From Octopus sinensis (taxonomy: Eukaryota), in assembly GCF_006345805.1 (NCBI RefSeq), contig NC_043017.1, positions 30,690,001-30,754,000 of the forward strand: a DNA stretch of 64,000 nt, in the 5' to 3' direction. The position numbers and the translations under genes are program-made. Positions 1 through 64,000 of the stretch are shown here, piece by piece; positions within the stretch are counted from its first letter, which is position 1, and each line of letters starts with the position of its first letter. The notes under the pieces were generated by a model, which was not told the DNA's origin, did no database searches, and saw nothing but the letters and a program-made list of their open reading frames with translations.

Positions 1-138
1 TGTTTCTGACGGAGAGCTCCGCTCGAAAAGTTGAACCCTCCTTCATTCTCTCCTTCCTGAGCGTCCAATAATACAATACCTGTTCCACGTCCTCACGTGT
101 TGTGTTTTTTTCTTTGTGGTTTCATGTTGGATTAACTT
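1..138 (+). mobile_element. Penelope-like pseudo-LTR fragment (family P1) with a degenerate minimal hammerhead at 2-36
   Basis: GTTT-CTGACGG-A-GAGC-TCC-GCTC-GAAA-AGTT-GAAC; homologous reverse copy at 54653-54866; runs directly into (TA)n. Confidence 0.65.
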
Positions 139-160
139 TATATATATATATATATATGTA

Positions 161-202
<42 letters not shown>

Positions 203-306
203 ATATTATATATATATATTATATATATTATAATATATATATATATACATACATATATATATATATATATATATTGGAAGGTTTGGAGATGATGTACAGG
301 TATTTT

Positions 307-525
307 ATATTAGAAGAAATGAGGTACTCAGAAATCGATGGTGGTTTATATTTACAGATATTTTTCAAATCAAACTTAGTTTGATTTGAAAACCCCACTA
401 GAATGGGAGAAGCGCTAATACATGATCTAAGTTATATGATGTATAAAAAGTGTAATATAATATACAAATAAATATCTGTAAATATAAACCATCCGATTTT
501 CTGAGTACCTCATTTCCTCTAATAT
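307..525. repeat. Short fold-back element between (TA)n tracts
   Basis: Arms ~307-362 and ~471-525 are imperfect reverse complements; internal hairpin TTTCAAATCAAACT-T-AGTTTGATTTGAAA at 363-391. Confidence 0.7.
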
Positions 526-534
526 ATATATATA

Positions 535-574
<40 letters not shown>

Positions 575-804
575 TATATATAATTATATTATATATATAT
601 ATATATATATATACATATTATGACCTATTAAGATCGCTATTTGCAATTACAACTGAAATGAAAAAAATATGGTCGTCAATAAGGTCGATATATGTGTGTG
701 GTGTGTGTGTGCGTGCGTGTCTGCGTGTGCGTGTGTGGATGTGAATGAGTATGTATGCTCGCAGCCGCATGGCTAGAAGGCGTAAAAGCGTAAATGCGTA
801 TATA

Positions 805-2072
805 AGTGATCTGATCAATAAGTATCCGGACTGTAGCTAGAGTAAGGAAGCTGAAGGACGCATACTAAAGTCGCTGACACAGATTGGCCTTGAACTTTGC
901 TGTGCATGCGCAATAATTTTTAACGTTCTAACTCGCTTCCGCTGTTTAAAGCAGTGGAAAGTGTGTTGCGTGTGATTGTCTTATTTACCATGATAGAGAA
1001 ACCTGAGCAAAACCCTGCATCAAATTTTGCCAAAATCTTGTCAATAGGCGCAGGAGTGGTTGCGGGGTAAGTAGCTTGCTTACCAACCACATGGTTCCGG
1101 GTTCAGTCCCACTGCGTGGCATCTTCAGCAAGTGTCTTCTGCTATATCCCCGGGCCGACCAATGCCTTGTGAATGGATTTGGTAGACGGAAACTGAAAGA
1201 AGCCTGTCGTATATATGTATATATGTGTGTTTGTGTACCTGTGTTTGTCCCCCTAGCATTGCTTGACAACCGATGCTGGTGTGTTTATGTCCCCGTTACT
1301 TAGCGGTTCGCCAAAAAGAGACCGATAGAATAAGTACTGGGCTTACAAAAGAATAAGTCCCGGGGTCGAGTTGCTCGATTAAAGGCGGTGCTCCAGCAAG
1401 GCCGCCGTCAAATGACTGAAACAAGTAAAAGTTTAAAGAGTAACTATTTAAAGGCCTACACAAAATTTGAAAACTTTTCAGCGTTTTCGATGCATTCAAG
1501 GAGATCGTGTGCAACTGAAACCCGAGTGTCTTTTTTGGTCAGCTGAAATCAGTTTTTGTACAAACTTGGCAGACACGCGTCTCATACTCACATCTTCAGT
1601 AATAATGGACTGAACTGAACCGTGAACTAATAACCACAACCTCTGATAACTCATGCATGTTGGTTCGACGATATCCCCTCTCAAATACACACACATCTCC
1701 GATGATTTTTCGGTTCTGCTAGTTGCGATCCTCCCAAAACGTTTGGCAATATCGACATTTTATGAGCCAGCTTCGAAACATCTGAACAACTCCTACACTT
1801 GTGTGCAGCTCATACACTCCTCTCCATACACATTATGGAACTTGGCATAGGCCTCTCAACAGGTATCGTCATGACATCATTCCCTGTCATGGTCTAAACG
1901 AGGATCACATGCTACACACCTTCCTTTCAAGTACTGGTGTAGACAGCGGAAGGGAGCTAGGTCTTTAAAATTTAAACTGAATTCATAATCAATCTGTGCC
2001 AATCTGATAAGTATAACGTTCTAGCTTCGTTACTATGGCAACAGTCCGGATAATTATAGTTCGACCTCCGCC
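805..2072. mobile_element. Decayed mariner (Tc1/mariner) element with TIRs, interrupted by a SINE
   Basis: Terminal inverted motif TATCCGGACTGT at ~823 and its complement at ~2041-2052; transposase relics MIEKPEQKPCIKFCQNL (+, ~990-1040) and MRRVSAKFVQKLISADQK (-, in ORF 1496-1696). Confidence 0.75.
1046..1441 (+). mobile_element. tRNA-derived SINE family A (octopus-type, internal microsatellite)
   Basis: A-box-like TGGTTGCGGGG, B-box-like GGTTCAGTCCC; about 10 homologous copies in the window. Confidence 0.85.
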
Positions 2073-2104
2073 ATACATAAATGTTCATATATATACGTAG
2101 TATG

Positions 2105-2175
<71 letters not shown>

Positions 2176-2219
2176 CATACATATATATGTATAGATATAT
2201 ATGTATAATATATATATAG

Positions 2220-2478
2220 GGATAAATATTTTATATATAAAGAACGTGAAATACAGGAAGGGACAAACACGGAACAAGACAAATCATTCGAAGCCTTCAA
2301 TCTTCAGTCAGACACCGAATCATCATAGCAAATTTCGGCTCTTCAATTCTGATATTTGCTCCAACTTGGCCAGCCCAAGAAAAAAAACTAACTGTAAGCA
2401 TTAGATTTCTTGGTAGAAGACAGGAATGTGAACGCACGAGACGGAATGTAAATACGAGAGACGAAGAAAACGAAATTG
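2220..2478 (-). mobile_element. Probable pLTR-like fragment between (TA)n tracts
   Basis: Non-microsatellite block bounded on both sides by (TA)n, like the HHR-bearing elements; no clean HHR found. Confidence 0.35.
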
Positions 2479-2516
<38 letters not shown>

Positions 2517-2599
2517 CATAAGAATTAAAGAGACCTCGATATTGTGTAAATACAGAACTTATCTGTAAATGTAATATGTGACAATTATTCGCTTGCCAT

Positions 2600-2660
2600 G
2601 ATGAAACTCCAAGTTTCGGATGAAAAGGTGGTAATCTAAGGCGCCATCTTTTCAGTTATC
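2600..2660 (-). ncRNA. Degenerate type-I hammerhead motif (Penelope-like)
   Basis: Minus strand: GATAA-CTGAAAA-GATG...CATC-C-GAAA-CTTGGAG-TT-TCATC; stems I, II and III recognisable; G8A substitution. Confidence 0.5.
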
Positions 2661-2705
2661 CGGACATCGGAAAAATGCTATGAACGTATATATAATACAT
2701 CTGAC

Positions 2706-3026
2706 ACCCCTTTTGGTCATGACTGACCATGGGATTGCACCTAGAAAGTTACCCTCAGGTACAAATCCGGGCAAATTTGTTTATGGAAGACCAGCTGTTG
2801 CCCATGCACACCGGTCTCTCTTCTCCAGGCCACCAGTGTTATCCAAGGGAAAGACAAAGGTCGATACAGCTTGGCACCAGTGACGTCGGAACTCATTTCT
2901 ACAGCTGAGTGAACTGGAGCAACGTGAAATAAAGTGACTTGCTCAAGAACACAACACGCAGCCCGGTCCGGGATTCTAACTCACAACCTCACGATCAGAA
3001 GCCCGACGCTCTAATCACGGAGCCAT
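2706..3026 (-). mobile_element. tRNA-derived SINE family C
   Basis: Reverse-complement homolog of 6138-6455 and same-strand homolog of 45012-45312. Confidence 0.85.
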
Positions 3027-3764
3027 ATAGATATATATATATATATATATATATCTAATATATATATATATTATATATATATATATATATTAAGAAGGAG
3101 GAGACAATTGAATATGAATATTCACACTCACAGGTGCACATATACACATAAACACACGCACACAGATACCTACACACACAGATATATATACATGTGTATA
3201 TATATATATGTATCTGTGCGTATATTGTGTACGCATACTTACATTCAGGAGTTGTGTGTGTGTCTCTATATTTTTGTGAGAACATTTAAGATAATAATTT
3301 CATTACGTAAGATATATAGAATTTAAAGTAATATATTTCTTTTTAAGCAAATCGATTTTCGCAAAGACAAAAAAGCAACGTTGTCTAGAAGAATGACAGA
3401 AGAGGCGAAAAACAAATAATAAATAAAACATATCCAAAGCGAAATTTTAAAAAGAATTAAATTTTCGTTTGGTGTGTATATGCGTCAGCGTATTTTCCTG
3501 TGTTCGTGTGTGGTTCTGTTTGTGTTTAGAATTATTAACTATTGAATAAGATTATGCGAACAATTACGGTTGTTTGTATGCCAAGGTACATACATTTGGA
3601 GCCGACCATGTTGGTTCCAGGTACTATATTTCTCTTAAATGGTTGGAATTTTCTAACTTTCCTTCTGTGCCATTACTGTTTGTTGTTTATTCTATATAAT
3701 CTTTTTGCGTTCAGATTCCTCTGCCTGATGCAATGTTGTTTGTTTTTTATTCACACTTTTTTAT

Positions 3765-4180
3765 AGGCGCAGGAGTGGCTGTGTGGTAATAAGCTTGATT
3801 CCCAACCACATGGTACCAGGTTCGGTCCCACTGCGTGGCACCTTGGGCAAGTGTCTTCTGCTATAGCCTCCGGCCGACCAATGCCTTGTAAGTGGATTTG
3901 GTGGATTGAAACTGAAAGAAGCCCATCGTATATATGTATATATATATATAATATATATGTCTGTGTGTGTTTGTGTGTTTGTGTTTGTCCCCTAGCATGG
4001 CTTGACAACCGATGCTGGTGCGTTTATGCCCCCGTCACTTAGCGGTTCGGCAAAAGACACTGATAGATTAAGTACTGGGCTTACAAAGAATAAGTCCCGG
4101 GGTCGATGTGTTCGACTAAAGGTGGTGCTCCAGCATTACCGCAGTCAAATTACTGAAACAAGTAAAAGAGAGAGAAAGAG
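3765..4180 (+). mobile_element. SINE family A
   Basis: Full-length homolog of 1046-1441. Confidence 0.85.
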
Positions 4181-5088
4181 TTGTTTTGGATTATAATCAA
4201 AATTTTGATGTTGTGATGGGTCATATATTGAATGATATTGTAGGGTAGGTGTGAGAGACCCGATCAGGTCAGTGTGAACAGAAATCTAGTAGAGTATGCT
4301 AAAGTGTTAAAATAATAATTAGAATAAACATTTTTAACTATGTATTATGTATATTTATTGTTTCTCTCTTGTATAAGAAGGATATATAATTAAAAAGGAG
4401 AAAAAGCGTATACTGTCGTTTTATTTTATCGTTCAAGGGTGAGTCATTTGCGTTTTTTATTTCAAGTAATAAACCCTAATGCATTGTGGAAATGATAAAA
4501 TCCACATATTATTAAGTATAAGTATTCTGCATTATCTGCAACAATGCAAACGTCGTTTATCTCACTTACTCTTTCACCTGTGTTAAGGTAAGATGGAAAA
4601 TAGCAGCTGATTAGTCAAACCTATTTAAAGTATTTCAAATACTGATGTCTTATTCCTATGACAGACCCATAAACATTCCCATATTTTTACATGTCATCGC
4701 TGCAACTCGTTGTGAATTAATTTTATGCCATCGTAGTAATATGTAATTTTATTCGAACTTAAAACTTTCAAAGTTATTTATAAAACATAGGTGTAAGAAA
4801 AAGTGAAGCGAACAAACTAAAATTTCTATACCAAACACGATAAAGAAATACATTTCATTCTAATGCCAAACGAGAGACTAGAATGACAGCTGCTTATCCT
4901 AGGAAACTTCTACAAAAACCATATACATGTATATACACAGGTATACATAAACACACACATATATACATATATGATATATATATGTACACACACACACATA
5001 TATATATATATGCATACATATACATATATTTATATGTATACATACATGCATACATACATACATATATATACACATATACATGTGTATG

Positions 5089-5130
<42 letters not shown>

Positions 5131-5336
5131 CGTATATTTGCATGTGTGCAGGTATTTTTATCTATAGGTAAATATCCATATATGTATGTGTATAAATATG
5201 TATATATCTCTGTGTACGAATATACACATATGTGTGTGTAAATATTATTCGTTATAAACGTGTAAAGGGGCGCATTCGTTTGGCATGCATATATGTACAT
5301 GTATGTATAAAAACCATATATATCTGTGAATATAAT

Positions 5337-5367
<31 letters not shown>

Positions 5368-5642
5368 TATATATACTATATATATATATATATATGAGGG
5401 ATACTTGTGTATGTATGTCTGTAGGTATGAAAGGAGAAAAGCAAGAATAAAAGACACAAATATACCAGGGATATAAATTACAGTTGCTGTACATAAATTA
5501 TAGTTACTGTAGCAAAAAAGACATATACTGTACAAGGAAATAAGTCAGAAATACTAGTTTCATAGAAATATGAGAAGTTTGAAGGAGAAGGTATAAAAAA
5601 AAGGTCCCTCGTAAATAAAATGAAAAAGTCTTAAAGATTAAA

Positions 5643-5742
5643 NNNNNNNNNNNNNNNNNNNNNNNNNNNNNNNNNNNNNNNNNNNNNNNNNNNNNNNNNN
5701 NNNNNNNNNNNNNNNNNNNNNNNNNNNNNNNNNNNNNNNNNN
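5643..5742. other. Assembly gap
   Basis: Run of 100 N. Confidence 1.
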
Positions 5743-5814
5743 CCACCGAAACTAGGTAAATAAAAACCTTCAAACAGAGACTATCAGTGGCGACCCTATG
5801 GGTCTCTGAATACA

Positions 5815-5859
5815 TTACATTGACAAGGACAAAGCAAATACCCTGAAACGCGTCTGTAG
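5815..5859 (+). ncRNA. Minimal type-I hammerhead motif, U3-A8 core variant
   Basis: TTACA-TTGACAA-GG...CT-GAAA-CGCG-TC-TGTAG; stem I TTACA/TGTAG, palindromic stem III ACGCGT, GUC triplet; weak stem II. Confidence 0.6.
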
Positions 5860-6137
5860 CTGTCTGACTGGCAGTGTGAAGCGGGTGACCTCCCTTGTTC
5901 GAAGGTTATAATGGACACAGTTTCTGTGTCAAATAGCTATCTTAAGGCCATGGCCTCATGGAGATGAATCAGTGACAGCTTTTAGTCTTATATCGATAAG
6001 AATGCCATATTAATATGGCGATAACAATTAATTTCCAGTAACGCTGCCGTAATCTCTTTAGAGAGGCTTAGTAATTTTAATATTTCTATTATATATATTT
6101 ATTATATATATTATATATATATTATATATTATATATA

Positions 6138-6455
6138 TGGTTAGAGCGTCGAGCTTACGATCGTGAGGTTGTGAGCTCGAATCCCGGACCGGGCTGCGGT
6201 TGTGTTCTTGAGCAAGGCACTTTATTTCACGTTGCTCCAGTTCACTCAGCTGTAGAAATGAGTTGCTACGTCACTGGTGCCAGATGTATCGACCTTTGCC
6301 TTTCCTTGGATAACACTGGTGGCGTGGAGAGGGGAGGCTGGTATGCATGGCGACTGCTGGTCTTCATAAACAACCTTGCCCGGATTGTGTCTAGGAGGGT
6401 AACTTTCTAGGTGCAATCCCATGGTCATTCATGACCGAAGGGGGTCTTTACCCTT
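6138..6455 (+). mobile_element. SINE family C
   Basis: tRNA-like head TGGTTAGAGCG...GCTCGAATCCC; flanked by (TA)n. Confidence 0.85.
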
Positions 6456-6584
6456 TAATATATATATTAATATATATATATATATATATATATACGTTTA
6501 AATATTGTGTGTCAAGATTTTTTATTGGCTAAACTGGCAATATGACCATTCCGAAATATAACAATATATATATATATATAATTA

Positions 6585-6785
6585 TATACATAAAAAAACA
6601 TTGTATACATTAGAACACATTAAGTGGCTACCAAATCGGAAAGCCTTGTGCTAGAAAGAGCAGTAGAAAACTCAAACCACTAATTATGTCTTGAGTTTTC
6701 TACTGCTTCAAATGCTCTTTCTAGCACATGTCTATTTGGAAGACTCTTACTGTGTTCTAATGTACACGATTCTTTTTATGTGAAT
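6585..6785. repeat. Imperfect fold-back (MITE-like)
   Basis: Nested inverted matches CATTAGAACACA/TGTGTTCTAATG, TGTGCTAGAAAGAGCA/TGCTCTTTCTAGCACA, GCAGTAGAAAACTCAA/TTGAGTTTTCTACTGC. Confidence 0.7.
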
Positions 6786-6882
6786 AATATATAGTCTATT
6801 GACTTTTTTTGTGCTAGGCAACTAGTAATAATAACTTCTATAATTCTTATTACCCTAATATTATTATATATATATATACATA

Positions 6883-7346
6883 TACAAATAATTGAAAGAA
6901 TGGAGTTGAACGACGATTTAACAAAATTCTTTATTCTCGACCTATGTTTCGAAGGCTGCATCTTCCTCATTTCGAAGGAATAAGGGGTGCATTATGTCGC
7001 CTTCTAATCAGGAAAAACAAGGAACTTATGTCGCATCAAGATGAACAAAAACTCTTAGATGGCTGCTCACACAGAGTCCATAGCGATAATGAGTGTTTCT
7101 TTAAAGAAATGAGTGTTTCTTTTAAAGAAACACTCATATTGCTATGGACTCTGTGTGGGCAACCATCTAAGAGTTTTTTGTTCATCTTGATGCTGACATA
7201 AGTTCCTTGTTTTTCCTGATTAGAAGGCGACATAATGCACCCCTTATTCCTTCGAAATTAGGAATATGCAGCCTTCGAAACATATGTCGAGAATAAAGGA
7301 ATTTTGTTAAATCGTCGTTCAACTCCATTCTTTCATTTATTTGTAT
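6883..7346. mobile_element. Palindromic Penelope-like pLTR element (family P2) with an HHR motif in each arm
   Basis: ~220-bp arms that are near-perfect reverse complements around a centre at ~7100-7125; homologs at 29440-30015 and 63159-63447. Confidence 0.75.
7211..7293 (+). ncRNA. Type-I hammerhead motif (G8U variant)
   Basis: TTTTC-CTGATTA-GAAGGC...GCCTTC-GAAA-CATATG-TC-GAGAA; all three stems pair; mirror copy at ~6935-7017 (-). Confidence 0.7.
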
Positions 7347-8948
7347 TAAAAAAAACACACAAATTTCCACAAGAATTATCCATACTAAGATAATTTATTC
7401 AACTACTTAAATATGTATATATATGACATTATAGAAATCACTACAAGGTTTTCGACACCTTTCTGCCATGCAGCACATTCGGAAGATGTTGTGTAATTAT
7501 TGTCGCAAGTCCTTCGTCATTTCGCTCCGTGGTGAAAATACATACCTAAATTTTTTTCCTGTGAAAAAACTGCTGGAAATGACATACCACGTTGGTTATG
7601 ATTCCTCACAGAGACAGTAGGATCGCACGAGGAACGAATTTTAAAAAATACTTTCGATGCATCATAATAATTACACATCATCTAACCATTATATTAGTGA
7701 TGCAAAAATCTCTGGAAACAATTGTAGCAATGATTTTAAATTAAAAGAAAAAAGTCTTTCATTTCATTTTCTATCATATAATCTCTTATATAAATTCTAC
7801 GGATAGTATAGAATTCCTGATGTATATTCGGTAGCCGGATTATTTTTACTGATTGTCAGCATCACGTATCCAATAACAGCATACGAGCTGTGCATTGAAC
7901 TCTGCAAGGTTTAACTATGTACATACGCCTGCTTTCTCTCATATATGTATGTACGTATGCATATGTACATATGCGAGTATGCTTGCATATGGTTATGAGT
8001 ATGTGTAGGTGTACCCTCAAATACATGTATAATATTATATGTAACTTATTATTGGGAAGAAGGCGTTGTCTCAATAAATTATGTCCAATTAATCACGACA
8101 ATCTTTAATTTATCTCGAATTCTACTAGTAATGAGATATCGTCTAGTGTGCACGTGTATGCATGCAAATACAGACACGCACACTCACACATAATGTATAA
8201 TATACACAGAAAGAAGGGATCCCACACACGCATAAATATATATATAGAAACATGTGTGTGTATGTGTGCATCTGTGTGCGTGCGTGTGTGGCTGTCAGTG
8301 TATGTGCAAGTGTGTCTCCCACTTTTTTGAGAGTTATTTCCTTCTTTTTGCTTACGCTACGTAATTAGCCAAGAATATGCTCCAAGTTACGTATGATACA
8401 TAAAATATCTGTACACACACAGAACGCATGCACACACACACACACACACACGTACATGCCTTCCTACATACACACAAACATATAAAGAAAGAATGATAGC
8501 AGGCAAATAATGGAGAGGAGGGTGAGAAGTATTACTTGTTTCTATGGAAACAATACCAGAATTAACGAAAGTAGTAAAATGCGTAAACACATGCAGTGAT
8601 AGATTCAGCCTCTTACATCTCCTTCTATTTCTCTATGCGCATAAAACTAATGAACGGGGTGACCCGATTTTCAGTTGTTTAGAGAGAAAGAGCTTTGAAG
8701 GGCGCATATATCTTCTATCTATAGAGAAGTACGTTGTTTATCGGGTTACATTCCCACTAAATTTGGTGGTTAACTACAAACTAGAATCCTTAATTTACTA
8801 CCTTGTTTTATAAGTGCGCACAAACTAAAAGCCACGTACATGCGTATATGCATATATATCTAAGCACATATGCTTATATGCATATATGTATATTTTTACG
8901 TATAATTGTATATACAAATGTGTCTGTATACATACATATATATATATA

Positions 8949-9747
8949 TACTAAGTAATTAAGGGTTTAGCAACGAATTGCCTCACCAACACACCGAATT
9001 TAGAAATAGCAGTCAAAGAGATATAGCTATTCCTTCTACTAAAAGGGGGATCTCAGTAAAAACACAGCACTTGAAAGGCAAACACAGACAGGTAAGAAAG
9101 AAAGAATGAAATGACGGCAATCCATCATACAATTTTAAGTTACCTAAGGACGTAACGTTTCGAAATCAAGTTTTAGGAAAGCATAGAATTAGAAAATTCT
9201 ACCTTACCCAAACTTGTGGAAGGGGGCTGGTGACACAAACTTTCATTCACACTTTGAATTTCGTGGTACTGGTCATGCTTTGGCTCGCTCTGACACTGAG
9301 TTGAGATAATGCCTTCTAGTATCTCAAAATTTAATATACAATTATTCATAATTGTAGTATCCTGCGCCGATGAGAAAAGAAGTTTGGGTAAGTAGAATTT
9401 TCTAATTCTTATGCTTTCCTAAAACTTGATTTCGAAACGTACGTCCGTAGTAACTTAAAATTGTATGATGGATTGCCGTCATTTCATTCTTTCTTTCTTA
9501 CCTGTCTGTGTTTGCCTTTCAAGTGCTGTGTTTTACTGAGATCCCCCTTTTAGTAGAAGGAATAGCTATATCTCTTTGACTGCTATTTCTAAATTCGGTG
9601 TGTTGGTGAGGCAATTCGTTGCTAAACCCTTAATTACTTAGTATTACTTAAATTTTTCCGAATGGGGCTTTTACATGCCGAAATCTACTTGGTGTAATTG
9701 ATAATTATTCCAAATTAATTAATTTCACCCTTTAGTTACTGATAACT
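8949..9747 (+). mobile_element. Fold-back Penelope-like pLTR element (family P3)
   Basis: Arms 8949-9215 and 9380-9643 inverted; 3' extension to ~9747; (TA)n on both sides; HHR spans the spacer/right-arm junction. Confidence 0.75.
9362..9450 (+). ncRNA. Type-I hammerhead ribozyme motif (U4C core)
   Basis: CTGCG-CCGATGA-GAAA...TTTC-GAAA-CGTACG-TC-CGTAG; 5-bp stem I, long stem II, palindromic stem III ACGTACGT; predicted cut after C9445. Confidence 0.75.
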
Positions 9748-10002
9748 ATATATATATATATATACATATATATACATATTATGTATGCATCTATATATAT
9801 ATAATATATATTATATATATATTGTATGTATATATATATATGTATTTATATATAGACGCATTTGTATAAACACTTATACGTATAAATATACATATATGCA
9901 TATAAGCATATATTCTTAGATAGATATGCATATACACATGTACGTTGCTTTTAGTGACTGCGTACTTATAAAACAAGGCAGTAAATTAACGATTCTAGCG
10001 TG

Positions 10003-10160
10003 CTTATGTTCCCCGTAACTTAGCGGTTCGGCAAAAGTGACCGATAGAATAAGTATTAAGCTTACAAAGAATAAGTCCAGGGGTCGATTTGCTCGACGAA
10101 AAGCGGTGCTCCAGCATGGCCACAGTCAAATGACTGAAACAAGTAAAAGAGTAAAAGAGA
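10003..10160 (+). mobile_element. SINE family A, 3' half
   Basis: Matches the 3' part of 1046-1441. Confidence 0.8.
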
Positions 10161-10992
10161 TACAGAAATGGAGGAAAATGCTGCCCGCTGCTAATTTTCT
10201 TTCTATAAATCAGCGACTTTGGAGAATATTACTCTCTTGATCTGCTACAACAGTGTTATGGAATTAATGTTTCGAGGCAACACATATTTACGATCAAGAC
10301 TGCTGGTGTCGAATTCCAAATGTTGTAAAGTTGAAGCCAGTATTGCAGTTATATATTTTATACAAAAATTAAATGAAGGTAACCCTATAGGGAATATGGC
10401 AACTTTCTCACAAGAAGACGTGCTTAAAACAATTGCTTGTTAATGAATTAACTTACAAAAGATTTGTGCAGAATTTCGTAGATATTTTCTCGCACACAGA
10501 TCAGAGATATGTACTGCCCTTCAGACGAAATATCTAATTAAAGAATATGTTTTTCAATTAGGAATCGTTTGCTTTCCTCATTAATTATTTGGCATTTGTT
10601 ATCCAGTGGGTGTGTGCGTTTACTTAGTATCGGGATATTAATCCCAAAAGGAGTGTTCTCTTCCTCAACATTATAAGTACAGAGGTGATTAAATTGCTAG
10701 CAATATTTACGTTAGAGAATATTTCAGTGGATATATACATACATATATATATATATTATATATATATATATATTATATATATATATATATAATATATATA
10801 TATATATACATATAGATAGATTGTCAGAAGGTAAATAGATAGATAGATAGAGTGATATATTTAGATAGATAGATATATATTTGTATATATATGGATGTAT
10901 CTCTTATCTTTCCCTATTCCTCTGTCTTTCTGTCTATCTATTTCTTTATTTATCTATCTATCCCTCTGTCTATCTATATATATATCTATCTT

Positions 10993-11086
10993 ATTTCTTT
11001 ACTACACTCAAGGGGCTAAACAAAGAGGGGGCGTACAAGGACAGTCAATCGGTTTATATCGACCTCTGTGCGTAACTGGTTCTTAT
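10993..11086 (-). mobile_element. SINE family B 3' fragment inside (CTAT)n
   Basis: Reverse match to the family B tail ...GCCCCTTGTGGGTAGTAAAGAAATA. Confidence 0.7.
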
Positions 11087-11088
11087 CC

Positions 11089-11191
<103 letters not shown>

Positions 11192-12385
11192 TTGTCTGTC
11201 TGTCTATTTGTCTGTCGGTCTGTCTATCTATGTATCTATATATGTAGCCAAACCTCGTTTATTCGAACATTAATTATCTGGTTTACAGTTTATCGGGACA
11301 CGATCTGCAGGGTCCATGAATATTTAATGTGCCATACAGCGTAAACTGATATTCAAACACAACAATGGTTCGTGCATTGCCTCTTTCGCTTAGATTGATT
11401 AAAAGCAAATAAATGCCACCTGCCGCTAATTTGGTTCAAAACGTAGCAGTGGGTATCGATGAAAATGATTTTAACGCATAAAACTGCACAGAGCATGTAC
11501 AAAAAACGACGCATCAAAGACGTGTTACCGATCGACATTTACGCCACGAGCTCCTTTTTTTTTTACAGTTATCAAAATCATCCATTTGTTAGTCGGTAGG
11601 CTCGTTTCATTTCAATCAGTCGCTTTAAGCAGTTTTAAAATAATTTTATATAAAATGTATTCGCATGCTAAAACACTCAAAGCCGAGGCAAAAATCATTA
11701 GTTTGCTCCTTTCTTTGTTCTATATATCCTGGCAGCACATCTCTTACAAGTGACCGAGTTTATTTGACATTACCAGGTCCGTGACGAGACACCGAAAACA
11801 GCGTTGACAATCGCAAATAATATTGGGATTTTGCAGAGTCTGGATCATTGTGAAAATGCAGTAAGGATTGCACAAGAATACAACACGGGAAAATAAGTCT
11901 CCGACACCAAGATTTTGAGGAATTTATCAGCGAAAGCGACATTTCTCATGTTTTAAAAATAAAACTCATGAAGTCAGCGAAAGATGAAACTCATGATCTC
12001 GCTCTGTTTTTCTGATTTTCATGGCAACGTAGGAGTGAGATATTCGTGTTAAGACTGATGTAATAAGAAAAAGCCGCAGGTTTCCATAAACGAAGCCCAA
12101 CCAGTGAAAGTCTCCACCGTTTTTTAAAGATCGTCACTGCATTAGTCACATCAGCGTTCTTCGAGAGCAAATGTAGTTCGGTGACGGGGTCATGGAGGAA
12201 TTCATACAAAAACTATAATCCATCAGCTGTAAAGAAAGTTATGAACTTGATCTTTTGTACTACACCGTGGAAACTGAATTACTTTGGTTTTGTTATGTCG
12301 CACGTTCGGATGCCTCTCTCAACTCTTCTCAACTCGACTCTGACTGCTACGCTGTTCTAGTTCTAATCTATTCTGACGACGTCTA

Positions 12386-12814
12386 GGATTTTTTCTGTTT
12401 CAACGGCAGTTTTTCTAGCGGTGTCATATGAAATTCTCACCCGTAATTATGACCCTAGTATCGATCTATTGCATTTCAATCTGTTTTAGGGTTAGGGTTA
12501 GATAGGGTTAGGGTTAGGGGTGGTAGGAAGGGTATCTTTTTTTCTTTACAAATGTAAATAAATCCAATCTGTTTCTTCAACGAGGGACATATTCATACGG
12601 CACAGAATTCTTTTTACAGAATGGACGTCATTGATTGGTTGAAATGGCAGAAATTGAAGAAAAAAACAACAAATATCTTACAAACTATAGAATTTTCTAA
12701 ATAAAGGCAAGAGAAAAAGATGTTTTATAAACCCATTCTACCAGTATACGAAGTTTAAAAATTTTTAGTTACCTAGAAATTATGTTAAAAACTGCCGTTC
12801 AAACCGAAAAATCC
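12386..12814 (+). mobile_element. MITE with ~27-bp TIRs and internal (TTAGGG)n; possibly Merlin superfamily
   Basis: TIRs GGATTTTTTCTGTTTCAACGGCAGTTTT / AAAACTGCCGTTCAAACCGAAAAATCC; second copy at 62012-62424. Confidence 0.75.
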
Positions 12815-12959
12815 TCCCTCTATATCTACGTATTGGGCCAGCCTACTTCATCGTCTGGGGGCGTCAACACAACAGGTTTGCTTTGGCACACAAAGTCTCT
12901 TGCGTACACAGAGGAAAATCAGGCATTTGAACATAAATAAGAAAAGAAACACATTTCAG

Positions 12960-13700
12960 TTTTCCCCTATGTTCCGATCGCTGAAGCTCATGAAGTACAA
13001 CTCATCTGCCTTAACATTAGGCTAATTTACACTGCTTCAAAAACTGCAAGCAAGGACTCGTTTCCCGAGAAGTACAAATCACAAAACAAGGCATTGATTA
13101 CATATCCACTTTTTGTGGTTATGTTTTCGAGAAGCCAAAACGTTTCATCTTAATTGATCGAAAAACTTTGTTTAGCGACCGCTGAAGTTGAACAACATGC
13201 CCTTTTGGTTGTTGAAAACGCCTGATCCTACAGTTTGAAAGGCATCCAATTGGTATCGCCAAACGCAGCTATAAAGTGCTTGATTTTACCACTGAACAAT
13301 TCTTCAAAGATTCATCCGCTCGATCAGAGAATTATCGAAACAACGAAAAAATATTATCAACATAATATGTTCCACGCCATCGTCGACGAAGACAGTATAG
13401 GCAAAGAAAGGTGGACTTTGCCTTTCATCCTTTCGGTGTCGATTAAATAAGTACCAGTTACGCACTGGGGTCGATGTAATCAACTTAATCCGTTTGTCTG
13501 TCCTTTTTTGTCCTCTCTGTGTTTAGCCCCTTGTGGGTAGTAAAGAAATAAGTATAGGCAAAGAATTACATCAAGCCATCCAGTTATTTACAGTCAAAGA
13601 CGCATTGTTCATGACCACCGATTCTTGGTATCGCATCAAACAGTCACCAGCTACGGGGTATTGGTACAATGCCTTGTGTGTTGATATGGGGATAGAGACA
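12960..13700 (+). pseudogene. pogo/Tigger-type DDE transposase relic, split by a SINE
   Basis: ILPLNNSSKIHPLDQRIIETTKKYY resembles the pogo FLPPNTTSxxQPLDQGII motif; continues as TVKDALFMTTDSW after the SINE. Confidence 0.7.
13409..13550 (+). mobile_element. SINE family B, 5'-truncated, 15-bp TSD
   Basis: AGTATAGGCAAAGAA at 13394-13408 and 13551-13565. Confidence 0.85.
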
Positions 13701-13841
13701 ATCAGTGATGCAATGGTGATCAGATTATGAACAGAGTCGATGGAAGAAGAAGAAGAGCAGGGAAATACAGACAAATATCTCCTGTTGTTCCCATTAACGA
13801 ACCCGTCTATGATTCGAAGCATTTCATGGACTGGTATGAAG

Positions 13842-14070
13842 GGCCAGCTGGCAGAATCGTTAGCACGCCGGGCGAAATGCGTAGCCGTATTTTGTCTGCC
13901 GTTATATTCTGAGTTCAAATTCCGCCGAGGTTGACTTTGCCTTTCCTCCTTTCGGGGTCGATAAATTAAGTACCAATTACGCACTGGGGGTCGATGTAAT
14001 CGACTTAATCCGTTTGTCTGTCCTTGTTTGTCCCCTCTTTTTTTAGTCCCTTGTGGGTAGTAAAGAAATA
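13842..14070 (+). mobile_element. SINE family B with TSD
   Basis: tRNA-like head with B box AGTTCAAATTC; GGTATGAAG duplicated at 13833-13841 and 14071-14079. Confidence 0.85.
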
Positions 14071-14229
14071 GGTATGAAGTACAAATGAAGTCGACACCAT
14101 TAAGTCGATAGCTCTTTGTCACGTGTTATCGCTGGTAATAACGTGGAAACACAAGCACCACAAGCAACACCGGCTGAAGATCGTTTTCATACAATAATAA
14201 TAAATTAATGACCCAATGTTTTTATACAT

Positions 14230-14460
14230 GTTTCTTTATTATCCACAAGGGGCTAAATACAGAGGGGACAAACAAGGACAGACATAGGTATTAAGTCGAT
14301 TACATCGACCCCAGTGCGTAACTGGTACTTCTTTAATCGACCCCGAAAGGATGAAGGGCAAAGTCGACCTCGGCGGATTTTGATCTCACAACGTAACGCA
14401 GACGAAATACCGCTAAGCATTTCGCCCGGCGTGCTTACGTTTCTGCCAGCTCGCCGCCTT
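14230..14460 (-). mobile_element. SINE family B with TSD
   Basis: Reverse homolog; TTTTATACAT at 14220-14229 and 14464-14473. Confidence 0.85.
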
Positions 14461-14916
14461 GGGTTTTATACATTTGAATTCAGTGTCATTCTGTTACCTA
14501 ATTGTGTATTTATATAAACGTATTTCCAGTACTTACACAAAGCTTCCTTGCATTTTCAGCTCCATACTATCGTTATTTAAATCGCTTGGAACATAGATTT
14601 GCAAGTAATAAATGAAACCTACCACAATATCCCATTAGTTGTACATATTTAATCGACTGAATGAAATAAAACACATGCTTTCTGTCTGTAATTACGTTCG
14701 GTATGTTGTCCTTGCTCATTTATCCAAACAAAATACTCTGCGCTTATGTGGTCTGGATAATTGAGTTCTACGAATGCAACTCAGCCGCAGAGCCTATAGA
14801 AATGTTCACACTTACACATCCATAAAAGGATTTCTATCTTGTTCATCTCAGCCACGTGTGTATAGCAAAAATAATCAAACACTGAATATATTCCGGTCAA
14901 AAATTTATCAACAGAG

Positions 14917-15665
14917 AGGCGGCTAGCTGCCAGATTCGCTAGCATGCAGGGCGAAATGCTTAGCGGTATTTCGTCTGCCGTTACGTTCTGAGTTCAAATT
15001 CCGCCGAAGTCGACTTTGCCTTTCGTCATTTAGGGGTCGATTAAATAAGTACCAGTTACGCACTGGCATCGATATAATCGACTTAATCCGTTTGTCTGTG
15101 CTTGTTTGTCCCCTCTGTGTTTAGCCCCTTGTGGGTAGTAAAGAAATAGGTATTTCCTTTGCCGCTACGTTCTGAGTTCAAATTCCGCCGAGGGTGACTT
15201 TACCTTTCACCCTTTCGGAGGCGATAAAGTAAGTACCAGTTACGCACTGGGGTCGATGTAATCAACTTAATCATTTTGTTTGTCCTTGTTTGTGTCCTCT
15301 GTGTTTAGCGCCTTGTGGGTAGTAAAGAAATAAATATTTCGTCTGCTGCTACGTTCTGAGTTCAAATTCACCCGACCTTGACTTTGCCTTGCATCCTTTC
15401 CGGGTCGATTAAATAAGTACAAGTTACGCACTGGGCTCGATATAATAGATTTATCCGTTTGTCTGTCCTTGTTTGTCCCCTTTGTGTTTAGCCCCTTGTG
15501 GGTAGTAAAGAAATAGGTATTTCATCTGTCTTTTCATTCTGAGTTCAAACTCCGCCGACATCCACTTTGCATTTCATCCTTTCGGGGTCGATAAATTAAG
15601 TACCAGTTTCGTACTGAGGTCAATGTAATCGATACCCCCAAAATGTGCTTAGAGTAGAAAAGAAA
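14917..15665 (+). repeat. Head-to-tail array of four SINE-B units (~184-bp period)
   Basis: Units end in GAAATA at 15148, 15332 and 15515; each next unit restarts at the internal GGTATTTC position. Confidence 0.85.
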
Positions 15666-16054
15666 AGAATATTTATCAATTGAATATAAGGATATAATTT
15701 ATATAAGACTTGATCAAGTAGCCAGCGTGTAAAACCAATTAAGATTTAAAAATTAATGAAATATATATATAATTAAAAATATATATATTATTGTATTAAT
15801 GGCTTCTATTATAAGTAAAGCCACACACTTGAAAGGGACGCTAAAGTCAAACTAATTTATGAAAATATACACACGCGCTGAAGTCGAGGAAAGGAACAAA
15901 GAAAAAATTATTTTAAAACGTATCAGTTTCTTATCAAAATGGTTTGTGCATTCACTGGGAATACGATGTGGTCGTATGATATGTAAAAGTGTTCATATTT
16001 TTATATTTCTGGTTATGTTTGCATTGTTGAGTTGAGAGCGTATTACAGCGCTTA

Positions 16055-16855
16055 CCATGAAATCGTTTTGATATGCAACTGAACTTTTTTCAAATTTGTG
16101 CAAGAGGACAGGCTGTACTGCTTGACATTCGAGCGGGAAGGTCCAATACGATCATTTCAGAAAGTTTGGGTGTCAATCTGAAGACAGTGCAGAGGATTCG
16201 GAAATAGTTGGATGAGTCTAATTGGGATTACGAAGGTGCGGCAGCTCAGAGAACCCACTATGATAGTTCTGATAAGACAAGTACTCATGTATTTGTTGTT
16301 GAGATCCAGGCCATGATTGACAACGATTACTCCAAGACAATCGAGTCTGTCGCCAGAGAGATGAGAATGTCTGAGTTACTTATCAGGCAGGTAGTGGATG
16401 AAGACATTCAGTATTCATAATACAAGCTGAGAGAGGGCTAATTTTCATCCCAAGCTATCAAGGACAAGGGGAAAGACCCCGCTACTAAGATTATAAACAA
16501 ACTCATGCATCAGCTCCGACCGAACATTCTCTGGTTTTTTCTCAGATGAGAATAATTTGTGCCAGGAACAGATGGTGAACACACACAGCAAAAGTGTTTG
16601 CCGTGTCCGCAAAACATGTACGGCGAGCGATAAAAGTCAAACAGCCAGTCAACTTGATGCTTGGAGTGATCACTAGTGATGGCACCGTTATGCCTTCATT
16701 CATCTTCCCACAAGACGTCAGACTTGATACGGAGGACTGCATTAAGTGCCTGGAGGGTGTAATACTGCCCTGGGTGAAACAGGTGGCAGCTGGAAGACAC
16801 TATGTCTGTCACAAGACTCTGCATAATGCCACGTGACCGGGAGAACCCAGTCATT
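16055..16855 (+). pseudogene. Tc1/mariner transposase relic, probably maT/DD37D-like
   Basis: FSDE at ~16538-16550; VKQPVNLMLGVITSDGTVMPSFIFP...CLEGVILPWVKQVAAGRHYV followed by frameshifted QDSA. Confidence 0.7.
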
Positions 16856-17066
16856 CCCACTGCATGGTACCTTAGGTAAGTGTCTTTTAAAACATCTTGC
16901 CGACCAAAGCCTTGTGAGTGGATTTGGTAGACGGAAATTGAAAGAAGCCCGTCGTATATATGTATGTATATATATATAGATATATGTGTGTGTGTATGTT
17001 TGTGTGTTTGTGTTTTCCCCCCAACATCGCTTGACAATCAATAGTGGTGTGTTTACGTCCCCGTAA
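16856..17066 (+). mobile_element. SINE family A, partial
   Basis: Homology to the middle of 1046-1441. Confidence 0.75.
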
Positions 17067-17619
17067 AGAATGAAGAGAGAGTTCCTCACTGGGGCGCTCG
17101 AATCAAATTATAACACCAATCCCTGTCTGTAAAACAAAATATAAATAACTGTCAGAAGAGATAATATGGCCCACAGTATGCAAAGGGTATGAATGAGATT
17201 ATCATGACTGAAAAATTTGGTCAACGATCTATTTAAACAAGTTTGTCCGAGGGGAGAACCATCTATCAAAGATTCTGATTTAGGCACAATTATCTGTTAT
17301 TTCAGTTGATGTGGGCGTCGAGTTGGCAAAATGGTTACCGCGCCCGAAAAAGTGCTTACTATTATTTCTTCTGATTTTCCGCTCCAAGTCCAAATGCCAC
17401 TGGGGTAGACCTTGCTTTTAAATTCTTTCAGGGTCAGTGAAATAAATAATAGTTTGGCACTGAGGTTGATGTAATTGATTTCAACACTCCACCAGAATTA
17501 TTGGCATAGTACCAAAATTTGAACCCAATATTTCAGTGGGAAGGTGGGGGTAATCGATAACAACGATAGAAATATTTCAACCACCTTACGTGGAATAAAA
17601 ACAATTTTAACGCTGATGT

Positions 17620-17763
17620 TATTAGGTTGTCCCAAAAGTTCGTAAACACTTGCGAAAATTGAATTTTTACTCGCCAAGTACTAACAAAAACAACAAAAAT
17701 TATTCCCCAAAATAAAGACCATTATTTTCCAAGACTTTCTACGAACTTTTGGACAACTTTATA
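17620..17763. mobile_element. Mariner-type mini-MITE (~140 bp)
   Basis: TA-TTAGGTTGTCCCAAAAGTTCGT ... ACGAACTTTTGGACAACTTTA-TA. Confidence 0.7.
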
Positions 17764-18639
17764 TTTGAACTCAAAACATAGACACGTAACAAAGGCAGCT
17801 CTACGCGGTTCTCCATATTTGAGGCTTTCTTTCTCTGTGATTGAATTGAGAAGGACAAATTATATGAAGTAATGCAATCTTCACAAAATAAATTCTGAAA
17901 AGAGAAAAAAAATAAAGAATCTTAATATACACCGAGTAACTAATAATTACGGAAGGAATGACTTAGTGATTTGGAGGCAGTTTTGCCTAAGTGGATTTGA
18001 CTAACTCAGACGAAATATTGCAGAACTTATTCATAGACAAAAATATCTCGTTAGAATTTCTGAAAGATGTATTTGATTTAATATAAATTAGCATTGTCAG
18101 CTTCTAGAACACATCGTCTGTTAGCGTATTCTTTATTTAACTTAATATCTATATCAACATGTTTTTGATCTAATTATTTCGTCTCAGCTATTTATCTCAG
18201 TACATCTTCTATGTCTGAGTCTCATTAATTTCTCTCTAAATATCAAAATTCTGCATATTCTTTTAATACTTGTGTAAATTTTCCTTTACTCTGACCATTA
18301 TTTATTACGTGCACACACCAGAAGAATAATACTTCTTAAAGACAAGTACTTCTTTAACTTAATTGTAGAAACTCTAAAAACGATTTCATAATAAGACCAT
18401 CGCCCGCATTTATGCATGTATACACCATTTCACCGTTAGTGGTCGTAATATGTGGTATGGGTTATCAGAACTACGCAGAATAATAATATTGACTGAGTAT
18501 AAATAAATATATTTTACAAATATCGCGTTGAGTGTATGATCTGCAGCTAAATTCCCCCCTCGCAGGAGAAACAAATTTTTCGTGAGAAGAGCCTTTCGTC
18601 CGCAGAAAAAGAAGTATACACACACACACACGCACACAC

Positions 18640-18738
<99 letters not shown>

Positions 18739-18751
18739 TATATATATATAA

Positions 18752-19115
18752 TTGAGGGAATATTATTCCAAACTTACTGGGAAAAGTTCAATTTAGAAAT
18801 ACTAAATCAACTTCCACAAAATATAATATATATATAATTAGAAAAAAAAACACTTTTTATGCATTCAAAATGAAAAATTAAATTACACCATCTAAAATAT
18901 TAAATATAATAGAAATACTAAATATGACATGAAAAGAAATATACCGATGATTAACTAATGAGCAAAATAATAAATAAAAAGTATATATTTGGTAGAATAA
19001 CAATCATCGGTATATTATTTTTTATCTTATATTTTATATTTCTATTACATGTAATTTTCTAGATGGTGTAATTCAATTTTTCATTTTGAATTGATAAAAG
19101 GTGGTTTCTTCTAAT
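18752..19115. mobile_element. Fold-back element between (TA)n tracts (family P6)
   Basis: Arms ~18837-18952 and ~19002-19115 inverted; left extension 18752-18825; single-arm homologs at ~35235-35315 and ~61430-61520. Confidence 0.65.
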
Positions 19116-19132
19116 ATATATATATATATATT

Positions 19133-19533
19133 AGGAGTGGCTGTGTGGTAAGTAGCTTGTTTACAAACCATATGGTTCTGGTTTCAGTGGTGGCACCTTG
19201 GGCAAGTGTTTTCTACTATAGCCTCGGGCCGACCAAAGCCTTGTGAGTGGATTTGGTAGACGGAAACTGAAAGAAGCACGTCGTATATATGTATATATGT
19301 GTGCGTGTGTGTGTTTGTGTGTCTCTGTTTGTCCCCCTAGCATTGCTTGACAACCGATGCTGGTGTGTTTATGTCCCCGTTACGTTACTTAGCGGTTCGG
19401 CAAAAGAGACCGATAGAACAAGTACTGGGCTTACAAATAGAATAAGTCCCGGAGTCGAGTTGCTCGATTAAAAAGGCGGTGCACCAGCATGTCCGCAGTC
19501 AAATGACCGACACAAATAAAACAATAAAAAAAG

Positions 19534-19534
<1 letters not shown>
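19133..19534 (+). mobile_element. SINE family A
   Basis: Homolog of 1046-1441. Confidence 0.85.
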
Positions 19535-19576
<42 letters not shown>

Positions 19577-19589
19577 ATATATATATATG

Positions 19590-21070
19590 GGCGGTACTAT
19601 TGTGGTAACGTGATCGAAGTTTGAACCTACACGTGACAGTTTTCTATATGCACCAAAGAAGAACGAAGTGCTGTGATCCGATTTCTATGGTCGGAAGAGG
19701 CGTCAGGTGCTGAAATTTATCGGAGGCTTTTAGCACTATACGGGGATGCCCGTCAACCTCCTCCACCTTAAGCAAGATCGAGATGGTGATGAAGTACCTC
19801 GTTCCTCGCAGATAAGTCATGTTTTTTGCCTATGAAATCGTCGACGATGAGCTCGGCTTTTATGTAGTTCGTACAAGATGGGCACTCCTCACACAAACAC
19901 GTATGAGATGGCTTGGGCATGTTAGCCGTATGAAAGATGGCAGAATCCCCAAGGACATACTCTACGGAGAGCTTGCTAGGGGTACTAGGTCTGCGGTTAG
20001 ACCGCTCTTACGTTACAAGGTTGCTTGCAAAAGGGACATGAAGGCCTGCAACATCAATAATAGCAGTTGGGAGGCAGCTGCCGGCAACCGTGGAGACTGG
20101 CGACGTACCGTAAGAGAGGAAATACAAAGGAGTGACAGAGAGAGAGAGGAGAAATGGAAAGACAAGAAAAAACGTCAACAAGAAACTATGGCATTACAAC
20201 CAGCCAGGAACAGTCTTCGCTACATTTGCGGTACCTGCCAGAGGGAGTGTTTGTCCAGGATAGGACTACACAGCCACAGCAGGAAATGTATCAGGACAAG
20301 AAATGTAAGAGCCGGACTAGACTATTTTATGCGCAACTCCATTGACAAAAAGGATGCCAACCAACAAGATGGGCAGCAAGAGAGCTTACTGCAGAGTACA
20401 AACGTAAACATCTTGATGTATGCCAACGCTTACTCGATCACTACAACAATGAGAGCGAGGACTTTTGAGCAGAATAGTCAGAGGAGGTAAAACAAGGGTC
20501 CATCATTATGAGCCAGAAGCCAAAAGATAGAGCATGGCTAAGAACATCCTGCATCGCCAGGGACGAAGATAGTCACGACTCAGTCTTTCGCGCGATTGCT
20601 GATGCTAGCCCTTTTTGGGGGACACAAAAAGAACTATACTGGATAACTGACTTGAAGAGGGGTGTACAGTCAACAGTGCAAGATATAGTGTTTTGCTGGC
20701 CAACAAACTGAAGCCAGCAATTCGCACCAAATATTGAAGCCTATTCTTGAAAAAGATTTGTTGATGCATGACAATGCACGCCAACACACCTCTACCTAGC
20801 AGCGAAAACCGTTAACTAATTGGGTTTGAGATGATTGAACAACCTGTCTAGAGATCAGATCTTGCTCATTCCGTCTATCATATCTTTAGAACGCTCAAAG
20901 AGAGATTACGACGTCATCAATTTTCTATGTATTGAGATTTGAAGGAAGCGATGCATAAATGGTTGCATGGCAAACCGAAAACTTTCTCCCTGGAGGAAAA
21001 CGTCTGGATCACTGGAGTAAGTGCATCGAAGAGGAAGGAGACGATATAGAAAAATTACTTACTTATTTAT
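19590..21070 (+). pseudogene. Decayed mariner transposase interrupted by an RTE insertion
   Basis: EERSAVIRFLWSEEASGAEIYRRL N-terminus; RW(A)ARELT equivalent of WVPHEL; LLMHDNARQH; decayed SDLAHSVYH; C-terminal KCIEEEGDDIEK. Confidence 0.8.
19885..20363 (+). mobile_element. 5'-truncated RTE (BovB-like) LINE 3' end with 12-bp TSD
   Basis: RMRWLGHVSRMKDGRIPKDILYGEL...CGTCQRECLSRIGLHSHSRKC; CCAA-repeat end; ACAAGATGGGCA at 19873-19884 and 20364-20375. Confidence 0.9.
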
Positions 21071-21077
21071 CCCTTGT

Positions 21078-21700
21078 TTTATTTATTTTATTTATTTATA
21101 TTTTTTTAATCTAGTTTCAGCTCACGAGCTGTGGCCATGCTGGGACACCGCCATTTGGTGTTGCTACATGATTTTACTTCACGAATGATTTTTACCAACT
21201 GCAATTTGGTGCATGAGAGAGTTCGATGCAGCTGCCCTCATCTGCACCTCCTGCCGTGAAGTTGGTTCATCCGGGACACCTGGCAGGAAGAGATCCAGTC
21301 CTACTTTAAAGACATTGAAAAATCAAAAGGGCGTATAATTTTTGGTTGCCCGTCGTATGGGCTTGAAACTGTGCTTGAGTGCTATTTTGATTTTTTTATT
21401 CTTAGGAATCGGTTATTGGAAGCTTATTCTGTTCGAAAGACAGTTTCATTGTTTAAAATCCAAGCGGCTCTTTTTTCTAAGCGTTGGAGGGATTACATTT
21501 TTTGTTTGTCACAATATTCTTTCCATAGTATTGAGATCTTCTCTAGGTTGGGGCCTTGAGAGCCATTTTGTTATTTTGTTGGATGATCTTTTCATCAATA
21601 GATTTTACTTTGTCTTCATTCGTCTGAGCCCTCAAATTTAGAAGTTCTATTTATATCTTCATCTTTTTCCAGTGCCGTTCTTTCCCCAAGGCATCCTCCT
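21078..21700 (-). mobile_element. 3' end of an unidentified non-LTR element sharing its tail with SINE family A
   Basis: Minus strand ends GGCGGTGTCCCAGCATGGCCACAGCTCGTGAGCTGAAACTAG followed by A-rich/(TAAA)n. Confidence 0.55.
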
Positions 21701-22154
21701 CCTCCTCCCCCCTTTCCCCTCCTTTTCCTTATTCTTTTCCTTCCCCTCCTTCCTTACGTCCTCCTTCTTCAACTGTTGCGGCTTAAAACATCAAACTACA
21801 AAACCAAATATTTCTCTGCAACCATAAACACCATTTCTTCAGATCTGCTACTACCTACTGAGCCTTCACGAAGACAAAGAGAGAAAGAGAGAGCGGGAGA
21901 GAGAGAAAGAAATCATTTTTACCTATTTGAAGACTATGGAAATATTTACAAAACATTTCATTTAATCTTTTCTTTAATTTACTTCTCTTCTTAATTAGTA
22001 TCCACCTTTCATTTAACTCTTAGTTGAAAAAAAGTCGAAACGATTGAAACCGGTACTGTTACAAAATGTATTTCCTCGTAAAATTATTTTAGCATTTTTT
22101 TACTTTGTCTTATTTTCCTTATATAAATATATATATATATATATAATATATATA

Positions 22155-22187
<33 letters not shown>

Positions 22188-22232
<45 letters not shown>

Positions 22233-22376
22233 GATAGATAGATAGATAGATTGATAGATAGATAGATAGAGTGATTGATAGATAGATAGATAGATAGATA
22301 GATTGATTGATTGATAGATAGATAGATTGATTGATAGATAGATAGATAGATTGATAGATAGATAGATAGATTGATT

Positions 22377-22407
<31 letters not shown>

Positions 22408-22466
22408 TGATTGATAGATAGATAGATAGATGATTGATAGAAGATAGATAGATAGATAGATAGATT

Positions 22467-22497
<31 letters not shown>

Positions 22498-22554
22498 TGA
22501 TAGATAGATAGATAGATAGATTGATTGATAGATAGATAGATAGATAGATAGATT

Positions 22555-22585
<31 letters not shown>

Positions 22586-22603
22586 TGATAGATAGATAGA
22601 TAA
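22188..22603. repeat. (GATA)n/(GATT) microsatellite
   Basis: Direct inspection. Confidence 0.95.
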
Positions 22604-22728
22604 AATTAAATGTAAATGCATATAGATATATATATATATGTATGCATATGAATATGCACTTATATGTAGTTGTAGGCATATATACATGTAGATATACATG
22701 TATAGACACATATTTATGCGCATATACA

Positions 22729-23620
22729 TACGAGTTGGTATCAGAAAGTACATGGACTTGTTATGTTTAATTAAAAAAATTAAGTTATTTACCCAAGTTT
22801 TAACATTATTTCCTTGGAAATAGGCCCCTTGCCCAACATTACATTCATCTCAGCGTCCCTGACCCTTTTGGAATTCAGCCTGGAGCTCGTTTTCCGTAAG
22901 GAAGTCGAGGACCTTCTGTGATTCGCTCAGGCTCCCGACAACGGTGTGATATCAGCACCTTTGAGCTGCATATTAATCTTAGGGAAGAAATCGAAGTCAG
23001 TACGTGCTAAATCTGGCGAATAGCTACGGTGCTGAAATGATACCTTGTTGTTTTCGACGAGAAACTCTCGAGGTAAGAAAGCTTGGTAAAGAATTTAATG
23101 CCTCACTCTCCACAGATCCGGATTCTGTCACCGAATATCCTCCCCCAAGCGCTACAAAACGTCGCCGTTGAACGCCGGATTGATGGTCTGGCCATGGGAT
23201 CCGAATTCTCGATTCATAATTTCCAGGAGTGAGGCTAGTGGCAGGCTTTCCAATTCGTACATCCTGTGTCTAGAACTTTGCTCCGATTTTGATGCGCCCG
23301 TGCCACAAGAAATATTGTTGATGACCCGTTACTTCATTGCTGTAAGCTTGCCGAAGCAAGCTCAATGCTTCTGTAGCTAACATCAAAATTTAAAGCAAAT
23401 TTCACATTGGTACGCTGCTCTTGTCCGTGACAAAATGGCAGACTACAGCATACAGGTAATCAGAACAATACAAATTTCACAACTTGGGAAGTAAACACAA
23501 TTCACTCCATGCTCTACCTCATGAGGCTCGCGGCTATCTCTCTTTGCGCACACAACCGTGTGATACCCTCTACTGGCGCTCTACAGAACAAGGCGCGAAA
23601 CTTTTTGATAGCACCTCGTA
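22729..23620 (-). mobile_element. Decayed, internally deleted mariner element
   Basis: Ends TA-CGAGTTGGTATCAGAAAGT and ACTTTTTGATAGCACCTCG-TA are imperfect TIRs flanked by TA; minus-strand SPDLARTDFDFFPK relic at ~22980-23020. Confidence 0.7.
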
Positions 23621-24456
23621 CATGTAGATATACACATAGTAAATCATATGCAGCTAAATATCTATAGAAGCACATGCAGCTGCACATACACCCATGCAAA
23701 CAAATATGTACACCTATACATTTATATGCACATATATACACGCATGAACACGCAGCGGCATTCACATAGGTGCAAACACATCCAAGTACATATAGTCATC
23801 TTAATATACCAAACGTGTATACGGGATTATATAATAACATATGGATACAAACATATAATCTGTCCGTAAAGCTGGAAGTAAACACTTGTATCAGATTGAA
23901 TCTGCCAACTGGATTATAAAAGGAAATTTAATGAAACACGTATAATGATAAAAGGGAACCAAGATCTAAGGTAGATGCAATTAGGAGCTCATAGAGGTTT
24001 CAGAGTGCATAACTACAGAACCATGCGGTCATTAGAGGGTAGAACGTCAATAATATGTAAAACGTAGTTCAGATATTAAGTATTGGTGGTAGACATTTTT
24101 TAGAATATTTCCTATAATTATTTTACTTCCTCTCCGTATCCAATTCTCTTTTTTTTTTTTTTGGTAACATTAAGGATGTTCATTTCGCTGAACTTGGATC
24201 CAGTACCTTAATTGATATGAAACAACATATATTATTTTTAATGACCATAGCAAGCTAAATTTATCTAGCATCGACCTTCCATACGTTTAAAAATAATAAT
24301 ATATCGTATAATGCACAGCATGCATATTAGTTCAGATATCGAAATATGATCTATTCTACACTGAAATTATAATTACTTGAAGAAGGCTGCGAAACGGCCG
24401 TAATCATATACACGCCTCATACTTCCTGGATTGTTATCATATATATTATATATATA

Positions 24457-24540
<84 letters not shown>

Positions 24541-24543
<3 letters not shown>

Positions 24544-24824
24544 ATCAGCAGAATTTAGATTCAAATGAATATGGTACTTAAGTCAGAGGCACCAGAATTT
24601 TGTATAGTATTATCCATATAAATCAATGGAGTGATTATAATCAAAATAAGCAACAAGTATATCTTCGGTTATTCGGTACGATCGTTTCATGCTACTACAT
24701 TTTATTAAACATTGTAACCATTACATCAGTTTGATGTAACACTTACAATGTTTAATAAAATGAAGTAGCATGAAACGATCGTACCAAATTACCGAAGATA
24801 TACTTGTTGCTTATTTTGATTATA
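24541..24824. mobile_element. Fold-back Penelope-like fragment (family P4) retaining the 3' half of an HHR
   Basis: Hairpin 24636-24824 centred at ~24729; GCAT-GAAA-CGATCG-TA in both arms; left extension; (TA)n flanks; homolog at 33721-33840. Confidence 0.7.
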
Positions 24825-24933
24825 TATATATATACGTATACATGTATAGATATATATACACACACATATGATTATATATATATACATTTATACATATGAT
24901 TATATATATATACATTTATACATATATTGCATG

Positions 24934-24998
<65 letters not shown>

Positions 24999-26335
24999 GT
25001 ATGTATACACACATACACATGTACACACACACAAATGCTTAATTATATGTGTATAGAGATAGAGGAACAAACTGGCAGGCCGAGGAGCAAGCAGATAGAA
25101 ACATTGATATTAAATTGTCTTCAACAATTAAAAATTATGTCCAGCATATTCTAATTCACTTACGATAACATTTTGCAGATATCATTGTTAAATTATTTAG
25201 AAAAATACATTTATGAATTAAGTCTGAAATCACAAATGCATGGAGAGCTGTCTTTTAGCTCTGGTTTTAAGTTTCAGATCAGAGTTACAAGATGGTCGTA
25301 CTCGTTGTTAACACTGCCGTTATTACCGCTGCACGAGATCAACGATTTCCATTTGACATTATGTAATTTCAAAGAAGTTGATATAACAATGGAATTCAAA
25401 GGCTTTCCCAAGATCGGTATCATTCGGTTGGTTAATGTTCCCCTTGAATAGTTACGACTGAGATAAAAGATGTAGGAAACATCATGGGGAAAAAATGTTT
25501 TCCAGCCGGATGACGTTCAAGAGATGAATAAATTATCGACGTGGATCGTGGGTGGCTTTAGGTATTAATACGACAGACAAATTAAATAGATATTAATGAG
25601 TCAGAAGTGGCTGATTAGTGGTGGCATCTACAACATGCCAGCGTTGTAGAGCTAAAAAAAAGAGAATGCTGTGAGACAATGTGTCTGGGAGCCAGTGTTT
25701 GTGGTGTGTAGGTAAGCGACAGATTTTCAGACATTTTTCGATGTAATTTGAGATGTGCATGTTCAGATGCAGAATAAGAAGTGAAGTGAATAGAGACGAT
25801 ATAAAATTTGATCGTTTTGTACAGAAATATAATGAAATATTTGAAGCCACTTTTGACATAAGGCCGATAAATTATCCCCTTAACCACTTGGAATATTGTT
25901 GAAATTATAATATTAATTAAATTAAGACGGGGGGAGGAGATAAGCGTGGTAGAAATTGGTTATCGTATTTGTCTTTTATATTAGATTTGGCTTCATCTCG
26001 CGAAGGATCTCTTCCAATTTAAACAAGGAATATTAAATTATTCATGAAAATACTAGAGACTAGTTCCAACAAAATAAAAGGAAAAAGAAACAATATTTGT
26101 ACTTTACAAATAAATATGAGGCACCAGAACAAAATCAGTCAAGCCCGCTAATAATACAAGTCTGAAAATGCCTCAGCACATAACAAAGTCTGCATCACAA
26201 TACTAGCGTTTATCTTTAAGGCCAGATATTATTCAGTCCCTGTCAGCCAGTTTACATTACAAAGAACAAGTGAGATGCACAAAGAATTTATTTCTTCTGC
26301 ATCTGAAAAGGGGGCTGTTATTACAAATAGAGACA

Positions 26336-26733
26336 TCTTTATATATAAAAGTGAGGTTGTGTGCTGTCTGTCTCCTACGATTTAGATTCCTAACTACTCC
26401 CACATTTTGCGGTGCAGTTTAACCAAAACCGGGTATCTTATAGTCGTGATTCATAACGAGCCCTTCTGGGTATTAGCGCGCGTCTACGATGAGTCTACGA
26501 TTTAAAAAAAAAATTACCATCAATCTTTTCCATTTTTAATGCATTTTTGGCATATATAAGGGAAGTAACTCTCGAAAAATTTATTATTAAATCTCAGAAC
26601 GTAAAAAGCTACAGTAACACCCCCCCCCTTTGTGATTAGCCATATTGGGATGGCTATTATACTTTACATCTCTAAAAATATTTATAAAGTTATTTCCCTT
26701 ACAAACCCGAGCAACGCCGGGCGATACTGCTAG
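26336..26733 (+). mobile_element. Non-autonomous Helitron
   Basis: 5' TC, 3' CTAG, inserted between A and T, subterminal GC-rich hairpin CCCGAGCAACGCCGGG, no TSD; three copies. Confidence 0.85.
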
Positions 26734-28854
26734 TTAGATATATAACGAAAGTTTATTTGAATGATTGTTCCGAGGTCACTCATATGCACATGGCATGGCA
26801 TTCTGTGGTGACAGACATCCTAGCCATCATTTGACACGGCTATCTCTACTCCAATGACTCCTGCTACTAGAAACTCGCTGTTCTCATGCCTCCATCATTG
26901 ATTCACTTTGTCTGGCATTATCTAGTTAACGTTGACGCTAGTGTCACTTTCCCTCACCAAAATAATTTCATTGCTTCTCATAATATTTCTAGTGTTTCAC
27001 TTCAATGCTTAAAACTGAAGCATTAACTATGTCCATCTCATCGTTGTTAAGTGGATTGCAAAGGACGTGCGCAGAGAGAATAAGAAAGATAAAGCGGAGA
27101 TGATTGGCGCTGCACAACAGTATTGAAAAAGAGAGCAACCCACATGAAGTGCCCGGAGTCACCATTGAAATGCTGGTATAAACAACAGCAACCTAGACGA
27201 TTCCCAACATATGGCTGTTTACTGTTCTAATCAGCTTGTTGATATGTCCTGTTAGGCACTGTATGAACAAGTTCTGAAATAAAATGTCTCCCTTTTACTT
27301 TGGGGCATTGTACATCGGAGAACAACTGAAATATTTCCGTTCAGTTGTTGTTGGTATTTAGATTTTATATAATCCCTATTCGAGTCTATCTATGACTAAA
27401 AGCATTACAATTGTGAGAATATTATGTTATATTTAGGAATAATATAGAATTACATTACAGGATTTAACCTTACCTTTTATTAACAAGAGAAAATAATATA
27501 AAAGAGATTGCACTCTTATATGCAACATATCTAGCAAAAGCATAAAAAGTCTCTTGTCATCTCGTCTCTCCATATGCAGCGAAATTTAGTCACAAGGCAG
27601 TCACATCTTTAAGACAACAAAACAATTGTTACTGCTTATATCAAGGAGTCATTTCTCCAGGAAGAGAAATGGTTGAGATACGGAAGAGTTAATTAATGAA
27701 TAATGCTTCACCAATGACATGACACAAGCTTTTCACCTTTCAGTTGATTTACCAATAACAAATCGATTCCCATAATCGCACTCTTCCTCGCTTCCACAGA
27801 ACTAAGTACCTAACTACAACTCAATGTGAAAAGTTATTTATCCTGATACTAAATCATCATTATTGAGAGACAGATTTCCTCAGCTTTTCAAAATGATTTT
27901 CACTTTCTGCGTTAGATGTTAGTGGAATTATTTTTACTTGATTGTTAATTAACTTTCAATGAAAATAAAATACATAAATTTTTTAAAAAAGGCAAGTCCA
28001 CATTACTAGGTTTACCAATGTCATTTGATCTCAGAAATAATTGCTTCATGTTTCATTTTTCTGTATTGGAAAATATTTATGGTCTTCTTTTCGATAATTT
28101 TTTTCTCTCTCTCAACTTAATGTTCCACATATAATTTTTCATATTTCATTATTATTATTATTTTTCTAATTAGAAATAATAAATGACTGAAAATGGGAAT
28201 TGAAAAAATAAATTAATTAAAAGCCAAAATATCATAAATGCTCAAAAAATAATGATTAAATAAATTAAAACTAAAAGTGAAATACTAAATTGGAAAACAG
28301 TGAGATAATATTAGTGAGACTTGTGATTTCATTCACTTTGACATGGTTATCTGACAGTTAAATTTTATCAGAATTATATTAATTTCGTTGCGCAAGGCAC
28401 AAAGGTGCTGGTGCATCAGGTGGAGGAAATGTAGCTTATGGAATGAATTGCCCCTGATTCCTAGAGAAAGAAAGACCATGTGCAATATCACTATCAAAAT
28501 CAACTTGTCCAGGTGAAAAATCAACCGTGTACTTAAACGTAGAACTAATCTTCTGGTGACGCTCCTGTTGCAGTAAATATATTTAGGTTGGCCCACGGTT
28601 GACATTAGCTTAATAATCCTCATGAACCAATACAATATATCATGTATCTCTTTGTCTGTCTGTCTGTCTGTCTCTCTGCCACACACATACATACAAGCAC
28701 GCGCACATATATATACATACGCGCGCACAAATATGCACAAACAAATATACACATATGTGTGCATACCTATACATATATATATATATATATATATGTGTAT
28801 GTGTGTGTATGTATGTATATTTAAATATGTATACATAGATAAATAAATAAATGA

Positions 28855-28902
<48 letters not shown>

Positions 28903-29040
28903 TATATATACATATATATATATATATACACACGTATATGTAAATGTATGTGCATATATAAATCTATGTCTATTTTTTCAATGTGTACAAACAGCAGGGG
29001 AAAATTAATAAATATTTACCAGTGTAGCAAAAAATCACAT

Positions 29041-29430
29041 ACTCTCTTTACTCTTTGAATCTTTTACTTGTTTCAGTCATTTGACTGCGGCCATACTGGA
29101 GCACCGCCTTTTAGTCGAGCAAATCGACCCCGGGACTTATTCTTTGCAAGCCCAGTACTTATTCTATCAGTCTCTTTTGCCGAACCGCTAAGTGTCGGGG
29201 AGGTAAACACACCAGCATCGGTTGTGAAGCAATGCTAGTGGGACAAGCACAGACACACAAACACACATACACACACATATATATATATACATATATACGA
29301 CGGGCTTCTTTCAGTTTCCGTCTACCAAATCCACTCACAATGCATTGGTCGGCCCGGGGCTATAGCTGAAGACACTTGCCCATGTGGATGGTTAGCAAGC
29401 TACGTACCACACAGCCACTCCTGCACCTAG
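29041..29430 (-). mobile_element. SINE family A
   Basis: Full-length reverse homolog. Confidence 0.85.
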
Positions 29431-29439
29431 GTACCAAAG

Positions 29440-30015
29440 ATATAACAGCTCATTTATAACGGTAGAAATTCCAGGGTAAGGAAAATGTTTTTGTATAACA
29501 TAGATAAATAAATGAATGGAGTTAATCGCAACTGTTATTCAAATATTTAAACTTCCGACATATGTTTCGAAGGAAACATTGGTATTATTCCCGAAGGAAT
29601 AAGACTATGTAAAACAATGCTATCTTCTCATCGGGAAAGAAAAGAAAGCAAACACATCAACAAGACATTTTAGCAGAATGCGATGGCTGCGTATATGATG
29701 AAGAGAACGCTGGCACGTTATGTTTTAAAATAGACCCTTAATAGATATAATGTCAAAGGCAATTTATAGATAGAGAAGGAGGATAAAAAAAGAAATTAGC
29801 AGAAAATTAACAGTGGAGAAATATAGGACGATAGGTGAAGAACAATAAATTTTAAAGGTATGGAAATAAATATATTTAGTGAATATGAAATGTAAGAAAA
29901 TAGTTAAAGTTCGAGTTCTATATATTGATAGAAATTATTTATACGAACTAAAAGTATGTTTTTGCCAATGCTTGCAACGATAAACACATTTTTTAAACGT
30001 GATTCACATTCGCCG
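29440..30015 (-). mobile_element. Penelope-like element 3' end (family P2): ORF C-terminus plus pLTR with HHR
   Basis: Minus strand reads ...YRCKHWQKHTFSSYK* (~29937-29985), resembling the PLE C-terminal LNxRxE-CRH-K motif, followed downstream by the HHR. Confidence 0.6.
29553..29638 (-). ncRNA. Type-I hammerhead motif (U4C core)
   Basis: TTTC-CCGATGA-GAAG...CTTC-GAAA-CATATG-TC-GGAA; stem II region contains TTATTCC-TTCG-GGAATAA hairpin. Confidence 0.72.
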
Positions 30016-30111
30016 CAAAACTTGAATATACATATGAGTTATATATGTATATACACAAACACACCATCATGGCTGTCAAGCACATCTACAAATGCAGATA
30101 TATAAACGTAT

Positions 30112-30151
<40 letters not shown>

Positions 30152-30283
30152 GAAGGAAGGAGACATCTACAACAGGTAATGTCTTACACTCGTATATATT
30201 CTATCATTCGTACACATGTATATATGCACGCATATATATCTATCTATCTATCTATCTTTATATATATATATATATATATATAT

Positions 30284-30348
<65 letters not shown>

Positions 30349-30949
30349 GACACATAAATATAGTAGGAATTTTAGTTATCCTGATGAATTCTCTTTGAAT
30401 GATTAGTTTAGGCTTGTGTTTGTGATTACCTATCACAAGGTTTTAGGTTTGTTCTTGTGATTTACTATCATAATTACCCCTATATTTTTGTTGGCTATTA
30501 CTTATATAATAGAAGAGCCTTGTCAATTACTTTTCTTCTATCCAGTCTTGTATAATGATGTGTAATACAGTGCATATTCGAATATACAGTGAAATGAACG
30601 AACGTCTAATCCTATATAAAGCTGTCTTCTAGCATAGGAATTAGGCGCACAATTTCTTGCCTAATTTTTGGTATAATTGGCCAGGAATACATAACTCTCT
30701 ATTAACAATTTTTTTTCTGAATTCTTCTAAATTTATTTAGGAAACTTTTGCACTGGCAATCTCATAAACGGTTATTTGCAATGTACAGAGGAAAACGAAG
30801 TGTTATGAGACATTTGTTATACCTAATCCCGTTTGCATATACGGTGAGAGATGTCGATAAGGATGTTCGGGATTTTAGCATTTAGTAATAAGTTGTTTGT
30901 TTCCGTTTAAGGCTTGAGTTGTACATTAGACGCTTCGTTTTATTAAATA

Positions 30950-31347
30950 CTAGCAGTATCACCCGGCGTTGCTCGGGTTTGTAAGGGAAATAACTATATA
31001 AGCATTTCTAGAGAGTTATAGGCAAAAAATAGCAATAAAATGCATTAAAAATGGGAACAAAATGATGGTAAATTTTTTTTAAATCGTTGACTCATCGTAG
31101 ACATTTTTAGAGAGTTACTTCCCTTATATAATAGCGACAAAATGCATTAAAAAATGGGAAAAAATGATGATAATTTTTTTTTAAATCGTAGCCTCATCGT
31201 AGACGCGCGCTAATACCCAGAAGGGCTCGATATGAATCACGACTATAAGATACCCGCTTTTGGTTACACTGCACCGCAAAATGTGGGAGTAGTTAGGAAT
31301 CTAAATCGTAGGAGATAGACACACAACTTCACTTTTATATATAAAGA
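30950..31347 (-). mobile_element. Non-autonomous Helitron, variant with an internal tandem duplication
   Basis: Same termini as 26336-26733, A|T insertion site; ~100-bp unit repeated within ~31000-31205. Confidence 0.85.
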
Positions 31348-31699
31348 TTTTGCATAACATTTACACCGGTTTTATACCTAGAACATATTCGCTATAATAC
31401 ATTTTATCTCTAATTTGTGTATTTTTAGATAGGTTGACGTAATTTTCTCTATAATCATCAAAAGCTATGATCAATAACTATTGTCAATACGTATTTGCGG
31501 CAGGCAACCGTACGTAAACAGAAAACAAGCAACAATTGAGGACTGGAAATTAAGATTCAGCTATCAAATAAGAGCTGCAATATATATGATTCTAAATTTT
31601 AGATAAGCTATATGTACGTATGATAAACGGCAAATAGCTCAATAATTTCCATCTCTCATTTTCCTTGGAATGATGTTGGCAAATGTATCTTTTATCTTT

Positions 31700-31882
31700 A
31701 AATTGTTTCAGTCAAGTTTCACATCGGCCATGCTGATCATTTAGTCGAACTCATTGACTCGGATATTTATTTTTAAAGCGTGGTATTTACTCTATCGGTG
31801 ACGTTTGCTGAACCACTAACTTACGTTGATGTAAACACACCACCCCAGGTTATGGAGCAGATAGGATGACAAACACTAATAG

Positions 31883-31939
<57 letters not shown>

Positions 31940-31965
31940 CGGGCTTCTTTCAGTGTCCGCCTATA
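31700..31965 (-). mobile_element. Degenerate SINE family A
   Basis: Diverged reverse homology to the family A tail and middle. Confidence 0.6.
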
Positions 31966-31997
31966 TATTTATACGTATATAAATATCTCTATATATT

Positions 31998-32034
<37 letters not shown>

Positions 32035-32039
<5 letters not shown>

Positions 32040-32376
32040 TGCAGCGTGGAAGGTGTGTATAAGCCATTTAAAAAACACACAAAACCGTTAGATTCACTTC
32101 AGCATTTAAATTTAATTTGTCAAAATATTTTGGTCGCTTTGAGACCGCGACCTGTTCATTGACAATTCTTCGAGATGCAGCACGAAGATTTCTCAGTGAA
32201 CAGGTTGCAGTTACAAAGCGACGAAAATATTTTGACAAATTAAATTTAAATGCTGAAGTGAATCTAACGGTTTTGTGTGTTTTTTAAATGGCTTATACAC
32301 ACCTTCCACTCTGCAATTGTTTTCGTTCCAGTACACGATCGCAGATCAAGTCACTCGCTATGTAAGTATATCTCCG

Positions 32377-32380
<4 letters not shown>
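32035..32380 (+). mobile_element. Fold-back Penelope-like element (family P5)
   Basis: Hairpin 32035-32320 with ~130-bp arms, right extension to ~32380, (TA)n flanks. Confidence 0.72.
32188..32240 (+). ncRNA. Hammerhead motif with swapped G3-C8 core
   Basis: TCTCA-GTGAACA-G-GTTGC-AGTTACAAA-GCGAC-GAAA-ATAT-TT-TGACA; the mirror copy supplies a perfect stem I TTGTCA/TGACAA and stem II GTCGC/GCGAC. Confidence 0.6.
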
Positions 32381-32414
<34 letters not shown>

Positions 32415-33214
32415 TTACACGACAAACTATAATATATGAACAATTCTGTAATGTGCCAGAATGTATTTATCGAACATAAATAGCAATCAGCTTTAACATA
32501 ATGATTTATAGATAAATATGAACGCATAAAAGACCTTTCAAAATTATGATCATTCATACAGTTAAACCATATTTTTGCCACGCCTTGTTTTCTCTCCTAC
32601 ATACTTTATTCATACGCTTACGCTATTTATTAAACAAAGACACGCATTGCTCACTGAAATTGTCATATCGTGACAATTTTTAAACAATTTTTTTGTTCAA
32701 TATTCACGATGTATTTTTGTTTCACCCACTCTATTGCTAATTCTCTATCTATCTATGTCTTGCTTTTACATTCGTTCTCTCTGCTCTCTTTCTTTATCTT
32801 CTTCGTCTTTTATTTATTTACAAATTTCGTATATTTGCGAAATTGTAGCACATGCCGCTTATATAGAATTCCATATTATATTAGTGTTCAAACAATTTCT
32901 TGTCCAATTCTTATCGAGGTAAATTGTATTTTCATCTCCATATTCCTTTATCATTCACATCAGTTATTTATAAAGTCACTGCTGTGTAGAAGTCCGACAC
33001 ATGCTGCTAACATAGAATTCTATAATAAGACATATTTTAAGCAATTTCGTGCTTAAAACTCTTTCTTGGCTCATTTGTTTATTTATTACCTATCTCTTTC
33101 TTTCATTCATTGCGTGAATATGTACTTCTGTATGTACAAACGTGTGTATGTATATATACATGTATACACACTGGTTTTAGATGTTTATATATATACATAC
33201 ATACATACACACAC

Positions 33215-33263
<49 letters not shown>

Positions 33264-33308
33264 ACACACACCACATATATATATATATATATATACGTAC
33301 ATACATAT

Positions 33309-33364
<56 letters not shown>

Positions 33365-33624
33365 TATATATACATAACTATATATACATAGATACATATA
33401 TATATACATAGCTATATATACGTATATGTACGCTGTTCGTAACACTACAGAAAGTATCGAGTAATACAGATTCCTCTCATCAGACTTTTCGAAGTTTTCT
33501 CTGGGAATCTAATGAATCGAATCTATCTTGCACCCAAGAAAATATATGTAATCTAGGGTCGAATCAAACTGATATGGAATACATGTAACACGCATATATG
33601 AATAATTCAACACACACACACACA

Positions 33625-33700
<76 letters not shown>

Positions 33701-33755
33701 TATATATATAATATATATATATCACAATAAGCAACAAGGATATCCAAGACGTAAT

Positions 33756-33840
33756 GCAGTGCGATCGTTTCATGCAACTCCATTTAATTGAACAATGCAA
33801 TCATTACATCAACTTAAAATGTAAAGCAACCTTCAGCTGC
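33756..33840 (-). ncRNA. Degenerate hammerhead motif (family P4)
   Basis: GCAG-CTGAAGG-TTGC...GCAT-GAAA-CGATCG-CA-CTGC; perfect stem I; A9G and U16.1C lesions. Confidence 0.6.
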
Positions 33841-34068
33841 ACAAAGACATCGAATTTAATTAATTTAGAACAGATGGACACAATAGTATAATTTTACCTA
33901 AAATATTCAAGAAGTTAAGGAGATAGATAAAGAACATGCTGTCTCTACTCCAGCATAGAATTTACTAAAATTATCGAGAAGACTCAAAAACACAGCCCGG
34001 TCCAGGAATCGAACTCACTTCATCATGATTGAGTAACCGATACTGTAATCACTGTTATATATATATAT

Positions 34069-34296
34069 AAGGCGGCGAGCTAGCAGAAACGTTAGCGCGC
34101 CGGGCGAAATGCTTAGCGGTATTTCGTCTGTCGTTATGATCTGAGTTCAAATTCCACCGAGGTCGACTTTGCCTTTCATCCTTTCAGGGTCGATAAATAA
34201 AGTACCAGTTTCGCACTGGGGTTGATGTAATCGACTTAATCCCTTTGTCTGTCCTTGTTTGTCCTCTCTATGTTTAGCCCCTTGTGGGTAGTAAAG

Positions 34297-34301
<5 letters not shown>
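34069..34301 (+). mobile_element. SINE family B inserted in (TA)n
   Basis: Full-length homolog; TA repeats on both sides. Confidence 0.85.
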
Positions 34302-34335
<34 letters not shown>

Positions 34336-35044
34336 CACATCAAGTAGCATTTCTCCAACATGTAGGAAGTAAGTATACAATTATATGAAGCTAACAGTGA
34401 AAGGCTTTCTTGATCATTTATATAAGTTGCTGGCTTTTGTATAAAACTGATAAATATCATTACTATCATTAAATGCTTGAAATTCTTCAGTTCTATATTT
34501 CTTTGAAACACGAATATCTTCTGTTTCAACCACCTTTTATTTTATGTTGAAAATAGTTCATTCTTCCGAAGAACAACGTAAACTTAAATTTCTTCATAAT
34601 CGTTTCCTTCGTGAGACAAATGTCTGGCAAAACTGGTCTTCTGAACTGCAGGTATTATCCAACTGACAATCTTCTGAACGCCTTCCGTCAACGTAATTTT
34701 ACTCACAATATGTGGATTAGCCTGAGCATATGATAAAAATAATCTGTCTAAGAATACTAATTCAGATCAAAACAAAATCTTCGTAATTTTTAAGTGATTT
34801 CAGCATTCGGTTATGATTCGACCCTTATCTTTTCCATGTTAAGTGAATTAACTCACATTCAATACATTAAAGTATCTTCTTGTATAAAAATGATAGATCT
34901 TTTCTTAATGTATACTGATAAATTGTATCTGTCGGATACCCGTTAACGAGATAATTAGCCTGGAAAAGCATTATTTCGTAACTATTATATGACCAGGCAA
35001 AATTATATACACGTATGTGTGTTTGTGTAAGATACATATATGTG

Positions 35045-35103
<59 letters not shown>

Positions 35104-35150
35104 ATTATTTTATTATTATTATTTTATTATTATTATTATTATTATTATTA

Positions 35151-35188
<38 letters not shown>

Positions 35189-35319
35189 TATTATTATTAT
35201 TTGAGGGAATAAAATCCCTCAAATACTTTTAACTTTTCTATTATATGTAATTTGCTAGATTGTGTAATTTAATTATTCATTTTGAATTGATAAAAGGTGC
35301 TTTTTTTCTAATTTTATAT

Positions 35320-35357
<38 letters not shown>

Positions 35358-36469
35358 CAAACACACATATGTATACACGCACATGTATGTATTTAGTATA
35401 TGTTGATGTATATATGGTTCAGTGTAAACTGTGTTTGGGCAATATAAATAACATATATACCTTTGTTTTCTGGTTTCTTATGAATCAAGGCACATCAAAT
35501 TCTAGTACCCCAAAATGGCTAGGTATAATAACAATAACGCCACGTATTTTCTTTTCAAATCATAAGTCTATGTGTGTGTGTGTGTGTGTGTGTTGTGTGT
35601 GTGTGTGTGTGTTTGCGTGTGTGTGTGTGTGCATGTGTTACTAATTCACAAAAAGAAAATACACTTCAGCGAGTTTAATTTCCTACTCTAAAGAATATGA
35701 GATGACTAAACATGACGCTTGCAATGTAAATATCTTGTATTAGGAAAGCAAAGCAAATGCATACAGTCCCATAAAAGTATAGTAAAAAAGAGATCTACGT
35801 ATATGTATATTCCTGAGCTGAGTGACTGTTTGACCTATTCTTTCAGTGCTAAATATTTCCTGTATAATGCCAGGGAAGAACTCTAAACTAGCTATGAATA
35901 ATGCAATTGGTAAAACGCTTTGGCGGAAGAAAAGGTGAAACTAGAAGAAAAATATATCACGCATTTTCCTTTCATTCGACTTCAAGAAGAGAAAAAATTA
36001 CAAGGCGACAACTTAGGAGCGAGAGTTTGTGACATACAAGAAAGAAATAAAATACTATACAGAAATAGGATGAGAGGAATCTATGATAATTTGAGAACAG
36101 AACATTTCCGACGACAACACCGAAGCCAATAAGTATTGGATGACGATTTAATTTAATAGATAATATGAAGTAGATTATCTGTGACGCATGTATTATCATA
36201 GACCTAAAGAAGCAACATTTTCATAACTTATAATGTATATATGTAGACGCGTGGCCAAGTGGCTAGTGTGTTGCTCTCATGATGGTAACGTTGTAATTTC
36301 GTTTCCCACACAAGCCGTACGTTGTGTTCTTGCGCAAAACACTTAATTTTACTTGCTCTCCAACACTCAATTGTAAATGTGTTGCCCTACGGAGGACAGG
36401 CGTTCCATTCAGGACATCGTTGACCGATCCGCCTAAAACTGTAATAGTGCTCGTAATAGTGGTCTTTGT

Positions 36470-36516
36470 CTTCGTCGTCGTTGTAGTAGTAGTAGTAGTT
36501 GTGGTGTTGGTGGTGC

Positions 36517-36551
<35 letters not shown>

Positions 36552-36631
36552 ATGATGGTGGTGGTGTGGTTTTGGTCGTTTGGGTGGTGCTGGTAGTGGC
36601 GCTGGTCGTGCTGGTCGTGGTGGTGGTGGTC

Positions 36632-36684
<53 letters not shown>

Positions 36685-36830
36685 CATGGTCGTGGTCGTA
36701 GTAGTAGTAGTTGTAGTAGTAGTAGTAGTTGTAGTAATAGTAGTTGTTGTAGTAGTAGTAGTGATATTTGTGGTGGTGGTGGTCGTCGTCGTGGTAATTG
36801 TAGTAGTAGTTGTAGTAGTAGTAGTAGTAT
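36470..36830. repeat. (GTA/GTG/GTC)n trinucleotide tract
   Basis: Direct inspection. Confidence 0.95.
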
Positions 36831-37068
36831 AGTCTTGGTGATTGGTGAGGAGTTTATAACAGCTTTGCAAGGCTATTAACTGAGGCGGGGAATGCTGTAG
36901 AGGTTTGGGAGGTGGTTTCAGCGGTAGTTGTTATCATCGTAACAGTTATAATGCTAGCTGTAATGAACTAGAGATGATTGTAGTTGTAGATATTGAAGTG
37001 AGTGTTGAGATAGTATTGGTTGATGGTGGTTGAGCTGCAAGTTGCAGTTGTGATATTTGTTCAGTCTC

Positions 37069-37355
37069 GAGCAATGACTGGCTCATTAGGGCCGGTTTCC
37101 CGGTTTCCTTGGCGTATAGGTTCCACACTTGGACTGGACACCATTCCGTCACAGGTGAGCTGCAAGAGGCAGGAGGAAAGAGTGAGAGAAAGTTGTGGTG
37201 AAAATGTCAGCAGAAATTCGCCATTACCTTCTGCCGGAGCCGCCTGGAGCTTAGGTGTTTCGCTCATAGACACACTTATCGCTCGGTCTGAGATTCGAAC
37301 ACGCGATCCCTCGACCGTGAGTCCGCTGCTCTAACCACTAGGCCATGTGCCACCA
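37069..37355 (-). mobile_element. tRNA-derived SINE family D
   Basis: Reverse tRNA-like head TGGCCTAGTGGTTAGAGCAGCGGACTC; homologs at 49352, 52755 and 63918. Confidence 0.8.
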
Positions 37356-37614
37356 CGTTGTGGTAGTTAGGATGGCATAAATGACATAAAAAATTGCTAC
37401 AAAGTGAAAAATCGCATTGTTACGAGCGGTGCTTAACAACAACCGAAAGTCTATTCAATACAACGACACAAGGTGGGTTATAGCGCCACTTTCACCACAG
37501 CAAGAACAGCAAAAAATTGTAAAATTGTTTTTGCTAAATATTGGGTAAAATAAAAATCCCTGCACACGGAAGAACACCACTACCATCAATGCAGTCAGCG
37601 TCCCGAAAGTCCAT

Positions 37615-37950
37615 TCCCTCCTCACCGTGGTGGAAACGCTGGCAACGAGTAGTGTCAGAGCTATGCCGTCGAGAACTTCGGTTCCTGGTAGGGCCACCCA
37701 AGGCGGATTGGTCTGACACCGAGTGGTATTAGGGCCACAACCCGGCAGACGGGTCTCTGGTGAAAATCCTCGAAGTGTCTGTTTCGGCAACCGTCGGCTC
37801 CTCGGTCGTTTTGTCCCTGCGTCTGCAGACAATCTGCGGCAAACAGGGTGTCTCTACATGTGGGATTGTTGGGGCCCGCTTGTGAAATCCACATATTCCC
37901 ATGGAACTTCTTCCAAGGAAGAAGCCCACTCAACCCGCCCACGGTGAATG
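37615..37950 (+). mobile_element. Probable RTE-clade LINE 5'UTR fragment
   Basis: GAGCTATGCCG...GGTAGGGCCACCCAAGGCGGA resembles a motif recalled from BovB/RTE 5'UTRs; GC-rich island. Confidence 0.55.
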
Positions 37951-38079
37951 TTGCTACAAGTACAAGTAAGTAACGCAGCCAGCCATCACAACATAATTGC
38001 TACTTTAGATGTCAATGTTATGGGCAGAATCGTCAGCACGCAGAACAAAGCGCTCAATGGCATTTCCGCTCAAGTGGAC

Positions 38080-38469
38080 ATTGCAGGTGGGGCTCAGTTA
38101 GAATTTTATTCTGGTCGAGTAGCCCATCCCACTCAAAAGGTACCTAAATAGTGGTTGTTTAAGGATGTTGAATGAAACACCCATGTTTCCAGAGGTGAAT
38201 TATTCAAACCGCAAAGAATCCCTCTCAACACACGGCTATGATGGTCCCCCACTACTTCTGCTCGTGATCACAGATGCACAGATCGTTAACCACTACGGGC
38301 TATACTCAACTTGTTAAGGTCAAACAACTGACCAGCAAATCTGTGGTACTGAGCAGAATATTTGCCGTAGCCCATCTTCTAAACCAAGACAAAACAATGT
38401 ACATGATAACACTTCCAATCAATTAAGATCAGAAGCCACGAGAGCCACTGTCCGGTACTGCATCAGAGC

Positions 38470-38500
<31 letters not shown>
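38080..38500 (+). mobile_element. Probable LINE 3'UTR or retroposon remnant ending in (TTA)n
   Basis: Higher-GC block ending abruptly in a (TTA)n tail; single copy here. Confidence 0.35.
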
Positions 38501-38503
<3 letters not shown>

Positions 38504-38549
38504 GTTGTTGTTGTTGTTTTTTGCTATCATCATCATCAATAATAATAAT

Positions 38550-38669
<120 letters not shown>

Positions 38670-39319
38670 GTAATAATAATCTGGTCTATAGCGCTATACT
38701 TACTTTTAACATCTATAATAATCCACTACCGCTATAAGACTTTAGTTCGAGAGCTATTCTAATAGATGGCAGTGCTGTCCAAAACCTAATTGTCATAGGT
38801 AATTACACTTGTAATAACCTTAAGAGATGGTAGAAAAAGAACTAATGGAGGCGAACATTTATTTCCACACCTGTTATATCTAATGTAATAGAATTAGTCA
38901 GCGTTATATAGCTGAACGATAGCGAAAAAGAAAGGAATCACAAATAGCTTGCGCTCAATCTATTTGTATAATACTAGAGATATCTATATATATATATGGA
39001 TGCTAATTAGATAATTCTAAGTACAGGAATCAGAACATGGTTTAAATAGCAAGATATTTCGGTATCTTTACGTATAACTTCGTTTTCCCTCCTTCGTTTA
39101 TTGGCCAAGGTTATATCGATTTGCAAATGCCGAGATTTTGAGTTGTTTCTTTTCGTTTTTAGCATTATTTATTCATGCCATGCTGGAAACAGATATCAAT
39201 ATGTAGATAAGAATATTAGGCAGCGAGTTGGCAGAATCATTAGAACGACGGGCAGAATAATTAGCCTTATGCTCTAAGTTCGAATTCCACCTAGGGAAAA
39301 TTTAACTTACATTTTTTAA

Positions 39320-39696
39320 GTGGCGTAGGAGTTTGCTTACCAACCACATCGTTCTGGGTTCAGTCCCAGTGCGTGGTACATTGGGCAAGTGTCTTCTACT
39401 ATAGCATCGGGTCAACCAAAGCCTTGTGAGTGGATTTGGTACACGGAAACTGAAAGAGAACCGTTGTATATATGTATGCGTGTATATTTTGTGTGTCTGT
39501 GTTTGGCACCCAACATCGCTTGACAACCTATGTTGGTGTGTTTACGTCCCCGTAACTTAGCGGTTCGGCAAAAGAGACCGATAGAATAAGTACTAGGCTT
39601 ACAAAGATTAAATCCCGGGTTCGATTTGCTCGACTAAAGGCGGTGCTCCAGCATGGCCACAGTCAAATGACTGAAACAAATAAAAGAGTAAAGAGT
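39320..39696 (+). mobile_element. SINE family A nested in an old SINE-B (39218-39295 and 39697-39790)
   Basis: B head upstream and B core/tail downstream of the A copy. Confidence 0.75.
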
Positions 39697-40341
39697 TGAT
39701 GAAATAAGTAGCATTTGAGCATTCGGGCTCATGTGATTGTCTTGCCCACTCCACCGAAATTGCTGGCTTTGTATCAAGACTGGAAAGCCCTTATGCTCAC
39801 AAAAATCTCTATGTTGCCACGCGAACGTTTGCTATAGTCTCAATCTAAACTCAAGTACATTTTACAAATACGAACAATGTCCCTTAATCTCAAATATAGC
39901 GCATTTCTTATGAATGTATGGTAAGATGCATCAAGGACAACAGCGGCTTTACCCGTTCGTGATTATTTCTCATAATACAGCAACGCTGAAATCTTTATTT
40001 AACATTTTCTCTTTACTTATTTATATAATTGATACTCAGTAGTGATATTGCCCTTAAAATATAAATGACAAAAGCAACTTTGGTGGTATTATGAACTTAA
40101 ACTGTACAAGCAATTTCTCTAAACACTATCATTTTTACCATGTTGTTATGAGCTATCACCTACAAATGCGATTAAAATGTGCATAGTACATGAATATATG
40201 GTAAGAGGTTTGAATAAAAAACCATACTTAGGAATTGAGTCTCACTATGTAGCAAGTGTGCTAAATGTCTCTGGCTATAGGCTATAGCTCCGGACCAACC
40301 AATGTCTTTCTCGTAGATTCGGTAGATCTTGACAAAAGCGA

Positions 40342-40406
<65 letters not shown>

Positions 40407-41344
40407 GTATTTACGTATGTATGTATGTATGCACACTAATATCGAGCTGTGAGTATGTGTGCTCACATTGATGTATAAATATTGACGATTTTGAGATTAA
40501 CAAGGATTAACGTACTTCTTCATATATATATTACCATTATTATTGTTTTCACTTTATCACATGTTTTGATGGGGCTCCTGGAGTCTTGCAGACGTTGTGG
40601 TCTTACTACCTGCTGCTTTCGGTACTATACAAGTTGTTCTTTTCAGCTATCTAATACTTCCCTGGTTATTCTAGCATGGTCGTGGTTTAACGACTTGAAC
40701 AATTAAATGATAAAAGATAATCAAAGCTCTTTTATGAAGAAATTAAGGTTTGAAATTTTAGCACAAAATCAGAAATTTCGTGGGAGGGCGTAAGTCGATT
40801 ACCATGACCCCAGTGCTAAACTTGTACCTATTATACTAAGGCCGTAATTTTGAGAGGCGAAGTCATCCTCGAAGGAAGTTAAATTGAGAACTTAAAGGCA
40901 TACCAAAATCTATTTTGCCTGATATGCTAACGAGTATGCTAGCTCATCGCCTTATGATATAAGATATAAAAGTAACACCAAAAAACATACACATAGAAAA
41001 TTCGTTTAGGATTCATGTACTTTATGGTAATAACCAATTTCGTATTTTTCATATATTATTCTATAGTTCCGGTAAAGTGTAGTGTATTGTGAGTCATTCA
41101 GGTTATGGAAAATAAATGGATTTGCTCCATTTTCCTTAATATCTAAACAAGAAATAATTAAAAAGTAAATTAATGGAAGGAAAACGTTGTCTTTATCTTC
41201 GTATCCAATTTGTTTGCAAAAAGACATTCATCAACGGATGGGAAAAATTTTCTGAAAACTACCCCCTAAATTTGTATGAGGAATGTTTGTGCATTATGAA
41301 ACAACAAATGCACACAGCGATGACAAGGGCAAATCAACATGAGC

Positions 41345-41410
41345 GATGACGACGATGATATTAACAATGATAATGATAATAATATTAATAATAATAATAA
41401 TAATAATAGC

Positions 41411-41451
<41 letters not shown>

Positions 41452-41495
41452 TAACAATAACAATAATAATAATAAAAATAGTAGTAATAATGATG

Positions 41496-41561
<66 letters not shown>

Positions 41562-41852
41562 TCACACGTATTGAAAAGAGCATTGTCGATGTGAGAACTG
41601 TTGCTCTTCATGTATTTTAATTTAACTAAAAAAAAAAAAAAAAAGAATGAACGAACTACTGAGTTTGGTTTAATGGCCTACCAATATACACTATGAGTTT
41701 CTTTGCCCTAGGAGTCGGGAAGACACTCGGCAAGAAATGGAAGAAAATTTGAAAGAAGAAAAAAAAAAGTAATGATAATAATAATGATAATAATAATAAC
41801 AATAACAATAACAATAATAATAATAATAATAAAAATAGTACTAATAATGATG

Positions 41853-41919
<67 letters not shown>

Positions 41920-42526
41920 GATGATGATGATGATACGAAGAAGAAGAAGAAGAAGAAGAATGTTTTTTTAATGATAAATATATCTTTTCTATAACAAAAA
42001 GGACGTGACCGCTACCATAGGCGGTGACGACGGCACTGATGATGACGGCGGCGACGAAACGATGACTACAACGATGACAATGACAATGGCGATGAAGACG
42101 ATGATGACGACGACGACGACGACGATGATGAAGATGACACACGATTACGACGACGTCGACGTTGATGATGATGGTGATAACGATGATGACGATGATGATA
42201 ACGATGATGATGGTGGTGGTGATGATGGTGAGGATGCTACTGATGATGATGACGATTATGATAATGAGTTGTTCTGAAGAATCAAATAGCTAAATGTGAA
42301 AGTATTGTAACTACAGTTTCAATTCATCGTCTCCAAATCCTGTGAATCCCATGAAAGAAATGCAAGCCAAAATTCTTATAAAATAGGGATGCACCGTGTA
42401 AAGTGGAATTATCATCATCATCATCATCATCATCATTATCATCATCATCATCCTCATCATCATTATTATTATGATGATTATTATTATTATTATTATTATT
42501 ATATCATCATCATCATCATCATCATT

Positions 42527-42576
<50 letters not shown>

Positions 42577-42725
42577 AGCATCATCACCATCATCATTTTC
42601 ATTATCATTTTCATTATCATTATCCTTTTCATTATCATTATCATTATCATTATCATTATCATTATCATCATCATTATCATCATCACCACCATCATCATCA
42701 TCATCATCATTACCATCGTCATCAT

Positions 42726-42780
<55 letters not shown>

Positions 42781-42826
42781 TCATCATCATCATCATCATC
42801 GTCATTATTATTATTATTATTATTAT

Positions 42827-42864
<38 letters not shown>

Positions 42865-42910
42865 GTATCATCATCATCATCATCATCATCGTCGTCGTCG
42901 TCGTCATCAC

Positions 42911-42944
<34 letters not shown>

Positions 42945-42948
42945 ATTA

Positions 42949-43001
<53 letters not shown>

Positions 43002-43065
43002 ATTATTTTTATTATTATTATTATCATCATAATCATCATCAGCATCATCATTATTATTATTATTG

Positions 43066-43096
<31 letters not shown>

Positions 43097-43150
43097 TATT
43101 ATTATCATTATTATTATTATTATTATTATAATTCTTCTTCTTATTATTAT
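41345..43150. repeat. Cluster of trinucleotide tracts (AAT, GAT/GAC, CAT, TAT)
   Basis: Direct inspection. Confidence 0.95.
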
Positions 43151-44247
43151 TGCTTTCGTTGATGATCTATCGTATAATGTTGATGATGTTAGAAAATTCA
43201 TAATTACGAGGACAGCTATTATAGTCATTATCTCTGATATTTAATTTGAGGTATAATCAAATATTTTCCCCCCAATGTTTCGATTGACTGCTACTTTATC
43301 AATCAAGGAAATTTTGCTCTCCATTTTATCAATGCGCCTGCGATTTCAAGGGTTGATTTTTTGGTTTACAACACAAGAAGCATTCAAATTAACATTTATT
43401 ATAATCTATTACAAGCCGACAGGTTGATTATTACTGAAAACCCGTAGATAATCTTGCTTGTAATTATTTTGAGAAAACTTAGAATACAAACATTTTTTAA
43501 TAGTTATGATTAAATATAAAACAGTAACGATTATTACAATAACATCGCGAAGGAGTAATTTTAACCATTTAAGATCTAAAATCAAGCCAAAATCATTTGT
43601 TTTCTTCACTTTATTATATTTTTACTTTTACGGTAGCTTTCTTTAATACGGATTGTGAAAAAGTTTCATCACACTTCTGGACATTGGTAATTCATAGCAA
43701 ACAATACTATTGTGAATATAACGGTTTTTGCGTGTTCTTGAATGACAAAAGTCACTCTTCGTCAATATAATTGTTTCAGTTTCAATGCAAGGTCTTAGAT
43801 AAAGTCATTTGCCAAAGAATTACAACTCTGAAAACTAATGCAATAATAATAATAGAAAGTGTCTTTTTGTTATAATGGATAAACCTTGAACAGTGTTAAG
43901 TAGTTTCGTAAAGAAATTAATCGTGTTTATTTCTTTTCATTCCTGATTAGTTTGCCAAATAATACATCTATCTATATTTATTCATGGCGAGAATATTCAT
44001 GAGATAATTTCACAGTAGAATTTGACATTTCTCTCAGAATTGTCCCAAATTAATTGACTGCTCTAATCAAAATTTGATAAATTATAATACAACTCATAAT
44101 ACGGCTGTATTAAGCTAATGAGAAAAGTAAGCCAAAGAAATGAATCACTTGTTTTATAACCCGTATGTTATTTTATACTTTCAACTATGAATAAATATAA
44201 GAAGAGACAAAAGCTAAACAAAATTATTTGTCCAACACAATCAGTTA

Positions 44248-44748
44248 ATTTCGGTGATAAAGTTGCCTTTACTTTTCTCGCTAGTTTTTGGCGTTAAATC
44301 AATGCTAAAAATATTTTCTATGTATTTTACTCCTAAAGTATTTTTGTTTTTTGCTTACAAAGTAAATACCATGAATACTTGGAAAAGAAAAAGATTTCAA
44401 AATGAGAATATAGAAATCCATTCTTTCTAAACAAGGCGAAATGTTGAAAAACCATCAATACCATATTTATGCCTAAGTCCCATAATGAACAACACTAAGT
44501 ACGCTTTCTACGTATGAAATAAACATAGTGGATTTCTCTACAAGTGAGACTTCCTCCGCTCTGATTCATAATCCTAATCCGATGCGATATAAATTTTGAA
44601 ATCATTTTCTTTTCCAAGTATTCATGGTATTTACTTTGTAAGCAAAAACGAAAATACCTTTAAAAATAAATACACATAGAAGAAATTTTTAGCATTGATT
44701 TAATGCCAAAAGTTGTCGAAAAAGTAAAGACAACTTTATCACCGAAAT
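44248..44748. mobile_element. MITE or fold-back element with ~155-bp inverted arms
   Basis: 44248-44403 is the imperfect reverse complement of 44593-44748; termini ATTTCGGTGATAAAGTTG / CAACTTTATCACCGAAAT. Confidence 0.75.
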
Positions 44749-45011
44749 AGTATACGATACCCGCCTTAAATGTAGTATTGAAGTTGCAGTTTTTTAGAAG
44801 ATCGGTTTTGAAGGAGTAGCCACACGGTCTAATGTCATCTGAGGAATGACAACTACCTTATATTTTCCATTGAGTCTATTTTCTTCCCTGATTTTATTAT
44901 AGGCACCGAATTAGTTTGTACTGAGATCTGAAAACAGTTTCACCGTCATTCCTATTAATTTGAGCAACGATGGACAGGGTGTTTCGTTGCTTCCAATGGA
45001 CTAGATAGGGA

Positions 45012-45312
45012 GACGCCCTTCGGTCATGAATGATCATGGGATTGCACCTAGAAAGTTCCCCTCCCAGGCACGAGTCCGGGCAAGGTTGTTTATGGAAGGC
45101 CACACCACTGATGCTTTCCCAGGGAAAGGCAAATGCTGATGCAGCTTGTCACCAGTGATGTCGCAACTCATTTCTACAGCTAAGTAACTGGATGAACGTG
45201 AAGTAAAGTGTCTTGCTCAAGAACAAAACACGCAGCTCTGTCTGGGAATCGAACCTCACGATTCCCAGACCGTAAGCTCGACGCTCTAACCACTTAGCAA
45301 TGCGCCTTCACA
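45012..45312 (-). mobile_element. SINE family C
   Basis: Homolog of 2706-3026. Confidence 0.8.
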
Positions 45313-48245
45313 ATGGACTAGATAAAGGTGTAGATATATGAAATATGAAGGCAATGCATTGACAGGTACTTAGGTTAATAGAAAGAATGTTTTGCACTAT
45401 TCGTTCCGGCGTTCTCCCCCCTGATTTCAGATCCACAAGGATTTTCGATCATTTTGAATTCATCAATTGTGTGCTAGCTCAGAGATGTGGATAGACAATT
45501 TGTTTGTTTTTTCGAGCAATATTATATAGTTTCTTCGTGGACTGAGTTCAAATTCCGCATGGAAATCGATGATGATGTTGATTCTCTTGAACGAGGACCA
45601 CTTTTAGCAACGAGTTGTCAGCGAAGGCGTGTAGGATTGAAAGCAGCATAATTAAGCTGGAAACGGCACAGTGAGTCTTTCTACAGCAGTGAATCGAAAA
45701 TGTTTGAGCGCTTGAATGTAGGATAAGGTAAAGATTCAAAAACTGACCAAAATATTTAAAATGGAGGCATTTGCACGTCTGATATGCAAGTAATTTAATC
45801 GTGCAAACTTTCGAAAATCATGTCATACGATGAGGACATAATGTGAACCGAAACCCGTGCCTAATGTTATACTGAAGCTAATAATAAAGTATATTGACCG
45901 AAAGTAGAATACCTGTGTTTATTTCAGATGATGTCCCACCAAACGACAAGACTTGAAAAACCGTCATAAAATGTACCATTTTACTTCTTTTTATTGTTGT
46001 CTCTATACAGTTTTGCTGCTTATTTTAGTGACATTCATCCGGATTTAACACCCACATTTTTGGGGGTTTTTTTCTCCATTTTTACACTTTTTACATCGCA
46101 TCACACAAATGAAGCTACGCTAAAAGCTCTCTGCTTTCAAATCAATATTAAAAACTACGATATTAATTAACATGCTCTTTTGTTTATTTATTTCTGTATG
46201 CAATCTTATATAACAGTCTCATAACTTCAACTTTCTACACGATTACATGCTTCGTATTTCCTGTGCATTACTTCACAAAATTCAACCGTGGTAAAATTAT
46301 TTTTCTCAGTGAATCTCTGAGAATGGAGTAACACATGATAATGATTCTTTCATTGAGTTCTTTGGTGGAACTTAGAAATAATCTTGATGTGAAGAGTCTT
46401 GAATGACATATCGGGGCGTCTGCATTAAAACGTTTCGCATTACATTAAGGCAATGCCTTGTTTGTCTAAGTTTGCATGATCTAGAAGACCAACGACTCGA
46501 TATGGCTGGTTAACATGGGAAAAGACGACAAACAGATACGTACTGCAATGTTAAAAGGAATAAATCCAATCTAGAAAATATGTGTGGACATTCTGTAGCA
46601 AATTACTGAACTACTTCTGAAAACCAAACGCTGAGCACAAAGAACAATCAATGCACAACTAGACACTCTTTTGCGATTCTGAGGACGAAAAAAAATATAA
46701 GTCGCTTACTCCATATTTTCGCGAAATATCATTACGCAATTATGGGATGGTGTGAGATCGGTGGGGAAGCAGGTATCACCGAATAAGATTTCACAAGGTA
46801 CTACATCTACGAATCAGGATTCTATGAAACAGCTTTATCACATGCTAAATGCATTTGTCTGCATTCAGTGATCTATTGTGATCGGTTTAGAGAATCGATC
46901 CACCTACTTTCATTGACAAGGAATAACTGGTAGACATTTGTCATTTAGTATTGCTACTTGAGGATGTTGCGTTGGATGCGACTGAAAGTTTCCATGCGAT
47001 ATGAAGAGTTTAGTGACATGGTGCTGTCGTCCTATCTATTCAATGAACTGTGGGATAGGAATGGAACGCATTGGCATTGGGATGGTATCTATGGATAATT
47101 AAACACTGAGGTACCCCCATTTCTATAAGTGATACTAATATGTCCAAACATTAACCGGGGGAAGATTTATACAACTTATATACTTGCTCTTTTCCTTTCT
47201 CGATTTATGGAAACATTTCTTATCGTTATATTGTTACTCTATGTCTTTATAACTAATTACTGTTCTATATTTATTAACGTACCTTCAATGTTAAAGTTGA
47301 CAGTAACATTTGACTTGTTGTACATCTGCTATACTTTCGTGTTTGATGTATTCTTTTATATATTGTCTTTGTTCTATTCCCGAAGTTTGTGGTAAGATCG
47401 TTCTTATACGAAATCATTGATATATCTGTCATTACTATTACTTCTGCATTTATTTATTATTTTTATTATTTAATATCTTTTTAAAACTTCATAGATTGTA
47501 GGTTCTAGTCTTTTGTTTAAGAAATTAACAACATGGATGTAGCTTACATGAAAAGAAAGAATATTTGAAAATTAATTTTTTAATATTCAAGACCTAGATG
47601 TAAAAATATTAGTGAAAAGCAAACAAATACGCAAAAGAGGTAGAAAGAAAGAAAAGAGTTAAAAAGAATTGAAGAGAATGAGAAATAAATATAGGGGGAG
47701 AGAAAGTGTGGTAGAGAGACAGAGAGAGAGAGAGAGAGTAGTTTGTGATGCAAGAAAAATATATTAAAAGAGACATGCTCTGAAGTGATGTTAATTATAG
47801 AATGACTGAATGATATGAAGCGAAATGGTAATTTAGAATAATATTAGATAGGTGTCTGCTTTTCACAAAATGTTATATCTGATGCTTAACCGTCAGACCA
47901 TGGTCTGCTGCAATATACTTGGTAAAGTTATACAATTTCAGCATAATATCCATTATCAACATCATTATAATTAATAGATTTCGCCCATCTTTGCGTGCAG
48001 AGTTCAAATTCCACCGAGGTCGACTTTGCCTTTCATTCTTTCGGGCTCGATAAAATGAATATCGATTAAGCATTACGGTAGATATAATTGGCTTACTCTA
48101 AGCCCCGGTCTTCATGGCCTTGTACCAAAATTTCTCGGTGATTTTTATTAATAGACTTCAGAGCGGCAATAATTGTGGTGTTATATGATGAAATCTAAGT
48201 TACTAAACATTGGGACATGTTAAAGTTCATTGAATTACCCAACGT

Positions 48246-48775
48246 GGTATTACTCCTTCCCACAATTCATTTAACGACTATTATTTTCTGCCAACTGTCA
48301 GAAATGTTAGCACGCCGGACGAAATGCTTAGCGGTATTTCGTCTGCCGTTACGTTGTGAGTTCAAATTCCGCCGAGGTCGACTTTGCATAAAATCCTTTC
48401 GGGGTCGATTAAATAAGTACCAGTTACGCACTGGGGTCGATATAATCGACTTAATCCGTTTGTCTGTCCTTGTTTGTCCCCTCTGTGTTTAGCCCCTTGT
48501 GGGTAGTAAAGAAATAGGTATTACTCCCTCCCACAATTTATTTAACGACCACTTATTTTATGCCAACTGGCAGAAACGTTAGCACACCGGGTGAAATGCT
48601 TAGCGCTATTTCGTTTGTCTTTACGTTCTCATTTCACATTCCACTGTGGTCGACTTTGCCTTTCATCCTTTGGGGGTCGATAAATTAAATTCCAGTTGCG
48701 CACAGGCGTCGACATAATCGACTGGCCCTCTCCCACAAAATTTCGAACCTAGTGCCTATAGTAGAAAATATTATT
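48246..48775 (+). mobile_element. Two tandem SINE-B copies, each preceded by the same ~45-bp flank
   Basis: GGTATTACTCC.TCCCACAATT.ATTTAACGAC at 48246 and 48517. Confidence 0.8.
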
Positions 48776-49079
48776 TTGCCGACCTCTTGTAATATTTGTA
48801 TTTCAAATCAATTTTATTCCCGCGATATAGCTGGCAAAGTTGTTAACTTACTGCGCCATTTCGCCTGTCTTTATCATCTGAGTTTAAATGCGTATTGTTT
48901 CTCTATATATTCTGTAAGTGAATATGTTTTTTCTGGTCTTATTCAGATATCACTTGCTCATACCGATCTACATTTTGTAGTCACATCAGCTTATAGACTT
49001 TCAACGCGATTCGAATTCACTCCTATCTCGTTGCCTATAAGGGTTCTTACTTGCAGTCAACATTTGCTGCATTTCAAGT

Positions 49080-49292
49080 GACAAGCTATCAGAATGGTTA
49101 GCACACCAGGAAAAATGCTTAGCGGCATTTCGTCCGTCTGTATGTTGTGAATTCAAATCCCTACGAAGTCGATTTTGCCTTTCATCCTCTTGGGATTCAT
49201 AACATAAATACCATATGAGAACTTGGGGCGATACAATCGGCCTATATCTCCGCCGGAGTTGCTGTCCTTGTGCCAAAAACATGAAAGCAATA
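49080..49292 (+). mobile_element. Old SINE-B (short-tail variant); similar relics at ~17320-17530, ~40780-40950 (-), ~47980-48130, ~50490-50700 and ~50720-50870
   Basis: Diverged homology to the B head and core. Confidence 0.65.
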
Positions 49293-49351
49293 TTTGAGAC
49301 TTATCAATTATAGAAAACCGTGTGATTATGTTTTGTAACTAGGCTGAGCAG

Positions 49352-49652
49352 GTGGAGGCGCAATGGCCCAGTGGTTAGGGCAGCGGGGTCGCGGTCTGAG
49401 GATCGGGGTTTCCATTCCCAGACCGAGCGTTGAGTGTGTTTATTGAGCGAAAACACCTAAAAGCTCCATGAGGCTCCGGCAGGGAGGAGTGGCCACCCCT
49501 GTTGTACTCTTTCGCTACAACTTTCTCTTACTCTCGCTTCCTGTCTCTTGAGTAACGCTGCGATAGAATGGCGTCCCGTCCAGCTGGGGGAAACACATAC
49601 CTCACAGCAACCGGGAAACCGGGCCGTTGAGCCTGACTAGGCTTGAAAAGGG
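49352..49652 (+). mobile_element. SINE family D
   Basis: TGGCCCAGTGGTTAGGGCAGCGG head with a B-box-like segment. Confidence 0.8.
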
Positions 49653-52600
49653 CGATTTCAGTCTCAACAGAAAGTGGAATGGCTTTCCTTTTGTAAATCA
49701 TTACATTATAGCATTTGGTCAAGTTGACGTATGACAATTTGGATTTTACCAAATCTAGATGATTCTTTCCTCCCGAAATTCGCTTATACTTACTATCGCG
49801 ATATTTCTCAATTCTTATGACACTGTATGATAGGATTATTATCTACTATTTAGACTAATTGTTTATGTGTTCGATGTCAATGAGCCACATTTTTATTCTC
49901 CAAATAATTTCTATTTCATGAACCTCATACATTCTCCAGTTGTATAATTTTACTTTGGAACGTTCAAGTCTTCTTGTATCTTCTGCAGAATCGTTTGATT
50001 ATCTTTGGGTTTTTTTTTTTTTTTTTATCTAATCTCTTTATTCTTCATTTTAGCTTTAGCTTTTAGTTGACGGCTTAACTGATGTTTTTCCCAATTGAAT
50101 TAATGGATCGCATCCCATTTGAATTATGCAATCATGCATCACTTTAATTTTAAAGATATTAACATTGTATTGTTCTGTACTGAAATACTTTTGAGATACA
50201 GCAGCAATCTCTTTTCCTTTGTAATTAGTATTTCCACTTCAGTCTTTCATTCCAGAACGATGTCGTTTAAGATTTACACAGTTTTGTACTTTATTTCGGC
50301 ACCTGATGATCTTGTTACCACACATGTTGCGATGTACATTATTTGATTTTAGGCTGATTATATTTATTTGCTCTGTAAATTAGTTCCATTGGATGTTAGT
50401 CTTGTTTGATTAGGATTCTGTTTTAGATTCTGTGCAACAACTGCTTGTAGCCTGTCTTTAATGCCTCTAGAATTTTCTAAGGCTGTGAGCTTGGAAAATC
50501 GTTAGCACGAATTCGAGAAATGCTTTGTAACCTTTGGTCCGATTTTGTTCTGAGTTCAAATTCTTCCGAGAAAAAAAACTCTGCTTTTCATCCTCTCAGG
50601 GGTCGATAAAATAAGTACCAGTTGAGTCCTGAATTTGATACATTCTTCTTATCTCCTCTCCCGGAATTGTTAGCCTTGCACCAAAATTTAAGATGAATAT
50701 TTACAAAAAACAAAAAAGCGGCGAACTAGCAGAAATGCCTCCAAGATCGACTTTAATTCTCATTCTATAGGATTGGATAAAATAAGTACCAGTTTTGTCC
50801 TGCAGTTGTTGTAATCAACTTATTCCCTCCCCGGAATTTGTTGGCCGCGTATCAACATTTAATACCAATATTTATAGAATTTTCTTGCTTCAAACTTTTG
50901 TTAAGTTCCTCTGTTGTATATTTTACGCTGTAAGATAAGTTCACCGATAATACGAAGAATACGTCTCTCTTATGCTAGGATTCTTGAGTTTGGAACTGTA
51001 TGTTCTTCATTAAGTGTAGCTTCCTCTAAGATAGCTTATAGGGTTTTATACTCTAGTATGCTGTATATATAATCTGATCTTCTGAAGTCAGTGTTTGGAT
51101 TATTATGCTGTCTGCATGGCTTTGTAGTATTATTTCACTTTAGATGAATTTCACTTTACATGAATTTCACTTTCCGTGAAGTCTTTTTCAGTTTAAGCTT
51201 TTAAATTATTTCCATAAGTGCGCTTCGGGCGTTTCATACAGTTTATAGTATTCCTCAGTGATTACAACTCTAATTTAACAGATTTAGTGAGATTATTATG
51301 CGGTATAGTTTGAGATGTCTTAGTAAATCAAGATTTTATGATATCCAGGCATTAGGACTGGCTCGTTTATATGTAATATTTTTATTAATTGTGTTGCTAG
51401 TGTGACCTACTGTGAACACTGTATTGCTAATGTGAGCAATGTATTCTTTATGTGTTATATTAGTGTTGCTAACGTGACTCATTGCGAAATTCTGACTCGA
51501 CAAAAATTCGATTGGTGAAAAACTCAATGCCGAAACGCGGGCCTTTTTGGTCTTCGCTTTTCAACATTAGAGAAATCATTTTCTTATATTATCTGTGAGA
51601 AGCATACACCAGAGAGTTTATAATATTACCCATGACTTGTACACTAACAACGCTGTCTATTTGTAAGTCGCATCTTTCTTGATTGCTAGTGATGTTGATT
51701 GATAGTCTAATAAATATGTAGCCTGCTTAGAAATTAACGGTAAAATTTACACCAAAACAATACCCATGATTATATGAAAATGTTATTCACAACATCCAAC
51801 AAAATTATTTCAATTACTAACATTTGGAAATTTTGTTACATTTTTTCTTCAGTGTCATATCTTATAGTCAAAAAATATATTGAATTCGCAATAGGTGTTT
51901 AGAAAACACATCTTTCTTATTGATGTCGTATTCTTAGTGACTACTGTTTGCCATCTTGTTGTTGTTGTGGTTGTTGTTGGTATTGGTGGTAGTGGTGGTG
52001 GTATTTCGCTTTTATTTACTCTGTTACTATTTTTGATATTGATTTGTTATTTGATGTTGAAATTCTCCTGGAGCTTTTAAACGGCATGCGTTCTCTAACA
52101 CTTTTCTATCGATCGCGCAAAGGATGGTGAAATATTTGAATCGGTAGGAATACCAAACAAAATTCTTTGCAATATTTAGCCACCTTCTTCGTTTTATCCT
52201 TGGGCTTCATAAAATAATTATTAATCGTATAAGTAAACTTGACTCAACGTCGACTAGAAGAACTACTACTACTACTATAACAATTATGCTGATGGGATGT
52301 AAGACATAGGTAGTGTGAAGAAGCCGACGTCTTAAAATATTCAGTCATAAGATCAAATCCTTTGAAGGTGGAAACTAAGGTTTAATATGAGGAGTTGTAA
52401 AAAAGTGTATTGATATTCTACAAAACGGTGTTTATCTGCTAGATAGTGTATATTCTAGTCTCGCTGCTGTTGTTGCTACTGTTGCTGATGATGATGATGA
52501 CGACGACGACAGACACGACGTTGATGATGGCGATGATGATGATGATGATGATGATGATGAATCACATGAAAATGGCGAAATATATTTCTAGGTGCTGTTT

Positions 52601-52686
52601 AGTCTGATCGCACAAACGGCAAATCTATTATCGAAGACGTTCCATTTCACCGAGTTTGTAGCAGCAATTGCATTATCCAGTAAGTC

Positions 52687-52752
52687 GTTTCCATATTGAG
52701 ACGTTTCCATATTGAGACATTTCCATATTGAGATGTTTCCATATTGAAACGT
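52687..52752. repeat. 16-bp minisatellite, 4 copies
   Basis: GTTTCCATATTGAGAC repeated four times with single changes. Confidence 0.9.
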
Positions 52753-52754
52753 CA

Positions 52755-53156
52755 CTGGAGTAGCATTTGGACTGGAAGCACTCCGTCGGTTACGACAACT
52801 AGGGTTCCGGTTGATCCGATCAACGGAACAGCCTGCTCGTGATATTAACGTGTAAGTGGCTGAGCACTCCACAGACACGTGTACCCTTAACGTAGTTCTC
52901 GAGGATATTCAGCGTGACACAGAGAGTGACAAGGCCGGCCCTTTGAAATACAAACACAACAGAAACAGGAAGTAAGAGTGAAAGAACATTGTGGTGAAAG
53001 AGTACAGCGGGGATCACCAACCATACCTGCCGGAGCCTCGTGGAGCTTTAGGTGCTTTCGCTCAATAAACACTCACAACGCCTGGTCTGGGAATCGAAAC
53101 CGCGATCCAACGACCGCGAGTCCGCTGCCCTAACCACTGGGCCATTGCGCCTCCAC
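52755..53156 (-). mobile_element. SINE family D, longer variant
   Basis: Reverse homolog of the 49352 head with a different 3' body. Confidence 0.8.
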
Positions 53157-53649
53157 TAGTATTTAGGTCTTATAACTTGTACATTGGTCCACCACAAAAA
53201 ATCTTCTACATTTCATCGTAAACTAAGTGCGGTGGATGCTGCTGACAAAATATTGTTTAGGACTGAAAGTCAGAATTTAGATACATCACCATAAATCCTG
53301 TTAGTGTCGAAAATAATATATTTCCTTATAATTATGATAAAACCTGAAATAAATTGTGATGATACAGTCTTCATATTTACTCATATTTACAAAAAGAAAT
53401 GTCTAATATCACACGATTTAAAGATTAAAATATGACCCGTGATTTTTCTCGAGAAAGGAGGGCTTACACACTTGTAGATATCCAGGTGATTATCATAAAA
53501 AGTATATTAGAAACTGAACATATAGCAATCTTCAACGACAGACGTGCTGTATCATCTAGCTTAATACAACTAACTGGTACTTCGGGTGCATCTGACAGAA
53601 TTCATTTGTTTCATCGTTCTCATTATCCGCTCATCGCCATCAGTCATCG

Positions 53650-54012
53650 CTCATTCTCGCTCACAACATCATAAGCGGAAAGTGTAACCTCTCGAAAGAG
53701 CTGTTCTTCACTCATGCACCTGAGCGTCGGCCGCGGGGTCATTCCGAAAAGCTCTATCTGTGATGATTTCATCTCAATCGAAGGAGAGGAGCTTTCTCCG
53801 TCCGGGTTGCGAATCCGTGGAACAAGCTGCCAGACGAGATGGTGAAGATGCCGACGACCGCTTTGTTCAAAGTTTCCCTTGACCTCAAGTGGCTTGAACT
53901 CTTTACACGAACACTACCCTGTACATAACTCCATGTCCCCCTACATGGCCTTGCTTTTTGCGTTTGAGCCAAAAAATTAACTAACTAACTAACTAACTCA
54001 CTAACTAACTAA
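53650..54012 (+). mobile_element. CR1-clade LINE 3' end with (CTAA)n tail
   Basis: Reads RGHSEKLYL..RRRGAFSVRVANPWNKLPDEMVKMPTTALFKVSLD, a typical CR1 ORF2 C-terminus. Confidence 0.8.
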
Positions 54013-54252
54013 TGTTTTTTTGATGCTGGCCATCCTCAACTGAGAATGTCACTGAAAAATATTTAAATGAATCCCTCACTTCAATTTTGCGCTTTCGTAT
54101 AGCTCATTATTACAAAGGGATCATACGCATCCAAGTTAAGAGGTCATTCAAACCTAATGGCCAACGAATAATTTCGTTCCTTCTTTCTGACAATGTTTAT
54201 TTATTGATGTATGTAAATATTCAGGTATCGTGTGCCTGTATCTTTGTATTTA

Positions 54253-54304
<52 letters not shown>

Positions 54305-54602
54305 TAAATACAAAGATACAGGCACACGATACCTGAATATTTACATACATCAATAAATAAACATTGTCAGAAAGAAGGAACGAAATTATTCGTTGGCCAT
54401 TAGGTTTGAATGACCTCTTAACTTGGATGCGTATGATCCCTTGTAATAATGAGCTATACGAAAGCAAAAAATTGAAGTGAGGGATTCATTTAAATATTTT
54501 TCAGTGACATTCTCAGTTGAGGATGGCCAGCATCAAAAAAACATTAGTTAGTTAGTGAGTTAGTTAGTTAGTTAGTTAATTTTTTGGCTCAAACGCAAAA
54601 AG

Positions 54603-54605
<3 letters not shown>
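53951..54605. repeat. 655-bp near-perfect palindrome centred on (TA)n
   Basis: Arms mirror around ~54279; the mirrored ORFs 54087+ and 54201- encode the same peptide. Confidence 0.9.
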
Positions 54606-54652
<47 letters not shown>

Positions 54653-54657
<5 letters not shown>

Positions 54658-54866
54658 TAATCCAAACATAAAAACACAAAGAGAAAACAAGACAACGCGA
54701 GGACGTGGAACAAGTATAGGGTTATTGGACGCTGAGACAAGAAAGAAAGAAAGAGGATTTAACGTTTCGAGCGGAATTCCTCGGCAGAAACATAGGAAAA
54801 GGAAAGATCCAAGGAAGGGAAGACGGAGGGAAAAAAAGCGCCAACGGTACACACGCGGTCACATTC
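54653..54866 (-). mobile_element. Penelope-like pLTR fragment (family P1) with a degenerate HHR at 54757-54791
   Basis: Minus strand: GTTT-CTGCCGA-G-GAATTCCGCTC-GAAA-CG-TT-AAAT; (TA)n on both sides. Confidence 0.65.
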
Positions 54867-54875
54867 ATATGTATA

Positions 54876-54923
<48 letters not shown>

Positions 54924-55341
54924 TTCATGCCCCACACACACTGATGCACACACACGGCCGCACGCACACACCGTTTCAATGACATCACTCTGTATTCAGT
55001 ACTTAAGCTGCTATTTAAAGAAGAAAAGTCACATATGATAGAATGATTTCCGACAAATTATACTTCACTGTAAGCTTAACCAACCCTGAATCACAGTTGA
55101 TCAGAAGTATGCTCAAACAGGTTCCATTTGGGGCTAAATAAGAATATTATAGATAATCCCACCAATTTTGCATGAAATTTCTGAAACTTTTTTATCCCAG
55201 CACACGACCTTTTTATCTTTGAATTATTCCAACTTGCTTTTCAGGAAGAGCGAACGCCCTTCAGATTGGGGAATTCAGCCTCGTTAGTAATGTATAAATT
55301 TAGGAAATAAAATTTCTTACTATACAATCTAATTACTGGTC

Positions 55342-55449
55342 TAGGCACAAGTGTGGCTGTGTGGTAAGAAGTTTGCTTCCCTACCCAAGGGTGTGCATTG
55401 TGTCTGACAGTCTGGCACTTTGGCAGACGGAAACTGAAAGAAGCCCGTC

Positions 55450-55499
<50 letters not shown>

Positions 55500-55676
55500 G
55501 TCGCTAAGTTAGCCGTTCCCTAATTTAGCGGTTCTGTATCAGAGACAGATAGAATAAGTGCCAAGTTTAAAAAAAAAAGAATTAATGTGACCGATTCGTG
55601 CGGCTAAAATTTCCTGAAGGTGATGCCCCAGCATGGCCGCCATCTAATTGAAGGAAACAAATAATAGATAAAATAG
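55342..55676 (+). mobile_element. Degenerate SINE family A
   Basis: Head, internal (TA)n and tail homologous to family A. Confidence 0.7.
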
Positions 55677-57703
55677 ACTTTTATCCTTTTAATAGCATGT
55701 CTGTGTTGAGCGAACCGAACTAGGATAACCGGTTGATAAGTCTGATATTACATATCCAGACAAACCATTATTGGGTTTCGTAAGACGGCTAAAATCTATC
55801 TTCAGACGAATTTTACTCTGAGAAAATATCTGCTGAATTACAGAAAAAAAAATGTACACTTTCATTTTCTGTCGAACATTGAAGACCGTTAAATGCAGAT
55901 ATCACATAATTAAATAGAAAACAAGAGAAACATCAAGTAAAAAAAATATATATATATTACACAATCGATGCCACACACTTTCCTCTCATTGTTTCATACT
56001 TCAATGAATTACAAAGACTTATATGGATTCTTTATGATTTTCTTATGTTGTTCTTTTATCAGTTTCAGCCCGTAGCATCACTTTATAAGTTGACAAATCG
56101 AAGAAAGTAATTAAGTATAGTGTGTAAGTAACAGTCATCAAATCGTAAGTGGAAACCTGGGGATAAGAGGAAAATCTCATTATTTTTTTTCTTTCTCATC
56201 AATTTGTTGTTCATTTCGCAATGATTGTGAATGAGGTGCAGAGAGAGAAATCTGTAGCGCATCGAAGTACAATGTCATTGTCAATGATTTAGTTGTAACT
56301 CTTAACGTTTTAAATTTAACACCCAGCATTTCATCCTTAAGGAGTCGGTGAAATGTGCACAGGAGTCGAGCTGTAAAATGACCTTGCAATACGGAAGTTG
56401 AGTTGATAACAGGACAGATCACATGAGAGACAACATTTCAGGTTATAACTGATTATTTTGCATTATGATATAGAAACCTGTAACGTAAAATAGAATAGAA
56501 TATCCAAGGAGCCACCTGCGTGGGGACTTTGGCCAGTGTCTTCTCGTATAGCCTCAAATTGACCAAAACCATATGAGTGGATTTGTTCGCAGGAAAATGA
56601 AAGAAACATTTCTACATGCTGCGTTGAATACAATAGTTTTTCGCCTGGTATGTTGTTTTTGCTCATTCATTATATATCTTGAATTATGCTTGCACTGAGG
56701 AGTAAAAAAGTATATACCACTGCTCTGATTATGAAATCAGACTGTGATATGCTGCTGAATTCTGTTTTTAAATGACTTGCTTCAAGAGTTGGCTTCAGTA
56801 CGATATGTTTATCATAGTAGTTTTGACTTCAAGAGTCCCTCCTAGCGTGTGGCATTTATGTGTAACAATGCCCTCTATATAATATAAATATATATATATA
56901 TATTGGCCTGCTCGCTTAGCCAGCGGGGTGGCGTCATTTGAAGTTTAAAACAATGCGAAGCGCATTGTGACCAGCGATGTGTAGAAACATCTGATAGCCT
57001 GGTGATCATGGTGATATATATGTATATATACATTCAGGGAGAGACAGAGGGTGAGAGAGAAAGAGATGGCAAGAGTCCGCTCCAGGTCGCAATATATAGG
57101 AAGCAAAGTGACCAGTTGTCACAGATTTGCACCACAGAAGTTGTCAGAAAATCTCAACAAGAGATAAGAGCAGTAAGTATACTCACAAGGAAAGTTAATC
57201 TCTACATCAATATGGCTGTTCGACGGTACTACTGTTTCAAGTATATGCCTGGGATTAAAATGCTCTCTAGCGACCAGCTGTGCGAAAGAGAACCGATCTC
57301 GCAATCCCGTCGTCTACTGCAGGGTGATAGAGATGCAGTCTTCTGCTAGCAATAGATAAGCAAGATAGAAGCTGCATTTATACCTAGCTGGCAGAAGATG
57401 TGCCTAGGGTTAAAATAGGAGCAACAAAGAATAGGCCAACTGATGTGGCGGCTAACTTTACTTGTCAGTATAGTTACTACTACCATCTCTTATTGTGATG
57501 TTCTAACACACGCACACATACACACACATATATATGTAGGTATGTGCGTGTCTGTTTAGGTCTGTAAATATAAATATATTTCATATATATAAATATAGTT
57601 GAGTCCTGATTAAAATAGGCATGACTACAAGAACGAATGCAATAATTCAATAATGATAACTAACAGAACATCTATGTACTTCTGACGTCTTTTATAGTTT
57701 GTA

Positions 57704-58096
57704 CTAGCAGTATCGCCCGGCGTTGCTCGGATTTGTAAGGAAATAACTATATAAGCATTTTTAGAGATGTAAAGTATAATAGCCATCTCAATATGGCTAA
57801 CCACAAAGGGAGGTGTTACTGTAGATTTTTACGTTCTGAGATTTAATAATACATTTTTAGAGAGTTACTTCCATTATATATGCCAAAAATGCATTAAAAA
57901 TCGAAAAAATTGATGGTGATTTTTTTAAAAATCGTAGACTCATCGTAGACGCGCGCTAATACTCAGAAGGGCTCGATATGAATCACGACTATAAGATACA
58001 AGGTTTTGGTTAAACCGCACCGCAAAATGTGGGAGTAGTTAGGATTCTAAATCGTAGGAGACAGACAGCACACAACCTCAAATTTATATATAAAGA
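57704..58096 (-). mobile_element. Non-autonomous Helitron
   Basis: Reverse homolog of 26336-26733; A|T insertion site. Confidence 0.85.
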
Positions 58097-58435
58097 TATC
58101 AGCTACTTACGAATTTCTACTAATGAATATGTCTTTTTGTATGAAACAAATTGTATAGCAAAATGAAAAATAACAAACTATAATCCATTTAAACGTCTAA
58201 TCTCCTCCATTACATAAATATGAATGAAGTTGCTCGGCTGTGTTTAATGAGTTAAATGATATACTGTTTATTTTTATATTAGTTTTCAGACATATACGAA
58301 TTTCTATAAATAGATTAAAAAGTAAAGTATGACGAAAATACATTAGAAATCTTTGGAAATGATTTCAATTACAAGACGGAATCGCATTCATCCGATAAAA
58401 AAGTTTACATAATATATAAATATATATAAATATAA

Positions 58436-58484
<49 letters not shown>

Positions 58485-58582
58485 ATATTTATATATATAT
58501 ATATACATATATATGTATATGTACATATGTATGTGTATATATATATTTATATATTTATGTACATATTATATATTTATGTACA

Positions 58583-58625
<43 letters not shown>

Positions 58626-58792
58626 TAAATATAAATATATATATATATTATATATATATATATGTATATATATAAAAATATTCCTATATATTTATATATT
58701 GCATATATATGCATATATATATATATATATATATATTCATATATGCATATGTATATATATCATATATATATATACATACATATATACATACT

Positions 58793-58841
<49 letters not shown>

Positions 58842-59136
58842 CTCTTACCCTTTCTTATACTTCTGGCACTCAGTTTAGAATGGCCTTTCTGGAACACCGT
58901 AAGAGTTGACCCTTGTATTGATATCGTATCAACACAAGTACGTATGGGATCAGTCAATTATGATGAGCCGATAAGTAAACGGGAACGTACGTAGACTAAC
59001 AGCAGTGTGAAGCGACGTAGGCAAGCAAACACAAACAGAAAAACACACACTCACACATATACATACATTCATACATACATACATACATATATACATTCAT
59101 TCATATATTTATACTTGTATATATATTTCTATAGAT

Positions 59137-59502
59137 AGGCACAGGTGTGGCTCTGTGGTAAGAAGCTTGTTTCCCAACTACATCGTTCCGTGTTCAGTCC
59201 CACTGCGTAACACCTGTGGCAACTGCTTCTACTATAGCCTAGGGCTGTCCAAAGCCTTCTGAGGGAATTTTGTAGACGGAAACTGAAAGAAGCGCGTGGT
59301 ATATACATATATGTGTGTATTTATTATTTATCTCTGTAGTTCTCCCCTACCATGTTGGTATGGTTACGTCCTCGTAACATTTTGGTTCGGCATCGTATAA
59401 CCTTACAAAGTATACGTTCTGGAGTCTATTTGTTCAACTAAAGACGGTACTCCAGCATGGCCGCAATCACATGACTGAAACAAGCAAAAGAATAAAATAA
59501 TA
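59137..59502 (+). mobile_element. SINE family A, diverged
   Basis: Homolog of 1046-1441. Confidence 0.75.
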
Positions 59503-59639
59503 AGATATATAAGCAAATTTAACGTATATCCACAAATATGTGTGTGCGAGGGTCTATATAGCAGAAGACACAAGGTTAATCCTGTTGGAATTTTGAAATC
59601 AAAAACACCTCCGTAATTAAGTCTACATTTCTTTATTAT

Positions 59640-60020
59640 CAATCATCATCATCATCGTTCAACCGTGGTCGAACCAATGGAATTTACCATGCTACGCCAG
59701 ACTTCACGGTCCATCTTGGCATTACGGAGGTCCTGTTGCTGGATGCCTGTATCCCTGGAGATTACATCAGGGTAGGAGAGTGTGCGCCCTCTGGTATTGC
59801 GAGTAGATGGCTTCCAGAGGAGAAGAGTAGAAATTACTTCTTTTTCAGCTCTACAACAATGTCCAGCAAACTGGACTCTCTTACCTTTCACAAGAGATGA
59901 CACAGGTGGTAGTTTCCCATATATTTGCATTTTGGTTGGATGACGCTTCCACGAGAGATTTTGAGCTCTCATAAGGAGGCGAGTGTAGGTTCAATCCAGC
60001 CGCCTCTCAAGCTTCTCAAT
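59640..60020 (-). mobile_element. RTE/RTE-X LINE 3' end with (TGA)n tail
   Basis: RAQNLSWKRHPTKMQIYGKLPPVS...KRVQFAGHCCR...LLWKP...MDREVWR. Confidence 0.8.
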
Positions 60021-60539
60021 AACCTTCAAACAATTCTGATTTACTATATACATGCCCCAAAACTCATAGCAAATAAACATTTTCAGAAGGCAATTGCCTA
60101 TGAAAGAATGAATGAAAAAAATATTCTAAAAATACCAGCATCAGAAACACGCGTCAAGCAGGCGTACAAATCTGTGTATTACGGTGTGAAACAGATTATC
60201 CGGATGTTAGGTTCTTTAGTAAATTCACATTGTGTATATAATTCAGTTATCTGCACATTTCTCTTTTTTTACGTTAACGTAACACGAATGTGGTACGAAA
60301 AGAATATGCGCAAAGATAAAAGACACATGTGATCTATATTTACTTCTTAATAATGTTTCAAAAAGAGAAAACAGATCGTAAATTTAAAATACTTTCTTTA
60401 TTTTTAAATCACTGATAAATTGTCAGAAAAAAAAATTCATTTCAAATCAACATGTATTATTGTTTATGATATTTCCCTCGCTTATCATTCTCTCTGTCAC
60501 TCTGTCTGTCTACCTGTCTCACTCTGTCTCTCATTATCT

Positions 60540-60930
<391 letters not shown>

Positions 60931-61242
60931 TGACACATATGATTATCCATATAAATATTTATAACCTTATTTCTATTAGTCTATCTGTGTGTATGTATAT
61001 ATCTCAATACCTCTTCTAGCATGAATATCTCTTCTAAAGATGTGAATTTGCAATTGTTGTTTATATAATCTATGGATTGAGCGTTAATTTCGATTCATTA
61101 CAAATAGAACGCATACATTCTAAGAGCGCACGCGTGCAGTGCACACAAACACACACACACACACAGACTCAAACACGCAGTAATATTCGTGAGTGTGGGT
61201 GGGTATAGATAGATACATACATACACACATAAATACGAAAAC

Positions 61243-61276
<34 letters not shown>

Positions 61277-62011
61277 CAGGGTCCCACGTAATCCAGGATT
61301 GGGTCACAAGTATATATGATCATGGGCCATACGATCTAAATACATCAGGCAATCGTTATTCTACCAATTATATACGTTTTTATTATTTTTTGTAATTTAC
61401 TTAATCATTGACTTTTTTATTGTTACTTTAATTTTAATATTTCTATTATATGTAATTTTCAAGATGGTGTAATTTAATTGTTCATTTTGAATTGATAAAA
61501 GGTGGTTCTTTTCTAGTTTTATATATATATATATATATTGTGACGTATATTTGCCATATAAATATGGCTAACCCATAAGGGTGGATGCTACTGTAGTTTG
61601 TAGCCCCAGGAGGACACCTCCTCCAGCTGGCTCTAGACACACTTTCTGTGCCCTATCATATAAATACAGCTGCTTTCGCCTCTAAGAGCAGTTGTATATA
61701 CGAAACTTGACTACGTCGTAGAGCTATAAAAGTAGATAAATAATGTTTTTCCGGACATCAGAAACAAGCTTTTCTCTTCCATTATGTATATGCTTTCCGT
61801 CAGCCGTTTGAACCGACAAATAAATTGTCAGGAAGACTAGATATAGATATATGCTATCGTTCGATGTAAAGACATAGGGCAGATTTTAATTTGCTTGTCT
61901 TTTTCAGTGAATATGTTACAATGTTGATGAAATGAATATTGCTTCGAAAGTTTAGCGCAAGGCCAGCAGTTACGTAAGAAGAGATTAAGGGATCACATGG
62001 ACCCAAGTGTT

Positions 62012-62424
62012 AGATCTTTTCGGTTTGAACGACAGTTTGTAACATAATTTCTAGCTAACCAAAAAATTTTAAACTTCGTATAGTGGTAGAATGTGTTAAT
62101 AAAACATCTTTTTCTCTTGCCTTCATTGAGAAAATTCTATAGTTTGTAAGATATTTGTTGTTTTTTTTTTCTTCAATTTATGCAATTTCAACCAATCATT
62201 GACGTCCATTGAGACAAAAAAAACATTCTGTGCCGTATGAATATGTCCCTTGTTTAAGAAACAGATTGGGTTTATTTACATTTGTGAAGAAAAAAAGATA
62301 CCCTTCCCCCCACTAACCCTAAAACAGATTGAAATGCAATAGATCGATACTAGGGTCATAATTATGGGTGACAATTTTATATGACACCGCTAGAAAAAAA
62401 CTGCCGTTGAAACCGAAAAGGTTT
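62012..62424 (-). mobile_element. Second copy of the TTAGGG MITE, 8-bp TSD, nested in an old SINE-B
   Basis: CAAGTGTT at 62004-62011 and 62425-62432; reverse homolog of 12386-12814. Confidence 0.8.
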
Positions 62425-63100
62425 CAAGTGTTTAATTGGTACTTAGGGATGAACTGTAAATTCAATCACGATGGAATTTGAACCCAGGAGAAAAGACATG
62501 GAGTGCCACTAAGCATTTTGTCTGACTTGGTAACGATTCTACCAGCTCACCGTTTAAATCCAATCAATATTTAGTAATTTTGAAGCATCATTTGTGGGCA
62601 ATGTCGTTTCACTTTATGCAACAAATGCAGGACACTACCCCCAGACACTGAGGAATATTATACATTTCCAATGATTTATAGTATCAATGCTTTGGAGAGA
62701 TCTGACCTTTGTTCAGGTTTAGATACGGAGGAGGTTTTAGGATATTTATTGCATCATATCGATACAAGAGCATATTTACATAATCGGATCGGTATACTAT
62801 ATGTTACGTTGGGCTGTTATAATGCAATACATTGTACGACTAATATATAAAAATGTAAAACTGTAGTTCACAGAACGGACATTGATTTTTAGACGATTGT
62901 AAATATAATAAGCGAGCACATACATACAGACTCATACATATGTGTGTACATGTGTTGGTATTAATGCATATGTATGTATATACATACACGTGAATTGTAT
63001 ACATTCACACACACATACATACGTATATACATATATATATAGATATATATATAATATATATATATATAGATATATATATAATATATATGTATATATATAT

Positions 63101-63552
<452 letters not shown>

Positions 63553-63917
63553 GTGTGTGTGTGTAGGGAGAGTTTACGAAATAACCAAAAGAAGAAGACA
63601 GGTGGTGTACAAAACAAACAGATGTATTAGTATAACGCTCAGGAATAGAAAAAAAACATATATATATATATGTTTGAGCATACATGCATACATACATGCA
63701 ATAAATTAATAGTTATAAAGTATATTGCTAACGTCTATTTTACACTCTGCTCATATTATATGAAATATTCTGCAATGAAATGTATTCATATGATACTTAT
63801 ATCAAAACTCCAAATCATACACAATGTTTCGCCATGCAAGATTATATTTTTCAGAATTGGAGCCGTAAATATATTCACGACTTAACCAAAATAAAATATG
63901 TAACTATAGATGATCTT

Positions 63918-64000
63918 GTGGAGGCACATAGCCTAGTGGTTAGAGCAGCGGACTCGTGGTCGAGGGATGGCGGGTTCGATTCTCAGACCGGGTGATGTGT
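63918..64000 (+). mobile_element. SINE family D head, cut by the window edge
   Basis: GTGGAGGCACATAGCCTAGTGGTTAGAGCAGCGGACTC...GGTTCGATTC. Confidence 0.8.

Follow-up and report, generated by a model that had tools for sequence, protein, structure and literature searches.

Within the window, a 64,000-nucleotide stretch of Octopus sinensis DNA in which all positions below are counted from the first letter, positions 32189-32239 of the plus strand carry a motif that its letters support as a minimal type I hammerhead fold, with the C3-G8 pair of the canonical core swapped to G3-C8. The motif is a property of a repeat family rather than of the window locus, the right arm of the hairpin that holds it being a copy of a dispersed repeat of ~204 nt in this genome (2,587 first-look candidates, 40 of them scored). 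By analogy with other Penelope-like elements (PLEs), the swapped core is probably that of a slow, working ribozyme that would cut only when two copies pair through AAUAUU, with cleavage as a side branch. The sequence-only reading of this DNA had proposed a hammerhead here; its fold stands as a minimal type I, and its G3-C8 pair as the family consensus, although it overlooked the Penelope-like element that accounts for the motif as well as for the hairpin, palindrome and extra G.

Stem I (7 bp) pairs TTTCTCA (32189-32195) with TGACAAA (32233-32239), and the core GTGAACA (32196-32202) supplies G3, U4, G5, A6, A7, C8 and A9, with the swapped pair formed by G3 at 32196 and C8 at 32201 on the plus strand. 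An extra G between positions 9 and 10.1 (32203), seen in all nine of the lineages with the fold described below, precedes a 5-bp stem II (32204-32222), in which GTTGC (32204-32208) and GCGAC (32218-32222) enclose the 9-nt loop II agttacaaa (32209-32217). The remainder (32223-32232) consists of GAAA (32223-32226; G12, A13, A14 and A15.1), the palindrome AATATT (32226-32231), U16.1, and U17 at 32232. The predicted cut falls between 32232 and 32233, so that the predicted 3' product begins at 32233, the very letter at which the sequence-only reading had expected 5' ends. That reading had also listed GUGAACA in the right arm, stem II, GAAA, AATATT, a single stem I mismatch and the extra G, all of which we find in the sequence. 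The motif departs from the canonical CUGANGA consensus in lacking C3 and G8, although its 3-8 pair is Watson-Crick (G-C) and U4, G5, A6, A9, G12, A13, A14, A15.1-U16.1, H17 and G10.1-C11.1 are all present. Both marks of minimal PLE hammerheads, an extra nucleotide between 9 and 10.1 (G32203) and a palindromic 15-16 region (AATATT), are found as well, and by analogy helix III is predicted to arise from the palindromes of two molecules. The AAUAUU helix III dimer did not emerge from plain two-strand folding of a family copy. A strict descriptor that allows any Watson-Crick 3-8 pair has one match in the window and none in 60 Markov-resampled windows. Rfam gives no hammerhead match at the motif, a blank that is uninformative because relatives with a canonical core are missed too.

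The swapped core is the rule throughout the family. A 22-letter pattern in which positions 3, 7 and 8 were left free has 4,661 exact matches in the genome, compared to none for the reversed control, and 4,167 of the 4,661 carry G3-C8 while none carries C3-G8; the swapped pair of GTGAACA, which the sequence-only reading had wanted checked against other genomic copies, is thus the family consensus. By hand count, 10 of the first 100 of these 4,661 matches listed lack G3-C8, each through scattered single changes, and the core together with an exact stem II is kept in 3,843 copies. Subfamilies differ in loop II, which reads GGTCTCAAA, GGTCTTAAA, GGTCTTATA or GGATTTTA. When column majorities of subfamily A (95 copies) and subfamily B (11 copies) are compared, none of the 42 core and stem columns differs, as against five of the nine loop II columns (Fisher p 5e-5); ten of the 153 other pLTR columns differ, and relative to these the 0/42 is not significant (Fisher p 0.12). 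We count this concentration of change in loop II as a probable sign of selection on the fold. At four-fold sites of two ORF copies, 38 of 186 differ (~20%), a figure that includes decay after insertion.

Evidence that the swap is compensatory comes from related elements. We scanned 1.4 kb behind the ORF at 43 loci with a descriptor that fixed G5, A6, G12, A13 and A14 and left positions 3, 7, 8, 9 and 17 free. Eleven loci stop short of the ORF end, 13 lack the fold and 19 have it; of the 32 loci extending to the end of the ORF, those without a fold comprise three decayed family-D loci and eight metagenome loci with at least 170 3' bases (11 in all), together with two further loci that have almost no 3' DNA. 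The 19 folds represent nine lineages, and positions 3 and 8 are paired in 9/9 (six C-G, two U-A, one G-C): G3-C8 is found in the lineage of subfamilies A and B, C3-G8 in family C and loci L147, L148, L151, L152 and L159, and U3-A8 in family D and L149. Since the nine lineages are related, the weight rests on the three departures from C3, each of which has the matching partner at position 8. In some relatives the homologous position holds a canonical CUGANGA, and stem II covaries too (GTCGC/GCGAC, GTCAC/GTGAC and GTTGC/GCAAC). The compensatory character of the swap claimed at the outset is thus supported by phylogenetic covariation across the nine lineages, all of them paired. U17 is already common among the C3-G8 relatives, and would therefore be a prior state rather than a compensation for the swap. 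Two extra candidates far out in the flanks of L129 and L181 are other sequence, the one in L129 having U3-U8.

In quick trees, the A/B family and families C and D of this genome fall into a single clade in which C and D group together and A/B is their sister (SH-aLRT 99-100). Family C, with a core of the CUGAUGC type (L135:1965-2015, L129, L133, L142), has 2,956 pattern matches, and by hand count the first 100 of these listed show G8 in 100, C3 in 94, A9 in 16 and C9 in 83. Given that A9 is normally invariant, the C9 majority in the larger family-C subfamily implies that cores in this clade tolerate damage and yet spread. At L149, U3-A8 occurs together with C9, independently of family C. Family D (L181:6664-6712, L189, L177) has the core UUGAAAA, a stem I of 3 bp and the 4-nt palindrome AAUU. 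In the metagenome locus L148, ~90 nt behind the ORF, a canonical CUGAAGA core is accompanied by U15.1-A16.1 in place of A15.1-U16.1 and by the palindrome UAGCUA.

In longer copies the repeat is preceded by ~1 kb of CA-rich sequence and, upstream of that, by a GIY-YIG ORF, and at L066 it passes straight into a frame of 597 codons, the ATG of which is equivalent to window position 32288. Locus L144 is a full-length unit with one frameshift, in which motifs at 2565 and 6926 (4,361 bp apart) flank the RT and GIY-YIG regions, one lying 55 nt before the ORF start and the other behind the ORF; on the evidence of L144 and L066 the motif sits in both pLTRs on the sense strand, which is the location described for minimal PLE hammerheads. 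A 1,042-codon open frame at L127 contains YVDD, a CX3CX2C linker and a GIY-YIG region, and the linker CQSNCAVC, present in L127 and L144, conforms to the CX2-5CXXC pattern of Neptune elements. As in PLEs of this type, one ORF encodes RT and, at its C-terminal end, GIY-YIG, and the copies show pLTRs, a 5' copy in inverted orientation and a tail at one end. In profile searches, Pfam matches GIY-YIG at E 0.0016, below the curated cut-off, Pfam RVT_1 has no match on the element ORF and a single-sequence PDB search also missed the RT, although HTH_animal, RVT_1 and GIY-YIG are all present in Atlas neighbours at 0.96, and a profile built from 29 proteins matches a solved RT at E 5.8e-6. We take the element to be a Penelope-like retroelement, probably of Neptune type, an assignment to clade made from motifs. 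A search of viral contigs found no relative of the element.

Other candidate affiliations were set aside. A non-LTR retrozyme consists of tandem head-to-tail hammerhead units without an ORF, whereas the copies of this family are scattered singly or in head-to-head pairs and are linked to an ORF. A GIY-YIG ORF beside L010/L031 was rejected as the partner of the motif, as it is part of another PLE family, which has a canonical-looking core of its own; at L031 (minus strand, 6450-7990) this other family has a GIY-YIG region with a long Asn-rich linker, and its 3' region holds a canonical CUGAUGA core with a very long stem II. A further PLE family at L062 (plus strand) keeps an intact 662-codon RT-GIY-YIG frame, head to head near a G3-C8 element, and PLEs of several families cluster together there and also at L066. 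At L006 a G3-C8 pLTR copy lies between two opposite-strand C2H2 zinc-finger coding stretches and is probably intronic.

The ends of the copies indicate which RNA was inserted. With a pattern anchored just behind the cut, the first letter of which admits A or T only, none of the first 100 of 3,262 matches listed starts at the cut site (32233), where copies templated by cut RNA would begin. Among 30 loci chosen by the 3' part alone, a set that takes in the window copy and one locus twice, 22 have their first letter within element positions 1-7, and no locus starts at the cut. Most copies begin ~60 nt upstream of the cut, and among the first 100 of 524 matches to the 5' boundary listed, 13 run on into upstream repeat. 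The copy ends thus carry no sign of cleavage, and the starts ~60 nt upstream, together with 0/100 listed at the cut, imply that uncut RNA was copied. Moreover, in the same 100 of 524 listed, 23 start with GAG, where the element has CAG, as against 7 with AAG or TAG (hand count; binomial p 4e-9). Untemplated 5' G residues in L1 and SVA have been attributed to copying of the cap (PMC3287187), on which basis the A of CAG is the probable capped start. The 3' ends of 116 arms, a set partly selected by length, fall into clusters at 140-154 (43 arms) and 200-209 (66 arms). The green anole PLE has two internal priming sites, and unprocessed RNA is its main template (PMC11167929, in the sections used here); the 3' clusters fit internal priming of this kind, an interpretation made by analogy.

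The sharp 5' boundary was also considered as the junction of a spliced first exon. PLEs have introns at this place, and upstream of the predicted start there are a donor-like AAG/GTAAC, a branch-like ACTAAC and an acceptor-like TTTCTCAG, ~250 nt apart (L066 minus strand 3925-4190; L027:1255-1500). Among the 100 listed copies, however, there is none in which the donor side is joined to ATGCAGC, and the letters before GAG vary among the 100 listed boundary matches; the spliced exon was rejected in favor of a transcription start, which is the probable reading. The upstream sequence TCACAAAAGTG, present in ~15 of the 100 listed boundary matches, was likewise rejected as an exon or leader, as it belongs to an older composite repeat with an inverted pLTR pair. 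In L196-L209 this composite repeat has captured an old head-to-head pLTR pair joined by TCACAAAAGTG, followed by CA-rich sequence.

The mechanism that we consider best able to account for these observations would begin with transcription from a start ~60 nt upstream of the cut site. The RT of the element would prime inside the RNA, ~146 or 204 nt from its start, and copy back to the cap, and such internal priming may be what yields the thousands of short solo repeats and the head-to-head hairpins. The swapped pair presumably retains the 3-8 Watson-Crick contact at a reduced rate, perhaps aided by U instead of C at position 17. Cleavage would be the side branch, removing the capped leader or freeing unit-length RNA when two motifs meet, while the inserted RNA would be uncut. 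Published work on engineered and minimal cores bears on this proposal: the C3G/G8C double mutation partly rescues cleavage, in a PLE hammerhead as well (sections of PMC11167929; PMC8495972), and a G3-C8 variant does better without C17 (an unpublished observation, data not shown, in the discussion of PMC3884650). In addition, minimal PLE hammerheads are described as weak in vitro, with dimer action proposed, in the part of PMC4209133 drawn on here.

A further claim is one that we advance more tentatively, as a possibility still short of an even chance: that this is a natural, high-copy, active G3-C8 hammerhead new to the literature, and that the G3-C8, C3-G8 and U3-A8 sisters, with the C9 and U15.1-A16.1 variants, represent a ribozyme tuned to be slow. 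On this slow-tuning reading, core changes keep the fold and slow it, so selection would tune the ribozyme to slowness. If true, it would be fast enough for processing of paired transcripts and slow enough to spare uncut RNA for insertion. Since the swap requires at least one unpaired step, a mobile element would then have crossed a catalytic valley that is closed to engineered single mutants.

The most serious alternative, which we judge to have about one chance in four, is that the motif descends from a hammerhead and no longer cuts, serving instead as a folded RNA signal (for protein binding, dimerization or as a translation leader) or as part of an internal promoter. The promoter role is suggested by the place of the motif, +17 to +67 relative to the predicted start, and GGTCG at 32203-32207, which we take to resemble a downstream promoter element with the spacing off by 1-3 nt, was counted in its favor. 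Inserted copies derive from uncut RNA, sister family C has spread with C9, and non-structural letters of the pLTR are conserved as well. In the anole PLE, moreover, insertion in vitro does not need cleavage and RNA-seq shows no cut ends, according to the parts of PMC11167929 used here. Nevertheless, a dead or DNA-level motif would have no reason to keep 3-8 complementarity through three pair types, and change between subfamilies falls in loop II. G5, A6, G12, A13 and A14 are kept in 9/9 lineages, although these letters are built into the descriptor, whereas 3 and 8 are not.

Obligatory processing is far less probable, in our estimate under one chance in ten. Here the 5' and 3' motifs would be cut as a dimer and the 4.36-kb unit ligated to a circle that serves as the insertion template, as in the cut-and-circle model of Cervera and de la Pena 2014 (PMC4209133, in the part drawn on). 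The two motifs per full-length element at L144 accord with this, and because a religated circle would also yield copies that run through the cut site, the 0/100 listed starts at the cut are compatible with it. Most copies, however, stop at one point ~60 nt upstream of the cut, and many bear an untemplated G there, a pattern that favors a linear capped template; only the 13 of 100 listed copies noted above run on into the upstream repeat.

The layout of the window locus bears on the third alternative. A (TA)n tract lies on each side of the insertion (32003-32034 on the left and 32379-32410 on the right), and TA tracts end many other copies too; a TA bias of PLE targets is described in the consulted part of PMC8557442. 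The solo pLTR with its tail, of the Neptune-type element, occupies 32173-32378 on the plus strand and is ~7% diverged from its closest copies, and an inverted, head-to-head partial copy of the same pLTR, which has no tail and ends near element position 146, occupies 32035-32172 on the minus strand, the same layout being present at many other loci. The tail (32321-32378) is on one arm only. PLE-like pLTRs, an inverted 5' copy, a tail at one end and TA targets lead us to read the whole as a solo pLTR with tail and an inverted partial copy, from one insertion. The 143-nt arms (32035-32177 and 32178-32320) are 92% complementary, which confirms the hairpin at 32035-32320 that had been noted earlier. 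The mirror arm had been offered as an independent witness with C8 and perfect stems: its C8 and intact stems hold, whereas it is part of the same insertion and its core (32132-32159, minus strand; A3 at 32159, C8 at 32154, C12 at 32132) is broken by A3 and C12. The predicted transcription start is A32173 (32172-32175, plus strand), preceded by a G that is untemplated in other copies and there likely a copied cap; at the window locus, the inverted arm could be its source instead. The first 30 codons of the RT-endonuclease ORF follow at 32288-32378 (plus strand), with the ATG at 32288, 55 nt after the predicted cut, in a frame that runs on into a long ORF in L066 and L144.

The window copy is itself probably decayed and inactive. 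Within the motif it departs from the 95 subfamily-A copies at five positions, which include the single C.C mismatch of stem I (32192/32236), where the C at 32192 is peculiar to this locus (90 of 95 copies have G), and a G.U wobble in stem II (C-G in 78 of 95). Folded from its own predicted start it forms no hammerhead, whereas stems I and II form in a family copy folded from its start (L008), and it folds no better than shuffles (z 0.17). The broken stem I pair, the stem II wobble and the misfolding seen in these folding models make it a poor test object for cleavage. Read-through RNA of the locus is predicted to form a single hairpin of -207.7 kcal/mol in which the motif is locked inside. That fold, together with weak generic miRNA-model matches far under curated cut-offs, would suit the idea that the 143-bp hairpin is the meaningful structure, a source of double-stranded or small RNA, with the hammerhead incidental. 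Head-to-head hairpins are a routine by-product of PLE insertion, as far as sections of PMC8557442 describe, and are present at many loci in this genome; the hairpin also leaves conservation at the family level unexplained, and we regard this idea as very unlikely. A chance look-alike or a private double mutation of one copy, with which the Rfam blank and the z of 0.17 would agree, is the least probable of all and is refuted by thousands of copies against none in the control, by the canonical CUGANGA at the homologous place in relatives and by the empty resampled windows. Elsewhere in the window, 19816-20490 (plus strand) holds what we take to be a C-terminal fragment resembling an RTE-type LINE ORF, and two 75-nt direct repeats, 87% alike and 102 nt apart, lie at 31028-31204; sequence like the latter follows insertions in L003, L038 and L066 and is therefore probably another dispersed repeat.

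Everything here except the 3-8 swap is already known for PLEs, including the extra G, the palindromic helix III and U17. The pLTR hammerheads described in sections of PMC4209133 share with the octopus family their location in both pLTRs, the extra nucleotide between 9 and 10.1, G10.1-C11.1, a palindromic helix III and a common U17, as well as solo copies and opposite-strand pairs 100-700 bp apart; the octopus family differs in G3-C8 and in its longer stem I (7 bp). In Fig. S3 of that paper all 56 representatives have C3 or U3 (two U3-A8, one U3-G8) and none G3, and in the sections drawn on here U3-A8 is the only core covariation described. Natural core variants in Perreault et al. 2011 (PMC3088659) include a compensatory 3-8 change and a U15.1-A16.1 variant comparable to that at L148, whereas in the portion of its text used here the 3-8 change is only U3-A8 and G3-C8 is absent. 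The anole Poseidon element PAc (PMC11167929, same sections) is alike in that two internal RT starts make the tail and unprocessed RNA is the main template. In PAc, however, the partly active C3G/G8C double mutant was engineered, whereas in the octopus family the swap is the natural state, and the PAc ORF begins inside the ribozyme rather than 55 nt after the cut. With the Neptune clade, as described in part of Craig et al. 2021 (PMC8557442), the octopus element shares the RT, the CX2-5CXXC linker, a C-terminal GIY-YIG and pLTRs, and also the inverted 5' copy, the one-end tail and microsatellite targets, and it differs in its ~1 kb CA-rich 3' region and variant ribozyme core. In the literature searched, which covers dimeric PLE variants incompletely, G3-C8 was found only in engineered mutants and not as a natural state, and this is consistent with natural G3-C8 being rare. 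Work of Lunse, Weinberg and Breaker from 2017 is said, by its title, to concern small PLE-tied hammerhead variants that cleave as dimers.

Among the landmarks of the active hammerhead structure is the C3-G8 pair, whose swap appears in the literature searched only as an engineered rescue with partial activity. The more than 4,000 natural copies that carry the swap here, alongside sisters with C3-G8 and U3-A8 in one genome, provide evolutionary confirmation of the 3-8 pair, and the three kinds of sister are natural three-way constructs for testing this likely self-cutting RNA. Searches based on CUGANGA overlook entire families of PLEs, a point relevant to claims that certain clades have no ribozymes. 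Finally, the copy ends supply in vivo evidence on the purpose of PLE hammerheads, suggesting, as in the in vitro work on the anole element, that insertion proceeds mostly from uncut, likely capped RNA.
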